Shown piece after piece: positions 1-64,000 of a DNA stretch of 64,000 nt. How positions within the stretch are numbered: position 1 is the stretch's first letter; the number at the start of each line of letters is the position of its first letter. The position numbers were made by a program, and so were the translations under genes. This DNA is from Escherichia phage slur14. The stretch is from sequence record NC_028448.1, one strand, 5' to 3'. The notes beneath the pieces were generated by a model. The model ran no database searches. It saw nothing but the letters and a program-made list of their open reading frames with translations, and was not told the origin of the DNA.

Positions 1-1590
1 TCTGGTTCTAAAAGACCAATACCAGCATGTGTAATTCCAAAACGTCCAAAAATGATAGGAGTTAAAGAAGTAGATACAAAATTTCTGAAATAGAATACTT
101 TATTTTTAACTAGTGCTTCGTATATAGGAGCAGTCATACTTTGAGCACGATAAACTGTAATGCCTTCTGGTATACGATCACCATTTTCAAAAGCAGAATC
201 TAAATTAGTTATAGCAGCTTCAATTTCTTTTTCACTCATTACTTCATAACGTTCTGGATCATAACGACCCAAAAGAAGATTATTGATGTCAGTATATCCT
301 GAACCGCAATACTCTCTAATGCCACGCTTTTGTGATGGAGTATATTTAGAACCATCACGGGCAATAGTAATATCAATCATTGGACCTGCACCAATTCCAG
401 AGAAACTATAAATCATTCTTTTGAGGAATTTAGTTTTTGTCGCGTTCCAGGAATTTTTAGTTATTTCTTCCCAGACTTCATCTGGCTGTCCTTTACGGGT
501 TTTATTATGTTTATCAAGCCAAGTATCTTTATATTCTTCAAATAATTGATTAACAGCTGCTGCGTATTTCTCTAAACATTTTATTGAAGTAGTCGGTTCA
601 TTTTTAATCGCATTAAGAATTACATCTTTAATTTTTTCAGAAACTTCATTAACCTCACTTTTTGAAAAGAATTTATAGTCATAATGAAGTTCATCTGCAG
701 TTCCTTCGGCAATGATTTTTGCTGCCTTAGTTTTAGAAGCTAATGAATTAATTCCAATTTTCATTTCTTCTGCTTCGGGAATTAAAGGTGCAGTAGCTGG
801 TTTATTAAAATTAGCTGCTGTAGATTCATACTTCTGGAATAATTCACTTTCAAATCTAGAAGACTCTAATGATTGACTTTGTGCAATTGCTCTACGGGAA
901 ATTTTAACTTTAACGATTACAGCTTGATCAGAACGTTTATCATTTTCTTGTGCAATAGATGCTGCAATTGCCTCATTTTTAGTTACTTGAGCTCCAGTAT
1001 CTTTATTGATATAAACATCACCGACCTTCGATTCAACTTTAGTAAAGAGCTCGGTACTAATTTCCGGAACCCCTGGAATGTCTTCTAGCGATACATTTTT
1101 GCGATGTATAAGAATATATGCATACTTTTTATCATAATCCCAGAGTTCCTTAAGAAGGACGTATCTGCCACCTGAACGACTACGGATAAGTCTATCAGCA
1201 ATAACTTGAATTTGTCGAGCTTGACCAGCAGTTTTAGACTTAAGAATACGGAGCATACAGGCATCAATTTTATACTGACGCATTGTTTGCATTGCAACAG
1301 TAAAAACCGAATTGATATAATTAATTGGGCTTGGACCAAGACCTTTCAATTTAGCAATTGAACCTTTAGCGGTTAATGTAAAAGGAACAATATGCATCAT
1401 TTTATCGCCCATCTTTAAATCGCGATTAGTATCACCTCCAGATGTATAGGTACATAAACGAAAACCTGGTTGTTCAATTGCGTCATCAACATGAACTGAA
1501 AAAATTTGTGGTATTTTCTTCTTTGGATTTAAGTTTGTAATTGGAAGAGTAGTATCTTCGTCAAATAATTCTGTAATTAGTTCCATCATA
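1..1590 (-). CDS. alt: ADP-ribosyltransferase Alt, 3' end cut by window edge
   Basis: Continuous minus-strand frame from ATG at 1588-1590 (GAGAGGA SD upstream) running off coordinate 1; translation contains ...YEALVKNKVFYFRNFVSTSLTPIIFGRFG... as remembered for T4 Alt. Absent from ORF track because the stop lies outside the window. Confidence 0.85.
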
Positions 1591-1638
1591 TCCTCTCTAG
1601 TGTTTATTCTATTTATAAAATTAAAGGCCCGAAGGCCT

Positions 1639-1827
1639 TTAGTAATCTAGTGGTAAGAGAGTACGATATATTTCAAACTTTGGTCCTTTTTCATAGGCAT
1701 CAAATGTTTCTGTAAATTTATTATAAGCGTATGCATCTACAAATTCGAGAATGACTTGTGATACAGAAGTAGAAACATCTCCACCTTCTTTTTGAGCAAT
1801 GACAATTGTTTCTAAGTAAGCTTTCAT
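1639..1827 (-). CDS. hypothetical small protein between alt and gene 30
   Basis: 62-aa ORF, start overlaps ligase stop; hairpin plus T-run downstream at about 1620-1640. Confidence 0.5.
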   Translation of the reverse strand: MKAYLETIVIAQKEGGDVSTSVSQVILEFVDAYAYNKFTETFDAYEKGPKFEIYRTLLPLDY

Positions 1828-3287
1828 AGACCAGTTACCTCATGAAAATCACCAAATACATCCTCGAATGTATTAGCTTTAGTTTTATCTTCACGTAAAC
1901 GAATCGCAATCGGAAGAAATAATTTAACGTAATCAGTGCGGCCATCAGATTTTAACCAACCGTTGCATTCGCACTCTAGAATTTTTCCAATATAATAATT
2001 TTGGTTTTCCATAATGCGAGTACGGTCAAGTTCATGTGATTTTACACCGGCTTTATCTTTTAAGCCTGAACCAGCATTTACCTTAATTTTTCCACACTCT
2101 GACTCAAGAATAAATCCACCCGCTTTAGTAGGGTCTTTACGGTGAGGATAAATTCCTACAATTTTTAAATCAACATCAATTACTTCTTTAAATTTATAGA
2201 GATTTTTTGAACGAGCATTTTCCCATAATCCATCGATATTTTTGAGAATAATACCTTCAAGACCTTGGTCAATATACTTTTTATAAATTACCTTAGCTTC
2301 ATCTAGGTTATTTACTACCTGGTTTTCAATTAAAATTACTTTATCATAGCCTGATGTCATTTGTTCTAGTTTAGAAAAACGTACATCATATTTTAAACGA
2401 AACGCCGGAAGACCGTATATTTCTACCAACGGGACATAATCCCAGACCTGAAACTTCATGCATTGAGCTTCTTTTTCGGAAATGGTTCCCTTTAAAGATT
2501 TATTAGCGATTCCATTAGAAGTAGTACGTGATTCAGCTACTTCGGCGAATTCTTTGGCTTTACTAATTTCAGGATAAGCATCAAAAAGAAAATCTAGGCC
2601 TTCTGGCTCCTTTTTAACTTGCTCATGGTATACCAATTCGCCATCAATTAACACGCCTTCTGGATGAATCTGGCGGGCTTCAGCGGTCATTTTGATTAAT
2701 TCTTCCTTAAGAAGATCTAATCCTAGATATTCATTACCGGCTCGTGATAAAAGACGAACATCATCTAATTCATCACCTCTGACTTCGGCAAAGCACCGAG
2801 CCCCATCAGCTTTTAACTGGGCAAAGGCTGGAAATTTGATATTCTTATTAATGCCTTTTTCATCATAAGAACTTGCCAGCATTTGAGGTTGTTCAGGAAT
2901 TAAACCTGGCCAAACTTTGTTTGCAATAGATACTGAAGCACCACATTCAAGGTCTCGCATCATCACTCGACGCAAAACTTCAACATCATCTTTTTTACCA
3001 TCGGTGATATATCCAGTTAATTCCTCAATTGCTGCATTTCCAGTCAATTTCCGAGTAGCTAATGTGAATTCAATGAAGTCAAGCATATCGGTAAGAGTCA
3101 ACATTCCAAAACTCTGGGTAGCAATACCAGGTTTAGGCCATTTCTTGATATAATACTGCAGCCCACGAGAATAAGTCAGACGATATACTCGTTTAAGCAA
3201 TTCATTATCTTTATTCTTTTCAAGAATTGCTTGCTTCTGCTTAGTTGAACCAATAGATGCTATTTCGTTCAGAATTTTAAGAATCAT
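1824..3287 (-). CDS. 30: ATP-dependent DNA ligase gp30
   Basis: 487 aa; KADGAR adenylation motif (LKADGARCFAEV); length and position as T4 gp30. Confidence 0.95.
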   Translation of the reverse strand: MILKILNEIASIGSTKQKQAILEKNKDNELLKRVYRLTYSRGLQYYIKKWPKPGIATQSFGMLTLTDMLDFIEFTLATRKLTGNAAIEELTGYITDGKKDDVEVLRRVMMRDLECGASVSIANKVWPGLIPEQPQMLASSYDEKGINKNIKFPAFAQLKADGARCFAEVRGDELDDVRLLSRAGNEYLGLDLLKEELIKMTAEARQIHPEGVLIDGELVYHEQVKKEPEGLDFLFDAYPEISKAKEFAEVAESRTTSNGIANKSLKGTISEKEAQCMKFQVWDYVPLVEIYGLPAFRLKYDVRFSKLEQMTSGYDKVILIENQVVNNLDEAKVIYKKYIDQGLEGIILKNIDGLWENARSKNLYKFKEVIDVDLKIVGIYPHRKDPTKAGGFILESECGKIKVNAGSGLKDKAGVKSHELDRTRIMENQNYYIGKILECECNGWLKSDGRTDYVKLFLPIAIRLREDKTKANTFEDVFGDFHEVTGL

Positions 3288-3553
3288 TGTTCATCCTTCA
3301 GAGTTTGATTTACAGCTCTATTATAAATCAATTCATCATTAAGCTCAGTTAAAGACCTATGATATGTAGTTCTAACTTTATTTCCTTGCATCCAGTGCTT
3401 GATATAAATGAAACCTTGCTCTACACATTTTTTAAAAATTCGTTCGTCTTTTTGAGCTCGGAATTCTGGATTGCATCTAAAAAATTGATTTACGTGACCG
3501 TAATCACGTGTAGTATTACCTTCATTTTCATAAATAGTGTGAACAACAAACAT
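3284..3553 (-). CDS. hypothetical protein (T4 30.1 position)
   Basis: 89-aa ORF translationally coupled to neighbours. Confidence 0.6.
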   Translation of the reverse strand: MFVVHTIYENEGNTTRDYGHVNQFFRCNPEFRAQKDERIFKKCVEQGFIYIKHWMQGNKVRTTYHRSLTELNDELIYNRAVNQTLKDEQ

Positions 3554-4392
3554 TAGAATGCTCCTTGGAAAATATTATCACCACAAGTAGGTCTATTATA
3601 CAAATACTCTATACCGCCGGGTTTAATATAGTTCCATGTCTGAAACGGATGTGTCTGATATGGATGATATAGATGATTATAAGGATTAAATCCAGGAGTT
3701 CTCCAGGTAGTGTTCCAACGAAAAGAATCGTTTTTAATCATCTTTTCAATTACATCTTTTATAGCTTTTTCACTATCAAAACTTTCTTTATTTTCCTTTG
3801 GTGAAAAAAGCTTATTCTCTACATCGTTCCATGTATAAACTCGCTGAGCAGTTTTTGGAATACTGTCACGTTCCCCTCGAGCCATCCAATAAACAGGAAC
3901 ACTTAATATTTCACTCGCGTGATCGCAGTGGTGAGCGAGATCGTCAATATAACAAATTACGTTATATTTCTCTTTTGCCTTTTTGAACAACTCTTCTTTT
4001 GAAGAATCATGACCACACATCAGTACTTCTGAGAAGGCACCAGGAAAAAGAGCATTCAAATTAAATTGACGATTCAGCAGAGCGTCAATAGAATCACCCA
4101 GCGCTGTAACAGCTACAAAATTATAATCTTCTTTTAATTTGTTAATTACACACAGAGCATCTTTATATGGAGACAAGTAACGAATAAAATCTGAACGATT
4201 GTATTTTTCAATTAACTTGACACCAAGTTCTTCATCACAATTAAAAAGTTTACCAGGAGAAATAAATTTTTCATCTTGGATCATTTTTAAAATATGTTCC
4301 AACGGAAGATTATATTTCTGAGCAAAATAAGGAAGGCCTGATTGCCAGCTTAAACACACTCCATCAATATCAGTTAAAATAGTAGGCTTCAT
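3553..4392 (-). CDS. HAD-superfamily hydrolase-like protein (T4 30.2 position)
   Basis: 279 aa; N-terminal LTDIDGVCLSW resembles HAD motif I (DxDG[TV]). Confidence 0.6.
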   Translation of the reverse strand: MKPTILTDIDGVCLSWQSGLPYFAQKYNLPLEHILKMIQDEKFISPGKLFNCDEELGVKLIEKYNRSDFIRYLSPYKDALCVINKLKEDYNFVAVTALGDSIDALLNRQFNLNALFPGAFSEVLMCGHDSSKEELFKKAKEKYNVICYIDDLAHHCDHASEILSVPVYWMARGERDSIPKTAQRVYTWNDVENKLFSPKENKESFDSEKAIKDVIEKMIKNDSFRWNTTWRTPGFNPYNHLYHPYQTHPFQTWNYIKPGGIEYLYNRPTCGDNIFQGAF

Positions 4393-4853
4393 AGAGAGTC
4401 TCTTAATAGGTTTAACACATCAATAAATTCAGCTTCGGTTAGTATTGTATCATCTTTTGTTAGACCACTAGCCATGCTGTGCTTCAAAACTTTTCCTTTC
4501 GAGGCTTGTAATGCATCACGAAAGCCCTTGTTTTGGATCACTGCTTCAAAATATGCATTTGTGTATAATTCTTTCCACGCCGGGGAGTATCTTGAAAATG
4601 GAACTCCAAGCCAGAAGAGGGTTCCACGGTCCTGAGCTCTTGCATAAGACCTTCCAGCTTGTTGGGCGGCAAGCCCGGATAACCCAAATATACGACGTTG
4701 TTGTTCAACGTTTTTCACCTTGCATCCTTGGAGGAATCCTTCAAGACCTCCAAATTGAATACCATCCATAACGAAAGGCCATTGGGCGAAATTACTTAAT
4801 GTACATGATGGCCACCTAAAATTGCTTCTAATCTCTAACTCAGACATTTTCAA
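4389..4853 (-). CDS. NADAR/YbiA-like (DUF1768) domain protein (T4 30.3 position)
   Basis: 154 aa; LSNFAQWPFVMDGIQFGGLEGFLQ resembles the YbiA/NADAR FSNF..WP..DG core. Confidence 0.6.
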   Translation of the reverse strand: MKMSELEIRSNFRWPSCTLSNFAQWPFVMDGIQFGGLEGFLQGCKVKNVEQQRRIFGLSGLAAQQAGRSYARAQDRGTLFWLGVPFSRYSPAWKELYTNAYFEAVIQNKGFRDALQASKGKVLKHSMASGLTKDDTILTEAEFIDVLNLLRDSL

Positions 4854-5046
4854 TGCTTATAATTTCAACATCAGCCCAATGACCATAGCAAGGAAGACGA
4901 AATTCAACTGGCCAGTTAGGGTCCTTTTCTAATATAATAGACTCAACTCGTGGTTCTTCACGTTCATCAGTATATGGATTTTTATCTGTTACTTTATATG
5001 TGACCTTAATGTACTGAATTCCAAAAATCTTATTAATTATATTCAT
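4840..5046 (-). CDS. hypothetical protein (30.4 position)
   Basis: 68-aa ORF in operon context. Confidence 0.5.
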   Translation of the reverse strand: MNIINKIFGIQYIKVTYKVTDKNPYTDEREEPRVESIILEKDPNWPVEFRLPCYGHWADVEIISIENV

Positions 5047-5240
5047 ACTAATTCCTTTAATCCGTAGATAGGAGATAATTCATCACCCATACGAAGGTCT
5101 TCATTTCCATCTACCCAGGAAACAATATAAGCCTCTTTTATTTGAATACCACTCCATTTAAATGGAGGTAGAACCTTAGAAATTAATCCAGGTATACCAA
5201 CTCCCTTTAATTCAACAGTTTGACCTAAAAAGAATTTCAT
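5043..5240 (-). CDS. hypothetical protein (30.5 position)
   Basis: 65-aa ORF, start/stop overlap with neighbours. Confidence 0.5.
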   Translation of the reverse strand: MKFFLGQTVELKGVGIPGLISKVLPPFKWSGIQIKEAYIVSWVDGNEDLRMGDELSPIYGLKELV

Positions 5241-5527
5241 TAGAACCTCATCTGAAAACCGTGCGATTTAACATTACCGCCGCCAATATCAGAGATATTA
5301 ATTTCGCGCGCAATTGAAGGGTCAATGTCAATTTCGCGATTGAGTTTAGTGATAGCTAAAGTATCACGCCCATTTACAGTACGGAACTCTAAAGGACAAA
5401 CCACATCAACGTAGTTTTTAATCGATTCGCTAGTAGGCTGCAAATGAGCAGGAAGGTCTTTAGGCGCCTTTGAGAAAACCACTTCACAGAAATTTTTGCG
5501 GGTATCAAAATAAGTAGTCATAAACAT
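5240..5527 (-). CDS. hypothetical protein (30.6 position)
   Basis: 95-aa ORF. Confidence 0.55.
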   Translation of the reverse strand: MFMTTYFDTRKNFCEVVFSKAPKDLPAHLQPTSESIKNYVDVVCPLEFRTVNGRDTLAITKLNREIDIDPSIAREINISDIGGGNVKSHGFQMRF

Positions 5528-5568
5528 AGTATTTTCCTCAGTAAGGGGCCGAAGCCCCTCATTTTATT

Positions 5569-5946
5569 TTAAATATCAAATTCGTTAAGAACTACATCAA
5601 AGATTGCTTCAAGATGCTCAGGTTTAGCTCTGTTACTCAGAATATGACGAATCCAAGTTTTAACCAGAAGCTTGCGATTAACGCCATTCCAGCAAGGATG
5701 AGTCCCTAAATCGCGTTGACGAAAATCATCATCCAAAGCAATTTTGAAGTTGGAACCTTCCATTGTGATTGAAACCGTGATGCCATTTTCAAATCGCATA
5801 TAAACGTAGTTAGGAGTCATATACTGTTCAATTTCGCATACTGATCCATTTTGATGTTTCCAAAGGCAGATGGTATCAATAGAACCTGCAATACCATTAG
5901 AAACATATTTACGTTCAAAGTTAATGTAGTTCATTTTATTCTCCAA
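5569..5946 (-). CDS. hypothetical protein (30.7 position)
   Basis: 125-aa ORF; early-type promoter upstream (5950-6000). Confidence 0.6.
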   Translation of the reverse strand: MENKMNYINFERKYVSNGIAGSIDTICLWKHQNGSVCEIEQYMTPNYVYMRFENGITVSITMEGSNFKIALDDDFRQRDLGTHPCWNGVNRKLLVKTWIRHILSNRAKPEHLEAIFDVVLNEFDI

Positions 5947-6001
5947 GATGTTTAATTGCGGTACAGGTATATAATATCATGTCCTGTACCAAAGTAAACA
6001 A

Positions 6002-6334
6002 TTATTTTACTACTTTCCAATGCTGCATGTCAAGTTTACCAACTTTTTTCATCTTCTCAATTAAGCGTTCGGCACGTTGGCGAGCTGTAACATAATACCA
6101 TTCACCTAATTCATTTTGTTCAATTTTTCCAACGATTACTGTATTCAATTCATAAATCCAACCAGTAAAGAAATTATGAACTTGAATTGTAAAGGTGAAA
6201 TCTGTTCCCATACCTTCTGTTGTTTCTACTTCAATAATATCACCTTCAACTGCCATTAAGAACCACATAGTTTCATCATATTTACCATTGAAGCATTTAG
6301 TTTTAACTGCAGCGTTCAGATTAATCGTTTTCAT
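6002..6334 (-). CDS. hypothetical protein (30.8 position)
   Basis: 110-aa ORF. Confidence 0.6.
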   Translation of the reverse strand: MKTINLNAAVKTKCFNGKYDETMWFLMAVEGDIIEVETTEGMGTDFTFTIQVHNFFTGWIYELNTVIVGKIEQNELGEWYYVTARQRAERLIEKMKKVGKLDMQHWKVVK

Positions 6335-6410
6335 TTTATTCTCCTTTGTTTGTGTAAGATAATACTATCACAAAGGAACCATACTGTAAACAACTTTATG
6401 CAATCTTTGG

Positions 6411-6440
6411 AAAATAAAAAAGGACTCCCGAAGGAGTCCT
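6411..6440 (-). terminator. intrinsic terminator after the 30.9-position gene
   Basis: Minus-strand AGGACTCCTTCGGGAGTCCT followed by TTTTTTATTTT. Confidence 0.65.
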
Positions 6441-6444
6441 CAAC

Positions 6445-6621
6445 TTATGCTTTCTGCTTACCAAAACGAGAAGCATCATCTCGAAGAACCGCACGTGCTC
6501 GGCGCATGATCTTCTCAACAGTTTGATTGATACGAGAGTTCGACCCACGCTTGTAGCCAGCGCGTTTAGAATCACCAACTTTCTTTTCAACTGCTTTCTT
6601 TGCTTTAGCTTGTTTTGCCAT
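6445..6621 (-). CDS. small highly basic protein (30.9 position)
   Basis: Start moved to ATG at 6619-6621 (MAKQAKAKK...); 58 aa, Lys/Arg-rich; terminator hairpin downstream at 6421-6440. Confidence 0.55.
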   Translation of the reverse strand: MAKQAKAKKAVEKKVGDSKRAGYKRGSNSRINQTVEKIMRRARAVLRDDASRFGKQKA

Positions 6622-7019
6622 TATAAATTCTCTTTTAAATGAAAATGCAGGACTTATTGGCATTGCCTGCGCAAGCCCTCAAGGGGAACATAGGTTTTTG
6701 GATATTTAACGACCAGGATAACCATAAACCCGTCATCATACCTTATAGCTCTTATCTGTTGCACACCGTTAGCTTAAAGGTTCCGGGTTCGATTTCTCGA
6801 GGATAAGATATATACTGATGGATATATAGGCCTTGAGGCGTACTCCCGATTGGCCATCACCTCGGGGTAGCATGCACTTGCCGCTATAAGAATAACATTC
6901 AAGAGGTACACCGTAAAACTGCCGGGGTCTTAAAACTATAATGATTCGCAAATCATTAATCAGACAGTTCGACGGCTCCTCGATTTTAGCTCACACTAAG
7001 GCAGTGAATCTCCAGTAAA

Positions 7020-7268
7020 TTACTTCAGTGTTACCACAAAGTGACGAACTGCTTTTCGTGCAGCAGAAGCCAAAGGCTTAGCATATTTAAGTTCATCTTT
7101 TTCCTGAAGCTCAGCAGCTAATGCAGTTTGAGCAGGATTCAGATGTTTGAAATAACGCAGGATTTCAAGAGCTTCGGCTTCAACATCAATAGATGCGCCA
7201 TAGTTTTCGTGACCATTATTCCATGCGTTTCGTTGCAGTTCAAGAGCGTGTTGTAATTGTTTAATCAT
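7020..7268 (-). CDS. rIII: lysis-inhibition accessory protein rIII
   Basis: 82 aa, MIKQLQHALELQRNAWNNGHENYG... as remembered for T4 rIII. Confidence 0.9.
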   Translation of the reverse strand: MIKQLQHALELQRNAWNNGHENYGASIDVEAEALEILRYFKHLNPAQTALAAELQEKDELKYAKPLASAARKAVRHFVVTLK

Positions 7269-7415
7269 TTAAAAATTCTCGTTAGAGATTAAAACTCGGT
7301 AGTCACGTTCTTCTGAATTTCATCTTCTTTCGACAGATCTCTCAGTTGTAGACTACCACATAGAATTGTTCGGTTAACTTATTATTCCGACACCCAATTC
7401 ATATTATTATTTATA

Positions 7416-7751
7416 TCACTTATAAAGACACGGAATAGCTTTATAGTGACAGGTAACAAATTTTTGTTTAATTTCTTTTGGCTGCTTAAGACCCAGAGCT
7501 ACAAAAGGATGCGGAACATTTCGAATTTGACCAACTGGGAGAGAAGTCAAATCACCAACTTCGCAGAAACCTTCAGGAACATCAGGACCGACAGAGTGAA
7601 TTACACACAGTTCAGGAACTTCACCTTGAACACGTTTACCGATAATAAGTCCTGATTCTGTAACTTCTTCATCACCGGCTTGTGCAGGTTCAGAAACTAA
7701 AATAACATATTCACCGACAGCACGAATTGGTAGCTGTTGTACTTCAGACAT
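7416..7751 (-). CDS. 31: head-assembly co-chaperonin gp31 (GroES-like)
   Basis: 111 aa, [19 protein letters not shown]...; position after rIII as in T4. Confidence 0.95.
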
Positions 7752-7807
7752 CGTTTTTCCTTTTTGTTAACAGATGAGTTAATAATAACAAATAATTCTT
7801 AAAGCAT

Positions 7808-8116
7808 TTATTTACCAATAAATTGAAGCAAATGCTCAACTTTCATACCATTAACAGAAATCAATTTGTCAATAGAAAAACCTCGCCATGCACCGAGCTC
7901 AACATCAAATACTGGAATCATATCCGTAGATTCTTTCCGAGTAGATTCAGTCAATTTACCGGTTTGCATGGTTGGCATAAAGTCTGCATCACGAGTACCT
8001 TTCATAGTACGAATAGTACCATCAGACTTTTCAAAAACTACGTTTGAAACACCCATGGACAATTTAGTTTTCAAAATTTCACGAATTGCTACTTTCTGCT
8101 CAGTTGTTAGTTTCAT
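7808..8116 (-). CDS. hypothetical protein (31.1 position)
   Basis: 102-aa ORF. Confidence 0.6.
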   Translation of the reverse strand: MKLTTEQKVAIREILKTKLSMGVSNVVFEKSDGTIRTMKGTRDADFMPTMQTGKLTESTRKESTDMIPVFDVELGAWRGFSIDKLISVNGMKVEHLLQFIGK

Positions 8117-8353
8117 TTATTTACCTATCACAGTTTTAATATGAGTTGTTCCACGTTCTTTAAGGGTGGAAAGTAATTTTTGGCATTTTTCTAAATCAGA
8201 TTTCCAACTATATGGTCTATCAATACTAGTCCAATCAGTTTTATAATACTGTTTCCATTTAGAGAAAAAATATTTCTTATACTCTACAGCAAATGAGATG
8301 TTCTCGTTAGAATAAGAACTAATTGCTGTGAGCTTTACCAAACGAAATTTCAT
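8117..8353 (-). CDS. hypothetical protein (31.2 position)
   Basis: 78-aa ORF. Confidence 0.55.
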   Translation of the reverse strand: MKFRLVKLTAISSYSNENISFAVEYKKYFFSKWKQYYKTDWTSIDRPYSWKSDLEKCQKLLSTLKERGTTHIKTVIGK

Positions 8354-8934
8354 TATTCACCGCAGAATTCGTTGATATTTTCCCAGTTTAACTTATTCAA
8401 GTTTTTCTTAGGAACATTAAACACTTCAATACCTGCATTTCGCAGAATATCATCCCAACCAGGTTTATTTTTGTCGTATGTTTCACAATAAACCAGCTTT
8501 TTAATACCAGATTGAGCTATCGCTTTTGCGCAATCTGGGCAAGGAGAAAGTGTTACATACATAGTAGCACCTTCAATAGAAGAACCATTTCGTGCAGCAA
8601 ACAAAATTGCATTTAGTTCAGCATGAATTTCATTTTTAGATGACCATTCCGAGTGAGCACTACGATGTTCTTTCGCCAAAACAAAACGATCAGTTGAACC
8701 AAATGATACGCATTCAGGCTTATGACCTTGAATGATAGTATGTTTAGGCTTATTCAGCAACCAACCTTGCTCAGCAGCATAATCGCAGCAATTCACACCC
8801 CCGGCAGGTGAACCATTATATCCGGTAGAAATAATACGTCCATTCTTTTCAATTACCGCTCCTACCTTCCAGGAGCAACATTTTGATTCTTGTGATACTA
8901 AATATGCAATTTGAAGTACTGTACTCGCTTTCAT
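8353..8934 (-). CDS. cd: dCMP deaminase
   Basis: 193 aa; zinc-ligand motifs HAELNAI and PCPDCAK typical of cytidine/dCMP deaminases. Confidence 0.95.
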   Translation of the reverse strand: MKASTVLQIAYLVSQESKCCSWKVGAVIEKNGRIISTGYNGSPAGGVNCCDYAAEQGWLLNKPKHTIIQGHKPECVSFGSTDRFVLAKEHRSAHSEWSSKNEIHAELNAILFAARNGSSIEGATMYVTLSPCPDCAKAIAQSGIKKLVYCETYDKNKPGWDDILRNAGIEVFNVPKKNLNKLNWENINEFCGE

Positions 8935-9269
8935 TTCATAATCACCAGATAAGCAGATTTAGCAGTTTCAACACGATAAATTTCGTGACGAAGTTTAGTT
9001 ATACTTTTAATAACAGAACTAATTATATTCTGCCCATCTTTAAAGCGGTTTTTCTTATCAATAAAAATTGCACCAACCATCTTTTTGTGAAGCTCAACTG
9101 GATACTTCGTCACAATAATAGCATCATATACAGAAGGATGAATACTATTTACTAGAGTGTCATTCATTAAAGTTATTCTAATGAACTGTGCTGTTTCAGA
9201 GTCAAGCGCTCTATGATCGCCAGTATCATTTTCAAGACAATTATCAATTATATCAGTTAAATTCATCAT
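8931..9269 (-). CDS. hypothetical protein (cd.1 position)
   Basis: 112-aa ORF. Confidence 0.55.
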   Translation of the reverse strand: MMNLTDIIDNCLENDTGDHRALDSETAQFIRITLMNDTLVNSIHPSVYDAIIVTKYPVELHKKMVGAIFIDKKNRFKDGQNIISSVIKSITKLRHEIYRVETAKSAYLVIMK

Positions 9270-9502
9270 AGTACGCCATACACCCTTTGTGCTTCAACTA
9301 ATCCATCAAAATCCAGTTTAAGATGCGATATTTGATCGCCATCGCCTGGATTCACAATTACTAATACTGAACGAGGAGTTTCGGTAATAACACGAACCGA
9401 TGTTTCAGGAAATCGTTCAGAAACCTTATTTACCAATTCCTGAGCAAATAGTTTAACTTTTTCTTGGAATTCTTTAACAGTAATTGGTTTTTCACTTAGC
9501 AT
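9266..9502 (-). CDS. hypothetical protein (cd.2 position)
   Basis: 78-aa ORF. Confidence 0.55.
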   Translation of the reverse strand: MLSEKPITVKEFQEKVKLFAQELVNKVSERFPETSVRVITETPRSVLVIVNPGDGDQISHLKLDFDGLVEAQRVYGVL

Positions 9503-10023
9503 GTTGATCCCAGCTCCTTACTTTCAACGTTTTTAACTAATTTGACAGAAACTAATTCAGCATCTTGAGTAATCATTACCGGGCCTTCTTCATACTCTTC
9601 AAGATATTCTAGAGCTTTCTTTTTAGCTTCTTCCTTCGTATCAGTTTGAGCATAGATATAAAACATACAACCAGTAATACCTACTACTTTCCACTTAATT
9701 TCTTTATCAGTTTTAATTTCAAATTTACTGACAGAATCATCTTTTTGAACTTCTTCGAAAAAAGAATATTCTAACATATAAGCAATTGAAAATAACGGGC
9801 TAACTTTATAAGATTCGCCCATTACATCAACAGCTTTATACCAACAATCATCAATTTCGCGTTTAATGCTAATAACATTTTTCGCAGGATCTATTTTTAC
9901 TTTAAATGAATTTTCCCCAATAAACTGGGCAATTCGTTTATTAGCCCCGCAAGTTTCATTAAAAATATCTTTATATCCAGCTTTAAAGCGATAAACCTTA
10001 TCTTCTTCAAACCATTCGCTCAT
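9496..10023 (-). CDS. hypothetical protein (cd.3 position)
   Basis: 175-aa ORF; early-type promoter upstream at about 10030-10085. Confidence 0.6.
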   Translation of the reverse strand: MSEWFEEDKVYRFKAGYKDIFNETCGANKRIAQFIGENSFKVKIDPAKNVISIKREIDDCWYKAVDVMGESYKVSPLFSIAYMLEYSFFEEVQKDDSVSKFEIKTDKEIKWKVVGITGCMFYIYAQTDTKEEAKKKALEYLEEYEEGPVMITQDAELVSVKLVKNVESKELGSTC

Positions 10024-10085
10024 TTCAATTTCCTCATTTGTTTTGGTAGAGCTATAATATCACAACTCTACCGTAAAGTAAACTA

Positions 10086-10391
10086 TTAAATTGCTTTGAA
10101 TTCTGATGTCTGTGATTCAAAGCGAATATCGCCTTTGATGACTAGCTCAGCATCAAGACCGAATACAACAATGATATGCGCTGAACCTGGATACAACGTG
10201 ATGGCAACAGAATCCACCTGGTCTGGAAGCAAAGTATTCAATACATGAGTCACTTGAGCGTGGATTCGAAGTTCAGCTGCATTATCAAGCTTTTCAAACA
10301 TGTTATTAGCGATAATTTGGCTAAACACTACTTCTACGATTTTAGAGTAAGTCGGAAACATATTTACCTCACATAATTTTCTTCGAGCCAA
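10086..10391 (-). CDS. hypothetical protein (cd.4 position)
   Basis: 101-aa ORF. Confidence 0.55.
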   Translation of the reverse strand: MARRKLCEVNMFPTYSKIVEVVFSQIIANNMFEKLDNAAELRIHAQVTHVLNTLLPDQVDSVAITLYPGSAHIIVVFGLDAELVIKGDIRFESQTSEFKAI

Positions 10392-10564
10392 TCAATAACA
10401 TCCAAAGCGTTATCAAAAGTTGAACCATCTACTTTGTCTTCTGTTTCATAATCAAGAACATCTAGGCCTACTCTTCCGTCAACAATAGGCCATAAACAAA
10501 ATAGATATTTCTTTTCTTTTTCAATTTTATCACAAAGACGATAAATCTTTTCTATATTATTCAT
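10364..10564 (-). CDS. hypothetical protein (cd.5 position)
   Basis: 66-aa ORF. Confidence 0.5.
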   Translation of the reverse strand: MNNIEKIYRLCDKIEKEKKYLFCLWPIVDGRVGLDVLDYETEDKVDGSTFDNALDVIDWLEENYVR

Positions 10565-10753
10565 AAGTTTTCCATGGTAAAGGCAGTTTAGTTTTCTTTA
10601 CTGTTAGTTCAATATCAGGATTCTTTTCTCTTAATTTAAGGCATTCCTCCCAAGCTCTGATTTCACTAGTGAATACACAAAATTGCCCATTACTAGTACC
10701 AACTAAACCACTATTTACAATAACAATAGACCAAGTTTCATGATGCCACGCCA

Positions 10754-10754
<1 letters not shown>
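10557..10754 (-). CDS. hypothetical small protein
   Basis: 65-aa ORF coupled to pseT stop. Confidence 0.45.
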
Positions 10755-11979
<1,225 letters not shown>

Positions 11980-11982
11980 TTA

Positions 11983-12213
11983 TTATTTCTCAACCAATGA
12001 TTGAATATAATCATGCAGGTCTTTAGATGCTTTACCCCACTTATTTTGGTATTCATTTTTAAGATTAGCCCGAGATTGAGCTAATAAAACATCATTAGTT
12101 GGAGGTAAAGATTCTAACCGTTGAATCTGGCGTCCATAAATCATTGCAGCCATCTCGGATTCATAAATCAATCCTTTGAGATGTTCAAATTGATGCCATG
12201 AAATCATTTGCAT
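11983..12213 (-). CDS. hypothetical protein
   Basis: 76-aa ORF. Confidence 0.5.
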   Translation of the reverse strand: MQMISWHQFEHLKGLIYESEMAAMIYGRQIQRLESLPPTNDVLLAQSRANLKNEYQNKWGKASKDLHDYIQSLVEK

Positions 12214-12503
12214 TTATCCTCTTTTAGCTCTTGACGATAATAACATATCATAGTTTTTTGGTCATGTACATATCGTTTTACATCATTAAGCCAAATACGA
12301 AATTCCTGGGAATCTTCAAATGGCATACCGACCCAAGCTTTACCATCAATAACTTTAACTTGCCAAGATAGTTTAGCTTCATCATATGACTTTATTTGTA
12401 CAGGCCAATTAGGATGAACTGTTTCTTTCTTTACTTCTAGAGGCTTTGTCGAACAACCAACTAGAAGACCAATAGATAATATTACTGCTGATAGTTTAAT
12501 CAT
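12204..12503 (-). CDS. pseT.2: o-spanin (outer-membrane lipoprotein, Rz1-like)
   Basis: 99 aa; signal peptide with lipobox LLVGC; directly downstream of and overlapping the i-spanin gene. Confidence 0.8.
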   Translation of the reverse strand: MIKLSAVILSIGLLVGCSTKPLEVKKETVHPNWPVQIKSYDEAKLSWQVKVIDGKAWVGMPFEDSQEFRIWLNDVKRYVHDQKTMICYYRQELKEDKCK

Positions 12504-12853
12504 TTAGAAAGGTCCTGGATGTCTTCTGCGAACTTGTTGAAGGAGTTGTTGATTTGTTTTTCAACCAATCCTGGCTTATGAGCCACCACATCCGCCTTCT
12601 TTGCGTCTTTGCGCAGTTTTTCATTTTCACGCTCAATAGCAGCAATTGCCTCACGATTTTTATTATTCATCGCATCAATATAATTATACTGAATTCGCAA
12701 ATTGTTTAATGCTAAAGCGTTTTCATTGGCCGTTTTTGTAATTTCTACAACAGACGTTTCTAATCTTTCAATTTTATTTTTTAAAATTAAAGAAGTTCCG
12801 CCCAATGCAATTACAATTAATAGCAAACCTGTTGTCGTATTACTTAATTGCAT
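12500..12853 (-). CDS. pseT.3: i-spanin (inner-membrane, Rz-like)
   Basis: 117 aa; N-terminal TM segment (GLLLIVIALGGTSLIL) then coiled-coil-like region; 4-nt overlap with o-spanin. Confidence 0.8.
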   Translation of the reverse strand: MQLSNTTTGLLLIVIALGGTSLILKNKIERLETSVVEITKTANENALALNNLRIQYNYIDAMNNKNREAIAAIERENEKLRKDAKKADVVAHKPGLVEKQINNSFNKFAEDIQDLSK

Positions 12854-13347
12854 AAAGTTTTAATAACCTCTATAATATCGTCTTGAGAAAGACCGTTAAT
12901 TAAAATATGATGTTCCGCCGGAGATTTAGAAATTTTAAAGCATGCCGCAACATCTTCTGCCATATCTGATGCACTACGATTTGGATTACTAATCCCAAGG
13001 CGGTGTTTTCCCGTTAAAGGATTAACGATGATATAGCATTTACAGTTGTTAACATGAACATTAGGTTGAGTCTGATTAATGAACACATCACAATCATATT
13101 TCGCAAGCTGATTTTCTAAAAAGACTTTCATCTCCTCAACCGCATCAGGAAGCATATCACGGGCTTGCTCAAGACGACGATTTCGATATTCTTTAATGGT
13201 CGTTTTCCGCTTGACTTGCTTAGCTAAATCTTTCTTAAGATCGGTGATATATCCAACTCGACGATTTCCTTTGAATACAGAAATCCCATCTGTAGTATCA
13301 CCGTATGCTTCAACGACCATTTCAGTAGTAATAAGTTGTAAATCCAT
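12844..13347 (-). CDS. alc: Alc, inhibitor of host transcription on cytosine DNA
   Basis: 167 aa from second Met (MDLQLITTEMVVEAYGD...); position between spanins and rnlA as in T4. Confidence 0.85.
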   Translation of the reverse strand: MDLQLITTEMVVEAYGDTTDGISVFKGNRRVGYITDLKKDLAKQVKRKTTIKEYRNRRLEQARDMLPDAVEEMKVFLENQLAKYDCDVFINQTQPNVHVNNCKCYIIVNPLTGKHRLGISNPNRSASDMAEDVAACFKISKSPAEHHILINGLSQDDIIEVIKTLCN

Positions 13348-13411
13348 CATAAAGTCCTCATGTTATGTCAGTAAGACTACTATAACACAACACGAGGGAC
13401 TTGTAAACAGC

Positions 13412-14999
<1,588 letters not shown>

Positions 15000-15021
15000 A
15001 ATAAAATGGGCCTTGCGGCCC
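15000..15021 (-). terminator. hairpin/terminator between nrdB and denA
   Basis: Minus-strand GGGCCGCAAGGCCC followed by ATTTTATT, directly before denA ATG. Confidence 0.5.
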
Positions 15022-15026
15022 ACTCC

Positions 15027-16196
15027 TTAAAAATATTTTTTAAAACTCATCATAACTTTATCATCAACATCATTATCAATCTGTGCTACAAGGTAAGATG
15101 ACAGTTCTACTTCTTGCGGCGCGGATTGAACATTATCAGAATTAAGGTATTCACGAATCCAAGGATATGGATGTTTAACCGGAGCATCGGTAATTGGGCA
15201 TGGAAGACCGCACTGTTTCATACGAGATACAGTTAAGTAATCAATAAAGCTCCACATGCTATTTGTATTTAATCCAGGAACATCACCATCTTTAAATAAA
15301 TGAACTGCCCAATCTTTTTCTTGGCGGTTAACTTCCATGAAAATATCAACTGCTTCTTGTTCACACTCTTGAGCAATTTTAACCCATTCATCGCCATCAG
15401 TGCCAAGTTGAAGTTGACGAATAATATATTGAGTGCCTTTAAGGTGAAGCTGCTCATCACGTGCAATGAACTTCATAATCTTGGCATTACCTTCCATGAT
15501 TTCCATATTCTTGTGGAAGTTAAAGGTACATGCGAAAGATACATAAAAACGAATAGCTTCTAAGGCATTAATAACGTGCAAACAGAGGTAAAGAGATTTC
15601 ATTAGCTCTCGTTTGGCGTATTCAACGACTTTACCAAGTTCATCTTTGCGCCAACCTTCAGACAAAATTCCTTCGTATTCTTCTTTAGCGTTTTCCCATT
15701 CACGGGTTTTAACCAAGACATCATCGTAATATCGCCCAATGGACTCAGCACGTTTCATAATAGCTTCATCTAATACAATCTCATCAAACACCTTCGATGG
15801 ATCAGTATAAAGATTTCGCATGATATGTGTATATGAACGGCTGTGAATAGTTTCACTAAAAGTCCACGTAGCAACCCATGTATCAAGGCTTGGGTCTGAA
15901 ATTAATGACATAAGTACAGCAGATGGCGCGCGACCCTGAATGCTATCCAAAAGTGATTGATACTTCAGGTTATTAGTAAAAATATTCTGTTGATACTGAG
16001 GAAGTTTATTAAATTGTGCAGCATCCATCATCAAGTTTACTTCTTCAGGACGCCAGAAAAATGATAATTGCTTTTCAGTCAAATCTTCAAAAACTTTATG
16101 GCGTTGAATATCATAACGCGCAATACCAAGACCTGAACCGAAGAACATAGGTTCTTTTAAAACATCAACTGGATTTGTATTAAAAACTGTGCTCAT
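15027..16196 (-). CDS. nrdB: ribonucleotide reductase small subunit
   Basis: 389-aa uninterrupted frame with class I R2 features; no intron. Confidence 0.95.
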   Translation of the reverse strand: MSTVFNTNPVDVLKEPMFFGSGLGIARYDIQRHKVFEDLTEKQLSFFWRPEEVNLMMDAAQFNKLPQYQQNIFTNNLKYQSLLDSIQGRAPSAVLMSLISDPSLDTWVATWTFSETIHSRSYTHIMRNLYTDPSKVFDEIVLDEAIMKRAESIGRYYDDVLVKTREWENAKEEYEGILSEGWRKDELGKVVEYAKRELMKSLYLCLHVINALEAIRFYVSFACTFNFHKNMEIMEGNAKIMKFIARDEQLHLKGTQYIIRQLQLGTDGDEWVKIAQECEQEAVDIFMEVNRQEKDWAVHLFKDGDVPGLNTNSMWSFIDYLTVSRMKQCGLPCPITDAPVKHPYPWIREYLNSDNVQSAPQEVELSSYLVAQIDNDVDDKVMMSFKKYF

Positions 16197-16247
16197 AAAT
16201 TTTCCGCTTAGTTAATAGTTGGTGACTCGTCCATGAGTCAAATTATA

Positions 16248-18512
16248 TCATAATTTACAGGATGAACAATCTTCAGCTTTAGGAGTTTCTATTTCATAAT
16301 CATCAGTACCAGAACCATCGCGGGTATTATGATAATAGAAATTTTTTCCGCCAAAATACCAAAAATACAAAAGGTCATCAATCATTATTGACATTGGAAC
16401 CTTGCCTTTAGGGAAGATTTGGGGGTCATAGTATGTATTCGCCGAAGCTGATTGACAAACCCATTTCAGCATAATAGCTACCTGCGTAAGATAAGGTTTA
16501 TTACCTTTCTTAGCTAATTTCCATGTATAGTCGTAAAGGTCTATGTTATGCTCAATATTGGGCACGACTTGATTAAAGGAGCCCTCTTTTGATTCTTTAA
16601 CAGAGACTGGTCCACGTGGAGGCTCGATACCGTTTGTACTGTTAGAAACTTGGGAAGATGACTCACATGGCATAAGTGCTGATAATGTGCTATTACGGAT
16701 GCCAAAGAGCTTAAGGTCTTCCCGCAGCGACGACCAGTCACAAACGTATTTTGGAGCTGCGATTTGGTCAATCTTTTTATTGTACCAGTCGATAGGTAAT
16801 TCGCCTCGAGACCAACGAGTGTCTGAATAATATTCGCAAGGTCCTTTTTCTTTGGCGAGCTTAATGGATGCTTTAATGAGTCCATACTGTAATCTCTCAA
16901 ATAGTTCATGTGTTAAATCGTTAGCATCTTCATAAGAAGCAAAGTTACTTGCCAGCCAAGCTGCATAGTTAGTAACACCTACACCAAGGTTTCGACGCTT
17001 TTTAGCTTTTTCTGCTTCAGGAACTGGATATCCTTGGTAATCCAAAAGATTATCAAGAGCACGAACTTGAACTTCTGCCAATTCATTAATTTTATCTTGG
17101 TCTTGCCAGTCAAAATTATCCAGTACGAATGCAGAGAGAGTACACAATCCAATTTCAGCATCAGGACTATTCACATCATTTGTTGGAATAGCAATTTCAC
17201 AGCACAAGTTACTCTGACGAATAGGTGCCTTTTCACGAATAAACGGAGTATAGTTATTCGTATTATCAATGAACTGCACATAAATCCTTGCTGTTCCTGA
17301 ACGTTCAGTCATGAGCAATTCAAATAGTTCACGGGCTTTAATACGCTTTTTACGAATATTAGGGTCTTTTTCTGCTGCTTCGTATAATTCACGGAAACGG
17401 TCTTGGTCTTTAAAATAAGAATAATAAAGCTCGCCACCCATTTCATGCGGACTGAACAAAGTAATGTAATCGTTCTTTCCGAATCGTTCCATCATCAAAT
17501 CATTCAGCTGAACACCATAATCCATATGACGAATGCGGTTTTCTTCTACGCCTTTGTTATTTTTCAAAACGAGAAGATTTTCAACTTCCAAATGCCAAAT
17601 AGGATAATAAGCAGTAGCAGCGCCGCCACGAATTCCACCCTGTGAACATGATTTAACTGCAGTCTGAAAATGTTTCCAAAAAGGAATAACACCAGTATGG
17701 CGTACTTCACCCATGCCAATCTTAGAACCTTCAGCACGAATCATACCTACGTTAATTCCAATTCCAGCGCGTTTAGAAATATATTCAACAATTGAAGCAG
17801 AAGCTTTATTAATTGACTTCAATGAATCACCAGCTTCAATAACAACGCATGAACTAAACTGTCGAGTCGGAGTACGGCAACCAGCCATAATAGGAGTTGG
17901 CAATGAAATCTGTCGAGTAGATACTGCTTCATAAAAACGAATAACATGTTTTAATCTATCAACAGGTTCATCTTGATGCAATGCCATTCCAATAGTCATA
18001 AATGCAAACTGTGGAGTTTCATAAATTTGACCAGTGGTTTTATCTTTAACTAGATATTTTTCTTTTAATTGCATCGCCCCGGAATAAGTAAATTCCATAT
18101 CCCGCTCGTGCTTAATTTTTGATTCTAAAAATGTAATTTCTTCTGCTGAATATTTTGACAATAATTCAGGGTCGTATTTACCTTCATTTACACAGTAAGA
18201 AATATGGTCAATAAATGAACGTGGTTCATACTGTCCATAAACATGCTTACGAAGAGCAAACATTAAACAACGTGCAGCTACATATTGATAATCAGGCTCT
18301 TCAACCGAAATAGAATTCGCAGCAGCCTTAATGACAATAGTCTGAATATCATTAGTTGTCATTCCATCACGGAGATAAGATTTAATATTTTCATATAATT
18401 CATAAGGATCTACTGATGTTCCTTCAGCTGCCCAAGATAAAACTTTAATAATTTTTTGTGGGTCAAAGCTCTGAGAAACACCACTACTTTTGATAACATT
18501 AATTAATTGCAT
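16248..18512 (-). CDS. nrdA: ribonucleotide reductase large subunit
   Basis: 754 aa; class Ia R1-like C-terminal cysteine pair (EDCSSCKL); only 51 bp from nrdB. Confidence 0.95.
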   Translation of the reverse strand: MQLINVIKSSGVSQSFDPQKIIKVLSWAAEGTSVDPYELYENIKSYLRDGMTTNDIQTIVIKAAANSISVEEPDYQYVAARCLMFALRKHVYGQYEPRSFIDHISYCVNEGKYDPELLSKYSAEEITFLESKIKHERDMEFTYSGAMQLKEKYLVKDKTTGQIYETPQFAFMTIGMALHQDEPVDRLKHVIRFYEAVSTRQISLPTPIMAGCRTPTRQFSSCVVIEAGDSLKSINKASASIVEYISKRAGIGINVGMIRAEGSKIGMGEVRHTGVIPFWKHFQTAVKSCSQGGIRGGAATAYYPIWHLEVENLLVLKNNKGVEENRIRHMDYGVQLNDLMMERFGKNDYITLFSPHEMGGELYYSYFKDQDRFRELYEAAEKDPNIRKKRIKARELFELLMTERSGTARIYVQFIDNTNNYTPFIREKAPIRQSNLCCEIAIPTNDVNSPDAEIGLCTLSAFVLDNFDWQDQDKINELAEVQVRALDNLLDYQGYPVPEAEKAKKRRNLGVGVTNYAAWLASNFASYEDANDLTHELFERLQYGLIKASIKLAKEKGPCEYYSDTRWSRGELPIDWYNKKIDQIAAPKYVCDWSSLREDLKLFGIRNSTLSALMPCESSSQVSNSTNGIEPPRGPVSVKESKEGSFNQVVPNIEHNIDLYDYTWKLAKKGNKPYLTQVAIMLKWVCQSASANTYYDPQIFPKGKVPMSIMIDDLLYFWYFGGKNFYYHNTRDGSGTDDYEIETPKAEDCSSCKL

Positions 18513-18829
18513 AAGTCCTCAACTTGAAAATCGTCTTTAAACAATCGGTTAACTATATGAGCTATTATATCACCATGACACGGCTTTGGTTTACATGTGC
18601 ATCCTAGCCTCATTCCACGTAAAGGCTCTAAATGTGCTTTAGTTATTTCTCCGGATTTAATTCGACGTATAAAATCTTTTTTGAATAATTCAATGGCAGC
18701 CTCCCGGCTGCCAGCATCTTTACCGACGTAATTTCCCCAAAATGTACCGCGGTGAATATTAACATCAAAGTCGGATTTGTATTTATTCACTACCCGACAT
18801 AGACGGCCAGCGCGGTGATGATTCGGCAT
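18503..18829 (-). CDS. hypothetical Cys/His-motif protein (nrdA.1 position)
   Basis: 108 aa with [13 protein letters not shown] cluster. Confidence 0.6.
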
Positions 18830-19046
18830 ATTGTTTTTCCGTTAATACAGTAATATCGTAGTAACAGTCAGAAGAAGTTTTAACTGTGGAAATTTTATTG
18901 TCAAAATATTCACGAGTCATTTTATGAGTATAGTATTTTTTACCATAAATGATAATAGGCTGTTCTGGTCCTGGAACTTCTAACTCGCTTGGGTTAGGAA
19001 GTGTAAAAAGAACAACGCCAGAAGTATCTTTAAATCGTAAAATCAT
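18783..19046 (-). CDS. hypothetical protein (nrdA.2 position)
   Basis: 87-aa ORF; overlaps preceding ORF by 47 nt, one boundary may be wrong. Confidence 0.45.
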
Positions 19047-19903
19047 ATTGCCATTTTCCCTTTAATTGCTGGATGCGATTCATAATTTTCAAGGATAAAA
19101 TCTTTCGGTTTCATGTATTCAGTTAACCAGTAAAGCTGTGTTTCGGTGTCACAATTTCCAAACTCTATAGGCCAATCAATTTTAAGTTCACACAGTTCTT
19201 TAGGCTCACGACGTAAAATTTCTTTACATTGCTCAGTATGATTCATATAGATGTGAGTATTACCACCAGAAAATATCAAATCTCCTGGGATAAGATTACA
19301 CATCTTAGCCACAATATGCGTCAAGGCAGCGTACGAGGCAATGTTGAATGGCAATCCCAAGAAAACATCTACACTTCTTTGGTACCATTGTAAATCAAGA
19401 TAACCATTACGCACATTAAACTGATAGAACATATGACAGGGCGGTAATGCCATTTGATTGATTTCAGCTGGATTCCATGCTGAAACGATTTGACGTCGAT
19501 CAGTTGGTAATTTTTTAATACGATCAATAGTTTCAACTAATTGATCCACACCACCGAAATCACGCCATTGTTTACCGTATATAGGACCAAGTTCACCACT
19601 ATGATATCCTAGGTCTTTAGCTTGGTTTTCATAGTTATCGTCCCAAATAGTTTTACCTTGAATAAGACTGCCATGAGTGCGAAGACGTAAATCATTAACA
19701 TTGGTAGAACCGGAAATAAACCATAGAAGCTCAGCAATGCATGCATTCCAGGCGAGCTTTTTAGTTGTTACTGCAGGAAAACCTTTTGTTAAATCCCAAC
19801 GCAATTTAGTACCGAACAAAGCAATTGTTCCTGTGCCTGTTCGGTCATCGGTTTCATAGCCATTTTCAAAAATGTCTTTAATTAAATCTTGGTATTGTTT
19901 CAT
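19043..19903 (-). CDS. td: thymidylate synthase
   Basis: 286-aa uninterrupted frame; TS active-site region [11 protein letters not shown]; no intron. Confidence 0.95.
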
Positions 19904-19948
19904 TTAGTACCTTATATAAATTATAATACATTTTATGAAGCTAAATAA

Positions 19949-21145
<1,197 letters not shown>

Positions 21146-21156
21146 ATTATCTCCTA

Positions 21157-21489
21157 TTAAAAAGGATCAGGAACATATCCGCTAGCTTTAATCATTTTAA
21201 TTAACGTTAACATTCCTTTGTTAACTGCTCGTGAGATTTCATCAAAAACTTCATCACTAAAAAGTTCTAACACGCCCTTCTGAACTTTTAATTTACAGCC
21301 AACAATTTCGTCATCGCCTATAGTAAATTCATTACCACCAATTCCACCGAAAAACTTAATTACACCAGTTAACTGTCTTCCACGAGAATATGGGTCGTGT
21401 GATAAAGTAATATGAGTCACCCCGGGTACAGTTTTAAATTGGCAGCGAATATTTACTTGTGAAATTCCAGTTACATGAATGTCAGACAT
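21157..21489 (-). CDS. hypothetical protein (frd.2 position)
   Basis: 110-aa ORF. Confidence 0.6.
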   Translation of the reverse strand: MSDIHVTGISQVNIRCQFKTVPGVTHITLSHDPYSRGRQLTGVIKFFGGIGGNEFTIGDDEIVGCKLKVQKGVLELFSDEVFDEISRAVNKGMLTLIKMIKASGYVPDPF

Positions 21490-21499
21490 AATATTTTCC

Positions 21500-21742
21500 T
21501 CAAATAGACTTTTTCACAATTTTCCAATCAGCTTTAAACTGATCGACGTCAGAGTGATAAATCCAAAATCCTGCGCTTTCTCCGTCTTCATAAAGAGGAC
21601 ATCCATCGCATTCATCTTCCCACCCCATATCGCGTAAAAGGTGTTCAGCTTTTTCAACAAGCTCAGAATCTTTACCGATGATATTAAAATACCATTTACC
21701 TCTAACTTCTGAATCTTTGATGCTCTGGCGTTGTAATCTCAT
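21500..21742 (-). CDS. hypothetical protein (frd.3 position)
   Basis: 80-aa ORF. Confidence 0.55.
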   Translation of the reverse strand: MRLQRQSIKDSEVRGKWYFNIIGKDSELVEKAEHLLRDMGWEDECDGCPLYEDGESAGFWIYHSDVDQFKADWKIVKKSI

Positions 21743-21880
21743 TTTATTCTCCTTAGCAAGCTTTAATCAAAAGATATAAACAGACCAACATAACTGCTGC
21801 CATAATATAAGGTGCGAACATTTTCTTTTCTCCATTAGTTTTGATAGGGTAATAGTATCACACTACTACCCTTCTGTAAA

Positions 21881-22243
21881 CTACTTTTTGAAAGTTTTTC
21901 GCAAAAGTTCAATGATTTCATCTACATTGTTTTCGTCAACAATGCAGTGAATTTTTGTTACGCCAGAAACCTTGTCTTCTATTTCATCTTCAGAAGTCGG
22001 TTCTTTATACTCACGAAAACAATGAAATTCATCTTCGCAGACGTTGAAGTAAAAATGCTTTCCATTGGCGCATTCTACGTGTTTTACTACTTTAAATTCA
22101 TCAGCAAAGAAAACTTCTTTAACTTCAAACCATCCGCCATTTTCTTGAATAGCTTTAACTATTAATGAATTAGAACGCGGGCGATAATTAATAAATGTAT
22201 CAATAAGTCTTGGAACAAGTTCGTACTTTTTATCAATATACAT
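21881..22243 (-). CDS. hypothetical protein
   Basis: 120-aa ORF. Confidence 0.6.
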   Translation of the reverse strand: MYIDKKYELVPRLIDTFINYRPRSNSLIVKAIQENGGWFEVKEVFFADEFKVVKHVECANGKHFYFNVCEDEFHCFREYKEPTSEDEIEDKVSGVTKIHCIVDENNVDEIIELLRKTFKK

Positions 22244-22287
22244 TATGTTTTCCTCATTTTAATAGGGGCTTGATAGCCCCTCGATAA

Positions 22288-22518
22288 TTACTGTTCAATC
22301 AATCCCATGTAAAATTCTGCATCTTCAGCATCCATACCATCACAGTATTCATTAGCCATAAATCGTTCAAGAACTTCTAAAGGACCTTCAATAACAATAG
22401 AAAAATTGCAATAATTGGGATCATCATGAATACTTGTGATACTAAGTTCAGGATAACGATTACGAATAATTTCTTCAATATATTCAAAATCAACGATGTC
22501 AATATCAACTTTAGCCAT
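22288..22518 (-). CDS. hypothetical acidic protein
   Basis: 76 aa from ATG at 22516-22518 (AAGAGGAAA SD); early promoter cassette upstream. Confidence 0.55.
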
Positions 22519-22554
22519 ATTGTTTTCCTCTTTAATCATCAGCAGTATTGCCGA

Positions 22555-22595
22555 TAGTTGTATAGTACCATAAAGCTTTATGCTTGTAAACCGTT
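22555..22595 (-). promoter_or_regulatory. early promoter cassette downstream of gene 32
   Basis: Same conserved cassette (GATAGTTGTATAGTACC...TGTAAACCGTTTTGTGAAAAAATTTT). Confidence 0.65.
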
Positions 22596-22611
22596 TTGTG
22601 AAAAAATTTTT

Positions 22612-22642
22612 GAAATAAAAAAGGGGACCTCTAGGGTCCCCA
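22612..22642 (-). terminator. intrinsic terminator after gene 32
   Basis: Minus-strand GGGGACCCTAGAGGTCCCC followed by TTTTTTATTT. Confidence 0.7.
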
Positions 22643-22663
22643 ATTAATTAGTAATATAATCTA

Positions 22664-23572
22664 TTAAAGGTCATTCAAAAGGTCATCCAGGTCCGTGTCA
22701 TCAGCACTAGATGAACTGCCAGAGCTTGAGCTCATAAAATCATCTTCAGTTTTTGTATTGAAGTCATCAACATTGAATGCATCCAAATCATCAGCAACTT
22801 TATCAGCTTTCTTAGCAGCAGTTGCTGCGGCACCACCCATAGCAGCAGTTCCCATAACTTGACTGAACTTAGTGCTCAGTTCTTCAAACGATTTGAATTT
22901 ATCTTTAGAAGTCATTTCAGAAAGGTCAACCATTTGTTCGAACAGTTCTTTTTGGAAAGATTCATCATCAATGTTTGGAATCGCAGATTGATTCAGGAAT
23001 TTAGATTCGTCGTAGTTACTAAAACCAGAAACTTGTTTAACTTTCAGTACAAAGTTAGCACCTTCCCACGGACAAGTTACATCAACCGGAGTTTCACCCA
23101 TTTCAACATCAACTGCAATCATTGCATTGATTTTATCCCAGATTTTCTTACCGAAACGGTATTTAAATACTTTACCTTCGTTTTCTGGAGCAGCCGGGTC
23201 TTTTACTACAAGAATGTTAGCCCAGTAAGAAGTTTTACGTTTAACAAGGCTGTACTCTTTATTGTCAGTGTTGTACAAATCATTTTTACTGATGTATTGA
23301 CATACTGGACAAGAATCGTAATCACCGTGGGTAGATGAACAGTTTTCAATATACCATTTACCATTTTTCTTGAAACCGTGATTTACAAGAATTGCGAATG
23401 GTGCTTGTTCATCATTTTTAGACGGAAGAAAACGAATTACTGCTTGACCGTTACCCGCATTGTCGAGTTTCAGTTTCCACTCGCCTTTATCTTCAGAAGA
23501 AAAACCACCTTTATTTCCAGCCAGTTTAGCCATTTGTGCAGCGAGTTCAGCAGTAGATTTACGTTTAAACAT
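22664..23572 (-). CDS. 32: single-stranded DNA-binding protein gp32
   Basis: [48 protein letters not shown]... with acidic C-terminal tail; terminator hairpin downstream. Confidence 0.97.
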
Positions 23573-23671
23573 TTTTATTTCCTTTTTAATTTAATTAACA
23601 GTTGGTGCTATGACGATGTATGACCTCATAGCTGGTCAGTGAGATAATTATAATCTATTTATAATAAGCAA

Positions 23672-24325
23672 TTAATACTTGCAAGATTTCACAGTTTCAA
23701 TAAAAACATTTTTAGCTTTCTGTGAATCAATATTTAAAATTTTTCTATAAGCCTTTAACTTTATAGAATAATTATTCCAGACTAAATTATCAGTCTGTTC
23801 ATCATGTTTATCAATTATATTTAAAAACGAATCAAGCAAGATAAACGTTTCAAACGAAATTATATTCGACTGAAGCAGTTTAAAAATATAACTTGATTGA
23901 ACCTTTGGATTATATTCAAAGATTTCTTTAAAAGCAGAAACTTCAACTTTTTTACTAAAATAATAAATGTTGCGAATATCTTCTTCAAACTTAAATTTAA
24001 TTTGCTTTAAGCGTCCGATATATTCACGATAAAACACAAGTGCATCAGCGTCAGAGATGTCACCAATCCAAGCATCTTGGTTAGCAACAAGATTGCTTAT
24101 AAAGATTAAAGCAAGTTCCTTTAATTTATATTTTTCTGATAACTTCTGGAAAAAATACTTATCCCTTCGCTTTTGATAAGCGGCATCAGACACCCGCATG
24201 CACCAATTATACTTAATTACATCATACTTTCCATTCATATGTTGTTTTATCATTAAGTATAATTTATAAACTGATTTACCATCAATATATCTTTCACCAC
24301 CAGCAGGCATGCGGAGTTTAATCAT
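23672..24325 (-). CDS. 59: helicase loader gp59
   Basis: 217 aa, MIKLRMPAGGERYIDGKSVYKLYLMIKQHMNGKYD... Confidence 0.95.
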   Translation of the reverse strand: MIKLRMPAGGERYIDGKSVYKLYLMIKQHMNGKYDVIKYNWCMRVSDAAYQKRRDKYFFQKLSEKYKLKELALIFISNLVANQDAWIGDISDADALVFYREYIGRLKQIKFKFEEDIRNIYYFSKKVEVSAFKEIFEYNPKVQSSYIFKLLQSNIISFETFILLDSFLNIIDKHDEQTDNLVWNNYSIKLKAYRKILNIDSQKAKNVFIETVKSCKY

Positions 24326-24660
24326 AATAGAAAATCTAATGTATTAGTTTTTTCACAACGAACAACAGAAGGACGTAAAAGATTTTCGTCAATAGCTTCT
24401 GACTGAATTTTTTCAATTATACCCGAAGGAATAAATTTAGCAAATTGAGTTTCAGGAATAGAATTTTCTTCCAAGAATGCTGTTGTAGCTTCAAGATAAC
24501 TCATTCCAAACTCTTCTACCATTTTTTCAATAATAAATCCATTTTCTTGGCGGTCAAGAAGCTTTGCAATTTCATCCTTTTCTTTCTTAATTGAGAGTTC
24601 TTTTTCTGAAAGACCGGTCTCATCGACCGGACGAATATCATTTAGAGAAAACTGTGTCAT
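24322..24660 (-). CDS. 33: late transcription co-activator gp33
   Basis: 112 aa from ATG at 24658-24660 (MTQFSLNDIRPVDETG...); track start is TTG. Confidence 0.9.
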   Translation of the reverse strand: MTQFSLNDIRPVDETGLSEKELSIKKEKDEIAKLLDRQENGFIIEKMVEEFGMSYLEATTAFLEENSIPETQFAKFIPSGIIEKIQSEAIDENLLRPSVVRCEKTNTLDFLL

Positions 24661-24907
24661 AAAGTTCAACTACCTCTTCAGTTTCAGCTTCAAACACATC
24701 ACGGTTATCTTTATGATACAAAGCTAATAGACGATTAAACATCTTACCATCAACGCCAAGTTCATCTTTGGCACGAATTCGAATATCTTTAATCAATTCA
24801 TTATAACCAGAAATTTTCAGTTTATGATCAGATGCTTCTTTAATAAATTTAGCCAAGTCTTCGCCGTGGATAGCTTCATCAAATTCAACCATTTCTTTTT
24901 TAGCCAT
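24638..24907 (-). CDS. dsbA: dsDNA-binding protein DsbA
   Basis: 89 aa, position between rnh and 33 as in T4. Confidence 0.85.
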   Translation of the reverse strand: MAKKEMVEFDEAIHGEDLAKFIKEASDHKLKISGYNELIKDIRIRAKDELGVDGKMFNRLLALYHKDNRDVFEAETEEVVELYDTVFSK

Positions 24908-24915
24908 TATTCACC

Positions 24916-25833
24916 TCAAAATTCATTAATGCTATTAGTTAATTTAGAAAGACCCGCTTTTACAAAATATGAATAAATTTTGCCACGCGGTGGTAATTTA
25001 TATGAATTATAGTAATTCACAATGTTTGAAGCAATATTATCAGGAATATAATCAAAATCAATTAGAACTAAATTTTCTTTATAACGATTATATTCAGATT
25101 CAGTGAGAAGCACCTTAGCTTGCTCACGGTCATTAGCAATAGCTTCAACAATAGAGGTTTTCATTGAAGGAGTTCGTTCACCTTCAACTCTAGTAAACCA
25201 AAAGTCAGATCGTACTTTAACTGAAGCAACGTTATCCTTTTTGTCGCCTTTAAGGATTTTAGTCATACAGTCAATTTCAGCAGAACCGCTTTTAATTTTA
25301 ACCCATTTCTTATGCATCGGTGACCATTGCTTAACATTTGGGTATTTGTGAAGCTGTGTAAAGTCACCATCCGATGAAATGATTAAAATCTTGTGTCCTT
25401 CTAAAGAGAACTTTTTAACAAGAACAGCAATGTGGTCATCTGCTTCATACTTATCAATATCCATAACAATGTATGGCATATAAGCTTTCAATTCATCTAT
25501 AACTTTATGGCTGGATTCAAAATAACCTTCCCAGTCCCAAGTAGATTCTTCTCGTGCTTTTCCACGGTTTTTCTTGTAATAGTAAGCAAAATCACGACGC
25601 CAGTATCCAGATTTCGCGTTATCAATACACAGTACAATTTTAGTGTATCCAAGCGTTTTTGCTTTTTTAACATTAAACTTAATTGAGTTCAATATCAAAT
25701 GACGAACCATTGATAAATTAATTTTTTCTTTATCTGGGAAGTTTACCAAAGCAGTTGAAAGCGCAATTTGACTAAAGTCAATTAAGCAGATTCCTTCTTT
25801 GTAATCTTCATCCAGCATCATTTCTAAATCCAT
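24916..25833 (-). CDS. rnh: RNase H (5'-3' exonuclease / flap endonuclease)
   Basis: 305 aa from ATG at 25831-25833 (MDLEMMLDEDYKEG...); track start is TTG. Confidence 0.95.
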   Translation of the reverse strand: MDLEMMLDEDYKEGICLIDFSQIALSTALVNFPDKEKINLSMVRHLILNSIKFNVKKAKTLGYTKIVLCIDNAKSGYWRRDFAYYYKKNRGKAREESTWDWEGYFESSHKVIDELKAYMPYIVMDIDKYEADDHIAVLVKKFSLEGHKILIISSDGDFTQLHKYPNVKQWSPMHKKWVKIKSGSAEIDCMTKILKGDKKDNVASVKVRSDFWFTRVEGERTPSMKTSIVEAIANDREQAKVLLTESEYNRYKENLVLIDFDYIPDNIASNIVNYYNSYKLPPRGKIYSYFVKAGLSKLTNSINEF

Positions 25834-25895
25834 ATGAACCTCGTTCAATTAGTGAGATTTCTATTATATACCATCCAAATCTTAAAGTAAACAAG

Positions 25896-25903
25896 TATAA
25901 ATA
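25896..25903 (+). promoter_or_regulatory. late promoter (TATAAATA) for gene 34
   Basis: Exact TATAAATA 35 nt upstream of gene 34 ATG. Confidence 0.8.
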
Positions 25904-25937
25904 CTTATTATTGAAAACACAATAGGAGCCCGGGAGA

Positions 25938-28900
25938 ATGGCCGAGATTAAAAGAAAGTTCAGAGCAGAAGATGGTCTGGACGCAGGTGGCGATAAAATA
26001 ATCAACGTAGCTTTAGCTGATCGTACCGTAGGAACTGACGGTGTTAACGTTGATTACTTAATTCAAGAAAACACAGTTCAACAATACGATCCAACTCGTG
26101 GATATTTAAAAGATTTTGTAATCATTTATGATAACCGCTTTTGGGCTGCTATAAATGATATTCCAAAACCGGCAGGAGCTTTTAATAGCGGACGCTGGAG
26201 AGCATTACGTACCGATGCTAACTGGATTACAGTCTCATCTGGTTCATATCAATTAAAATCCGGTGAAGCTATTTCGGTTAACACTGCAGCTGGTAATGAT
26301 ATTACATTTACTTTACCATCTACCCCAATTGACGGTGATACTATCGTTCTCCAAGATATTGGAGGAAAACCTGGAGTTAACCAAGTTTTAATTGTAGCTC
26401 CAGTGCAAAGTATTGTAAACTTTAGAGGTGAACAGGTACGTTCAGTACTAATGACTCATCCAAAGTCACAGCTAGTTTTAATTTTTAGTAATCGTCTGTG
26501 GCAAATGTATGTAGCTGATTATAGTAGAGAAGCTGTAGTTGTAACACCAGCGAATACTTATCAAGCGCAATCTAATGATTTTATCGTGCGTAGATTTACT
26601 TCTGCTGCACCAATTAATGTTAAACTTCCAAGATTTGCTAATCATGGCGATATTATTAATTTCGTCGATTTAGATAAACTGAATCCACTTTATCATACAA
26701 TTGTTACTACATACGATGAAACGACTTCAGTACAAGAAGTTGGAACTCATTCCATTGAAGGCCGTACATCGATTGACGGTTTCTTGATGTTTGATGATAA
26801 TGAGAAATTGTGGAGATTGTTTGACGGTGACAGTAAAGCGCGTTTACGCATTATAACGACTAATTCTAATATTCGTCCAAATGAAGAAGTCATGGTATTT
26901 GGTGCGAATAACGGAACAACTCAGACAATTGAACTTCAGCTTCCAACTAATATTTCTGTTGGTGATACTGTTAAAATTTCCATGAATTACATGAGAAAAG
27001 GACAAACAGTTAAAATCAAAGCTGCCGGTGAAGATAAAATTGCTTCTTCAGTTCAATTGCTGCAATTCCCAAAACGCTCAGAATATCTGCCTGAGGCTGA
27101 ATGGGTAACAGTTCAAGAATTAGTTTTTAATGGTGAAACTAATTATGTTCCAGTTTTACAACTTGCTTATATAGAAGATTCTGATGGAAAATACTGGGTT
27201 GTGCAACAAAATGTTCCAACTGTAGAAAGAGTTGATTCTTTAAATGATTCTACTAGAGCAAGATTAGGCGTAATTGCTTTAGCTACACAAGCTCAAGCTA
27301 ACGTCGATTTAGAAAATTCTCCACAAAAAGAATTAGCAATTACTCCAGAAACATTAGCTAACCGTACTGCTACAGAAACTCGTAGAGGTATCGCAAGAAT
27401 AGCAACTACTGCTCAAGTGAATCAGAACACCACATTCTCTTTTGCAGATGACCTTATCATTACTCCTAAAAAGCTGAATGAAAGAACTGCTACAGAAACT
27501 CGCAGAGGTGTTGCTGAAATTGCTACGCAGCAAGAAACTAATACAGGAACCGATGATACTACAATCATCACTCCTAAAAAGCTTCAAGCTCGTCAAGGTT
27601 CTGAATCATTATCTGGTATTGTAACTTTTGTATCTACTGCAGGTGCTACTCCAGCTTCTAGCCGTGAATTAAATGGTACAAATGTTTATAATAAAAACAC
27701 TAATAATTTAGTTGTTTCACCTAAAGCTTTGGATCAGTATAAAGCTACGCCTACTCAACAGGGTGCAGTAATTTTAGCAGTTGAAAGTGAAGTAATTGCT
27801 GGACAAAGTCAGCAAGGATGGGCAAATGCTGTTGTAACGCCAGAAACGTTACATAAAAAGACATCAACTGATGGAAGAATTGGTTTAATTGAAATTGCTA
27901 CGCAAAGTGAAGTTAATACAGGAACTGATTATACTCGTGCAGTCACTCCTAAAACTTTAAATGACCGTAGAGCAACTGAAAGTTTAAGTGGTATAGCTGA
28001 AATTGCTACACAAGTTGAATTCGACGCAGGCGTCGACGATACTCGTATCTCTACACCATTAAAAATTAAAACCAGATTTAATAGTACTGATCGTACTTCT
28101 GTTGTTGCTCTATCTGGATTAGTTGAATCAGGAACTCTCTGGGACCATTATACACTTAATATTCTTGAAGCAAATGAGACACAGCGCGGTACACTTCGTG
28201 TAGCTACACAAGTTGAAGCTGCTGCAGGAACATTAGATAATGTTTTAATAACTCCTAAAAAGCTTTTAGGTACTAAATCTACTGAAGCACAGGAAGGTGT
28301 TATTAAAGTTGCAACCCAGTCTGAAACTGTGACTGGAACGTCAGCGAACACTGCTGTATCTCCAAAAAATTTAAAATGGATTGTGCAGAGTGAACCTACT
28401 TGGGCAGCTACTACTGCGATAAGAGGTTTTGTTAAAACTTCATCTGGTTCAATTACATTCGTTGGTAATGATACAGTCGGTTCTACACAAGATTTAGAAC
28501 TGTATGAGAAAAATAGCTATGCAGTATCACCATATGAATTAAACCGTGTATTAGCAAATTATTTGCCGTTAAAAGCAAAAGCTGCTGATACAAATTTATT
28601 GGATGGTCTAGATTCATCTCAGTTCATTCGTAGGGATATTGCACAGACGGTTAATGGTTCACTAACCTTAACCCAACAAACGAATCTGAGTGCCCCTCTT
28701 GTATCATCTAGTACTGCTACGTTTGGTGGTTCAGTTTCGGCAAATAGTACATTAACTATTTCTAATACTGGAACGGCAACTCGTCTGATTTTTGAGAAAG
28801 GACCTCAGACTGGAACTAACCCAGCACAGACGATGACTATCAGAGTATGGGGAAATCAGTTTGGTGGCGGATCAGATACAACACGTTCTACTGTATTTGA

Positions 28901-29807
28901 AGTTGGTGATGAAACGTCTAATCATTTTTATTCTCAACGTAATAAAGATGGGAATATAGCGTTTAGCATTAATGGTACTGTAATGCCAATAAACATTAAT
29001 GCTTCCGGTTTGATGAATGTGAATGGTGTTGCAACATTCGGTCGTTCAGTTACAGCCAATGGTGAATTCATTAGCAAGTCTGCAAATGCTTTCAGAGCAA
29101 TAAATGGTGATTATGGATTCTTTATCAGGAATGATGGCGGTAGCACATATTTTATGCTTACTGCATCTGGTGATCAGACTGGCGGATTTAATGGATTACG
29201 TCCATTATCAATTAATAATGCATCTGGCCAAGTAACGATTGGTGAAAGCTTAATCATTGCCAAAGGTGCTACTATAAATTCAGGTGGTTTGACTGTTAAC
29301 TCGAGAATTCGTTCTCAGGGTACTAAAACATCTGATTTATACACCCGTGCACCAACATCTGATACTGTAGGATTCTGGTCAATTGATATTAACGATTCAG
29401 CCACTTATAACCAGTTTCCGGGTTATTTTAAAATGGTTGAAAAAACTAATGAAGTGACTGGGCTTCCATACTTAGAACGTGGAGAAGAAGTTAAATCTCC
29501 TGGTACACTGACTCAGTTTGGTAACACACTTGATTCGCTTTACCAAGATTGGATTACTTATCCAACGACGCCAGAAGCGCGTACCACTCGCTGGACACGT
29601 ACATGGCAGAAAACCAAAAACTCTTGGTCAAGTTTTGTTCAGGTATTTGACGGAGGTAACCCTCCTCAACCGTCTGATATCGGTGCTTTACCATCTGATA
29701 ATGCTACAATGGGAAATCTTACTATTCGTGATTTCTTACGAATTGGTAATGTTCGCATTATTCCTGACCCAGTGAATAAAACTGTTAAATTTGAATGGGT
29801 TGAATAA
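25938..29807 (+). CDS. 34: long tail fibre proximal subunit gp34
   Basis: 1289 aa; late promoter TATAAATA 35 nt upstream. Confidence 0.97.
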   Translation: MAEIKRKFRAEDGLDAGGDKIINVALADRTVGTDGVNVDYLIQENTVQQYDPTRGYLKDFVIIYDNRFWAAINDIPKPAGAFNSGRWRALRTDANWITVSSGSYQLKSGEAISVNTAAGNDITFTLPSTPIDGDTIVLQDIGGKPGVNQVLIVAPVQSIVNFRGEQVRSVLMTHPKSQLVLIFSNRLWQMYVADYSREAVVVTPANTYQAQSNDFIVRRFTSAAPINVKLPRFANHGDIINFVDLDKLNPLYHTIVTTYDETTSVQEVGTHSIEGRTSIDGFLMFDDNEKLWRLFDGDSKARLRIITTNSNIRPNEEVMVFGANNGTTQTIELQLPTNISVGDTVKISMNYMRKGQTVKIKAAGEDKIASSVQLLQFPKRSEYLPEAEWVTVQELVFNGETNYVPVLQLAYIEDSDGKYWVVQQNVPTVERVDSLNDSTRARLGVIALATQAQANVDLENSPQKELAITPETLANRTATETRRGIARIATTAQVNQNTTFSFADDLIITPKKLNERTATETRRGVAEIATQQETNTGTDDTTIITPKKLQARQGSESLSGIVTFVSTAGATPASSRELNGTNVYNKNTNNLVVSPKALDQYKATPTQQGAVILAVESEVIAGQSQQGWANAVVTPETLHKKTSTDGRIGLIEIATQSEVNTGTDYTRAVTPKTLNDRRATESLSGIAEIATQVEFDAGVDDTRISTPLKIKTRFNSTDRTSVVALSGLVESGTLWDHYTLNILEANETQRGTLRVATQVEAAAGTLDNVLITPKKLLGTKSTEAQEGVIKVATQSETVTGTSANTAVSPKNLKWIVQSEPTWAATTAIRGFVKTSSGSITFVGNDTVGSTQDLELYEKNSYAVSPYELNRVLANYLPLKAKAADTNLLDGLDSSQFIRRDIAQTVNGSLTLTQQTNLSAPLVSSSTATFGGSVSANSTLTISNTGTATRLIFEKGPQTGTNPAQTMTIRVWGNQFGGGSDTTRSTVFEVGDETSNHFYSQRNKDGNIAFSINGTVMPININASGLMNVNGVATFGRSVTANGEFISKSANAFRAINGDYGFFIRNDGGSTYFMLTASGDQTGGFNGLRPLSINNASGQVTIGESLIIAKGATINSGGLTVNSRIRSQGTKTSDLYTRAPTSDTVGFWSIDINDSATYNQFPGYFKMVEKTNEVTGLPYLERGEEVKSPGTLTQFGNTLDSLYQDWITYPTTPEARTTRWTRTWQKTKNSWSSFVQVFDGGNPPQPSDIGALPSDNATMGNLTIRDFLRIGNVRIIPDPVNKTVKFEWVE

Positions 29808-29815
29808 GAGGTATT

Positions 29816-30934
29816 ATGGAAAAATTTATGGCAGAGTTTGGACAAGGATATGTCCAAACGCCATTTTTATCGGAAAGCAATTCAGTAAGATATAAAATAA
29901 GTATAGCGGGTTCTTGCCCGCTTTCTACTGCAGAAGGACCATACGTTAAATTTCAGGATAATCCTGTTGGAAGTCAAACATTTAGCGCAGGACTTCATTT
30001 AAGAGTTTTTGACCCTTCTACAGGAGCATTAGTTGATAGTAAGTCATATGCTTTTTCGACTTCAAATGATACTACATCAGCTGCTTTTGTTAGTTTCATG
30101 AATTCTTTTTCAAACAACAGACTTGTTGCTATATTAACCAGTGGAAAGGTTAATTTTCCTCCTGAGGTAGTATCTTGGCTAAGAACCGCTGGAACGTCTG
30201 CTTTTCCATCTGACTCTGTACTGTCAAGATTCGACGTATCATATGCTGCTTTTTATACTTCTTCTAAAAGAGCTATTGCATTAGAGCATGTTAAACTGAG
30301 TAATAGAAAAAGCACAGATGATTATCAAACTATTTTAGATGTTGTATTTGACAGTTTAGAAGACGTCGGAGCTACCGGCTTTCCAAGAAGAACGTATGAA
30401 AGCGTTGAGCAATTTATGTCAGCGGTTGGTGGAACTAATAACGAAATTGCGCGTCTACCAACTTCGGCTGCAATAAGTAAACTCTCTGATTATAATTTAA
30501 TTCCTGGTGATGTTCTTTATCTTAAAACACAGCTATACGCCGATGCTGATTTACTTGCTCTTGGAACTACAAATATATCTATCCGTTTTTATAATGCATC
30601 AAATGGATATATTTCCTCGACACAAGCTGAATTTACTGGGCAAGCTGGGTCATGGGAATTAAAGGAAGATTATGTAGTTGTTCCAGAAAACGCAGTAGGA
30701 TTTACGATATATGCACAGAGAACTGCTAAAGCTGGCCAAGGTGGCATGAGAAATTTAAGCTTTTCTGAAGTATCAAGAAATGGCGGCATTTCAAAACCTG
30801 CTGAATTTGGCGTCAATGGTATTCGTGTTAATTATATCTGCGAATCTGCTTCACCTCCGGATATAATGGTACTTCCTACACAAGCATCGTCTAAAACTGG
30901 TAAAGTGTTTGGGCAAGAATTTAGAGAAGTATAA
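29816..30934 (+). CDS. 35: long tail fibre hinge protein gp35
   Basis: 372 aa, MEKFMAEFGQGYVQTPFLSESNSVRYKISIAGSCPLS... Confidence 0.95.
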   Translation: MEKFMAEFGQGYVQTPFLSESNSVRYKISIAGSCPLSTAEGPYVKFQDNPVGSQTFSAGLHLRVFDPSTGALVDSKSYAFSTSNDTTSAAFVSFMNSFSNNRLVAILTSGKVNFPPEVVSWLRTAGTSAFPSDSVLSRFDVSYAAFYTSSKRAIALEHVKLSNRKSTDDYQTILDVVFDSLEDVGATGFPRRTYESVEQFMSAVGGTNNEIARLPTSAAISKLSDYNLIPGDVLYLKTQLYADADLLALGTTNISIRFYNASNGYISSTQAEFTGQAGSWELKEDYVVVPENAVGFTIYAQRTAKAGQGGMRNLSFSEVSRNGGISKPAEFGVNGIRVNYICESASPPDIMVLPTQASSKTGKVFGQEFREV

Positions 30935-30939
30935 ATTGA

Positions 30940-30963
30940 GGGAGCCTTCGGGTTCCCTTTTTC
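30940..30963 (+). terminator. intrinsic terminator after gene 35
   Basis: GGGAGCC-TTCG-GGTTCCC hairpin followed by TTTTTC. Confidence 0.7.
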
Positions 30964-30965
30964 TT

Positions 30966-30973
30966 TATAAATA
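30966..30973 (+). promoter_or_regulatory. late promoter (TATAAATA) for gene 36
   Basis: Exact TATAAATA 24 nt upstream of gene 36 ATG, just after the gene 35 terminator. Confidence 0.8.
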
Positions 30974-30996
30974 CTATTAAAATAAAGGGGCATACA

Positions 30997-31659
30997 ATGG
31001 CTGATTTAAAAGTAGGTTCAACAACCGGAGGCTCTGTCATTTGGCATCAAGGAAATTTTCCATTGAATCCAGCCGGTGACGATGTACTCTATAAATCATT
31101 TAAAATATATTCAGAATATAATAAACCACAAGCTGCTGATAACGATTTCGTTTCTAAAGCTAATGGTGGTACTTACGCTGCGACTGTTCGATTTAATGGA
31201 GGCGTACATGTTCCTACTATAGGTAGTAATCAACAGTGCGGTGTTTATCCAGGTAACGGTGATGCAGCTACTTTTGCTATGGCAAATATTGACATCGTTT
31301 CGTGGAATGGTATTGGTTTTAAATCATCACAAGGTTCAGCAGACCGAACTGTTGTAATTAATGCACGTAATGGTGATATTAGTACAAAAGGCATTGTGAC
31401 AGCAGTAGGTCAAATAAGAAGTAATGCAGTTTCTCCTGTATCAGCAAATGACCTTACTAGAAAGGACTATGTTGATGGAGCAATAAATACTGTTACAGCA
31501 AATGCGAACTCTAGAGTGTTGCGTTCTGGTGACACTATGACAGGTAATTTAACGGCGCCAAACTTTTTCTCGCAGAATCCCGCATCTCAACCTTCACATG
31601 TTCCACGATTTGACCAAATCGTAATTAAGGATTCTGTTCAAGATTTCGGCTATTATTAA
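30997..31659 (+). CDS. 36: long tail fibre distal connector gp36
   Basis: 220 aa; own TATAAATA late promoter at 30966-30973. Confidence 0.95.
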
Positions 31660-31667
31660 GAGGACTT

Positions 31668-34600
31668 ATGGCTACTTTAAAACAAATACAATTTAAAAGA
31701 AGCAAAACCGCAGGTGCACGTCCTGCTGCTTCAGTATTAGCCGAAGGTGAATTGGCTATAAACTTAAAAGATAGAACAATTTTTACTAAAGATGATTCAG
31801 GAAATATCATTGATTTAGGTATTGCTAAAGGCGGTCAAATTGATGGAAATGTAACTATCAATGGTCTTTTGAGATTAAATGGCGATTATGTACAAACGGG
31901 TGGAATGACTGTAAATGGACCTATTGGTTCTACTGATGGCGTAACAGCAAAAGTTTTCAGATCTACACAGGGTTCATTTTATGCAAGAGCAACAAACGAT
32001 ACTGCAAATGCCCATCTTTGGTTTGAAAATACAAATGGCTCAGAACGTGGCGTTTTATATTCAAAACCGCAGTCTGAAAATGAAGGCGTAATTACAATGC
32101 GTGTTCGTCAAGGAACCGCTGCGGGAGCTCAAAATTCAGAATTTCATTTCATTTCTACTGATGGTGGTATCTTCCAGGCACGCAAATTAACTGCTTTAAC
32201 TTCTATTAGTACACCAACTATTAGTGTTAATTTAATTAATCATGATTCTAAAGCCTTTGGACAATACGATTCACAATCATTGGTTCAGTATGTTTATCCT
32301 GGAACTGGTGAAACAAACGGTGTAAACTATCTTCGTAAAGTTCGATCTAAGTCAGGCGGAACTATTTACCATGAAATTTGTACAGCTCAGACTGGACTGG
32401 CAGATGAAATGTCATGGTGGACTGGTAATACACCGTTATTTAAACTATATGGTATTCGTAACGACGGTAGAATGATTATTCGCAATAGCTTGGCCATTGG
32501 TACTGTGACGCAAGGGTTTCCGTCAAGCGATTATGGAAATGCTGGGGCACTAGGAAATATATTTCTTGCTTTAGGCGATAATGGAACTGGTCTAGTTTAT
32601 AGAAAAACTGGTGTATTTGATTTCGTTGGTTCTGGTTTATCTTTGGCATCTATCACACCTGATAGTTTCCGTAGTACTCGTAAAGCAATATTTGGACGCT
32701 CAGAAGACCAAGGTACAACATGGATTATGCCTGGAACGAACGCTGCATTTTTATCAGTTCAAACACAAGCTGATGAAAACACTGCTGGAGACGGTCAGAC
32801 ACATATTGGCTATAACTCAGGCGGAAAAATGAACCACTATTTCCGTGGTAAAGGCAAAACTAATATTAATACTCAAGAAGGCATGGAAGTTAACCCGGGT
32901 ATTTTGAAATTGGTAACTGGCTCTAATAACGTACAGTTTTATGCCGACGGAACAGTATCTTCAATACAAAGAATTAAATTTGATAACGGATTAGTTCTTA
33001 CTGGTGCTAGACCCGACGGTATTCAACTTGACGCTCCTACAACAACAGATGGCACTAAAACTATATTGTGGGCCGCCGGTACTCGCCCAGGTCAGAATAA
33101 AAGTTATCTATCTATCAAAGCATGGGGTAATGCCTTTAATGCATCTGGCAATCGTGCTCGTGAAACAGTTTTTCAAGTATCAGATGGACAAGGTTACCAT
33201 TTTTATTCTCAACGAGTTGCTCCCGGATCAGGTTCTACCGTCGGACCTATTCAATTTCGAGTTAATGGTGGTTTATTAACTTCTGGTGGTATTACATCAT
33301 CTGGTTCTATTGTTACTGAATCAAGTTTAGTTGCAAATAATGGATTATCTGTAAATGGTCAGGCTAAATTCGGTGGAACAGCAGATGCGTTGAGAATTTG
33401 GAATGCTGAATACGGCGCTATTTTCCGTCGTTCAGAAACTAGCTTTTATATTATTCCTACTCTTAAAGACGCTGGTAAAAGTGGTGGAATAAGTAATTTA
33501 CGCCCATTTACCATCAATCTTGCAAATGGCAGTGTTATGATTGGTAATCATACACAAGCTGGAAAAAATTTGCTTACTATTGATAATGTATCAAAATTCG
33601 TTCAGACTGATGTTAGACTTCGTGTTAACATGGATTCTGACGGTATTGTGCTCAACGCATCATCTCAAGCATCATCTAACTTTATTCAAGGACGTAAAGC
33701 AGATGTAACAAAATGGTATTTAGGTATTGGCGATGGTGGTAATGTTGTTCGTATGCATAATTACACTTACTCCCACGGCATTGCATTGAATGCTGATACA
33801 GTCGATATTACTAAGCCTCTTAAAATTAATAATATTCGAATTGGTACTGACGGTAACATCACAGGTGGTTCTGGTAATTTTGCTAACTTGAATACCACAA
33901 TAAATAACCTTAAGACGGATATTGTCTCAAGTTATCCTATTGGTGCTCCGATTCCTTGGCCTACTGATACACCTCCTGAAGGTTATGCCATAATGGAAGG
34001 TCAAACATTTGATGCTGACTTGTATCCTAAGTTAGCTGCGGTGTATCCTTCCGGCACTCTGCCTGATATGCGTGGTCAAACTATCAAGGGTAAACCATCC
34101 GGGCGTGCTGTATTGAGTACAGAAGCAGACGGTGTTAAGTCACATAGCCATAGTGCAAGTGCATCAAGCACAGATTTGGGTACTAAGACCACTTCTAGTT
34201 TTGATTACGGTAGCAAAACGACTTCAAGCTTTGATTATGGTACTAAGACCAGTAATACCACTGGTAACCATAGCCATACAGTGAGTGGTAATACTAGTTC
34301 CGCTGGTGCGCACCAACACTCACAAACCGGTCCAAGGGGTACTAATAATCAACCCACAGGAATATATCCTAATGGATCTACTCGAATTAGCGGAACCCTG
34401 GTTGTTGGTTTTGGCCTAAGCAACGGTGTTGTGCCTGGTACAAGCCAATATATTGCAAAGTCGTCAACAGAAGGTAACCATACCCATACTTGGTCTGGTA
34501 CTACTAGCTCTACGGGTAACCACGCGCATACTGTAGGTATCGGTGCCCATAGCCATTCGGTCGGTATTGGTGCTCATACCCACACGGTAGCTATTGGTTC

Positions 34601-34691
34601 GCACGGACATACTATCACTGTAAATAGTACAGGTAATACAGAAAACACGGTTAAAAACATTGCTTTTAACTATATCGTTCGTTTAGCATAA
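31668..34691 (+). CDS. 37: long tail fibre distal subunit gp37 (receptor-binding)
   Basis: 1007 aa; C-terminal His-box repeats (GNHSHT, GNHTHT, GAHSHS, GAHTHT, GSHGHT). Confidence 0.95.
34186..34252 (+). repeat. tandem direct repeat inside gene 37
   Basis: Two adjacent ~33-nt units encoding (T/S)KTTSSFDYG. Confidence 0.6.
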
Positions 34692-34696
34692 GGAGA

Positions 34697-34716
34697 GGGG
34701 CTTCGGCCCCTTTTTA
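34697..34716 (+). terminator. hairpin after gene 37 (attenuator/terminator)
   Basis: GGGGC-TTCG-GCCCC followed by TTTTT, just before gene 38. Confidence 0.55.
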
Positions 34717-34720
34717 TAAT

Positions 34721-35272
34721 ATGAAACTCTATCATTATTATTTTGACACTAAAGAATTTTACAAAGAAGAAAATTATAAACCATTAAAAGGCGTAGGATT
34801 TCCGGCTCATTCAACACCAAAAAAACCTTTAGACCCTAAAGAAGGTTACGCTGTTGTATTTGACGAACGTGAACAAGAATGGGTATATATTGAAGACCAT
34901 CGTGGAAAAACAGTATGGACTTATGATAAGCAAAAAATTGTTATTGACACTCCAGGTGCTCTTCAAAATGTTACTACAGAAGAACCTGGTGAATTTGACA
35001 TTTGGACCGACGACGGGTGGAAGGAAGATGAAGCATATAAACGCGTAGTTCAACGTGATAAGAAAATTCATGAACTCTATAAATTATTCAGTGTTTTAAG
35101 TTCTCTTATTGACGCAGAGGTTGCTAATAGAGAAGAAAAACGAAAATTTAAAGAGCTCAAAAAATTCTTTGCCCTTTTAGAAAAACATGAACATCTTGGC
35201 GGCGAATTCCCTAAATTCCCTGACCTTGAAAACAAATCTATTATCAAAGCGATTATAAATATCTTTAAGTAA
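34721..35272 (+). CDS. 38: tail fibre assembly chaperone gp38 (T4-type, 183 aa)
   Basis: 183 aa immediately downstream of 37. Confidence 0.9.
   Translation: MKLYHYYFDTKEFYKEENYKPLKGVGFPAHSTPKKPLDPKEGYAVVFDEREQEWVYIEDHRGKTVWTYDKQKIVIDTPGALQNVTTEEPGEFDIWTDDGWKEDEAYKRVVQRDKKIHELYKLFSVLSSLIDAEVANREEKRKFKELKKFFALLEKHEHLGGEFPKFPDLENKSIIKAIINIFK
35254..35261 (+). promoter_or_regulatory. late promoter (TATAAATA) for holin t
   Basis: Exact TATAAATA 21 nt upstream of t ATG. Confidence 0.75.
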
Positions 35273-35281
35273 GGAGGTATT

Positions 35282-35941
35282 ATGGCAACACCAAAAGTGT
35301 CATTTTCGCCTAGTGATATTCTATTTGGGTTGCTAGATCGTATTTTCAAAGATAACGCTACTGGAAAGGTTTTAATGTCCCGAGTAGCGGTAATTATTCT
35401 TTTGTTCCTAATGGCACTAATATGGTACAAAGGAAGTATTTTGCTGGATTATTATGTAAGAGCTAAGTATGATACTTATACTGAAATAATCCAAAAAGAA
35501 CGAGCTTTACGTTTTGAATCTGCGGCTCTAGAACAACTGCAAATAGTTCATATCTCATCTGGTGCAGATTTTAGTGCTGTGTATTCTTTCAGACCTAAAA
35601 ACTTAAATTATTTTGTCGACCTTATAGCTTATGAAGGCAAACTACCTAGCACAATTTCTGAAAAGTCCCTTGGTGGATTCCCGGTGGATAAAACGGCTAA
35701 TGAATATATAATTCATTTAAGTGGCCGTCATTTCTCATCTAAATCAGAATTTGCATTTTTGCCTACAAAATCTAAGACTGCCGAACTTTCTTATATGTAT
35801 AGTTGTCCATACTTTAATTTGGATAACATCTATGCTGGAACTGTGACGATGTATTGGTATAAGGGGAATAATATACTTGAGGAAGATCGCTTAGCGGCTA
35901 TATGCAACCAAGCGGTCCGAATACTAGGAAGGGCTAAATAA
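35282..35941 (+). CDS. t: holin t
   Basis: 219 aa; single N-terminal TM (VAVIILLFLMALIWY) with large periplasmic domain; TATAAATA late promoter at 35254-35261. Confidence 0.95.
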   Translation: MATPKVSFSPSDILFGLLDRIFKDNATGKVLMSRVAVIILLFLMALIWYKGSILLDYYVRAKYDTYTEIIQKERALRFESAALEQLQIVHISSGADFSAVYSFRPKNLNYFVDLIAYEGKLPSTISEKSLGGFPVDKTANEYIIHLSGRHFSSKSEFAFLPTKSKTAELSYMYSCPYFNLDNIYAGTVTMYWYKGNNILEEDRLAAICNQAVRILGRAK

Positions 35942-36214
35942 TTAGTTGTTAGAATACATCGCTAAATGACGATAAATATTTTCAAAACCTTCATTGAATT
36001 CACTAATCAGTGTTTTCTTTTCTTCGGCAGTTAAATTTGTAATTAGTTTTCTGAACGAATTCTGATTTAGCTGCCGACCATCTTTTTTAATTCCAATCTC
36101 ATTCAAGAATCCGATGAAACTTGCTCGGTCTTCAACAATATCTTCCCTAGAGAATTTAATCAAAATAGAAGCAATAGTAATAATTTCGCGTACGATTTCA
36201 ATGTCTTTATTCAT
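35942..36214 (-). CDS. asiA: anti-sigma70 factor AsiA
   Basis: 90 aa, MNKDIEIVREIITIASILIKFSREDIVEDRASFIGFLNEIG...; convergent with t. Confidence 0.9.
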   Translation of the reverse strand: MNKDIEIVREIITIASILIKFSREDIVEDRASFIGFLNEIGIKKDGRQLNQNSFRKLITNLTAEEKKTLISEFNEGFENIYRHLAMYSNN

Positions 36215-36260
36215 AACGTTTTATTCATTCCACTTAGTTGATATGGATATAGTACCATTA

Positions 36261-36422
36261 TCAGTGTTGATTGTAAACGGCTTTTTCTACGCTTTTAACG
36301 TAATCAATGTAGTCTTCCTGTTCATACGAGTGTAAGGCCAAGAATGGAACTAATAGTTCATTATAGACTAAAGCCTCACGCTCACGTTCGGCCTCTACTA
36401 CGTTCTGAAGATTATGACTCAT
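36261..36422 (-). CDS. hypothetical small protein
   Basis: 53 aa from ATG at 36420-36422 (MSHNLQNVVEAE...). Confidence 0.4.
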   Translation of the reverse strand: MSHNLQNVVEAEREREALVYNELLVPFLALHSYEQEDYIDYVKSVEKAVYNQH

Positions 36423-36711
36423 ATTGTTCCTTATAACTATCAATGTAGTCCTGTATGTCGAAGAATGACATTTCATATTCTAGGACATTAAGAGCCCGTT
36501 CTTCAGTATAGTCAGAACCAAAGACGATAGTGATTTCACCAGGCTTCATGTGATTGAAATCGACACTAAAAGGAATACGAGAACATACTTCGTCTGCCAT
36601 ATCTACGATAACACTACGACACACTTCTCGGTTAACCTGATAAAGCTCTGCAAGTTCTTCACATCGAATAACAAGTTCAGTGGCAGGATTTTCTTTGATT
36701 TTAGTAAGCAT
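36412..36711 (-). CDS. acidic protein, possible Arn (anti-McrBC) equivalent
   Basis: 99 aa, strongly acidic; lies between asiA and motA where T4 arn maps; name from position and composition only. Confidence 0.5.
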   Translation of the reverse strand: MLTKIKENPATELVIRCEELAELYQVNREVCRSVIVDMADEVCSRIPFSVDFNHMKPGEITIVFGSDYTEERALNVLEYEMSFFDIQDYIDSYKEQYES

Positions 36712-36785
36712 AGTCTTTACCCTTATGTTTTTGTTTGCGTTTAGATTGAAGTTCTGATTTCTTCTTGTCCTTATGGACAGAAGCC

Positions 36786-37010
36786 TTATTGAAATCGTGT
36801 TTTGCTACAAGATTGTTCATAATGATTTATAACCTCATTTAAACATTTGTCTGTGAAAGAAAACTTTTTAGCCACAGAACATTCGATAATGTGCTCTTTC
36901 AAATCTTTAGAGTCAGTATATCCCATCTCAGTAATAAAGTGACGAATTAAAGCTTTATTCTTATCATTAACAGAATTAAAATAATCTGCTTTAGAATCAA
37001 TTATTCTCAT
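36786..37010 (-). CDS. hypothetical protein
   Basis: 74-aa ORF. Confidence 0.5.
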   Translation of the reverse strand: MRIIDSKADYFNSVNDKNKALIRHFITEMGYTDSKDLKEHIIECSVAKKFSFTDKCLNEVINHYEQSCSKTRFQ

Positions 37011-37278
37011 CGTCTAATTTCCTTAATTGATATTGAAACGAGCTAATAATTTCTTCGTTCATTTTAATATACATGTCGCGCAAGAAAGGTTTTAACCCAT
37101 CACGAATAATTGCTAACGTATCACCTTTACATAAATTAACCAAATAAGGATGGTCTAAAGCATCCCAACCAGGCTGATTAGCATACATACCATAATTTTC
37201 TTCCATCATAGCATTCAGGCGTTTGATATGATTAATGTGGGCTTCAATAGCATCAATCTGGAGTTGTTTAAGATTCAT
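36997..37278 (-). CDS. hypothetical protein
   Basis: 93-aa ORF. Confidence 0.55.
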   Translation of the reverse strand: MNLKQLQIDAIEAHINHIKRLNAMMEENYGMYANQPGWDALDHPYLVNLCKGDTLAIIRDGLKPFLRDMYIKMNEEIISSFQYQLRKLDDENN

Positions 37279-37739
37279 TAGTAAAGGTCCTCAGAGTAAA
37301 GTTCTTTTTCATTACCACCACGTTCAATACGTACTTGTCCAGCGTAAGTTGCAATAATCATTGCTTCTTCACGTGTCCAATAATTACTATATTGGTCAAT
37401 AAACCCTTGGTCATCATTACAAACTTGTTGAGTAACTAATTGAGGTTTAACTACATCTAAAACTTCTGCCATATCTTTAGAATAATGACGAGCACCTGGA
37501 ATAATAAGAGTTCGTCCATCTTTTAATTTAAAACGGTTGGCTGCACAGACAATTCGTCGTTGATACTTTTGGTTTTCATCCCAATACACAGTCTGCCAAC
37601 AGATTTCAGGAACTTCATCTAAAACATTTTGTTCTGTATATTCACCACCGTAAGAAGCTAATTTAGCAGCCAGACTTTCCGGAGTCTCACGCGACAAAGC
37701 TTTATCTAACAGAGCTAAACGTTCTTTAAAAGTTTTCAT
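37278..37739 (-). CDS. hypothetical protein
   Basis: 153-aa ORF. Confidence 0.6.
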
Positions 37740-38065
37740 TTAAACCATCCTTTAATACGTTGCCACAAAGTTTTCTGTTGAGCTTTGTTAACACCAATTG
37801 AACGAATAACCGGTTGAGATTCCTGGAATTCTTTATAATCAGCAAGGTAAATTTCGTAAGCTGCATCAGTAAATGAACTTATCGCTGCCATAAAATTATT
37901 GCGAATACCTACTGGAGCATCTTTACTTTCACGAATAATCATGTATTTACCAGTCTTAATCTTTACGATAGTTCCAAGATAAGCTCCATGATACCAGATG
38001 TCCCACCCCTCTTGAGTGGGTTCTGCACAACGACGAAGTTCATTGACAATTTCTAACTTGTTCAT
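37736..38065 (-). CDS. hypothetical protein
   Basis: 109-aa ORF. Confidence 0.55.
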
Positions 38066-38075
38066 TATTTATTCC

Positions 38076-38711
38076 TCACAGTTCAGATGCTACAGTGATT
38101 ACAGCTTCAATGTTTTCTGCCGAGCGTTTAATGTCAAGATACACATTACCGTTTTTAGCGATTTTACATGACATTCCGATATCAGTAAATTTCTGAATAT
38201 GATGTTCCATCATTTTGTATCCAAAAATTCGCATATTTCCATTGTTGTTAATTTCAAAATTACGAATTCCGTGAGTGCGTTTTTCTAAAATAGCGAGATA
38301 GTTACTGCGATAAGTTTCAACCTTTTTAAGAACAAATCCATTTTCATCTAAAAGTTTTAACATGAGGTCTTTATCTTCTTCCATATCGGAAGTAATCTCA
38401 CGAGCTTTACGAGTTGCTCGTTTTTTCAGCAGTTCCGGAGCATTTTCTTGTGCGTATAAAGTTGCTGCATTTGAAATAATATCCTGAGCTTCACCAGTAA
38501 TGATTAATCCATCACCAGATTTCTCCACCAGGCCTTTTTTAATCAATACCCCAATATTACTATTAACTACTGCGTTACCTAAATCTGGATGCACCTCACG
38601 AACTTCTGCAGCTGTAATGAAATCTTTCTTAGCAATAGTAATTAAAATCGCAGCAGTTTTTTCATTCAGAACATCGTTAGAAGCTTTGATGATGTAAGTT
38701 ACTTTAGACAT
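38076..38711 (-). CDS. motA: middle-transcription activator MotA
   Basis: 211 aa, MSKVTYIIKASNDVLNEKTAAILITIAKKDFITAAEVREVHPDLGNAV...; early promoter cassette upstream. Confidence 0.95.
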   Translation of the reverse strand: MSKVTYIIKASNDVLNEKTAAILITIAKKDFITAAEVREVHPDLGNAVVNSNIGVLIKKGLVEKSGDGLIITGEAQDIISNAATLYAQENAPELLKKRATRKAREITSDMEEDKDLMLKLLDENGFVLKKVETYRSNYLAILEKRTHGIRNFEINNNGNMRIFGYKMMEHHIQKFTDIGMSCKIAKNGNVYLDIKRSAENIEAVITVASEL

Positions 38712-38739
38712 TTTCTAATCTCCGTAATTCTGTATCAGT

Positions 38740-38785
38740 AGTTGATAGTTGTATAGTACCACAGTATGCTTTGGTTGTAAACCGT
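38740..38785 (-). promoter_or_regulatory. early promoter cassette upstream of motA
   Basis: Plus-strand GTAGTTGATAGTTGTATAGTACC...GTAAAC, i.e. minus-strand GTTTAC -35 and GGTACTATACAAC -10 region (sigma70-type T4 early pattern). Confidence 0.7.
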
Positions 38786-38802
38786 TTTGTGAAAAAATTT
38801 TA

Positions 38803-38832
38803 AAATAAAAAAGGGAGAGCCTCGGCTCTCCC
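38803..38832 (-). terminator. intrinsic terminator after gene 52 operon
   Basis: Minus-strand GGGAGAGCCGAGGCTCTCCC followed by TTTTTTATTTT. Confidence 0.7.
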
Positions 38833-38837
38833 TAAAA

Positions 38838-38987
38838 TTACTGCATGAATGTGATAACTATCATGATAACACGTTGAATTCCGAACGCAAGAAGACCTCC
38901 TGCTACGGCTGGAACAACGCCTAAACCCGCCAGTAAAATGCTACCAGATACTAATGCAGCGCTTGTAATACCAATGAATGGACTCAT
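38838..38987 (-). CDS. small hydrophobic membrane protein
   Basis: 49-aa ORF not in track; ATG overlaps gp52 stop (ATGA), AGAGGAAA SD. Confidence 0.5.
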   Translation of the reverse strand: MSPFIGITSAALVSGSILLAGLGVVPAVAGGLLAFGIQRVIMIVITFMQ

Positions 38988-40312
38988 TTGATTTCCTCTA
39001 AATCTTTGGTGTATTCTGTAACTACATCAGTAGTTTTCCAATATTCGTTTTCTTCTTTCTTAGCTTTAGCTTCTTCAGCAAGTTTCTTTGCTTCGTCGGA
39101 AGTCATATGAAAAATATTCATACCAACTAGTTTATCAACATAAGAAGAATACATCTCAATTTTAGAAAGTTCTTCGGTCAGTTCTTTACGAGTTTTACCC
39201 TGTACAACAATTTCACCTGAAATTACTTTCTTAATGAAATGCGCCTTGGCAAAGGCTAAACGAAATGCTGATTCAGTTTCTTTGATTTTGTTATCAATTC
39301 GTTTTTGGACATAAGTTTTACGAACTTCAACGAAGTCTTTGATTAAATCAACTACGTTATCGTAAACTTGCAGCTTTCCTTTCTCATTAATAACAGTAAT
39401 ATTCTGTGAACGACGCTCAATCAACCCGAAGTCTTTCATAATTTTAGCGTGACGTTCTTCTTCATTATCGCTCAAAGAGTATTCTTTGCGGAATTTAACT
39501 TTGAAGCCAAAACCATGCTCACCACAAGCATCATCCCACGTAATGAAGCCTTTATCTTCAAGCGGGTCTAAGATTTTACTCACATAAGTTTCACGATCAT
39601 ACTTATACGGAATCTCAGTGATATGCATTTGAGTTCGTGAAGTAAACTTATATGTTCCACGAATTTCATATTGCCCATCAATTTCAACGACTTCACCACG
39701 AAATTCTGGGAATTCTACCTTCGGTTTAGTTACTTTCTTTCCTTGAAGAGCTTGCAGTACAGCTTTCTTAACAGAAGAAACACTATGAGGAAGAATGTAA
39801 GTTGCATAACCAGTTGCAATACCGGAAACGCCATTAAGAAGAACAGTAGGAATAACAGGCAAATAGAAAGCAGGCGGAATGTGTTCTTTATCTTGATGTA
39901 CCGGAGCATATTCAGTATCTTTATATACGTTATAGAAATTTTTACTTACACGAGCAAAAATATAACGACTTGCTGCTGCTTTTTGAACGGTACGAGAACC
40001 AAAGTTTCCTTGACCATCTAACAGAGGAAAGTTATTATTCCAAGTATTAGCCATCAAAGCACCTGCGTCTTGCGCAGAGTTTTCACCATGATGATATCCA
40101 AGGTCCGCTACACCACCTGCAATAGAAGCGAGTTTGTGAAACTTATCTTTATTTCCTCGCGCCAAATCAAGAGCTCGAGCAATAACAAATCGTTGAACTG
40201 GCTTAAATCCATCAATCATATTTGGAATGGCACGATTTTCAACCGTGTACATAGCATAAGCCAATGCTTCATTATCAATGATACTTTTTAAATCGCGATT
40301 ATTCAGTTGCAT
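38984..40312 (-). CDS. 52: DNA topoisomerase II medium subunit gp52 (GyrA-like)
   Basis: 442 aa; MQLNNRDLKSIIDNEALAYAMYTVENRAIPNMIDGFKPVQRFV... Confidence 0.95.
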   Translation of the reverse strand: MQLNNRDLKSIIDNEALAYAMYTVENRAIPNMIDGFKPVQRFVIARALDLARGNKDKFHKLASIAGGVADLGYHHGENSAQDAGALMANTWNNNFPLLDGQGNFGSRTVQKAAASRYIFARVSKNFYNVYKDTEYAPVHQDKEHIPPAFYLPVIPTVLLNGVSGIATGYATYILPHSVSSVKKAVLQALQGKKVTKPKVEFPEFRGEVVEIDGQYEIRGTYKFTSRTQMHITEIPYKYDRETYVSKILDPLEDKGFITWDDACGEHGFGFKVKFRKEYSLSDNEEERHAKIMKDFGLIERRSQNITVINEKGKLQVYDNVVDLIKDFVEVRKTYVQKRIDNKIKETESAFRLAFAKAHFIKKVISGEIVVQGKTRKELTEELSKIEMYSSYVDKLVGMNIFHMTSDEAKKLAEEAKAKKEENEYWKTTDVVTEYTKDLEEIK

Positions 40313-40316
40313 AAAT

Positions 40317-40457
40317 TTACCATACTAGTGAATGTAGTGCCATAATAACATCAGAAATGAAAAGCACGACTTGAATTAATCCGAACATTACTCCATAATA
40401 TAGTGCTATCAATAAAATAGCAAGGGCTAATGAATAGCCCAAGATTTTCTTAATCAT
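40317..40457 (-). CDS. small hydrophobic membrane protein (52.1 position)
   Basis: 46-aa ORF not in track; overlaps next ORF in ATGATTAA. Confidence 0.45.
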   Translation of the reverse strand: MIKKILGYSLALAILLIALYYGVMFGLIQVVLFISDVIMALHSLVW

Positions 40458-40608
40458 TAGTAGATAACAACACAAATGTTAAATATGCACACATACCCTG
40501 AGCTAAAGCTTGCGAAAACACACTGCTGGCATCAATACAGATAGTTAAAACACATGCTACTATCCAACAAATAAATGAAATAACTCCTAATAATTTTGCA
40601 ATATTCAT
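40450..40608 (-). CDS. small membrane protein, possible ac equivalent
   Basis: 52-aa hydrophobic ORF with GAGGAAA SD; size and position match T4 ac as I recall it. Confidence 0.45.
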   Translation of the reverse strand: MNIAKLLGVISFICWIVACVLTICIDASSVFSQALAQGMCAYLTFVLLSTND

Positions 40609-40615
40609 ATTTTCC

Positions 40616-40696
40616 TCACTGGCGTCCGAAGACGCCTTTGGTTTTAAGATTGTTACGATAGAACTGCATCACGTGTTCGTTATGGAAATTACTCAT
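40616..40696 (-). CDS. stp: Stp peptide
   Basis: 26-aa [29 protein letters not shown]; ATG overlaps ndd stop (TAATG). Confidence 0.8.
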
Positions 40697-41154
40697 TAAT
40701 ATGCCTGCAAAACAAATTTAAAGTTATCAGCCAACATACGGTTCATTTCTTCAAGTGTTTGATACTCAGAATGATGATTACGAGTAAACGCCAAAGCTAA
40801 CTGACCTTTACCAAATCCCGTCGTCAGAGGTTTCATCTTAGAAGCAGGCAGATAAAATACTGTGTATGGAACATTGTTATTTGCAATAGTACGCGCAAGC
40901 TGAGACCGACGCTGACGAATATGACTTAGAACCGCACTGAATCCTTGCTTAGAACGCTGATTACCTACATAAAATCGTGCAGACACGCACGGATTACTAA
41001 ATGGACGACCATCTAATTTACACACTAAAAAGTAAAATCCAGGTTTAGATAAAATATCTTTATGTGGAACTCCCAAAAACCATTCACCGTTCTTGATTGT
41101 ACCAATAACGGTAGCGCCTGCGTTGTTCAGATCAGTAACAGTCATATATTTCAT
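40696..41154 (-). CDS. ndd: nucleoid disruption protein Ndd
   Basis: 152 aa from ATG at 41152-41154 ([18 protein letters not shown]...); track start is GTG. Confidence 0.9.
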
Positions 41155-41214
41155 ATTAATTTCCTCTAAATTATTTTCTACTCCAAGGCCGCATGAATAC
41201 ACACGGCCATTAAA

Positions 41215-41430
41215 TTAATCGTCGCAGTCGACGCTCAATTCCCAGAATTCTTCTACGGTATAAGTTTCAGTATCATTTTCAATACAGAAACGTTCATTAC
41301 TATTATTTGCTAAAGTAGCATTAACTGTCGGTTTCTCGCTAGTGCTCTTAAGAGGTGAAATACGAATTAACTGATCACCGTTATCTAAACAAAAAATTTC
41401 ACCAACTTTTACATCTTTAAAACTTTTCAT
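41215..41430 (-). CDS. hypothetical protein (ndd.1 position)
   Basis: 71-aa ORF. Confidence 0.55.
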   Translation of the reverse strand: MKSFKDVKVGEIFCLDNGDQLIRISPLKSTSEKPTVNATLANNSNERFCIENDTETYTVEEFWELSVDCDD

Positions 41431-41545
41431 AATTCACCTCAAGGAGTATAAAATCCAAATGCAGTTGTTGACCATCCCATCCAATATGGGAAATTTGCAC
41501 CAATGTAAAACATAAGAATATAAAACCAAATGTTTAGTAAATTCA

Positions 41546-41743
41546 TCATTTTACACCATTCCAAATTGTTTCAACTACGGATTTTAAACCATTTTGATGA
41601 ATATCAATTCCGACTACTGTCATCAAATAGATTCCAACTACAACTGAACCTAAGGCAAAAATCAGCATGAAAATGAATAAAGCCGGAAAAATATTATCGA
41701 AAAACCATTCAATAGATGTAAAAGCACTGCGTTTACGCTTCAT
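41546..41743 (-). CDS. small membrane protein
   Basis: 65 aa from ATG at 41741-41743 (GAGGAAA SD); hydrophobic core. Confidence 0.5.
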   Translation of the reverse strand: MKRKRSAFTSIEWFFDNIFPALFIFMLIFALGSVVVGIYLMTVVGIDIHQNGLKSVVETIWNGVK

Positions 41744-41750
41744 ATTTTCC

Positions 41751-41864
41751 TCACATAAATCCAAAGTAAACGTTTAATACATCAATCATTAAAACGATTG
41801 GGAATATACTCAAAACTATTAGTATTATAACTACATTCCATATAGCTTTAACAATCTTTTTCAT
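41751..41864 (-). CDS. small membrane peptide
   Basis: 37 aa from ATG at 41862-41864 (GGAGGAAC SD); the track's longer form runs through the promoter cassette. Confidence 0.45.
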   Translation of the reverse strand: MKKIVKAIWNVVIILIVLSIFPIVLMIDVLNVYFGFM

Positions 41865-41879
41865 TTTCTGTTCCTCCGT

Positions 41880-41925
41880 AGTTGATAGTTGTATAGTACC
41901 ACAGAGGAACAGTCTTGTAAACAAC
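41880..41925 (-). promoter_or_regulatory. early promoter cassette
   Basis: Conserved cassette, GTAAAC at 41917-41922. Confidence 0.65.
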
Positions 41926-42107
41926 TTTTTTAAAAATATTCGTAATAAATGTGAATACCAACTACTACCGCTGAAACCTGTGCAACCCACCACGCACAAG
42001 CAATAAGTACAGAATTCAAAATTTTCATAATAACCTCATCACAAAAGTAAATGTTAAACAAATTAATGGAATACTAATTAACCAAACAAAACACCACCAT
42101 AATGAAC

Positions 42108-42371
42108 TCATAGTTCAATCTCAATGATTTCCAGGTGTTTTTGTTTTATTGCCTTTTTAACACAATCATGGACTAAATATGACCATGAATCATTATATTC
42201 TCCATTAACTAATCGTTGGAGATCTTCACGTGATGATAAGTAAGGTTGATCTGATTCCCATTTTGATAAAAATACTGCAGTAAAAATATCTCCTTCACCT
42301 GTAGTTGAAGTCGTAAATGCAATAAATTCACCGGTAATTTTATGTTTAGCGTAATAAAATTTAAATTTCAT
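42108..42371 (-). CDS. hypothetical protein
   Basis: 87-aa ORF downstream of a promoter cassette. Confidence 0.55.
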   Translation of the reverse strand: MKFKFYYAKHKITGEFIAFTTSTTGEGDIFTAVFLSKWESDQPYLSSREDLQRLVNGEYNDSWSYLVHDCVKKAIKQKHLEIIEIEL

Positions 42372-42384
42372 TTTTACTCCTCCG

Positions 42385-42430
42385 TAGCTGATAGTTGTAT
42401 AGTACCACGGTCCTTGTGGTATGTAAACTG
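42385..42430 (-). promoter_or_regulatory. early promoter cassette
   Basis: Conserved cassette, GTAAAC at 42423-42428. Confidence 0.65.
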
Positions 42431-42447
42431 TTTTGTGAAAAAATTTT

Positions 42448-43005
42448 TTAAATGGAAAGATACCATCCGTTGTAGTTGCTTTTTCTTACAACCTTACGAA
42501 GGTCTTCTCTGTCACCGATGAACTTCGGAGTGTACTGGATGACACCTGAATGAATTTCTTTAGTGTTGAATATAATTATACAGTCAGCGACTTGATGATT
42601 TAGAATGGGCCCTAGATTTATTCCAGAACCGTATGGATACTCTCCGCTGCATCCTGTTGTTACAGAAATCCAACGTGAGTCAGTTTGGTGTGTCTTAACT
42701 TCTACACGAAGCCCGCAGTATCTTGGATGCGCCAATACATCCCATGCGTATGTATACGGGTCATTAACATCCTCTTGGCCTTTATTGACATATCCGCTTA
42801 GCCAATCTGCTACAAAAAACTCTGCGTACACAGCGATACGGCATCTTTCGATAACTTCTGCCTTATCCTGATTCGGATTTTGTTTTAAAGAGTATCTTGC
42901 TGTATCAGCAATTTTGACCTTCATTTCACTAGTCAAGTCACTGTTCGATAGGGTAAATGTCGGAATCTGAAATAGTCTCTGTAAACCCGGATTCGTTTTC
43001 TGCAT
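42448..43005 (-). CDS. denB: endonuclease IV
   Basis: 185 aa, position between ndd cluster and rIIB as in T4. Confidence 0.85.
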   Translation of the reverse strand: MQKTNPGLQRLFQIPTFTLSNSDLTSEMKVKIADTARYSLKQNPNQDKAEVIERCRIAVYAEFFVADWLSGYVNKGQEDVNDPYTYAWDVLAHPRYCGLRVEVKTHQTDSRWISVTTGCSGEYPYGSGINLGPILNHQVADCIIIFNTKEIHSGVIQYTPKFIGDREDLRKVVRKSNYNGWYLSI

Positions 43006-43267
43006 TTAGACTTTCCTTTTTACCACTGAGATAGGCGTTATATACTTTAAGAGTGCCATAATAAATTCGGTCATTTTCATCTAAAGACTCGCGGTCAAGT
43101 TCATCGAGCTCCTTTTTATCCATGACTATAACATTATTACAGTAAAGAAACCCAAGTTTTTCGTGACCAAACTCAAATTTATTACAGTACACAATATTAG
43201 CGTGATGATTTCCGTGCAGTTTAATCTCTTTTATGTCGGAATCACCGATATTCATACAATAAATCAT
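42938..43267 (-). CDS. hypothetical protein (denB.1 position)
   Basis: 109-aa ORF overlapping denB 5' end by 68 nt. Confidence 0.5.
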   Translation of the reverse strand: MIYCMNIGDSDIKEIKLHGNHHANIVYCNKFEFGHEKLGFLYCNNVIVMDKKELDELDRESLDENDRIYYGTLKVYNAYLSGKKESLNAENESGFTETISDSDIYPIEQ

Positions 43268-43304
43268 AATTTTTCCTTAAAACAAAAGGGCCGAAGCCCT
43301 TATT

Positions 43305-43499
43305 TTATTTGAATTGTGCAATTCTTTTCTCTAGACATTCAGCATAAGATTTCATTGAGATGAACTGTGAAAGTAGCAGTTCTTGCTCAACTGCACTAAC
43401 TGTTAGAAACTTTGCGCTTTCTAAAAATTTGCTCAGTGCATTAATTTTGAGCATTAATTGATCGTATTCTTCTTTTACTCGTGCTTGATAACCTAACAT
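43305..43499 (-). CDS. hypothetical protein
   Basis: 64-aa ORF flanked by GGGCCGAAGCCC hairpins. Confidence 0.5.
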   Translation of the reverse strand: MLGYQARVKEEYDQLMLKINALSKFLESAKFLTVSAVEQELLLSQFISMKSYAECLEKRIAQFK

Positions 43500-43527
43500 A
43501 ATTTTCCTTAGTTAAGGGCCGAAGCCC

Positions 43528-44466
43528 TTATTTAAATTGTTCAGTAACGTCTTCAACTACTTCGTATTGGCAGGTACGCATTTTAGCGTCGTTGTAATCA
43601 ATCGGAATTGATACTACATCGCGAGGATGTACTTTAACTTTTACGACTCGGCTGGTTGAACTGCCAAAGTGACGAATATAAGATTTAGAACACACATGCA
43701 GACCACGAGAACAAGTTTGTGTATCATCGTCATTCACACGAGTACGTGGCATTTTAACTACTTTACCAGGACTGTTATCAAAGGTATTTGAGTGACAGTC
43801 AAAGTAATTACTACGAACTACTTTCCAAGCATAGAAGTAACCATCTTCTGTAATTTCAATATCATTTGCTACCAAGAAATCAAAGAGTCGAGATACCGCT
43901 TTTTGGCTTGGGTTTTCCAACAGATTTTCCAAGAACGGAAAATAAAATTCAAAGTTTTCACCTTTTTCCATCGAGTCAAGAATACGATCAACCAAACCAG
44001 ACCGTAATTCGATATTTTGATAGAACAAGCTTCCGCCTTCAATTCGAACATCGCCGGAAATATATTTTTCAACAGCGCGACGAACATTAATTTTTTGTGC
44101 CGCTTCTTCCAACTTATCTGCTACAAGCAGATTAAGAATTTCCTGGAAGTTTGAATGAGTATTAGGAGTTGCGTTATAAGTTACACCGTCAACGGTAATT
44201 GAAATGAATTTTTTAGATGCATTCCAAATAATGTCAGATTTAGCAACTGGAGCAATAGCTGCATCGCTATTAACTTTAACTGTAATATCACCGCTAATAG
44301 TAACTTTAGAGCGTTTAGCTTCTTCAGCATTTTTCAAAACACGACGGATTGTGTCAACCGATACACCTTGCCAATCAGCCAATTCCTGCTGAGTGTAATT
44401 ACCACTTGAATACAGCTTAACAATTTCAGCTTGTTCGTTTTTGGTCAGGCATTTAATATTGTACAT
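43528..44466 (-). CDS. rIIB: rIIB
   Basis: 312 aa, upstream neighbour of rIIA. Confidence 0.95.
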   Translation of the reverse strand: MYNIKCLTKNEQAEIVKLYSSGNYTQQELADWQGVSVDTIRRVLKNAEEAKRSKVTISGDITVKVNSDAAIAPVAKSDIIWNASKKFISITVDGVTYNATPNTHSNFQEILNLLVADKLEEAAQKINVRRAVEKYISGDVRIEGGSLFYQNIELRSGLVDRILDSMEKGENFEFYFPFLENLLENPSQKAVSRLFDFLVANDIEITEDGYFYAWKVVRSNYFDCHSNTFDNSPGKVVKMPRTRVNDDDTQTCSRGLHVCSKSYIRHFGSSTSRVVKVKVHPRDVVSIPIDYNDAKMRTCQYEVVEDVTEQFK

Positions 44467-44477
44467 AATTTTCCTTA

Positions 44478-46655
44478 TTAGGCCGCAAGGGCCTTCATAG
44501 TTTTAGCGATTTGGGAAACTTCATCATCACTTAAAGAGTTGCGATAACCAATGAAGTCGGAAACAATACGGAATTTCTTGGTAAACTCAGCAACCATTTT
44601 ATCACTATTTTTTGAAGCATTACGTGATAATTCATCAAAGAGATTAGTTACTGTCCAGATATCATGACCGATGGTATCTTTTCCACCATTGAAATACACA
44701 CCGCGTAATGAACTAACCATATTACCAAGTCGTGTATATTCTTCAGAAACTTCATCTGTACTGAAGTACTTCATCATAAAATCTAGTTCAGGATACTTGA
44801 TAATTTTATCAATATATCGTTGAGCTGAACTTGAATAACCTACATACTTATCATAATCTACATCATCAAAAGCATCTACATATAAATCACGCAAAGCTTC
44901 AAAAATACATTGGCACTGACCGAGTTCTTTTACCTTTTTCTGTAAAAGCGGACGAATAACATAAAATTCATTAATGCCAATAAGATTAGCCATACGAATC
45001 AAAATATTCATAGATGGATGACAAAGAGATGTAGTACCATCCATAGAGAAAATATCAGAACGATGCATATACGCTACATAACCAGTAATTTCATCTGCTT
45101 CTGATGTGAGCGTAAATAATTCCTCTTTTTCCCAGCGCCCATCTTTAATTTCAAATTTAAATGCTGTAGCAGCTTTAGGACGAGGAGCTTTACTTTTAAC
45201 TACCTTTGGAATATAGCTTTTAACTAAAGCTTCGATTTCTGACAAATAATGAATGTTAACTTCATCACTTTCAAACATCGCCATAATATCAGGAAGTAAA
45301 TCAATCTGCGATTCTACTTCTGGATTAATAAACAGAAGACGCTCGTTGTGATGAATATTTAAAGTGTTATTAAATTCACTATCATCTAACGCATGTGCTA
45401 ATCCACGAACAATATTAACACGATTTTTAATATTATCAATAACGATATTAATTTTTGTTGTATTAATACCAAACAGACGATAACTTGATGCAACGGCTGA
45501 AGTTTCATGACTTTGCTTAATGCGTTTCAGTCGAGGGTCAAGATTTACTTCATACACAACTCCTGCATTGCATAACTTACTGTCAGGTTCAAACATACTC
45601 TGCATCTTCTTATATGACAGATTTTTAGTCGTGAATTTGACTGAATTACTAATCATATAATCTCGAGCAGAATACCCCATCTTCATCAATTCACGATATG
45701 TGTGACGAGGAGATGTAGATTCTTTAAATCGTTTTACATCTTCATTAAATGCTTTCTCACTGAGTTCTTTAACTCGTTCAATGATATTTTTACGAGTGCG
45801 ATCATCCAGTGAAAGAGCCTCGCGAGATGGAGCAATATCAAGTGAACCCATTGGAAATTTAATGTAATTCACTTCATTGCGAATGCTTAGCCAGTTACGG
45901 TCTCTAATAACACCATCGATAGGATAAACAATACCGCCATAGATAGCATATAATCCACCACGATCAGGCCAGTATCTTTCTGGATTTACACCGTAATAGT
46001 CATCAAAATCCGGAAAATAATCAATTTCGCGGTCAAGACCATTAATGATAGCCAAATCTTTGAATGGTCGCATGATATAAGAAACTTCATAAGCAAAGTT
46101 TCTAAAGTCTTTTTCTTCAACTGGAACTACGATTTCAATACCAGTTTTATCATTTGGACCCATTTCTTTTACGAATGTAGGTTTAATTTGTGGACCATCG
46201 CCATCCATGTAAGCTACATAACCACGAATTTCGCCTTTATGATATGAAGTAATACTAAATGTATCAGTATAACTAAACGGAGATTTAGAACCTAAACCAA
46301 ATCCGCCAATGAAATCGTTAGATTCAGCCTTAGATGAACTAAAGTATGAATTATACAACCCAGGAGAATTATCATCACCTTGAATATCAAAATCGCTCAT
46401 ACCCGGACCAAAATCTCGACAAACAAATCGTGGATCTAAACGTCCAGGAACTTGTATGATAAATTTTTCAGGATTTCCATTGAGAGCATGGGCATCAATC
46501 ATGTTGGTAATCAATTCACGGACTACTGCGCGAATTTTGTTTGTATACAAATCAGATGACAGAATTTTAAATACTTTAGGAGATGCTGTGATGCTAAATG
46601 CTTTTGATTTAGAACCATTACCAAGAATTGTTTCTTTTTCAGTGGTGATAATCAT
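44478..46655 (-). CDS. rIIA: rIIA
   Basis: 725 aa, [57 protein letters not shown]... Confidence 0.95.
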
Positions 46656-46665
46656 AATTTCCTCA

Positions 46666-46869
46666 TTAATTCATATTACGCTTAATAACTTCAGCAACTT
46701 CTAGTAGTTCATCTTTAGTTGCAGTGTCGGATTGAATTTTATCTCTAATATCCTTAAAGCGGTTTTTAAATTCTTCGGCTTCTCCCATATCGAAAAAGCG
46801 TTGAATGATTCTATATTCTCGATGAACTGCTTTATCAAAAAGTTCTAAATTTACTTTATATGATTTCAT
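46666..46869 (-). CDS. hypothetical protein (rIIA.1 position)
   Basis: 67-aa ORF; early promoter upstream. Confidence 0.6.
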
Positions 46870-46887
46870 TTCAATATCCTCATTTGC

Positions 46888-46925
46888 CCAATTAATTATA
46901 CCACATCCTTGTGGTAAAGTAAACT
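46888..46925 (-). promoter_or_regulatory. early promoter upstream of rIIA.1
   Basis: GTAAAC at 46919-46924 with AATTATACCA -10 region about 17 bp away on the minus strand. Confidence 0.55.
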
Positions 46926-48741
46926 ACTGACTCATCCATTCTTTGCGAAGGTCAGCATTATCTCCCATGAGCATTTCAAAAAGCTCTTTCCAGTTCTCAG
47001 GAAGTTTAACAACATCATATACTGGATTTTGAATCATTTCACGATATTCAGATTTTTCCAAAGAGCCAAGTCCTTTAATATAACGGATGCTATGTTTAGG
47101 TAGAGCATCTTTGGCACTCTCATATTCAGCGACTGTATAAAACCATTCTTGTTTTTTACCGACCTGAGCGATGATTACAGGAGTTTTGACGAAGCGAATT
47201 CTTCCTTGTTCAAACAGTTCTGGCCAATTACTAAAAAATCCGAGCAGAGAAGGATAAATGCTTCCTAGACCATCGTGGTCAGCATCGGTCATAATAGCAA
47301 TATTATGATAATTCAAGTTTTCAGCCTTTTCACCAAGAACTAATCCAGTGATTGCGCAAATGTCAAACAGTTCTTTGTTTTTAAGCATATCGGCATATGA
47401 CATACCCCAACTGTTGAGAACTTTACCACGCAATGGATAACCACCATGAAGTTCTTTATCACGAACATCAATAAGATATCCGATAGCAGAATCACCCTCA
47501 GTCAAGAACAATGTAGTGTCAGCATCTTTACCGCACAGATTAGCTTTAATATGTTTATGAACCTTTGCCTTAGAAGCCTTTTTAGCTGCTTTAGTTTCTG
47601 CTGCTTTTTCTGCCGCCAATTTACGAGCCAAAGCAGCTTCAATAATCGGCATCAGAATTGCTTCATTATTTAGAATAGCGCGTGAAATCTTTTTAGCGTC
47701 AAGTTGAATATGACTACGAATTTCGCCAAATGGAGAAGTCAAACGCTCTTTAGTTTGAGAATCAAATCGCATGTTTTTCATATCACGAACAAACATAACG
47801 ATTGTCAAACATTCTTTTACACGCGCTTTAGTTACATCAATTTTGAACTTACGTTTGATTTGTGGAATAAGGTCTTCACAAATATCATCCATAACACAGT
47901 CAATGTGATGGCCACCATTCTTAGTGTGAATGTTATTCACGTAAGTTAATTGACGAAATCCATCCGGTGAACGACCAACCGCAATAGAACAATTTTCTTG
48001 TTCTTGAACGATAGCATGCTCATCATATTGGCGTGCATATTTCTTAAAATTGCCCTGAACCTTTTTACCATTAAAGGTAAATTGAATATCAGGATAAACT
48101 ACTGCAAGTGTCTGGAGACGATCTAGTGTAATGTCAAGATAAACTTGGGACAGCTCATTAGTTTCAAATGACATAAAATCAGGAATGAAAGTAACACGAG
48201 TTCCTTTCCATTTTCCAGGAATATCTTCCCATGATTTATTTTCCATGCCGTTTGAACAACGAACTACAATATTATTTTGACCATCACCAGTTTCACCGAC
48301 AAACATCACAGAAAAAATGTTTGTCAAACTAGAACCAACACCATTCATACCGCCAGTGACGCGTTCTTTATCATCGCCAAAGTTACCACCTGCTTTTGGA
48401 ATAGTCCATGCAGCAACAGGACCAGGAATTTCTTCACCGGTAGGTGTTTTAACCATCGCCTGTGGAATACCACGACCGTTATCTTCAACTGTTACTTGAT
48501 TGTTTTTAATAGTAACATTAATTTTATTTGCGAATTTAAACTTAGTACGAATACCTTCATCTACTGAGTTATCGATAATTTCATCAATAAGCTTAACAAG
48601 ACCAGGTACATACTGAACACTTTCCCATTTACCAAACAGAAAGCGCTCATGCATTTCATTAGCAGAAGAGCCAATGTACATGCCGCTACGCTTTTTGATA
48701 TGTTCAATATCGCTCAGAATTTTAATTTCATTCTTAATCAT
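46924..48741 (-). CDS. 39: DNA topoisomerase II large subunit, fused 39/60 form (GyrB-like)
   Basis: 605 aa from ATG at 48739-48741; one frame containing ATPase region and a C-terminal ~115 aa (...IAIMTDADHDGLGSIYPSLLGFFSNWPELFEQGRIRFVKTP...) that T4 encodes separately as gene 60. Confidence 0.95.
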   Translation of the reverse strand: MIKNEIKILSDIEHIKKRSGMYIGSSANEMHERFLFGKWESVQYVPGLVKLIDEIIDNSVDEGIRTKFKFANKINVTIKNNQVTVEDNGRGIPQAMVKTPTGEEIPGPVAAWTIPKAGGNFGDDKERVTGGMNGVGSSLTNIFSVMFVGETGDGQNNIVVRCSNGMENKSWEDIPGKWKGTRVTFIPDFMSFETNELSQVYLDITLDRLQTLAVVYPDIQFTFNGKKVQGNFKKYARQYDEHAIVQEQENCSIAVGRSPDGFRQLTYVNNIHTKNGGHHIDCVMDDICEDLIPQIKRKFKIDVTKARVKECLTIVMFVRDMKNMRFDSQTKERLTSPFGEIRSHIQLDAKKISRAILNNEAILMPIIEAALARKLAAEKAAETKAAKKASKAKVHKHIKANLCGKDADTTLFLTEGDSAIGYLIDVRDKELHGGYPLRGKVLNSWGMSYADMLKNKELFDICAITGLVLGEKAENLNYHNIAIMTDADHDGLGSIYPSLLGFFSNWPELFEQGRIRFVKTPVIIAQVGKKQEWFYTVAEYESAKDALPKHSIRYIKGLGSLEKSEYREMIQNPVYDVVKLPENWKELFEMLMGDNADLRKEWMSQ

Positions 48742-48810
48742 CACTTATCCTCGTTTGGTTTCGGGAATATTATACTCCGGTAATCATAAAGCTAAAGGCC
48801 CGAAGGCCTT

Positions 48811-49080
48811 TTATTTAAAACGAATAGTTGAATCCTTAAAGAACAGCCCAGAACATACTGTTCCTTCTACTTTCTGCCCAGTAGGTCCAATAGCACGAAA
48901 TCCAGTATGTTGGAAATCATTTTCAGAACAACCAAACCAATTATATCCAGTGATTTCAATATTAGTAAAACCACTTGAAGATAAAACTTTGGTTGCATTA
49001 TCAGCATCAGTACATCCTGCTAAAGACACTGCTAATACTAATGCCGCGATAGAACGATTAATATATTTCATAATTTTCAC
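48811..49080 (-). CDS. putative lipoprotein
   Basis: 89 aa; signal peptide with lipobox LAGC. Confidence 0.6.
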   Translation of the reverse strand: MKIMKYINRSIAALVLAVSLAGCTDADNATKVLSSSGFTNIEITGYNWFGCSENDFQHTGFRAIGPTGQKVEGTVCSGLFFKDSTIRFK

Positions 49081-49448
49081 TCAAATTTAATGGCTTGAAG
49101 AAGACTAATAATTCTCAAGCGACTTCTTTCATCTTTAACTGTAAAAGAAAGGGGGTCACCAGATTTCATAGTAATGGTACATTCAAAATCAAAATCTTCG
49201 GAAACTTCTTTGAAGAAGTCAAATTCTTCATCATAAATTAGAACATTACTCTGACAACTATGAAGAATTTTTCCATCATTTCCAGATGCTGTACTAATCA
49301 TTGTAACATTATGACCTTTCATATCTTCAACGATAAATTCACTAGTCAATATTACAGCATTAATAGAACTATTCCTATTACTAGCAGAAAGTAGATATTT
49401 CTGTTCTTCACCTTCACGAATGCGATATTTCTTACCAATTTTAAACAT
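49077..49448 (-). CDS. hypothetical protein
   Basis: 123-aa ORF. Confidence 0.6.
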   Translation of the reverse strand: MFKIGKKYRIREGEEQKYLLSASNRNSSINAVILTSEFIVEDMKGHNVTMISTASGNDGKILHSCQSNVLIYDEEFDFFKEVSEDFDFECTITMKSGDPLSFTVKDERSRLRIISLLQAIKFE

Positions 49449-49450
49449 AA

Positions 49451-49627
49451 TTACCCTTTAAGTAAGTCGTAAAAACCACCATTCACATGCTTAGGAGCAG
49501 AAGGCCGACGAGTAGACAAACGATGACATTTAGGGCAAACATCATTTTCTCGTTCAGAAATCTTTTTAATTTTTTCATATTCATGCCCGCAATCTTCGGA
49601 TTGGCATTTATAATCATACATTGGCAT
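49451..49627 (-). CDS. zinc-ribbon small protein (CxxC...CxxC)
   Basis: 58-aa ORF not in track: MPMYDYKCQSEDCGHEYEKIKKISERENDVCPKCHRL...; AGGA SD. Confidence 0.55.
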   Translation of the reverse strand: MPMYDYKCQSEDCGHEYEKIKKISERENDVCPKCHRLSTRRPSAPKHVNGGFYDLLKG

Positions 49628-49629
49628 AA

Positions 49630-50049
49630 TTATTCCTTAAAGTGTGCTTTCAACATCTGATACAAGGACCATGCCTGTTCATTATTTTCAATAGTAACTT
49701 TCATGACTGGGAATTTTGTGAAATCTTCTATTTGTTCTTGCTCTTCCTGCTCTTGTTCTTCAGCTGCCTGATATGGATTTTCCACTTCATCAAAGAACCC
49801 AGCTTCGTTAGTAGAAAGCCAGATAAAGTTTTCGTCAAGGATATCACCATGTGTTGCATATCCAACTGTGCCAGTAGATGTCACAATTTTAGTAGGACGA
49901 CCAAGATGGTCAACATCTAAAATTTTAAAAGGATGCATACCTAAGCGGCGTGCATAGATTCCGTTATCAGTATGGTCTTTAATAAAAGCTTCTTGAGCTT
50001 GTTTATTTTTAAATTGATACCATTTATTAACTTCAAATTTAATAGCCAT
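49630..50049 (-). CDS. hypothetical protein with acidic EQEQEEQEQ tract
   Basis: 139-aa ORF. Confidence 0.6.
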
Positions 50050-50264
50050 TAATAAATTTCCTTCCAGTAAGTTGTACCGTCTTCAGTGATTTCACGGAAT
50101 ACACCATAAATCGGTTGTTTATCACCAACCTTTTCATACACATAAACCGAAGTCAAGTGAGTAAACTTGATGGTGTGTTCCTTTTGAACTACTACCAAAT
50201 TTGGATCGAATAATACATCTTCAAATTCGTCATTAGTGCAGTTCTGAACAATTTTACGTTTCAT
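50049..50264 (-). CDS. hypothetical protein
   Basis: 71-aa ORF. Confidence 0.5.
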
Positions 50265-50277
50265 TACAATTTCCTCA

Positions 50278-50559
50278 TTAATTGAACAGTGGAGCGATGC
50301 GTTTCAGAAGAGTAGCAGCACCTTTGGCGAATTTTACATCATGAAAAACAGTTTCTTCTTCCGTTACAACACGAGCTTTAATGTTTTCACAATCCCAATT
50401 TTTACGAACAATCTTCAAAAGCTGCAGTAAATCTTTACATTCAGCAATATCGATAACACATCCACGAGAATCTTCCATTATCGCACGATAACCATAAGCC
50501 ATACCATAATCGTTGAAAGATTGCTCGATGATAATTAAGTTTTCCATTTTATTCTCCAA
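50278..50559 (-). CDS. hypothetical protein
   Basis: 93-aa ORF with promoter cassette upstream. Confidence 0.55.
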   Translation of the reverse strand: MENKMENLIIIEQSFNDYGMAYGYRAIMEDSRGCVIDIAECKDLLQLLKIVRKNWDCENIKARVVTEEETVFHDVKFAKGAATLLKRIAPLFN

Positions 50560-50644
50560 GTTGTTTTCTGTATCAGTAGTTGATATTGATATAGTACCAT
50601 AATCAACTACTGATGTATATAGTTTTATGAAAAAATTTTAAACT

Positions 50645-51136
50645 TTATGCATAACGAGCTTTGCTATAGTGTTTAATCCAGCTTTCAGGAATGACTTTGT
50701 ATGTTCCTAAAAATACCGTGTTGTACAACTTAACACCGTCTTCTACCCATTGATCGGTAATGTATGCACACATAGCGCGAGTACGGTTAACAACACCTTC
50801 CTCACCTTCAGTAAATTCAAACTCATAAGGAGCAACGAACTTGATAGCTTGACCGAGTTTCCACTTAAAGTCTACACCTACATGCGAAGTATCAATCGTT
50901 TCAATTCCTTTAGCGGGAACAGCTTTCAAAAACGCAGGCTCAAGAAATTTCCATCGAACATAACCAAACTGAGGTTTAGACATTCCATCTTTAGGAATGA
51001 TACGCACTTTTACTTCAGAATCTTCATCTTTAACACCATGTTTAAGCTGAATGCTTACGACTTCAACCAATTTTCCTGCTGCTTTAGAACGGGATTTATC
51101 AGATACACGAGCAATTTCACCGATATTAATATTCAT
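50645..51136 (-). CDS. motB: MotB, DNA-binding modifier of transcription
   Basis: 163 aa, MNINIGEIARVSDKSRSKAAGKLVEV...; position between 39 cluster and dexA. Confidence 0.8.
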   Translation of the reverse strand: MNINIGEIARVSDKSRSKAAGKLVEVVSIQLKHGVKDEDSEVKVRIIPKDGMSKPQFGYVRWKFLEPAFLKAVPAKGIETIDTSHVGVDFKWKLGQAIKFVAPYEFEFTEGEEGVVNRTRAMCAYITDQWVEDGVKLYNTVFLGTYKVIPESWIKHYSKARYA

Positions 51137-51209
51137 AATTATCTCTCACTTGTTAAAAAGATTTTATACTCCGCAGGACCATTATACTCTGGTCCCAAGA
51201 GTTTGTAAA

Positions 51210-51713
51210 CTAGCTTACACGAACATTAATCACTGCGCTGCGAGGAACTACAGAGTACTCTCCAGCATGAACTACATTAAGAAGTTCAACGCCATCTTCA
51301 ATCCACTGGTCAGTTACCCAACCGCCGACCGGATTCGCGAATGGACGACGAATGTAAACTGCCTTACACAACAAATCAGTCGGGTCTTCAATTTTTTCAA
51401 CTGGTGCCACATACATAGAAACTAAATCCATATCAATATGGGATTTTTCCTGTTCTTCTTTTTCAATTTCTGTCAATAGACTAAAATCTTTTTCATAAAT
51501 AATAAGCGATGACACCATTCCATAATAGTTTCTAATTTCAATATACATCATGCCGATAAGAATTCCGCTATTAACACTAATAACAGTAAAAGGATATCCG
51601 CCAGTTAAAGCAAGAAGTTCACAAAACTTATTATGAGCTGTATTAGACAGTACCGGAAAATTCTTAATTTCATCAAATTTTTTCAATTGATAAACAGCAT
51701 TATTTTTAATCAT
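51210..51713 (-). CDS. MotB C-terminal-domain paralogue
   Basis: 167 aa; C-terminus TDQWIEDGVELLNVVHAGEYSVVP aligns with MotB TDQWVEDGVKLYNTVFLGTYKVIP. Confidence 0.6.
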   Translation of the reverse strand: MIKNNAVYQLKKFDEIKNFPVLSNTAHNKFCELLALTGGYPFTVISVNSGILIGMMYIEIRNYYGMVSSLIIYEKDFSLLTEIEKEEQEKSHIDMDLVSMYVAPVEKIEDPTDLLCKAVYIRRPFANPVGGWVTDQWIEDGVELLNVVHAGEYSVVPRSAVINVRVS

Positions 51714-51723
51714 AATTTTCTCT

Positions 51724-52227
51724 TTAATCTAAGGTAATAAAGCCTTTTAGTTCGGCATGTGACTTGCGGAACATTACTTGATGCCCGCCAACGATAACTT
51801 GGTCATCTGGTACTTCGTATACAGCAAGATAAAATCCTTTCGAAGCTAATTCTTCACGCTCTTCTCGTGTGAACCATCTCATCATATCATATTCGCTAGC
51901 GAAAGCAAAATGATAAAGAGCTATAAACCATCCTGGAATATAGTGATCTACGCCTACATATTCTTCTTTCTCAAAATTAGTATTAATTGCTATATTAGCA
52001 TTTTTAACTAATAATTTGTCTTCATGCGGCACAGGAATTCTTTTATTATCATTACTATGATGCATAAAATTGGGTCTGTCATAACCTACGCGTAATAACC
52101 ACTCTTCACTCCATGAATCTATTATACTCCTGTACGGAGTTATTTGAACACAAAGATCTCGACGTATTGTTATAGCATCTTCATAATTAAGAATACTAAA
52201 TGATGATTCAACACGATAAATTTTCAT
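51724..52227 (-). CDS. hypothetical protein
   Basis: 167-aa ORF; early promoter upstream. Confidence 0.6.
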   Translation of the reverse strand: MKIYRVESSFSILNYEDAITIRRDLCVQITPYRSIIDSWSEEWLLRVGYDRPNFMHHSNDNKRIPVPHEDKLLVKNANIAINTNFEKEEYVGVDHYIPGWFIALYHFAFASEYDMMRWFTREEREELASKGFYLAVYEVPDDQVIVGGHQVMFRKSHAELKGFITLD

Positions 52228-52290
52228 TTTATTATCCTCAGTAGCTATGGTGTTATAATACCATAACTAACCGAGGAAGTAAACAACTTT

Positions 52291-52974
52291 TTATCGTTTA
52301 ATTGGAAGAGATAGAGGATCGCATTCTTCCTCTGACGGAGCATCTTCAAGACCCATAGCGTATCGCAAAGCATACTTCATCATCAGAATGTCTTTCGCAC
52401 AGTCATGAATAGAATCATGTGCAACGAATCCATCTAAAGTTCCTTTTGGAAGAGGACACGTGGTCATATCACGAACAAGCAGAAGTGCTTCAATTCTGGT
52501 ACGAATATCACGCTGATTCCAGAATTTACAAGGTTCTAACTTAAATGTATCAAGCTCATTCTCGGAAACGCCGTTAAGACGTTGAATATCGCGAATGAGA
52601 TCGACTAAAATTGGAAAATCAAACGACATTCCACGGCACCAACCTTGAGATTTCCAAGGATCGATGTTATGTGCATTGATGTAATCATTAAATTTTGCAA
52701 TACCATCGATAGTGCTTACATCTTCATCGGATGGTGCAATATTTTTTCGAGCTTCAGGAGATTGATTCTTCCACCATTCGATAGTACTTTTAGTAAAAAG
52801 ACGATGTCCTTTTTGGCTTTTTAAATCAAATTTGATTTTAATGCCACGTGAAACTAATTCATCAAATGTTTCAACCACTTCTGGATTAGGGTCAAAAGCA
52901 ATTACAGCTAAATCAATAACCGCTGCTTTTTCACCACTTCCCATTGTTTCAAAATCTATAATAAAATCAAACAT
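52291..52974 (-). CDS. dexA: exonuclease A (DEDD 3'-5' exonuclease)
   Basis: 227 aa, MFDFIIDFETMG... (exo I motif D-x-E). Confidence 0.9.
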   Translation of the reverse strand: MFDFIIDFETMGSGEKAAVIDLAVIAFDPNPEVVETFDELVSRGIKIKFDLKSQKGHRLFTKSTIEWWKNQSPEARKNIAPSDEDVSTIDGIAKFNDYINAHNIDPWKSQGWCRGMSFDFPILVDLIRDIQRLNGVSENELDTFKLEPCKFWNQRDIRTRIEALLLVRDMTTCPLPKGTLDGFVAHDSIHDCAKDILMMKYALRYAMGLEDAPSEEECDPLSLPIKR

Positions 52975-53231
52975 TAAATTTTCCTCGCTAAATCACGAAT
53001 TTGACCTACAGTATAGTCTTGAATATAAACTTTATTGATAGGCTCATCAATAAATTTTGCCATAGATTCAATGTCTTTTTGTATTTCTTCAAGACTGTAT
53101 ACTATCTTTAAAGCTTTTTCGCGAATAGTAATATTTTCAGGACCCTGATTTTCTTTAATGACAGCTTTAACATTTGCCATAAGAGATTTAAATTGGTACC
53201 AACTTAATTCAATCATTAATAATCGCCTCAT
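52974..53231 (-). CDS. hypothetical protein (dexA.1 position), tandem paralogue
   Basis: 85 aa; shares pattern with the next ORF (MRxL...QF...LEEIxxDL...DYxxGxI). Confidence 0.55.
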   Translation of the reverse strand: MRRLLMIELSWYQFKSLMANVKAVIKENQGPENITIREKALKIVYSLEEIQKDIESMAKFIDEPINKVYIQDYTVGQIRDLARKI

Positions 53232-53469
53232 AAAGATAGCTAATTTCGCCTAAAACATAATCATTAATTGTAACAGTTTTCACTTCACCGCAAAAGAATT
53301 CTAACGCAATTAAATCTCGTTCAATTTCTTCTAATTGAAGCATCAACTTACTAGATTCAATTTTTACAGTTTCACGATTTTTACCATGAGCAATTTCATA
53401 AATTTCGCTCACTTTATCTTGAAGCAGATAAAACTGGTCTTTAGTTATTTCCACGAATAGCTTCCTCAA
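53209..53469 (-). CDS. hypothetical protein (dexA.2 position), tandem paralogue
   Basis: 86 aa; paralogous to the preceding ORF. Confidence 0.55.
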   Translation of the reverse strand: MRKLFVEITKDQFYLLQDKVSEIYEIAHGKNRETVKIESSKLMLQLEEIERDLIALEFFCGEVKTVTINDYVLGEISYLYEAIIND

Positions 53470-53701
53470 ATTTAATTAGTAATTTACAGACACTTTCATC
53501 TAGTGTAATTACCGTATCTGTATTACTGTGATATGATTGTTTTTCAATTCGTTTAATTGCTAATATAGTATCACTTATAAGATAAAGCTTATGAAGGAGC
53601 TCAGCTCCTGTTACCATAACATTAAGATTATCTTGCTTATTAGTATGCTTCCTTATACCATCTATTAGACGATTTAAATATTTTGAATTGATGTTAATCA
53701 T
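53441..53701 (-). CDS. hypothetical protein
   Basis: 86-aa ORF. Confidence 0.5.
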   Translation of the reverse strand: MININSKYLNRLIDGIRKHTNKQDNLNVMVTGAELLHKLYLISDTILAIKRIEKQSYHSNTDTVITLDESVCKLLIKFEEAIRGNN

Positions 53702-53707
53702 ATAGCC

Positions 53708-55027
53708 TCACACATAAAACACATCATAACGACCACGGGTGACACCAACATAAAGAAGCTGCTGAGCTAGTTCAGCATCTGCATAATGAATACAAGGCGT
53801 ATAAATGAAAGCACGGTCTACAGACATACCCTGAGCTTTATGGAATGTTGATGCAGGAAGTGCTTTCACTTTACTAAACTGTGATTTAGCATCCCAAAAA
53901 TCACTCCACGGAGCTTTTCCGCCTTTGTTCCAATTTTTATAAGTTTCTGCCGTTTTACCTAAAAATAGGTTAAACTTATATAGCTCTTCATCAGATGAAA
54001 TTATTTTAATCTTTTCACGATAATATTCATCATCGCCGTAAGTTTCTACTGTTAAATCCCAATGACGAATTAAGTATTCTCCAGGAACACCACGAGCTTT
54101 AACAAATGTTGATGTATACTCTGCTTCTATAATACGAACTAATTGTCCGTTATTAAAAATAATTTCTGACACAGGCTTTCCATCAATTTTATATGTTTTA
54201 ATTAATGGTTCCTGCATTACAATAATTTCACCGACAATAAAATCTTTATCAGTTTCAAAAATCTTTTTACGAATAATGCTATTTAACTTATCAACAGATT
54301 TATTCGTAAATGCCATTACGCGATTTTCAAACAAATCATCTAAAGATTTGACGATTGAAAAATAATTTACCATAAAATCGCGTAAAGCGGTATCACCAGT
54401 AAATCCACGTACTCCATGCCCGTCAACAACTTTATCATAAATCCACTTACCATTACGAACGTCAGTAGCTACATCAATAATAGGAGCATTACTGCGTTTA
54501 ACTTCAGTGAGTTCACACTGATAAAAATCTTTATGTGTAAAGAACGGACTGATATAAGCAGTGTTTTCTCCTGGGTCAACAGGTCTAATTTGCTTATTAT
54601 CGCCTATTCCAATTATAGTACACCAAGGTGGGATAGTTGAAAGCAGAATTTTAAATAGCTTTCTATCATACATTGACACTTCGTCGCAGATTAATACCCT
54701 GCATTTAGCTAAATCTGGTACTTCCTTCTGCTCAAAAAGAACATTTTCTTCATATGTTACTGGGTTAATTTTAAGAATACTATGAATAGTACTCGCTTCT
54801 TTCCCTGATAGTTTTGAAAGAATCTTTTTAGCCGCATGCGTAGGAGCTGCTAAAATAATACCAGTTTCACCCGTAGATATTAAAGCTTCAATGATGAACT
54901 TAGTAAGAGTAGTCTTACCAGTACCAGCAGGTCCATTAATAGTTACATGATGTTTCTTTTCTTTAATAGCCCTCATAACGATGTTAAAGGCATTTTTCTG
55001 GCCTTCTGTCAAATCATCAAATGTCAT
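53708..55027 (-). CDS. dda: Dda DNA helicase (SF1B)
   Basis: 439 aa; Walker A GPAGTGKTT. Confidence 0.95.
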   Translation of the reverse strand: MTFDDLTEGQKNAFNIVMRAIKEKKHHVTINGPAGTGKTTLTKFIIEALISTGETGIILAAPTHAAKKILSKLSGKEASTIHSILKINPVTYEENVLFEQKEVPDLAKCRVLICDEVSMYDRKLFKILLSTIPPWCTIIGIGDNKQIRPVDPGENTAYISPFFTHKDFYQCELTEVKRSNAPIIDVATDVRNGKWIYDKVVDGHGVRGFTGDTALRDFMVNYFSIVKSLDDLFENRVMAFTNKSVDKLNSIIRKKIFETDKDFIVGEIIVMQEPLIKTYKIDGKPVSEIIFNNGQLVRIIEAEYTSTFVKARGVPGEYLIRHWDLTVETYGDDEYYREKIKIISSDEELYKFNLFLGKTAETYKNWNKGGKAPWSDFWDAKSQFSKVKALPASTFHKAQGMSVDRAFIYTPCIHYADAELAQQLLYVGVTRGRYDVFYV

Positions 55028-55335
55028 CGGAAAGTCCCTGCAATTGGAATACTAACAATACGCCCAGTATCTAGAATTCGTTGATATAATCTTTGTGTAT
55101 CTACATCAGGCTTAACGTGTTTAACTTCTATTTTATTAAACCAAAACTTGCGTGGAGTCTCAACTAGTCTTCGAATTCCCATACCTAAAGCTAGTTTATA
55201 TTGGTCTTTGAGAGTAGTAAAAACTCTATCAGCAATCTCTCTTTCAAAAAATACAGCAGGACGATGTTCATCAAGTGGAACTGGCGCCGTAAATCCGTCT
55301 TTGTCTCGGTAAACTATCGCATATACATAAACCAT
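55024..55335 (-). CDS. hypothetical protein (dda.1 position)
   Basis: 103-aa ORF. Confidence 0.6.
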   Translation of the reverse strand: MVYVYAIVYRDKDGFTAPVPLDEHRPAVFFEREIADRVFTTLKDQYKLALGMGIRRLVETPRKFWFNKIEVKHVKPDVDTQRLYQRILDTGRIVSIPIAGTFR

Positions 55336-55336
55336 A

Positions 55337-56083
55337 TTATCCTCGGATAAGTTTAAAAATTGAACAATTCAGCGGATATCCTCTTTTCAGTTTAAGTTTA
55401 TCAATAAAAGACAAGTTTTGATACCGCTCTACACCTTGAATAATTTTATCACACATATCATATTGCATTTCTGCTTCTGACAACTTTTTCACAATTTTCC
55501 AATCCGAGCCTTTAAGAAGAACGTTCAGTTTAACAACTTCAGCGCCTTCTGCTATGCGAGAACCATCAATACGAGCTTTAAGTGCTATAATCCTTAGCTT
55601 AATATCAGAGGTCTGTTTTGATTTAGAAAGCTTAGAAATGTGTTCAATTCGGTTTTCACGTTTTTTCTGTATAGCTTTAATTTGATTATAAGTCTTTTTG
55701 ATTTTAGCCCATTTCTTTTCATCTAAATTTAGTTTATGAACTTTTTTCGCAGATGAACGACCAATTCGCAAAGCAAACAAATCACGCTTTTCGATCAACT
55801 CTTCTAAAGTATAATCAGAACGAAATGTATTATACTTTTTCTTTACTGCAATAACATTCCCTTTAATGTATCCAACGTTATTATCAAAACGTTCTAATGA
55901 TAATTTCTCTCCTTCAATACGATTATCAAAAGGTTCTCCTGAGTAAGCACAAACTTTCTGATCTAAAATGTTCTTAATGTAATTGAAGTCTAAGTTAAAA
56001 TCTTTAGAACGTCTTTTTGCAGATGCCTGGGTATGCTCTAGACGACGTTTAATTTTACGAATTTGGTTATTAGACAGCTTCAT
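55337..56083 (-). CDS. srd: Srd (sigma-related early protein)
   Basis: 248-aa basic protein between dda and modA as in T4; name from position and size. Confidence 0.7.
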   Translation of the reverse strand: MKLSNNQIRKIKRRLEHTQASAKRRSKDFNLDFNYIKNILDQKVCAYSGEPFDNRIEGEKLSLERFDNNVGYIKGNVIAVKKKYNTFRSDYTLEELIEKRDLFALRIGRSSAKKVHKLNLDEKKWAKIKKTYNQIKAIQKKRENRIEHISKLSKSKQTSDIKLRIIALKARIDGSRIAEGAEVVKLNVLLKGSDWKIVKKLSEAEMQYDMCDKIIQGVERYQNLSFIDKLKLKRGYPLNCSIFKLIRG

Positions 56084-56205
56084 ATTTTTCTCACATCTTA
56101 CGGACGGTTAACTACTTATACTATAACATTTTTACTTTAACTTGTAAACAACTTTATGAAAAATGCTTTAAAACTTTCATGGTATAATGAATCTAAGTCC
56201 TTCCA

Positions 56206-56808
56206 TTATAGATTAAATCCTTCAAAATCAAGAGTATAGATAGTGTATGTTGAATACTTTTTGTATTCATATCTATCTGCAATTCTAAATACACTTCCAG
56301 CTGGTATCATTACTTCTTGTTCATCTGAAACTAATTCCATATTACGATAACGATGACTATCCGGAAACTTAAAGTTTGGATTGTATTCTTTACAGCGTAG
56401 AGCTTTTATAGCATACTCCTGGAAATTGAACACCATAGGAGCTTTGAATTCAAAAATAACTTGTGTGTTATACTCTAAACCGGAAGCAAAATGTAGAGCT
56501 ATATTTTTATCATATGAAGCTGATACGACTTTATCAAATGTAATAATATCAATTCCTTGATTTAACACCTGCTTAGTCTCAGCTGGAACACCTCTCCAAA
56601 GAGGTTTATCGTTTGGAACCAAACGAGATTTGATTATTTCATTTAACCAAGTATGGTCATCTGGTTTGTTGGTAATACAATGAATTAAAAGTTCAATTTC
56701 AGATAAATTAAACCCTTCAGAAAGTAATTCTTCACGAATAGAAGCACGCACCGATGCATCCATTGATTTTATTTTAAAATCTTTTAGTTGCATTATTGAG
56801 TATTTCAT
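56206..56808 (-). CDS. modA: ADP-ribosyltransferase ModA
   Basis: 200 aa. Confidence 0.85.
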   Translation of the reverse strand: MKYSIMQLKDFKIKSMDASVRASIREELLSEGFNLSEIELLIHCITNKPDDHTWLNEIIKSRLVPNDKPLWRGVPAETKQVLNQGIDIITFDKVVSASYDKNIALHFASGLEYNTQVIFEFKAPMVFNFQEYAIKALRCKEYNPNFKFPDSHRYRNMELVSDEQEVMIPAGSVFRIADRYEYKKYSTYTIYTLDFEGFNL

Positions 56809-57428
56809 TCAACTACCTCAATATCATAAACTTTAAATGTTCCAAATGAATCGTGTAATTTTTCTTTTGAAATAGAAGTTATTCTATACTTTCCAATTGG
56901 AATCATCCATTCTTGTTCACGCACAATCATCATTAAGTTATCAGTACGCTCTGAATCTAGCCCATCAGTATCTTCATACGTGTACTTAAACTCAGTATTA
57001 GGAGAAGAAAGTATAATATCGCTGATATGGTCAGAATAATTAAAAGCTTTATCAGTTTTTAAGCGAAGTATTATTTTAGTAAAATATTCAGCATAAGAAA
57101 AAGAACATGCTGTGAGTAAACTAGTAGTAAATGAATCTACCCTGTTCGTTGAAAACACTTCTCCAACTTGTAAATCTTTAATAAGTTCTTCTGTTGATTT
57201 TGATATACCACGATATAACTGATATGGTGATTTAGTTAAATGCTTTTTAATGATTTTATTCAATTGCCGATGAAGAGCTTCATTCTTTTTAGCTTCCATA
57301 CATTGCCAAAGAACAGACTGCTCAAAGTCAGTAAATTTTTCACAGACCTTTTTATACATATCATATTGAAAATCAACGCTTTCAGCTTTTATAGATAACT
57401 GTTCAACATCTGCAAGATTAATAATCAT
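56805..57428 (-). CDS. modB: ADP-ribosyltransferase ModB
   Basis: 207 aa, paralogous to ModA (shared ...EQE[VW]MIP.G...RI... core), coupled to modA. Confidence 0.85.
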   Translation of the reverse strand: MIINLADVEQLSIKAESVDFQYDMYKKVCEKFTDFEQSVLWQCMEAKKNEALHRQLNKIIKKHLTKSPYQLYRGISKSTEELIKDLQVGEVFSTNRVDSFTTSLLTACSFSYAEYFTKIILRLKTDKAFNYSDHISDIILSSPNTEFKYTYEDTDGLDSERTDNLMMIVREQEWMIPIGKYRITSISKEKLHDSFGTFKVYDIEVVE

Positions 57429-57495
57429 GATAGCCTCCGTATACTTCAGAAGCTATCATATCATCGTTAGAAAGGAAAGTAAACAACTTTTTGAA

Positions 57496-57678
57496 TTATT
57501 TTGCCCAGGGAGCCCAGGGCGGAGGGTCAAGATGGTATGAAGCTAGTTCTTCTAGAAGAGCATCTGGGGCTTCAATTCCATAATTCTGTAATACTATACG
57601 GTACTCTTTCTTATAATCACTAGAATCATTCTGGATATTCGTAGAATGATTATCTTCTAACATCTCAAATAAATCCAT
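57496..57678 (-). CDS. hypothetical protein
   Basis: 60-aa acidic ORF. Confidence 0.45.
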   Translation of the reverse strand: MDLFEMLEDNHSTNIQNDSSDYKKEYRIVLQNYGIEAPDALLEELASYHLDPPPWAPWAK

Positions 57679-57686
57679 ATTAATTC

Positions 57687-58157
57687 CTAGCGATAAAAAC
57701 CAAAGTGACGATTAGCTTCAACAATCTTTCTTTCTTCTTCGGACATTCTCCAGCGTAGTCCAACATCAAAATGAGCCCAGACCATCCTAACAAATGCATT
57801 TATATCTTTAATATCTTCAATAATGAATGTTTTACTTTTAGAAGGTTGACTCGCTAATTTAACTTTATCGTCTTCAAACATGTCAAAAAGACCATATTCA
57901 TGAGCTCTTTTATAGCCTTTAATAGTTAAAGCTTCAGAAGAAGAAAACGGTGAATCAGTATTCTGCAAAATATCTTCAGTATGCTTTATAATTAGAATAA
58001 TATTTTCTGGATATTTTCTTTCTTTTATATCTTTAATTAAAATATCCGGATTTTCTGCTAAAGGAATAATTAACGAGCAATTTTTATCAAGTGTATTTAC
58101 TGATTTACCTTCTTTGGACATAAATTCTATTGAATAATGTTTTGCTACTTCAATCAT
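57687..58157 (-). CDS. hypothetical protein
   Basis: 156-aa ORF. Confidence 0.6.
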
Positions 58158-58314
58158 GTGATTTCCTTTTGCCTACTAATGGACCGTCAGGAATTTTGTT
58201 TTCCTGGATATATTTCTCATTTTCTTCCATCATTTTACTGCCAATTTTAAGAAGCAAATCCAAGGCTTCATTTGCTTTTGCTTTGGCCTCTTCTAACGTC
58301 ATATCTTTGCTCAT
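58150..58314 (-). CDS. hypothetical small protein
   Basis: 54-aa ORF not in track ([25 protein letters not shown]...); coupled to both neighbours. Confidence 0.45.
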
Positions 58315-58514
58315 GATTTATCACCGTAAATATCTCTCATTAATTTAAGAGCTGAGCGCTCTAATTTCTTTTCTTGCTCAGCTTTAATCATAGATTTCAT
58401 CCACTCTTCTGATTCGTTCTGCATTTCTTTATTTGCTTGTTCAACCCAGCCATCATCAATATACATTGAGTTTGGTCTATTGAGCCATTCAAGAATCTTC
58501 TTCAGAACTTTCAT
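58311..58514 (-). CDS. hypothetical protein
   Basis: 67-aa ORF. Confidence 0.5.
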
Positions 58515-58974
58515 TTATTTTACCTAAAACAATAGTAGGAGCATCGTCAAATTCATGAATTTTTAGCAAATTTGGTTTTAAATTATTCCATACATAATAA
58601 ATAAAGTATGATAAAGCATCTTCACTCGCAATTATAAATTTATTTCCTTCATTTATTTTCCAGTCATATACTGAATCGTACGAATAAAAAGATAAAGGAT
58701 TACCATTATATTGTTCTGCGCTAACATTAATGTATTCGGATTTAGTAAATGCTTCAATTGCTCTAAACGGACTATTTGGCACAGTTTCAATAATTCCGAT
58801 CTTTTTAAGTTTTATTTCAACATCTTCTGGAACTGGCATTGAAACGAAATTTTCTACGAGATACATAGGGTTACAATAACCCTTATCAATCACTACGGCT
58901 ACAGTAATTGGAACATCTTTAGCAAACGACATGCTATTACTGCTAATATACATTTCAAACAAAATCGCTTCCAT
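58489..58974 (-). CDS. hypothetical protein
   Basis: 161 aa from ATG at 58972-58974 (GAGGAAA SD). Confidence 0.6.
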
Positions 58975-58982
58975 AATTTTCC

Positions 58983-59315
58983 TCAATCGCAAGATGTAGA
59001 TGAACAACCAGAATCACAAGAACTTCCGCATGAATCACCTGCCCATACATGAACAGGGACATTTGTATCATATGAATCAGAACTAGACTGTGTATTAGAT
59101 GATGTAGTAGGTACTGACCAGCGCCAAGGATTTTTATAATATTCTTGGGCTTCTTCATAAGTCATAGTAACTGCTTCTACTGTTCCATCTCCCATATAAA
59201 CATATTCAACTACAGTTAAAGAGAGGTAGTCATTTGAAATAGGAACTACACCTTCTCCGGGAGTTGTAGAGAAAAAATCCGTAAAGAAACTTTTAAACCA
59301 ATTAAAGATAAACAT
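58983..59315 (-). CDS. hypothetical protein with Cys/Ser-rich C-terminal tail
   Basis: 110 aa; tail ...[13 protein letters not shown]...[20 protein letters not shown]. Confidence 0.55.
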
Positions 59316-59521
59316 TACAAAAAGCCTCTCTTGAATTCGACTTGCTTTTCGCCATAATCATATCGAATCTCTGCATTAAATTCGACAGAACCATCTGCGT
59401 ACATCATAAATGAATGCACAACAACTTCTGTAGACCATGGCTGTAGTTCATATTTCTTCATTACATGTCGTGAAATGATAATATCTAAATCTTCATTTGG
59501 TTTAATCCAGCGATTTAACAT
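59315..59521 (-). CDS. hypothetical protein
   Basis: 68-aa ORF with promoter upstream. Confidence 0.5.
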   Translation of the reverse strand: MLNRWIKPNEDLDIIISRHVMKKYELQPWSTEVVVHSFMMYADGSVEFNAEIRYDYGEKQVEFKRGFL

Positions 59522-59584
59522 AGTGCTCTCCTCTATAAGATAATTCTATTATACCATACTCATTTTGGAAAGTAAACCATTTAA

Positions 59585-59611
59585 ATGAAAAAAGGACTCC
59601 CGAAGGAGTCC
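59585..59611 (-). terminator. intrinsic terminator after soc
   Basis: Minus-strand AGGACTCCTTCGGGAGTCCT followed by TTTTTTCATTT; same hairpin as at 6421-6440. Confidence 0.65.
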
Positions 59612-59617
59612 TTGAAT

Positions 59618-59863
59618 TTATTCACCAGTTACTTTCCACAAATCTTCATTTGCAGCAATCCATTCAGTACGTTGATTTTCTTCATATACTGTAGAATATG
59701 CTGCTTTTTCTGAAGGGAATGTCTGATAATGAGCACCAGAAATTTTGTGAACGTCAGAATAAAGAGGGAAAGCTACAGAAATTTCCTTTCCTTCAATTTT
59801 CTTATTTCCATCTAATTTCTGCTCAAATGTTTTGATATTAACATAACCGCGAGTACTAGCCAT
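59618..59863 (-). CDS. soc: small outer capsid protein Soc
   Basis: 81 aa, MASTRGYVNIKTFEQKLDGNKKIEGKEISVAFPLYSDVHKISGAHYQTFP...; terminator hairpin downstream. Confidence 0.9.
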   Translation of the reverse strand: MASTRGYVNIKTFEQKLDGNKKIEGKEISVAFPLYSDVHKISGAHYQTFPSEKAAYSTVYEENQRTEWIAANEDLWKVTGE

Positions 59864-59879
59864 GTAATTCTCCTTTTAT

Positions 59880-60089
59880 TTAAATTACATGATTATTTAT
59901 AATAAATTCTCGCGGAACGTTAAAATACCCAATTTTAGTTAATATAACAACATCGCCGTTAATAATTACCGGAGAATAATCTTCTGGAGCATTAAATTTC
60001 CAATGGGCTCTAATATTATATCCATCAGAACCAAATGCTCGACTAGCCGGTCTCCCGGCTTTTTGCCATGCATAAAAATCAAATTTCAT
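59880..60089 (-). CDS. hypothetical protein (soc.1 position)
   Basis: 69-aa ORF. Confidence 0.55.
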   Translation of the reverse strand: MKFDFYAWQKAGRPASRAFGSDGYNIRAHWKFNAPEDYSPVIINGDVVILTKIGYFNVPREFIINNHVI

Positions 60090-60283
60090 TTTGAATGCTC
60101 TATAATTAATTTTAAAGCTTCTTCACTGACAAAAATTTCGTCAGGACCTTCTATAATTTCAACCATACGAAGTTGATTAGTTAAGAGCTCACACACGAGC
60201 TCTTTGTTATAATCTTTAAATAGCTGGTCAATACGTTTCTTATGGGCTTTCTTGAGCTGGCGTTTATTTAAACTAGCCATCAA
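60086..60283 (-). CDS. hypothetical protein (soc.2 position)
   Basis: 65-aa ORF. Confidence 0.55.
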   Translation of the reverse strand: MMASLNKRQLKKAHKKRIDQLFKDYNKELVCELLTNQLRMVEIIEGPDEIFVSEEALKLIIEHSK

Positions 60284-60798
60284 TAACCTCGGTCTTGACG
60301 AGCGAAGTTTTCAGCATTTTTCAGATAATAAAGTTTAAAGATTTCTTCAGCCGACATTCCAAGAGCAATAAATTTATTCATGAAAAAGTGAAATTGATCA
60401 ATCAGTTCAAATTTAATTTCAAGCTGATCTTCGGGAGATAAATCTTGAATTTTCTTGGATTGCATTTCAGAATAACGTTTCTTCCAAGGTTTCCATACAG
60501 CAGAAGCTTCTTTTTCACCATTACTCATACCACCAAGAGAAGTATATAGCTCGCGAGTTTCATCTGCGATATAATCGTCTTGGTTTCGCAACCAAGCAAG
60601 AACTTCTCCTGCAGTTTCAAGTGAATCAGGATGACGATTTGTTTCTGGCTTATCATTAGCCAAACGAATCTGTAAATGCCGCTGCATGTCAAGCATAACC
60701 TGCAATGGGTCAATACTGTGCATAATATACTCAGCATATGCACGATTTGCTTTATCAACACCTTCGATCAAATGAGCACATTCATTAAAGTGAGCCAT
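60280..60798 (-). CDS. 56: dCTPase/dUTPase gp56
   Basis: 172 aa from ATG at 60796-60798 (MAHFNECAHLIEGVDKA...). Confidence 0.9.
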   Translation of the reverse strand: MAHFNECAHLIEGVDKANRAYAEYIMHSIDPLQVMLDMQRHLQIRLANDKPETNRHPDSLETAGEVLAWLRNQDDYIADETRELYTSLGGMSNGEKEASAVWKPWKKRYSEMQSKKIQDLSPEDQLEIKFELIDQFHFFMNKFIALGMSAEEIFKLYYLKNAENFARQDRGY

Positions 60799-60858
60799 TA
60801 TTTTTCCTTTCAATTCATTAATAAGTTAAATAATTATATCATTTGAGTATGTAAGCAA

Positions 60859-62198
<1,340 letters not shown>

Positions 62199-62219
62199 TA
62201 TATCATCCTCAGCAATTTA

Positions 62220-62255
62220 TTTTATAATACCATAACAAGCTGAGAAAGTAAACAA
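62220..62255 (-). promoter_or_regulatory. early promoter upstream of the nuclease-like ORF and dam
   Basis: GTAAAC at 62248-62253 and TTATAATACC at 62222-62231, 17-bp spacing. Confidence 0.55.
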
Positions 62256-62297
62256 ATTTATGAAATTTGTGATAAATATTAATTTAAAGGAGGACAT

Positions 62298-62498
62298 ATG
62301 GTACAAAAATTAATGGCACTTGTTAATGCCATAAAAGGTAATAAAAAACGTATAGCTTTTACTATTTCTGCTATGGTAGGAATTTTACTCTGGAACTTTA
62401 TTTTATCACCAATTGCAATTGCGCATGGTGTTAATATTCCAGTAGTTACTCTTGATACATTCGTAGATCTAGCATTTGCTTTAGTTGGGTTAATTTAA
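62298..62498 (+). CDS. small membrane protein on plus strand
   Basis: 66 aa; strong SD AAGGAGG 5 nt before ATG; hydrophobic C-terminal half; 3' end overlaps primase stop by 4 nt. Confidence 0.5.
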   Translation: MVQKLMALVNAIKGNKKRIAFTISAMVGILLWNFILSPIAIAHGVNIPVVTLDTFVDLAFALVGLI

Positions 62499-63523
62499 AT
62501 CTTGGCATATTTAGATAGCCGCATTTTAGCCATCAACCCCTGGGCAATATTATTTTTCATATATTCCATAATTTGTTCAGGGGTTGCACCTTCCTTTCTA
62601 ATCATATCATTAACATCTTTTGATTTCCAGGGAGATTTATCCCAAAACATAACCCTTTCTCCTGCATCAACTAATTTAGTCATTCGTTTAATAGTGTCAG
62701 GGTGACGAGGTTCATTATCTAAAACCCACACTCGTCTATCTTTAAATGGAACAACTTCTAGGTCTAATTGACCACCCGTAATAGCTATACCATTTTCAAT
62801 AAAAAGTGAATCTATAGGTCCTTCTAGAACATATACATCACCATCTTTAACTCGTTCGACTCCATAGATTTTTGTTGCTTCAGGATAAGCTTTGATGGTG
62901 ATATATTTTTGAGGAGCATCTTTCTTTAATGCACGTCCTTGAAACGACTCAGCTTTTCCATTAGCATTATAAATTGGAATAACAAGACGAGGCTCAGAAA
63001 TTTCCTTTTTATATGTTCCCGGTGCTATGCTATTAACCAATTTAGGCCATTCGGTTGTAAACCAAAGATATTTCCATTTATCCTTTGGAATACAACGAGC
63101 TTTTACATATTTTATAATTGGATGGTCTTCCGCCAGTTTATCTAATCTAACACATGACGGAAGAGATTTAATTATTTTCTTCTCAGGTTGTTTAGGAAGT
63201 TCTTTAGGTTTTTCTACTGGACGACTTTTACCTTTTTCTTTTCTTATTTCAAAGATATACTCACGATATAAATCAGGTTCAAACTCCTTTAAATATATTC
63301 CGATTGGTGCATGATAGTTACAGTTATAACAATGAATATTTCCTTCATTATTATCACCATAATACCATCCACGGGCTTTATTTTGGTCGGTTTTTGAATC
63401 TCCGCAAACAGGACATCTAAACCGTAATTTAAAAGTTGAACTATTATTTACTTGTGTGAATTTAGGTAAATGAGCTAATGCACGGTATGCAAACTCATTA
63501 TCAATCCAAGGTATTGATGACAT
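62495..63523 (-). CDS. 61: DNA primase gp61
   Basis: 342 aa; zinc ribbon CPVCGDSKTDQNKARGWYYGDNNEGNIHCYNCNYH and TOPRIM-like region. Confidence 0.95.
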   Translation of the reverse strand: MSSIPWIDNEFAYRALAHLPKFTQVNNSSTFKLRFRCPVCGDSKTDQNKARGWYYGDNNEGNIHCYNCNYHAPIGIYLKEFEPDLYREYIFEIRKEKGKSRPVEKPKELPKQPEKKIIKSLPSCVRLDKLAEDHPIIKYVKARCIPKDKWKYLWFTTEWPKLVNSIAPGTYKKEISEPRLVIPIYNANGKAESFQGRALKKDAPQKYITIKAYPEATKIYGVERVKDGDVYVLEGPIDSLFIENGIAITGGQLDLEVVPFKDRRVWVLDNEPRHPDTIKRMTKLVDAGERVMFWDKSPWKSKDVNDMIRKEGATPEQIMEYMKNNIAQGLMAKMRLSKYAKI

Positions 63524-63525
63524 TT

Positions 63526-63690
63526 TTACTCTTCTTTTTCTTTAGATTCCTCTTTTTTCTTTTTAGGAATCTGTTCAGGACCTTTATTTACTACAGCACC
63601 TGATGTTGTTCCAGTAGAGATATTTTCAGGATTACCACCTGAATCTCCAGCAACCATATCTTCTTTAATAAATTCTTTATATGTTTTCAT
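63526..63690 (-). CDS. hypothetical small protein (61.1 position)
   Basis: 54-aa ORF not in track (MKTYKEFIKEDMVAGDSGGNPENISTG...KKKKEESKEKEE). Confidence 0.5.
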   Translation of the reverse strand: MKTYKEFIKEDMVAGDSGGNPENISTGTTSGAVVNKGPEQIPKKKKEESKEKEE

Positions 63691-63691
63691 A

Positions 63692-64000
63692 TTAACCTCT
63701 ATTCATAAAAGCATTAAAAATTTGGTCATCAATAGATGGAATAGCAACCTTTTCGGCATCATTTAGCAAATCATTAATTTCATCAGATATCATAACACAT
63801 GTGCCTTTATTTCCTGTAATTGTTACTGCACAATTACGAACGTTTTCTTTATCAAATTTTAGGTTAATATTTTCGTAGTGAAAATCCTTTAATGCCGAAT
63901 ATATCTTTAAAATGAAATTGTCTTTTACTACAATAAACCCAACTTCACTATTAAAACGTGGTTCATGGAAACTGTAATAAACCTTTTCATCTATGAAATC
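63692..64000 (-). CDS. hypothetical protein, N-terminus beyond window (61.2 position)
   Basis: In-frame minus-strand coding from window end to TAA at 63692-63694. Confidence 0.55.
   Translation of the reverse strand, partial: DFIDEKVYYSFHEPRFNSEVGFIVVKDNFILKIYSALKDFHYENINLKFDKENVRNCAVTITGNKGTCVMISDEINDLLNDAEKVAIPSIDDQIFNAFMNRG

Follow-up and report, generated by a model that had tools for sequence, protein, structure and literature searches.

The tandem genes motB.1 and motB of Escherichia phage slur14 encode proteins with homologous C-terminal domains and unrelated N-terminal domains

Gene organization of the motB locus

The stretch of DNA analysed here (hereafter designated the window) comprises 64,000 nucleotides of Escherichia phage slur14 (NC_028448.1), and its positions 50000–53000 match Escherichia phage slur03, a member of the T4-like genus Tequatrovirus, with 100% identity. 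All genes of the stretch 49630–52974 lie on the minus strand (Table 1). An earlier reading of this DNA, made without database searches (hereafter the sequence-only reading), had pointed out that the 167-residue ORF just upstream of motB ends in a segment related to the C-terminus of MotB; both ORFs were found at the positions claimed, and the two peptides quoted in that reading are present verbatim. In the T4 reference genome the gene order is dexA, motB.2, motB.1, motB, and cef, with motB.1 likewise directly upstream of motB, and the slur03 record labels the 167-residue ORF as putative MotB.1. Gene order and annotation thus identify this ORF as the motB.1 orthologue. In profile searches, the product of the neighboring motB.2 homologue, which is called "transcriptional regulator" in some records, showed no similarity to MotB or MotB.1.

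Within the 73 bp separating motB.1 from motB, a promoter-like site was found, putative and defined by consensus only, and in phage Kha5h a host-like promoter is annotated at the equivalent position. With this candidate promoter in the gap, motB could be transcribed without motB.1, so that co-regulation of the pair would not be obligatory.

Table 1 Genes, protein domains, and other features of the motB locus (positions in the window).
Feature	Position	Strand	Description
dexA	52291-52974	-	First of seven genes in transcription order
motB.2 homologue	51724-52227	-	Between dexA and motB.1
motB.1	51210-51713	-	167 aa plus stop; directly upstream of motB
MotB.1 N-terminal domain, residues 1-84	51462..51713	-	β-barrel plus one helix; sequence unrelated to MotB N-terminal domain
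MotB.1 linker insertion, residues 87-108	51390..51455	-	22 aa, EQEKSHIDMDLVSMYVAPVEKI; alignments with T4 and Kha5h MotB.1
MotB.1 C-terminal domain, residues 109-167	51213..51389	-	MotB-type; net charge -3
Shared core in MotB.1, residues 127-164	51222..51335	-	NPVGGWVTDQWIEDGVELLNVVHAGEYSVVPRSAVINV; hhalign; net charge -4
Sigma-70-type promoter-like site (putative)	51181-51209	-	TTTACA, 17-nt spacer, TATAAT; 11/12 matches (consensus scan)
motB	50645-51136	-	163 aa plus stop
MotB N-terminal domain, residues 1-68	50933..51136	-	Small β-barrel, net charge +4 (AlphaFold2, charge count)
MotB C-terminal domain, residues 90-163	50648..50869	-	All-β; net charge +1
Shared core in MotB, residues 120-157	50666..50779	-	RAMCAYITDQWVEDGVKLYNTVFLGTYKVIPESWIKHY; hhalign, BLASTP
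93-aa ORF	50278-50559	-	After motB
cef	50049-50264	-	After 93-aa ORF
goF	49630-50049	-	Last listed in transcription order

Domain layouts of MotB and MotB.1

MotB matched the Pfam family PF17613 (motB, modifier of transcription) over its full length (321.6 bits, E = 1e-96) with the full architecture of that family, that is, a KOW-like N-terminal domain followed by the C-terminal domain, and also matched phrog_1671 (E = 4e-76). The protein is basic, with a pI of 9.0 and a net charge of +4. AlphaFold2 modelled N-terminal strands at residues 8–11, 23–30, 41–46, 56–61, and 65–67 (pLDDT about 80–90) and five C-terminal strands, also of high pLDDT (81–93), at residues 97–110, 115–132, 135–142, 145–150, and 154–157. 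Son et al. (2021; Viruses 13:84, PMC7827196) have predicted a KOW motif at residues 6–45 and assigned the C-terminal domain by HHpred to cold-shock-like OB-folds, a class often binding nucleic acids; in their view, either domain could provide DNA binding. We regard it as near-certain that in MotB a disordered linker connects a KOW-like N-terminal barrel of basic charge to a small all-β C-terminal domain. When the PDB was searched by sequence, MotB alone gave a best E value of 0.3 and the family profile one of 0.71, and no solved MotB-family structure was found; NCBIfam gave no model matching any of the four proteins searched. The Foldseek matches nearest to the MotB model were tandem Tudor/Agenet domains, Spt5 KOW repeats, and IF5A (E = 2.2e-2), all of them weak (E of at least 4e-3), and the PDB matches were mostly of the Tudor, Agenet, and KOW types.

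MotB.1, an acidic protein (pI 4.95, net charge −7), matched phrog_2333 (E = 5e-82). It was also matched by an HMM of the MotB.1-type N-terminal domain (E = 3e-43) and, at residues 108–165, by a C-terminal-domain HMM built in this study (E = 5e-40). With a MotB.1-type N-terminus, a MotB-type C-terminus, and a gene directly upstream of motB, it belongs with the phrog_2333 proteins, which are Category 2 of Son et al. (2021). Kim et al. (2025; PMC12152347) have placed the MotB.1 N-terminus, together with GoF and Frd.2, in an LSm-like fold family, defined by a bent five-stranded antiparallel β-sheet structurally like GoF; the three N-terminal domains share no BLAST-detectable sequence similarity. 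Our AlphaFold2 model of this domain has five strands and one helix (E7–10, H24–37, E42–49, E55–61, E67–73, and E80–83; pLDDT about 64–86). Foldseek returned the relatives of MotB.1 itself and then a model of GoF, with a probability of 1.0 and an E value of only 2.3e-3; the PDB gave no significant match, Hfq/Sm proteins being absent from the top 50. It is near-certain that MotB.1 consists of an N-terminal barrel, probably LSm/SH3-like, a disordered linker, and a shortened MotB-type C-terminal domain.

The linker insertion of MotB.1, which is missing from the T4 and Kha5h proteins, holds a recurrent motif, D[MF]D..S.Y. Of 118 MotB.1-type proteins, 86 contain the pattern D[MFILTV]D[LVIM]..[..]Y exactly once, as compared with one of 104 MotB proteins; the position of the pattern varies, being at the N-terminus, between barrels, or right before the C-terminal domain. 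Residues 95–114 of MotB.1 were modelled as disordered by AlphaFold2, with pLDDT below 50. Such a motif, conserved and placed in a flexible linker, is a candidate binding site.

Homology and extent of the C-terminal domains

The C-terminal similarity between MotB and MotB.1 proved to be real in BLASTP, Smith–Waterman, and hhalign comparisons. BLASTP found a sole significant segment, residues 124–154 of MotB against 131–161 of MotB.1, with 16 identities and 22 positives in 31 positions (E = 9e-10), and the Smith–Waterman score of 98 was far above the 29 ± 4.6 obtained in 2000 shuffles (maximum 56, z = 14.8). The PF17613 profile, whose gathering cut-off is 25 bits, matched residues 122–161 of MotB.1 with 33.3 bits, over profile positions 114–153 of 162 only; MotB.1 is a partial, C-terminal member of this family. 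Moreover, phrog_1671 matched residues 92–163 of MotB.1 (E = 3.7e-15). Family collections comprised 231 relatives of MotB.1 and 105 of MotB. When full-length family alignments were compared by hhalign, 37 columns were aligned with 97.8% probability (E = 8.7e-13); with profiles of the C-terminal domains only, made from 20 distinct MotB and 64 distinct MotB.1-type sequences, the alignment extended over 38 columns with 99% probability (E = 9.2e-18), pairing residues 120–157 of MotB with 127–164 of MotB.1 (hereafter designated the shared core). The window contains no further copy of the core motif or the linker motif in any other frame. In contrast, the N-terminal halves differ, as the sequence-only reading had stated: their alignment score was 20 versus a shuffle mean of 21.7, and an HMM of the MotB N-terminal domain gave no match to MotB.1.

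The confident core spans three predicted β-strands. With its 37–38 residues and three strands, the similarity is strictly not confined to the short motif, the case in which the sequence-only reading would have been wrong, yet it still covers only about half of the MotB C-terminal domain. A relaxed alignment covers the whole domain, pairing LGQAIKFVAPYEF of MotB with LCKAVYIRRPF of MotB.1, followed by a 12-residue gap in MotB.1; the first C-terminal hairpin of MotB exceeds that of MotB.1 by about 12 residues. The AlphaFold2 models of the two C-terminal domains agree in strand order after a 7-residue offset, and pairwise similarity upstream of the core was not significant (p = 0.07). The match over the first strand is of low confidence, being suggested by this relaxed alignment and the modelled strand order. 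Structure prediction thus supported the relationship in strand order and was less firm on the fold itself, because the strands of the MotB.1 C-terminus (residues 118–123, 126–139, 142–150, and 153–155) reached a pLDDT of only about 50–57, probably owing to a 12-sequence alignment that is nearly invariant there. Since this model is of low confidence, the claim of a shared fold is carried mainly by the sequence statistics; furthermore, Foldseek gave no PDB match at E ≤ 0.001 for the MotB or MotB.1 model, so that no fold is assignable to the shared domain.

A convergent or chance short motif would account for a confident alignment limited to 37–38 residues and for the insignificant similarity upstream of it, but is extremely improbable in view of the z value of 14.8, the hhalign E value of 9e-18, the Pfam score above the gathering threshold, the matching predicted strand order, and the adjacency of the two genes with kept synteny. 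Collectively, it is concluded that the C-terminal domains of MotB and MotB.1 are homologous and that their N-terminal domains are unrelated.

Tandem duplication and its retention in T4-like phages

In the shared core, motB and motB.1 are 47% identical in nucleotide sequence and 24% identical at third codon positions, with a longest common run of 5 nt. The low third-position identity indicates an old duplication held by protein-level selection. At the protein level, conservation in both families is highest in the C-terminal domain, and the mean pairwise identity of the core is 83% within the 64 distinct MotB.1-type sequences, 69% within MotB, and 45% between the families. Recent gene conversion between motB and motB.1 was also considered and is ruled out by the nucleotide identities and the shortness of the common run.

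Among 20 IMG/VR loci encoding a MotB.1-type C-terminal domain, the MotB.1-type gene is directly followed by a canonical motB in 17, three of which, RB69-like, have two motB copies. The other three (L022–L024) have one hybrid gene, in which a weak MotB-like N-terminal domain is joined to a MotB.1-type C-terminal domain, and no separate motB nearby. In one metagenomic locus (L006), motB.1 is split into two ORFs. Overall, the MotB.1-type C-terminal domain is joined to several N-terminal architectures in proteins of 126 to 252 residues. The N-terminal architectures seen with the shared domain are KOW-like, LSm-like, or made up of other barrels in single or double copy, and the D[MF]D..S.Y linker motif may be present or absent. 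We regard it as near-certain that the pair goes back to an old tandem duplication, after which the N-terminal domain was replaced, and that it has been kept as a tandem across several T4-like genera. The proposal of a duplicated module with a swapped N-terminus is thereby confirmed as to the paralogy and the unrelated N-terminal domain, and Son et al. (2021) concluded likewise.

A frameshift in the T4 reference copy of motB.1

T4 motB.1, which the sequence-only reading had named for comparison, is an orthologue with the same relationship to MotB, though in its reference copy a frameshift interrupts the motif. In NC_000866.4/AF158101.6, motB.1 encodes 119 residues ending in TDQWIGRWR and a stop. 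The frame is lost inside TDQWIEDG through an additional G (ATTGGAAGATGG in place of ATTGAAGATGG), and the remainder of the domain is readable in the next frame. An 84-nt query over this site found a 100% match only in NC_000866.4 and AF158101.6, which are one sequence, whereas 13 other T4-type records from T4, T4T, RB55, and RB59 (HM137666, KJ477684-6, MT984581, MZ375356, OL964735, OL964745, OZ209023, OZ209057, OZ035787, KM607002, and KM607003) have a single gap relative to the query and encode an intact 143-residue protein, annotated with this length in MT984581. In the protein collection, the intact 143-residue T4-type form is present on 256 contigs and the 119-residue form on 2. These results suggest that the 119-residue, 13.8-kDa T4 MotB.1 is a truncated form occurring in one database record only.

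Table S4 of Son et al. (2021; PMC7827196) gives T4 MotB.1 a score of 56 and a coverage of 0.48, with scores of 106–142 for its relatives, and Kim et al. (2025; PMC12152347) used the NC_000866.4 sequence and gave MotB.1 as 13.8 kDa; neither paper mentions a truncation or frameshift. [quoted passage not shown] The parental allele of this deletion may already be truncated. Functional work on T4 MotB.1 may need repeating with the 143-residue protein, and the frameshift in the T4 reference is the one item on which specialists in T4 early proteins might act.

The frameshifted T4 copy, the split gene of L006, and the wild-type growth of the T4 deletion mutant could be taken to mean that motB.1 is a dispensable, decaying duplicate without a function of its own. 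We consider this very unlikely, because the 13 other T4-type records and almost all relatives have an intact gene, the core is 83% identical across genera despite diverged third codon positions, and only one database record carries the frameshift.

Charge distribution and possible roles of the shared domain

The sequence-only reading had called the shared piece a DNA-binding module. This designation is unsupported by the charge distribution: judged by net charge, which is a crude predictor, the piece is neutral to acidic in both families, with a core charge of 0 in MotB and −4 in MotB.1. The mean net charge is +4.1 for the MotB N-terminal domain (21 family members), −1.4 for MotB and −4.3 for MotB.1-type C-terminal domains, and −8.6 for whole MotB.1-type proteins. 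Moreover, the two families have 12 invariant columns in common (G, TDQW, E, G, L, N, V, G, VV), all of them hydrophobic or acidic and none basic. A local basic patch formed by K117, R122, R123, and R158 of MotB.1 could bind nucleic acid. The charge distribution may also guide the choice of the MotB domain to be examined for DNA binding.

T4 MotB is a basic and toxic protein that co-purifies with DNA and binds it tightly (PMC6070864). The literature on this early protein also shows co-purification with H-NS and StpA, and demonstrates DNA binding for the full-length protein only. DNA compaction by MotB has reportedly been described in a paper of Son et al. of 2021 in NAR (cited in PMC13096335). 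Given the tight DNA binding of MotB, the cold-shock-like OB-fold predicted by HHpred for its C-terminal domain (PMC7827196), the presence of IF5A among the weak Foldseek matches (E = 2.2e-2), and the conservation of the shared domain above all other parts of both families, this domain might be an OB-like nucleic-acid-binding module and MotB.1 a second DNA- or RNA-binding factor with an altered partner or target. A second factor with altered specificity, as the sequence-only reading had put it, is possible; this explanation is somewhat unlikely, since the core is neutral in MotB and acidic in MotB.1, as are on average both the C-terminal domain and the whole of MotB.1-type proteins, the two families have no conserved basic residue in common, the positive charge of MotB resides in its N-terminal domain, and Foldseek matched, weakly throughout, best to barrels of the tandem Tudor, Agenet, and KOW types and not to OB-folds.

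From the observed homology, domain layout, synteny, and charge distribution, we infer the following for the role of the shared domain and the function of MotB.1. The chances are about even that the shared C-terminal domain serves both proteins as a structural or interaction module and not as a DNA-binding surface. As such, it would bind a common partner or mediate self- or hetero-association, and the tight, non-specific DNA binding by MotB would occur mainly through the positively charged N-terminal domain. MotB.1, acidic throughout, would add to the same partner or complex an N-terminal activity of another kind, possibly directed at RNA or protein. Taken as one explanation, the identity of the gene pair, the domain layout, the duplication history, and this proposed mechanism together appear highly probable.

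Alternatively, MotB.1 might bind MotB itself through the shared C-terminal domain and, being acidic, modulate or antagonize the toxic, DNA-compacting MotB. The tandem pairing in 17 of 20 loci, the opposite charges (pI 9.0 versus 4.95), a common β-rich domain that could pair edge to edge, the toxicity of MotB, and the occurrence of T4 MotB.1 as monomer and dimer (PMC12152347) are consistent with such binding. We nevertheless judge it improbable: Kim et al. (PMC12152347) obtained no confident AlphaFold3 homomultimer of MotB.1, motB has its own promoter-like site so that co-regulation is not needed, and three loci have the hybrid gene without a separate motB. Similarly doubtful is that the shared domain is a docking module and not a DNA-binding domain, attached to interchangeable N-terminal barrels, with which acidic MotB.1-type proteins reach the partner of MotB, or MotB itself, and tune nucleoid remodelling. 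Should this docking hold, the published negative results on T4 MotB.1, based on the NC_000866.4 sequence (119 residues), may concern a protein without most of the domain. The short linker motif, present in MotB.1 of this phage and not in that of T4, is a candidate interaction site.

Comparison with known systems

The C-terminal paralogy of T4 MotB and MotB.1 is already known, having been published in 2021, as is the duplication hypothesis. Son et al. (2021; PMC7827196) reported that the two T4 proteins have a conserved C-terminal domain in common and differ in their N-terminal regions, that motB.1 is immediately upstream of motB, one being perhaps duplicated from the other, and that further homologue categories have other N-terminal domains. 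An assignment of the MotB.1 N-terminus to a fold followed in 2025 (Kim et al.; PMC12152347).

The small barrels of MotB may be compared with those of tandem Tudor/Agenet, Spt5 KOW, and IF5A proteins, which, like the MotB model, have two SH3-like or OB-like small barrels in a row; with TM-scores of about 0.25–0.3 and no sequence similarity, this likeness is an architectural analogy and not evidence of membership. The N-terminal domain of MotB.1 is modelled as a small antiparallel β-barrel, as are those of GoF and Frd.2; these two proteins, however, have different C-terminal domains, the MotB-type one being found, of the three, only in MotB.1. The present MotB.1 is 98% identical to that of Kha5h, and T4 MotB.1 (NP_049627, Category 2) is 76% identical and has the same types of N-terminal and C-terminal domains, with 119 residues in the reference and 143 in other T4 isolates, as compared with 167 here. 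T4 MotB, which is 88% identical to MotB of this phage, has the C-terminal β domain in common with MotB.1 (38 columns, about 45% identity between the families) and differs from it in the N-terminal barrel, which is KOW-like and basic in MotB (pI 9.0) and probably LSm-like in the acidic MotB.1 (pI 4.95).

Disrupted reading frames in motB.1

The T4 reference locus (L001, from NC_000866.4) carries an extra G within the TDQWIEDG codons of motB.1 at about 2296-2306 (about 7295-7305 in T4 record coordinates; counterpart in the window, 51297-51314), because of which the reference MotB.1 is cut to 119 aa. This nucleotide is absent from 13 other records (T4, T4T, RB55, and RB59), where the motB.1 product has 143 aa. 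Publications on T4 MotB.1 are based on the reference sequence, and the truncation goes unmentioned in both Son et al. 2021 (PMC7827196) and Kim et al. 2025 (PMC12152347). A broken gene was also seen in a metagenomic contig (L006, 5613-6117), in which a motB.1 96% identical to that of the window is divided into two overlapping ORFs of 93 and 85 aa; the reading frame was either shifted here in a separate, second event or misread during sequencing.

Linker motif and domain combinations

The linker insertion of the window's MotB.1 is predicted to be disordered (residues 87-108) and contains a short conserved motif, IDMDLVSMYVAPV, which occurs as one copy, at varying positions, in 86 of the 118 MotB.1-type proteins and is present in one of the 104 MotB proteins. 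The motif may thus mediate an interaction. In three IMG/VR loci (L022-L024), a weak MotB-like, KOW-type N-terminal domain is joined to a MotB.1-type C-terminal domain in a single hybrid gene, within 6 kb of which a separate motB was not found. Among the collected relatives, P0083, which is similar to the hybrid proteins, originates from a Klebsiella phage according to its name. The hybrid gene may be an ancestral or a fused form.

Coordinates of motB-related and neighbouring features
Feature	Location	Strand	Remarks
Hybrid gene	L022, L023 5776-6156; L024 5773-6246		also proteins P0049, P0083
22-aa linker insertion (vs T4 and Kha5h)	window 51390-51455	-	MotB.1 residues 87-108
93-aa ORF, phrog_3720 (unknown function)	window 50278-50559	-	between motB and cef
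motB.2 homologue	window 51724-52227	-	
motB.1 then two motB copies	L007 1341-2866; L008 5995-7466; L009 138-1342		

Neighbouring genes and comparison with T4 and RB69

The motB.2 homologue, named 'transcriptional regulator' in several GenBank records, gave no match in Pfam or to any MotB or MotB.1 domain HMM built here; the label looks like an annotation transferred from neighbours. The 81-aa protein of T4 dexA.2 (L001 4144-4389, NC_000866.4) is called 'dextranase' in RefSeq, apparently a misannotation derived from the gene name. Where the window has the phrog_3720 ORF, the T4 reference has merely a 171-bp unannotated gap. In the RB69-like loci L007-L009, one motB copy encodes 172-186 aa and the other a short, acidic protein of 139 aa, in agreement with the two motB genes of RB69 remarked by Son et al. 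(PMC7827196).

Follow-up and report, generated by a model that had tools for sequence, protein, structure and literature searches.

In phage T4, the interval between modB and soc (NC_000866) holds exactly seven genes. Their RNAs, without exception, belong to the early class in T4, and six of the seven proteins were detected, Mrh.1 being the one that was not (PMC9697503, supplement 4). The interval lies inside the dispensable region of the T4 (39-56) Delta12 deletion (PMC6070864), and early expression and dispensability of the region are also supported by PMC6024815. According to PMC6070864, which cites Frazier & Mosig 1990, mrh and srh of T4 influence late transcription when the temperature is 42°C or the host is an rpoH mutant. 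Within the T4_MRH protein family, this source reports a late-transcription phenotype for T4 mrh only. Our literature searches on mrh.1, modA.3 and DUF7206, the family of Mrh.1, found nothing.

We analyzed the corresponding interval (57496-59521) of Escherichia phage slur14, using a stretch of 64,000 nucleotides of record NC_028448.1 (the window). At the nucleotide level the interval is 100% identical to that of Escherichia phage slur03, and the phage belongs to Tequatrovirus. The earlier note had described seven tightly packed small open reading frames (ORFs) between modB and soc, one of them a 110-aa product (58983-59315) with a Cys/Ser-rich C-terminal tail. Both descriptions were borne out. 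The seven ORFs lie on the minus strand with spacings of -26 to +8 nt, and a Shine-Dalgarno-like sequence precedes each. The following features were assigned.

56805..57428, minus strand: modB, 207 aa, ADP-ribosyltransferase, downstream boundary of the interval; 96.1% aa identity to T4 ModB; the slur03 and T4 annotations call it an RNA polymerase ADP-ribosylase.
57420..57465, minus strand: RNA hairpin at the modB start (strand folding, dG -20.8 kcal/mol, z -5.2).
57455..57483, minus strand: early-promoter-like site upstream of modB, TTTACT-17-TATGAT with TG (consensus scan).
57496..57678, minus strand: modA.2, 60 aa; 98.3% identical to T4 ModA.2, PHROG 1647, E 2e-31.
57687..58157, minus strand: modA.3, 156 aa, T4_MRH family; Pfam PF24070, E 3.6e-38, 96.8% identical to T4 ModA.3.
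58150..58314, minus strand: modA.4, 54 aa; 96.3% identical to T4, PHROG 2681.
58311..58514, minus strand: srh, 67 aa, postulated sigma-32 decoy; 94% identical to T4 Srh, PHROG 2441, E 4.4e-40.
58489..58974, minus strand: mrh, 161 aa from ATG; Pfam PF24070, E 1.4e-41, 77.6% identical to T4 Mrh.
58983..59315, minus strand: mrh.1, 110 aa, DUF7206, bears the Cys/Ser tail; PF23836, E 3.5e-27, PHROG 2031, E 1.3e-33.
58986..59045, minus strand: codons of the Mrh.1 C-terminal tail, W91-D110 (alignment of homologues).
59315..59521, minus strand: mrh.2, 68 aa; 98.5% identical to T4 Mrh.2, PHROG 1873, E 1e-36.
59548..59576, minus strand: early-promoter-like site upstream of mrh.2, TTTACT-17-TATAAT with TG (consensus scan, 10/12 matches).
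59592..59613, minus strand: intrinsic-terminator-like hairpin after soc, 9-bp stem, UUCG loop and U run (dG -15.1, z -4.6).
59618..59863, minus strand: soc, 81 aa, small outer capsid protein, upstream boundary; Pfam PF16855, E 2e-55, 98.8% identical to T4 Soc.

Comparison with T4 settled the identity of the interval. The segment 13198-15232 of NC_000866, from modA.2 to mrh.2, shares strand, order, number, sizes and overlaps of the genes as well as the flanking modB and soc; Mrh.1 has 110 aa here and 113 in T4. Six of the proteins are 94-98.5% identical to their T4 counterparts, and Mrh is the exception with 77.6%. Every ORF matched a PHROG family (E 1e-31 to 1e-61) and three matched Pfam, with the 156- and 161-aa proteins turning out to be T4_MRH paralogues; the statement that the ORFs lack recognisable motifs did not hold. 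All seven genes are already known and annotated in T4. The gene set matches T4 one for one, and therefore the premise of more ORFs than T4 carries was wrong. Differences to T4 are the diverged mrh allele, a missing linker NTQ unit in Mrh.1, and soc.1/soc.2 downstream of soc in the window where T4 has segF. The data are best explained if these genes form the canonical block modA.2-modA.3-modA.4-srh-mrh-mrh.1-mrh.2 of T4. We consider this highly probable; gene identities, synteny and protein-level selection on the Mrh.1 tail are observed directly.

The cluster had also been called variable. A total of 539 phage records matched the interval and 496 of them carry at least 80% of it in one piece, nearly all with at least 90% nucleotide identity. 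Relative to T4, divergence is confined to the mrh block (about 58600-59000, 79-88% nucleotide identity), with surroundings at 96-100%. Variability was thus not found with respect to T4, but gene content does differ between genera of T4-like phages, which have 2-4, 6 or 7 genes in the interval. These data bear on the idea, implicit in the note, of an expanded, phage-specific anti-defence island with extra genes relative to T4. The adjoining ADP-ribosyltransferases, the location in a dispensable region, the changing gene content between genera and the hypervariable mrh, a behavior often seen in counter-defence genes, speak for it. Against it, the gene set is identical to that of T4 and conserved in about 500 genomes; the part of the idea that concerns extra genes is refuted. 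The literature searched held no anti-defence function for any of the seven genes, and PADLOC, which holds defence proteins, returned only a spurious 12-bit BrxC match for Mrh.2. An anti-defence role is purely conjectural, and we regard such an island as improbable.

Expression signals were analyzed next to the gene content. The promoter-like site at 59548..59576 was the top score of the consensus scan and lies within the 96-nt gap between soc and mrh.2. The site upstream of modB is 100% identical in T4. Since the total number of sites in the scan did not exceed that in shuffled sequences, the modB site rests on its position and its T4-early-like GTTTAC/TG-10 form. In the modB hairpin, the Shine-Dalgarno sequence and the AUG are paired with a 5' arm, part of which coincides with the promoter -10 element, and none of 200 shuffles was equally stable. 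No RNA families were found by Rfam in 56000-61000. The interval is a series of non-essential early genes with close translational packing, and an early promoter immediately downstream of the soc terminator appears to drive it.

Two of the seven proteins belong to one family. ModA.3 and Mrh score 131.1 and 142.1 bits against Pfam T4_MRH (PF24070; cut-off 24.4), with matches spanning the whole model, and by sequence ModA.3 is a distant paralogue of Mrh (about 19% identical). JS98-like six-gene loci have a single copy of the family, of the ModA.3 type, in contrast to the two copies found here. The gene mrh is the most diverged of the interval and falls into more than 100 clusters at 90% identity. 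In the open-reading-frame listing its ORF can be extended to a TTG at 59007. The AlphaFold model of Mrh is poor (pLDDT 52). Foldseek matches of this model in the PDB (APOBEC, PhzF) had only E > 1 and were treated as noise. A PDB sequence search with all seven proteins and with the Mrh.1 and MRH profiles gave no credible match. Srh is an ortholog of T4 Srh (94% aa identity). Its resemblance to region 4.2 of E. coli RpoH is weak (29% over 38 aa, pairwise BLASTP E 0.006) and would fail a database-sized search. A host-takeover role had been proposed for the ORFs; for mrh and srh this is consistent with the effects on late transcription described in PMC6070864. Among the other ORFs, modA.2 adjoins mod in 19/19 related loci examined, and modA.4 is 79-87% identical to its JS98-like homologues, the top value in the interval.

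Sequence comparison identifies the 110-aa product as Mrh.1 (Pfam DUF7206, PF23836; PHROG 2031). It scores 95.6 bits against a gathering cut-off of 25.6 and covers model positions 1-107 of 107. In an alignment with T4 Mrh.1, 107 of 113 columns were identical and a 3-aa NTQ deletion was seen here. In T4, slur03 and 19 related loci, the gene takes the place just promoter-distal to soc (after mrh.2 where the locus has one), on the promoter-proximal side of mrh or srh. The stop codon of mrh.2 and the start of mrh.1 share 1 nt. Conservation of Mrh.1 extends over roughly 760 genomes of T4-like phages of enterobacteria, and the DUF7206 family is restricted to such phages. When 1.84 billion representatives were searched exhaustively with phmmer, only 10 hits appeared, all from the same phage family or artefacts. 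P0056 and P0008 were rejected as relatives, the former being a repeat protein and the latter a chimeric assembly. Truncated or frameshifted mrh.1 alleles occur in several isolates; therefore, Mrh.1 is dispensable under some conditions.

In the protein, an N-terminal amphipathic helix (hydrophobic moment 0.47-0.79) is followed by a conserved beta-hairpin and helix around EYVYMGDG(T/M)xExV; a disordered linker, rich in Ser and variable, then leads to the C-terminal motif. The AF2 model is poor overall (pLDDT 58) with an ordered core of about 30 residues. It places helices at 4-14 and 53-61 and the hairpin at 34-52, with core pLDDT values of 73-86 and the remainder disordered. No ordered fold of the tail was seen in this model; the last ten residues had a pLDDT of about 50, and values fell below 50 at 69-82, 86-93 and 97-99. 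Mrh.1 shares with the DUF7206 family an N-terminal WLK..F motif, the EYVYMGDG hairpin and a C-terminal SC[D/G]...CD motif. Other members have a helical 'NVG..LPLNSKKLKEHL' segment and a hydrophobic IVVAAAV stretch where T4-clade members carry a linker of their own, and the T4-clade tail has four Cys as opposed to two. An equivalence between Tyr and Cys positions of the clades was dropped, as the extra T4 Cys do not fall cleanly on Tyr columns of the alignment.

The composition of the tail had been considered unusual for a T-even early protein. Residues 66-110 contain 14 Ser, 5 Thr, 5 Asp and 4 Cys. T4 carries this Cys/Ser tail in its own Mrh.1, the same but for one substitution; G103 here is Ser in T4. 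In enterobacterial T4-like phages (49 complete homologues), SC[D/G]-x5-8-CD-COOH at the C-terminus is one of the best-conserved parts: the CD ending was found in 49/49, two Cys are universal, and 45/49 have two tail Cys. An alignment of 39 sequences had 15 invariant columns, of which five lie in the last 12 residues. Invariant in these 39 were S99, C100, D101, C109 and D110 in the tail and Y38, Y40, G42, D43 and G44 in the core. Position 101 is Asp in most members and Gly in P0055, L010, L011 and L013, and thus the universal residues are C100, C109 and D110.

Could this pattern arise from something other than a translated tail? The codons vary synonymously (TGC/TGT, GAT/GAC and TCN/AGY switches), and three unrelated sequences follow mrh.1 among the homologues. 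The tail is therefore translated and under selection. A ribosome-binding-site or RNA constraint from the downstream gene was rejected as the cause of conservation on the same two observations. The tail alone exceeds the DUF7206 cut-off. A compositional accident or an untranslated frame would fit with the low complexity of the tail, which is masked by BLAST, and with the failure of shotgun proteomics to detect Mrh.1 (PMC9697503, supplement 4). However, non-detection is expected from the tryptic peptides, which are 8, 53, 4 and 45-48 aa long. A Shine-Dalgarno-like sequence precedes the mrh.1 ORF, the start of which is coupled to the mrh.2 stop; both speak against an untranslated frame. Cross-genus conservation of the motif despite synonymous changes and Ser codon-family switches effectively refutes accident and untranslated frame alike, and we give this explanation next to no weight.

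As to function, the two Cys-Asp pairs of the tail would sit at the tip of a flexible tether and serve as a thiol/carboxylate ligand set. This set would bind either a metal ion of Mrh.1 itself, perhaps so as to bridge a dimer, or a host target through its metal or thiol centre. Such a tethered metal-ligand role is our best guess, a tentative one that we hold weakly. Four or more conserved metal-ligand Cys/His residues in one chain were not found; only C100 and C109 are conserved, and thus a classical single-chain Cys4 site is excluded for most DUF7206 members. No zinc-finger, metallothionein or other metal-binding family matched Mrh.1 in Pfam, searched also with relaxed settings, or in NCBIfam (best FeoB_associated, E 3.3). 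In a more far-reaching form, to which we assign a somewhat smaller chance, SC[D/G]-x5-8-CD-COOH on its disordered Ser-rich tether behind the amphipathic helix and hairpin mini-domain might be an undescribed short effector module. As a thiol/carboxylate hook, it would catch a metal ion or plug the metal or thiol centre of some target conserved in enterobacteria, perhaps one from the sigma-32/FtsH heat-shock axis touched by the neighbours Mrh and Srh.

FtsH is the membrane protease that controls sigma-32, and lambda CIII inhibits FtsH. By analogy, the tail could be a disordered bait that docks on a host protein such as FtsH, at its zinc site and in a cysteine-switch-like manner, with the N-terminal helix bringing Mrh.1 to the membrane. 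Mrh.1 would then share in the heat-shock theme of Mrh and Srh. The amphipathic helix, the long disordered linker and the Cys and Asp at the free C-terminus suit this idea, as does gene position: T4-type loci all have mrh.1 beside mrh and srh, and JS98-like six-gene loci have it beside srh. Yet in T4 early regions adjacency argues only weakly for a common function, and in the most distant loci (L003, L019) mrh.1 occurs without srh or mrh. Docking of this kind seems unlikely to us.

RiPP cores, for example those of microcin B17, SCIFF and freyrasin, are Ser/Cys/Gly/Asp-rich C-termini; microcin B17 contains thiazole/oxazole heterocycles and ranthipeptides contain Cys-Asp thioethers. The Mrh.1 tail resembles such cores in composition, is strongly conserved and sits at the extreme C-terminus, so that it might be the core of a ribosomally made peptide with heterocycles, thioethers or a C-terminal adduct. 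However, no cyclodehydratase/YcaO, radical-SAM or other maturase is annotated from dda to dam in slur03 and T4, where all genes are known T4 genes. No NCBIfam or Pfam precursor family matches Mrh.1, its N-terminal part is a conserved, partly folded mini-domain unlike a typical leader, and the tail has only two conserved Cys. A modified peptide is very improbable.

In summary, the analysis mainly rediscovers seven annotated T4 genes and leaves the Mrh.1 tail as a modest question. What is useful is a sharper description of Mrh.1, one of many T4 orphan early proteins, with the Cys-Asp motif among its most constrained parts. Standard tryptic proteomics can barely detect Mrh.1, a possible reason for its neglect. 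The closest known counterparts of its tail are the SlyD C-tail, the DCxxC/CCCDGAC segments of ZntA and microcin B17, all flexible terminal segments with Cys and rich in Asp, Ser or Gly. Mrh.1 differs from these Cys-rich metal-binding tails and RiPP cores by having two conserved Cys only, with neither a sequence-family match nor nearby maturase genes, and the likeness lies in composition alone.

As the earlier note had described, seven ORFs occupy 57496-59521 between modB and soc, with products of 60, 156, 54, 67, 161, 110 and 68 aa. All are on the minus strand. Neighbouring ORFs lie -26 to +8 nt apart and a Shine-Dalgarno-like sequence is found ahead of every start. The 161-aa ORF starts with the ATG at 58974; the automatic ORF call reaches further, to an upstream TTG. 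All seven ORFs gave PHROG family matches (E 1e-31 to 1e-61). The interval 57429-59617 showed 100% identity to the Tequatrovirus Escherichia phage slur03 and matched 539 phage records, 496 of them over at least 80% in one piece. The cluster had been taken to be larger than that of T4. This was an error, since the T4 reference NC_000866 has exactly the same seven genes from modB to soc, as does the slur03 annotation. The cluster consists of known T4 genes, annotated as such and arranged as usual.

T4 genes of the interval, length of the T4 product and identity of the window product to it (pairwise, amino acid)
modA.2, 60 aa, 98.3%
modA.3, 156 aa, 96.8%
modA.4, 54 aa, 96.3%
srh, 67 aa, 94.0%
mrh, 161 aa, 77.6%
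mrh.1, 113 aa, 94.7%
mrh.2, 68 aa, 98.5%

Compared with T4, the description of the cluster as variable held only for a mosaic patch over mrh (~58600-59000), where nucleotide identity was 79-88%, against 96-100% elsewhere. mrh (58489-58974) is the sole strongly diverged gene of the interval, and in the protein database its product falls into more than 100 clusters at 90% identity, against essentially one large cluster for Mrh.1. These comparisons suggest that the mrh allele is hypervariable and mosaic. Pfam PF24070 (T4_MRH) is matched by ModA.3 as well as by Mrh, and the two are paralogues with ~19% identity. On related contigs, ModA.2 carries the precomputed Pfam label PF26838 and Mrh.2 the label PF26878. 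Sequence searches found no relative of solved structure for any of the seven proteins, and with the poor AlphaFold model of Mrh (pLDDT 52) every Foldseek match had E > 1. Some Mrh database proteins (P0156, P0064, P0083, P0153) are filed under Bacillus cereus, Salmonella enterica, Shigella sonnei and Shigella flexneri; their contigs of ~164-172 kb most likely represent genomes of T4-like phages that were submitted as part of bacterial assemblies. In RefSeq NC_054907.1 (phage T6), the feature under the Mrh.1 match (14389-14664) is labelled 'prohead assembly scaffold protein', and in many other records ModA.2, ModA.3 and ModA.4 are labelled 'molybdenum ABC transporter periplasmic binding protein'. 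Both labels are likely misannotations; the latter was evidently carried over from modA as the name of a bacterial gene.

Between genera the interval does vary, because gene content differs among the locus types:
Tequatrovirus: soc-mrh.2-mrh.1-mrh-srh-modA.4-modA.3-modA.2-modB-modA
Six-gene loci typified by JS98 (related loci L004, L010-L015, L018, L020, L021): Tequatrovirus order without mrh, with one MRH-family gene
More distant Citrobacter phage Moon, Serratia phage CHI14 and contig L003: only mrh.1, modA.2 and sometimes modA.3 in the soc-mod gap

Across genera, no other protein of the interval is conserved as well as ModA.4 (54 aa; 58150-58314), with 79-87% identity to its JS98-like homologues, compared with 31-69% for its neighbours. 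This level of conservation suggests that ModA.4 may take part in a strongly constrained interaction. Beyond the cluster, between soc and gene 56 (59880-60283, minus strand), the window carries soc.1 and soc.2 (69 and 65 aa), whereas T4 has the GIY-YIG homing endonuclease gene segF at this position.

The 110-aa product, Mrh.1 (58983-59315), matches PF23836 (DUF7206) end to end and has the Cys/Ser-rich C-terminal end exactly as first read. By tblastn with divergent members as queries, the family was found in about 730-760 records of phages of Escherichia, Shigella, Klebsiella, Yersinia, Salmonella, Citrobacter, Enterobacter, Serratia and Kosakonia. Exhaustive phmmer against 1.84 billion representative proteins turned up nothing beyond this family of phages. 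From the family alignment, AlphaFold2 produced a low-confidence model (mean pLDDT 58) with a predicted core (pLDDT 73-86). Predicted elements are an N-terminal helix (4-14), a hairpin (34-40/46-52) and a second helix (53-61), followed by predicted disorder over residues 62-110. The N-terminal helix is amphipathic (hydrophobic moment 0.47-0.79), and further conserved motifs read M(I/F)xW(L/F)K..F and PGEGVVPI...EYVYMGDG(T/M)xExV.

Alignment of 39 family sequences revealed 15 invariant columns, five of them within the last 12 residues (S99, C100, D101, C109, D110). Outside this alignment, Gly replaces D101 in database protein P0055 and loci L010, L011 and L013. Every one of the 49 complete homologues retrieved has CD as its last two residues, and 45 have exactly two tail Cys, 5-8 residues apart; the terminal Cys-Asp is invariant and the upstream Cys is followed by Asp in most members. 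Compared with these homologues, the T4 clade has elaborated its tail to four Cys in a clade-specific way. T4 Mrh.1 has the tail of the window with one substitution; apart from this, an NTQ unit of 3 aa in the linker sets it apart. Synonymous variation is seen in the terminal codons (TGC/TGT, GAT/GAC), Ser is encoded now by TCN and now by AGY codons, and the DNA past the stop codon occurs in three unrelated versions. Therefore, conservation acts on the protein. The same synonymous changes and differing downstream sequence rule out an RNA or RBS element as its cause. By its codon pattern the tail is translated and selected, contrary to the untranslated frame considered in the earlier note. Allele variants of mrh.1 were seen in the related phages P0003 (235Ecol030PP), P0004, P0005, P0006, P0009, P0011 and locus L009. 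One is a 164-aa chimera with a JS98-type middle segment, MEEIIRQPEKAGNVG...IITATAVSSW, between a T4-type N-terminal part and a T4-type tail. In several others the copy carries a frameshift or is truncated, which fits a dispensable gene.

In T4, the interval falls inside the dispensable (39-56) Delta12 deletion; at 42 C, and in some rpoH mutants, mrh and srh have an effect on late transcription (PMC6070864; see also PMC6024815). Time-resolved omics place the RNAs of all seven genes in the early class and detected ModA.2, ModA.3, ModA.4, Srh, Mrh and Mrh.2, but not Mrh.1 (PMC9697503 supplement 4). This absence is expected, because its tryptic peptides have 8, 53, 4 and 45-48 residues. Mrh.1 is a dispensable, early-transcribed protein confined to enterobacterial T4-like phages, and two Cys under selection sit at its free C-terminus, on a flexible tether. 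Tentatively, the tail Cys and Asp may serve as thiol and carboxylate ligands, either for a metal held by Mrh.1 itself or for a metal or thiol centre of a host protein. With two Cys per chain, an own metal site would be dimer-bridged in most clades. No zinc-finger or metallothionein family match was obtained for Mrh.1, and a Cys4 pattern does not hold across the family. The proposed likeness of Srh to sigma-32 is weak (in region 4.2, 29% over 38 aa with a pairwise E of 0.006). By analogy, FtsH might be a docking partner of Mrh.1, which would match the sigma-32 theme of Mrh and Srh; we consider this improbable. RiPP-like modification of Mrh.1 is more doubtful still and very unlikely, because no maturase gene is annotated nearby, there is no precursor-family match, and the N-terminal part forms a conserved, partly folded unit. 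The literature searched contained no mention of mrh.1 or DUF7206. The sole remaining point of interest in the cluster is the conserved C-terminal Cys-Asp motif of Mrh.1.

Putative regulatory signals, all on the minus strand, were found at the following positions:
59592-59613, minus: terminator-like hairpin after soc (dG -15.1, z -4.6)
59548-59576, minus: T4-early-like promoter site ahead of mrh.2 (TTTACT-17-TATAAT with TG)
57455-57483, minus: second T4-early-like promoter site, ahead of modB
57420-57465, minus: RNA hairpin at the modB start (19-bp stem, dG -20.8 kcal/mol, z -5.2)

The terminator-like and promoter-like signals fit the early-expression picture from the T4 literature. In the modB hairpin, the Shine-Dalgarno GGAGG and the AUG pair with the 5' arm, part of which coincides with the TATGAT -10 element of the proximal promoter-like site. 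The modB start would be sequestered in read-through transcripts from the mrh.2 promoter, and transcripts from the proximal promoter (start ~57448) would be without the 5' arm. The hairpin segment is 100% identical in T4, and such a start-sequestering arrangement is known for some other T4 genes.

Follow-up and report, generated by a model that had tools for sequence, protein, structure and literature searches.

A conserved gene on the opposite strand beside the primase gene of T4-type phages, predicted to encode a small late inner-membrane protein

Between gene 61 and a nuclease-like gene of Escherichia phage slur14, a 66-codon open reading frame (ORF) runs against the minus-strand early block that surrounds it. 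Comparison of related phages indicates that this ORF is a real protein-coding gene under purifying selection. Together with its upstream signals, it very likely forms a self-contained late transcription unit encoding a small inner-membrane protein. The gene family, phrog_2024, is already deposited, uncharacterised and not a new kind of element.

Organisation of the locus

The window is the whole stretch of slur14 DNA that was analysed (64,000 nucleotides of NC_028448.1). Features of the locus are listed in Table 1. The translation of the ORF is MVQKLMALVNAIKGNKKRIAFTISAMVGILLWNFILSPIAIAHGVNIPVVTLDTFVDLAFALVGLI. Over 1401 bp, the region is 100% identical to that of Escherichia phages slur03, slur08, vB_EcoM_Lutter and BYEP02. 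Identity to 502 phage records is 95-100%, which places the window in a T4-type phage of the genus Tequatrovirus. Public records label the ORF 'hypothetical protein' or 'putative membrane protein'. A previous inspection of the letters alone, the sequence-only reading, had described a plus-strand ORF of this length behind an AAGGAGG motif. It also reported a divergent gap of about 100 bp with promoter-like elements for both strands, and convergence with gene 61 across a 4-nt stop overlap. Each of these features is present. The gap measures 99 bp and holds the octamer on the plus strand and the sigma-70-like site on the minus strand.

Table 1. Coordinates of the 66-aa ORF, its signals and its neighbours in the window
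Feature	Position	Strand	Details
66-aa ORF (predicted small inner-membrane protein, phrog_2024)	62298-62498	+	ATG 62298, TAA 62496-62498
Shine-Dalgarno AAGGAGG	62287-62293	+	4 nt 5' of ATG
T4 late-promoter-like octamer GATAAATA	62271-62278	+	19 nt before ATG
186-aa nuclease-like ORF	61638-62198	-	divergent neighbour, 99-bp gap to 66-aa ORF
Gene 61 (DNA primase)	62495-63523	-	convergent neighbour of 66-aa ORF
Stop-codon overlap, 66-aa ORF (+) and gene 61 (-)	62495-62498		4 nt
Early-promoter-like site for nuclease-like gene	62252-62224	-	sigma-70-like TTTACT-17-TATTAT, extended -10 (TG)
Terminator-like hairpin, then UAAUUUUUG	62332-62313	-	3' of gene 61, within ORF codons 6-12

The minus-strand promoter-like site is marked "predicted early promoter" in the record of phage fPS-65. 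It belongs to the neighbouring gene and lies outside the unit of the 66-aa ORF. The same record annotates the minus-strand hairpin as a terminator. This hairpin is a modest signal (-8.9 kcal/mol, z = -1.8) and the sole terminator-like site in positions 61500-63700. A functional link between the ORF and its nuclease-like neighbour was considered and rejected. Records with the ORF number 691, those with the nuclease 162. Furthermore, the ORF persists after deletion of the nuclease gene and in genera that lack dam.

Synteny was assessed for Tequatrovirus, Mosigvirus, Gaprivervirus and four metagenomic lineages. All T4-like loci that were inspected have the ORF on the plus strand, flanked by gene 61 and by minus-strand gene 56 or, in its stead, by dam or accessory genes adjacent to 56. 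In some loci, an extra gene beside 61 takes the place of gene 61 as the neighbour of the ORF. The 4-nt stop overlap recurs in T4, Mosigvirus and loci L024, L028 and L031. In L018, L022 and L025, a gap of 7-18 nt with a hairpin stands in its place. Some phages carry two tandem paralogues behind a single CATAAATA. One family member (L030) is found outside the T4-like phages. It sits among the tail-region genes of an unrelated phage contig, downstream of the tail-tip gene. An attempt to derive function from this context was abandoned; the neighbours are uninformative.

Conservation and coding signature

Searches using tblastn matched the protein in 691 phage records, at 44-100% identity. These comprise 501 records at 90-100% identity (Tequatrovirus) and 190 at less than 60% (Mosigvirus, Gaprivervirus and others). 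In annotated records, the match nearly always adjoins the primase gene. The sequence-only reading had named disruption of the ORF, in relatives that keep the flanking genes, as grounds for abandoning it. The ORF is intact in 685 of the 691 records (at least 80% coverage), and also in relatives that are only ~30-55% identical. Shortened variants are few and come mostly from metagenome assemblies or contig ends.

The family extends further. A profile search of 1.84 billion representative proteins returned nine matches at E <= 0.001. Five of these are 60-69 aa long and roughly 30% identical, and all five match phrog_2024. The window protein itself matches this family end to end (E = 1.5e-31; residues 2-66 on profile positions 1-65 of 65), with no difference seen. 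Distant homologues and the tandem paralogue match it too. Deposited examples include RB32ORF030w (phage RB14), RB68_032 and ACG-C40_0031, and identical or near-identical proteins occur in hundreds of Tequatrovirus genomes. No member of the family has been characterised, and neither Pfam nor NCBIfam has a model for it. Searches with two distant family members widened the host range. Related matches were found in T4-like phages of Klebsiella, Citrobacter, Salmonella, Enterobacter and Edwardsiella, and in JS98-type coliphages.

Substitution patterns indicate selection on the encoded protein. Pairwise dN/dS was 0.04-0.35 in 14 of 15 computable pairs. Pooling of seven pairs gave pN/pS values of 0.20 for the called frame and 0.31-2.5 for the other five, so that the called frame ranks lowest. 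Differences at codon positions 1, 2 and 3 numbered 54, 13 and 107, so that 61% fell at the third position. The Fisher p value was 2.5e-30, although the pairs are not independent. Full-length members differ in length by whole codons. Residues that are invariant or nearly so comprise W32-N33-F34, P38, G44, P48, an acidic residue at position 53 and a basic patch that precedes the hydrophobic stretch.

The ORF is also intact in phage T4, at 17738-17938, with two amino-acid changes. The same octamer and ribosome-binding site precede it, and the spacer between Shine-Dalgarno sequence and ATG is 6 nt, which is 2 nt longer than in the window. NC_000866 and AF158101 leave 309 bp between dam and gene 61 without annotation, and the ORF falls within this gap. 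It is likewise unannotated in the T2 record LC348380.1. In OZ209057.1, a T4 record annotated automatically, the gene is called, under the name phrog 2024. Two exact sequences, that of the window and that of T4, were looked up, and one of them occurs in raw assemblies only, with no protein accession. T4 has no 186-aa nuclease-like gene. The two genomes are colinear through the last 87 nt of that gene and then separated by a 548-bp jump. The corresponding deletion removes the early-promoter-like site and most of the nuclease gene, and the ORF survives. From our reading of the junction, an 8-bp direct repeat, TTTGTGAT, is present at 61718-61725 and at 62266-62273. The octamer takes its first three bases from the second of these copies.

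Could the ORF be spurious? The region would then consist of the gene 61 3' untranslated region, its terminator and the promoter of the nuclease-like gene. The minus-strand hairpin does lie inside the ORF, the early-promoter-like site is just upstream, and the T4 reference annotation has no gene here. Moreover, ORF length is non-significant by itself: the AT-rich window contains several spurious ORFs of 60-95 aa antisense to real genes. However, two features single this ORF out, namely cross-genus protein conservation and a late-promoter motif, ATAAATA, that is depleted in the window. Synonymous change is saturated across genera, yet the protein is conserved without disruption. The ORF also survives the 548-bp deletion, and the loss of dam. 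In Mosigvirus it is kept although, by eye, the sequence has no inverted repeat equivalent to the hairpin. We regard a spurious ORF as barely credible.

Late promoter elements and strand placement

The octamer GATAAATA departs from the T4 late consensus TATAAATA only at position -13. Elements of the TATAAATA type at -13 to -6, a short distance from the ribosome-binding site and ATG, are the mark of T4-type late genes, which require no -35 element, and this arrangement is found here. The octamer is annotated as a promoter in the record of phage Lutter. Within the window, ATAAATA occurs at 17 sites, against 38 +/- 6.5 expected from dinucleotide-preserving shuffles. Hence, the motif is not background. 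The distance between octamer and ATG is 19 nt here, 20 nt for holin gene t, 23 nt for a gene of the tail-fibre region and 30 nt for soc. Both t and soc are proven late genes and carry TATAAATA itself.

A late-promoter-like octamer, NATAAATA, is kept upstream of homologues in nearly all lineages, with flanks that otherwise differ. At 21 of the 22 homologue loci, GATAAATA, AATAAATA or CATAAATA stands ~11-22 nt 5' of the start codon, in unrelated surroundings; the count includes two loci where the octamer precedes the upstream paralogue. The exception is L018, which has no ATAAATA upstream of the ORF. Every lineage examined retains AGGAGG or AAGGAG, with a spacer that varies in length and sequence. 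The 4-nt spacing in the window is short. A sigma-70 promoter for the plus strand was also sought and rejected. The only candidate scores 9/12, and such sites are no commoner than in shuffled sequence.

In no lineage is the octamer a perfect TATAAATA, and -13 is the deviating position in every one. This position best tolerates change in T4 late promoters (PMC2988020; PMC1524935) and is poorly conserved across T4-like phages (Nolan et al., PMC1524935). Of 50 listed T4 late sites, 32 are perfect and nine have A at -13; the rest have other single deviations, bar two exceptions (PMC2988020). Since G or C at -13 is rarer than A among these listed promoters, the promoter of the 66-aa gene may be weak. 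Late transcripts of T4 can have either polarity (PMC2988020; PMC1524935). Early and middle T4 transcription is all on the other strand (Geiduschek and Kassavetis, PMC2988020). Hence, a plus-strand gene in the early block would be reachable only from its own late promoter. We infer from these signals that the 66-aa protein is probably made late in infection and at no other time. The sequence-only reading had proposed a late-expressed membrane factor. The small membrane-protein gene on the opposite strand, with its late-promoter-like and ribosome-binding signals, is genuine; lateness is the part of the proposal that is predicted from them.

A useful comparison is soc, a T4 late gene amid early genes. 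It too has a TATAAATA-type octamer shortly before a strong ribosome-binding site, and it is located near gene 56. In contrast to the 66-aa gene, soc is on the same strand as its early neighbours. The octamer of the 66-aa gene is off at -13 and its late expression is a prediction.

The sequence-only reading had also raised the possibility of a regulatory antisense unit. The unit would then act mainly as RNA: a late plus-strand transcript, antisense to the 3' end of gene 61, would lower late primase expression, with the ORF as a by-product or of secondary importance. ORF and gene 61 do converge, and we found no plus-strand terminator-like site between 62498 and 63700. Both strands of T4 are transcribed at some sites at different times (PMC2988020). 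A T4 dRNA-seq study (10.1101/2024.04.04.588121) reports 150 phage start sites, 22 of them antisense. In T4, as in the window, the ORF is followed by no plus-strand terminator-like site, so that late transcripts of both would probably extend antisense into the primase 3' end, as the sequence-only reading had suggested. The arrangement is, however, not conserved. A G+C-containing hairpin followed by a T-run lies directly on or after the ORF stop in four lineages (L018, L022, L025 and L031). In Gaprivervirus a homing endonuclease gene is inserted between ORF and primase gene, leaving the ORF undisturbed, and in L031 another gene takes the convergent position. Cis-antisense RNAs are recognised by a conserved transcript overlap and by evolution without coding constraint; neither is found here, and the coding overlap is only 4 nt. 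The called frame has the lowest pN/pS and an excess of third-position changes, and the protein motif is kept at ~30% identity. Rfam returned only chance-level eukaryotic matches. An RNA-only function is unlikely because the antisense arrangement is unconserved and the coding signature is present; as the main role of the unit we consider it highly improbable. We conclude that the conserved role of the unit is something other than antisense control of primase.

There is some likeness to convergent cis-antisense pairs and type I toxin-like proteins. These likewise combine a small hydrophobic ORF with complementary transcripts, and here the ORF mRNA and the read-through tail of the gene 61 transcript would be mutually complementary. 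In contrast to such systems, there is no dedicated antisense RNA gene, the pairing is deduced from geometry, and terminators limit the overlap in several lineages.

The late transcription unit that we favour might work as follows. RNA polymerase with the phage late factor gp55 would start ~6 nt past the octamer, near 62284, giving a leader of ~14 nt. Gene 61 transcripts probably end at the minus-strand hairpin. Read-through of gene 61 as far as this hairpin would be antisense to most of the ORF and could further silence early leak. In Tequatrovirus and Mosigvirus, with no terminator after the ORF, late transcripts would probably extend antisense into the primase 3' end. This may be a side effect or a lineage-specific extra.

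The predicted membrane protein and its possible roles

Hydropathy analysis predicts one clear transmembrane segment at about residues 19-41, with a Wimley-White octanol sum of ~-11 kcal/mol, and a marginal hydrophobic C-terminal segment. The small membrane ORF of the sequence-only reading is borne out by this prediction. The N-terminal 18 residues have a net charge of +5, and the helix at this end is amphipathic. Residues 43-66 have a net charge of -2 and only marginal hydrophobicity for a second span. Basic residues are N-terminal, tryptic sites are few, and the protein ends ...DLAFALVGLI. AlphaFold2, run on a 24-sequence alignment, predicts helices at 2-12, 16-42 and 52-63 (mean pLDDT 78.6). 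By the positive-inside rule, the N-terminus is likely in the cytoplasm and the C-terminus outside. The basic N-terminus would remain cytoplasmic, and a single helix at about residues 19-42, bearing the conserved W-N-F and Pro38, would cross the membrane. The acidic tail of ~24 residues, with Gly44, Pro48 and acidic residue 53, would be periplasmic and include a short amphipathic helix. Alternatively, by hydropathy, the C-terminal segment could be a marginal second transmembrane helix.

Database searches matched the protein to its own family. Pfam, NCBIfam and PADLOC models gave no match (for Pfam, none at E <= 1). A sequence profile search of the PDB returned nothing but a chance match (E = 1.5). 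Foldseek against BFVD and the PDB recovered family members only, followed by noise. A full-text literature search found no paper on the ORF and no proteomic or genetic report. The locus is unmentioned in a phage essentiality-mapping preprint (HIDEN-SEQ, 10.1101/2025.11.20.689424).

Two familiar classes of small phage membrane protein were weighed. A few public records (one UniRef entry and one Klebsiella phage record) say 'Holin' or 'putative holin', and a holin or holin-like lysis protein would suit the small size, the membrane location and the late promoter. A single distant member weakly matches a holin PHROG (E = 0.012), and the tandem paralogues of some phages recall holin-antiholin pairs. 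Holins (class II/III and pinholins), including T4 holin T, are likewise small, late and membrane-embedded. Of the marks of a holin, however, we found the transmembrane domain but neither a charged C-terminal tail, nor a significant holin profile match, nor a lysis cassette. The C-terminus is hydrophobic and acidic, not a typical charged cytoplasmic tail, and the basic patch is at the other end. The window protein has no Pfam holin match and, among PHROGs, matches only phrog_2024. No endolysin adjoins the gene, its neighbours being the nuclease-like gene and primase. T4-type phages already carry holin T, and in the window its gene t is near 35282. A dual-start (holin/antiholin) motif at Met1 and Met6 was examined and rejected; Met6 is unconserved outside Tequatrovirus. 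In our judgement, a holin is decidedly unlikely. A superinfection immunity or exclusion factor, the kind of membrane factor suggested by the sequence-only reading, is unlikely also. Imm of T4 and other T-even phages is likewise small and a membrane protein, and the sp gene is a few genes distant. The non-T4 family member is downstream of a tail-tip gene, a position often taken by accessory and exclusion genes. However, Imm has two transmembrane helices and both imm and sp are expressed early, whereas the 66-aa protein has one clear predicted helix and its gene has only a late-type promoter. The protein matches neither PF14373 (Imm_superinfect), nor PF25676, nor defence models; PF14373 matches a different gene in a related locus. 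Cor/Llp-type exclusion proteins are lipoproteins and need a cysteine, which the window protein does not have. Exclusion genes are expected to be patchily distributed, in contrast to the near-universal, position-fixed conservation of this gene across phages of many hosts.

For the late inner-membrane protein that we prefer, one possible role, put forward tentatively, is as an accessory late envelope factor. Such a factor might serve the timing or inhibition of lysis, or membrane-linked assembly, and would work by contacts between its helix and that of a partner membrane protein. A more ambitious and rather unlikely proposal makes it a late inner-membrane component that nearly all T-even phages share and that has gone unrecognised, being absent from the T4 gene list. 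As such, it could be a holin/antiholin partner in lysis inhibition, or a membrane-linked factor for head assembly or genome delivery. No result of our analysis ties the protein to lysis-inhibition signalling, prohead initiation or DNA passage. These inner-membrane questions in T-even phages do leave room for such a factor. If the proposal is true, placement on the opposite strand, convergent with primase, would be a conserved means of confining a membrane-active protein strictly to the late phase.

For its whole subfamily, T4 serves as the reference, and screens in functional genomics, searches of proteomics data and analyses of transcripts draw on its curated gene list. Between dam and gene 61, this list leaves a gap of 309 bp, which holds an intact, conserved, probably late membrane-protein gene, plus the remnant of a lost restriction-enzyme-like gene. 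Once annotated in T4, the membrane-protein gene could be picked up in knock-down, transposon and mass-spectrometry studies. Hence, a family conserved across phages of many enterobacterial hosts would offer a cheap, well-defined target in the best-equipped phage system.

Distribution, annotation and neighbours of the small ORF

The 66-aa phrog_2024 ORF for a predicted membrane protein, hereafter the small ORF, has relatives in other phages (see table). The ORF is intact in the reference records for T4, T2, JS98 and VR20, yet none carries a family CDS under the tblastn match. At these positions, either nothing or only gene 61 is annotated.

In some relatives, such as Escherichia phage vB_EcoM_ESCO47, a 67-aa paralogue is found immediately upstream of the 65-aa family gene. 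The two genes overlap by 8 nt and the paralogue is preceded by its own CATAAATA and AGGAGG. Hence, the pair constitutes a putative two-gene late operon on the plus strand.

At the other end of the small ORF is primase gene 61. In Yersinia phage P8, a homing endonuclease gene separates the two. The sequence downstream likewise departs from the primase junction at four Gaprivervirus loci (L007, L013, L014 and L017). We conclude that the small ORF can do without its 4-nt overlap with the primase gene.

One phrog_2024 member, P0081, lies outside any T4-like context, on a metagenomic contig. Upstream are genes for a J-like tail-tip protein and endonuclease VII. The next gene on the 3' side weakly matches "minor tail protein" and is followed closely by one for a serine recombinase. 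Nothing closely related is present in the phage collection.

Late-promoter-like motifs and a mosaic region

The motif ATAAATA is strongly depleted on both strands of the window; there are 17 sites compared with 38 ± 6.5 in shuffled sequences, and every shuffle contained at least 17. The depletion fits a scenario in which stray late promoters are selected against. Seven of the plus-strand sites have no credible ORF directly 3'; downstream of that at position 3529 there is only a poor TTG ORF.

Upstream of gene 56, positions ~59900-60290 are unlike the equivalent sequence in phage Lutter. In Lutter, gene 56 is directly followed by a CDS labelled "capsid and scaffold protein", which seems to be soc. 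In the window, a 65-aa ORF takes this place and soc sits farther on, past it. Hence, the region is mosaic among otherwise near-identical phages.

Coordinates of features in the window and in compared sequences
Feature	Location	Strand	Remark
186-aa type II restriction enzyme-like ORF	window 61638-62198	-	PADLOC and Pfam matches, motif
TTTGTGAT direct repeats	window 61718-61725 and 62266-62273		ends of 548-bp deletion
Matching T4 region	NC_000866 17626-17934		site of nuclease-like gene loss
Small ORF in T4	NC_000866.4 / AF158101.6 17738-17938		unannotated
Other records without a phrog_2024 CDS	T2 LC348380.1, JS98 NC_010105.1, VR20 NC_028894.1		
67-aa phrog_2024 paralogue	L022 2805-3008 and L024 2805-3008	+	E = 2.8e-20
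P0081, 69 aa, phrog_2024	L030 4001-4210	+	E = 5.8e-11
Homing endonuclease gene insertion	L006 2780-3547		Yersinia phage vB_YenM_P8
ATAAATA without credible downstream ORF	window 13948, 25896, 33899, 35971, 51494, 58596, 3529	+	
65-aa ORF in place of Lutter CDS	window 60086-60283	-	like ORF in L008

The divergent nuclease-like gene

A deletion of 548 bp between two direct repeats, TTTGTGAT, accounts for the absence of the nuclease-like gene divergent from the small ORF in T4 and most Tequatrovirus. In T4, the 3'-terminal 87 nt of the gene persist. The late-promoter-like octamer upstream of the small ORF, GATAAATA, is still intact; its first three bases lie within the second repeat.

In sequence, the 186-aa product resembles type II restriction enzymes. 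Its profile hits are PADLOC REase_II (E = 9e-5) and, short of the curated cut-off, Pfam DpnII (E = 0.0045). By eye, a PD-(D/E)XK nuclease-type motif, D...EIK (FDIV...EIKHQ), is evident. The protein occurs in 162 phage records, with at least 95% identity in nearly all. Enzymes of the DpnII family cut unmethylated GATC, and a dam methylase gene adjoins the nuclease-like gene in the window. If the product is a GATC-type nuclease, its gene and the phage Dam gene beside it would be a phage-borne restriction-modification pair.
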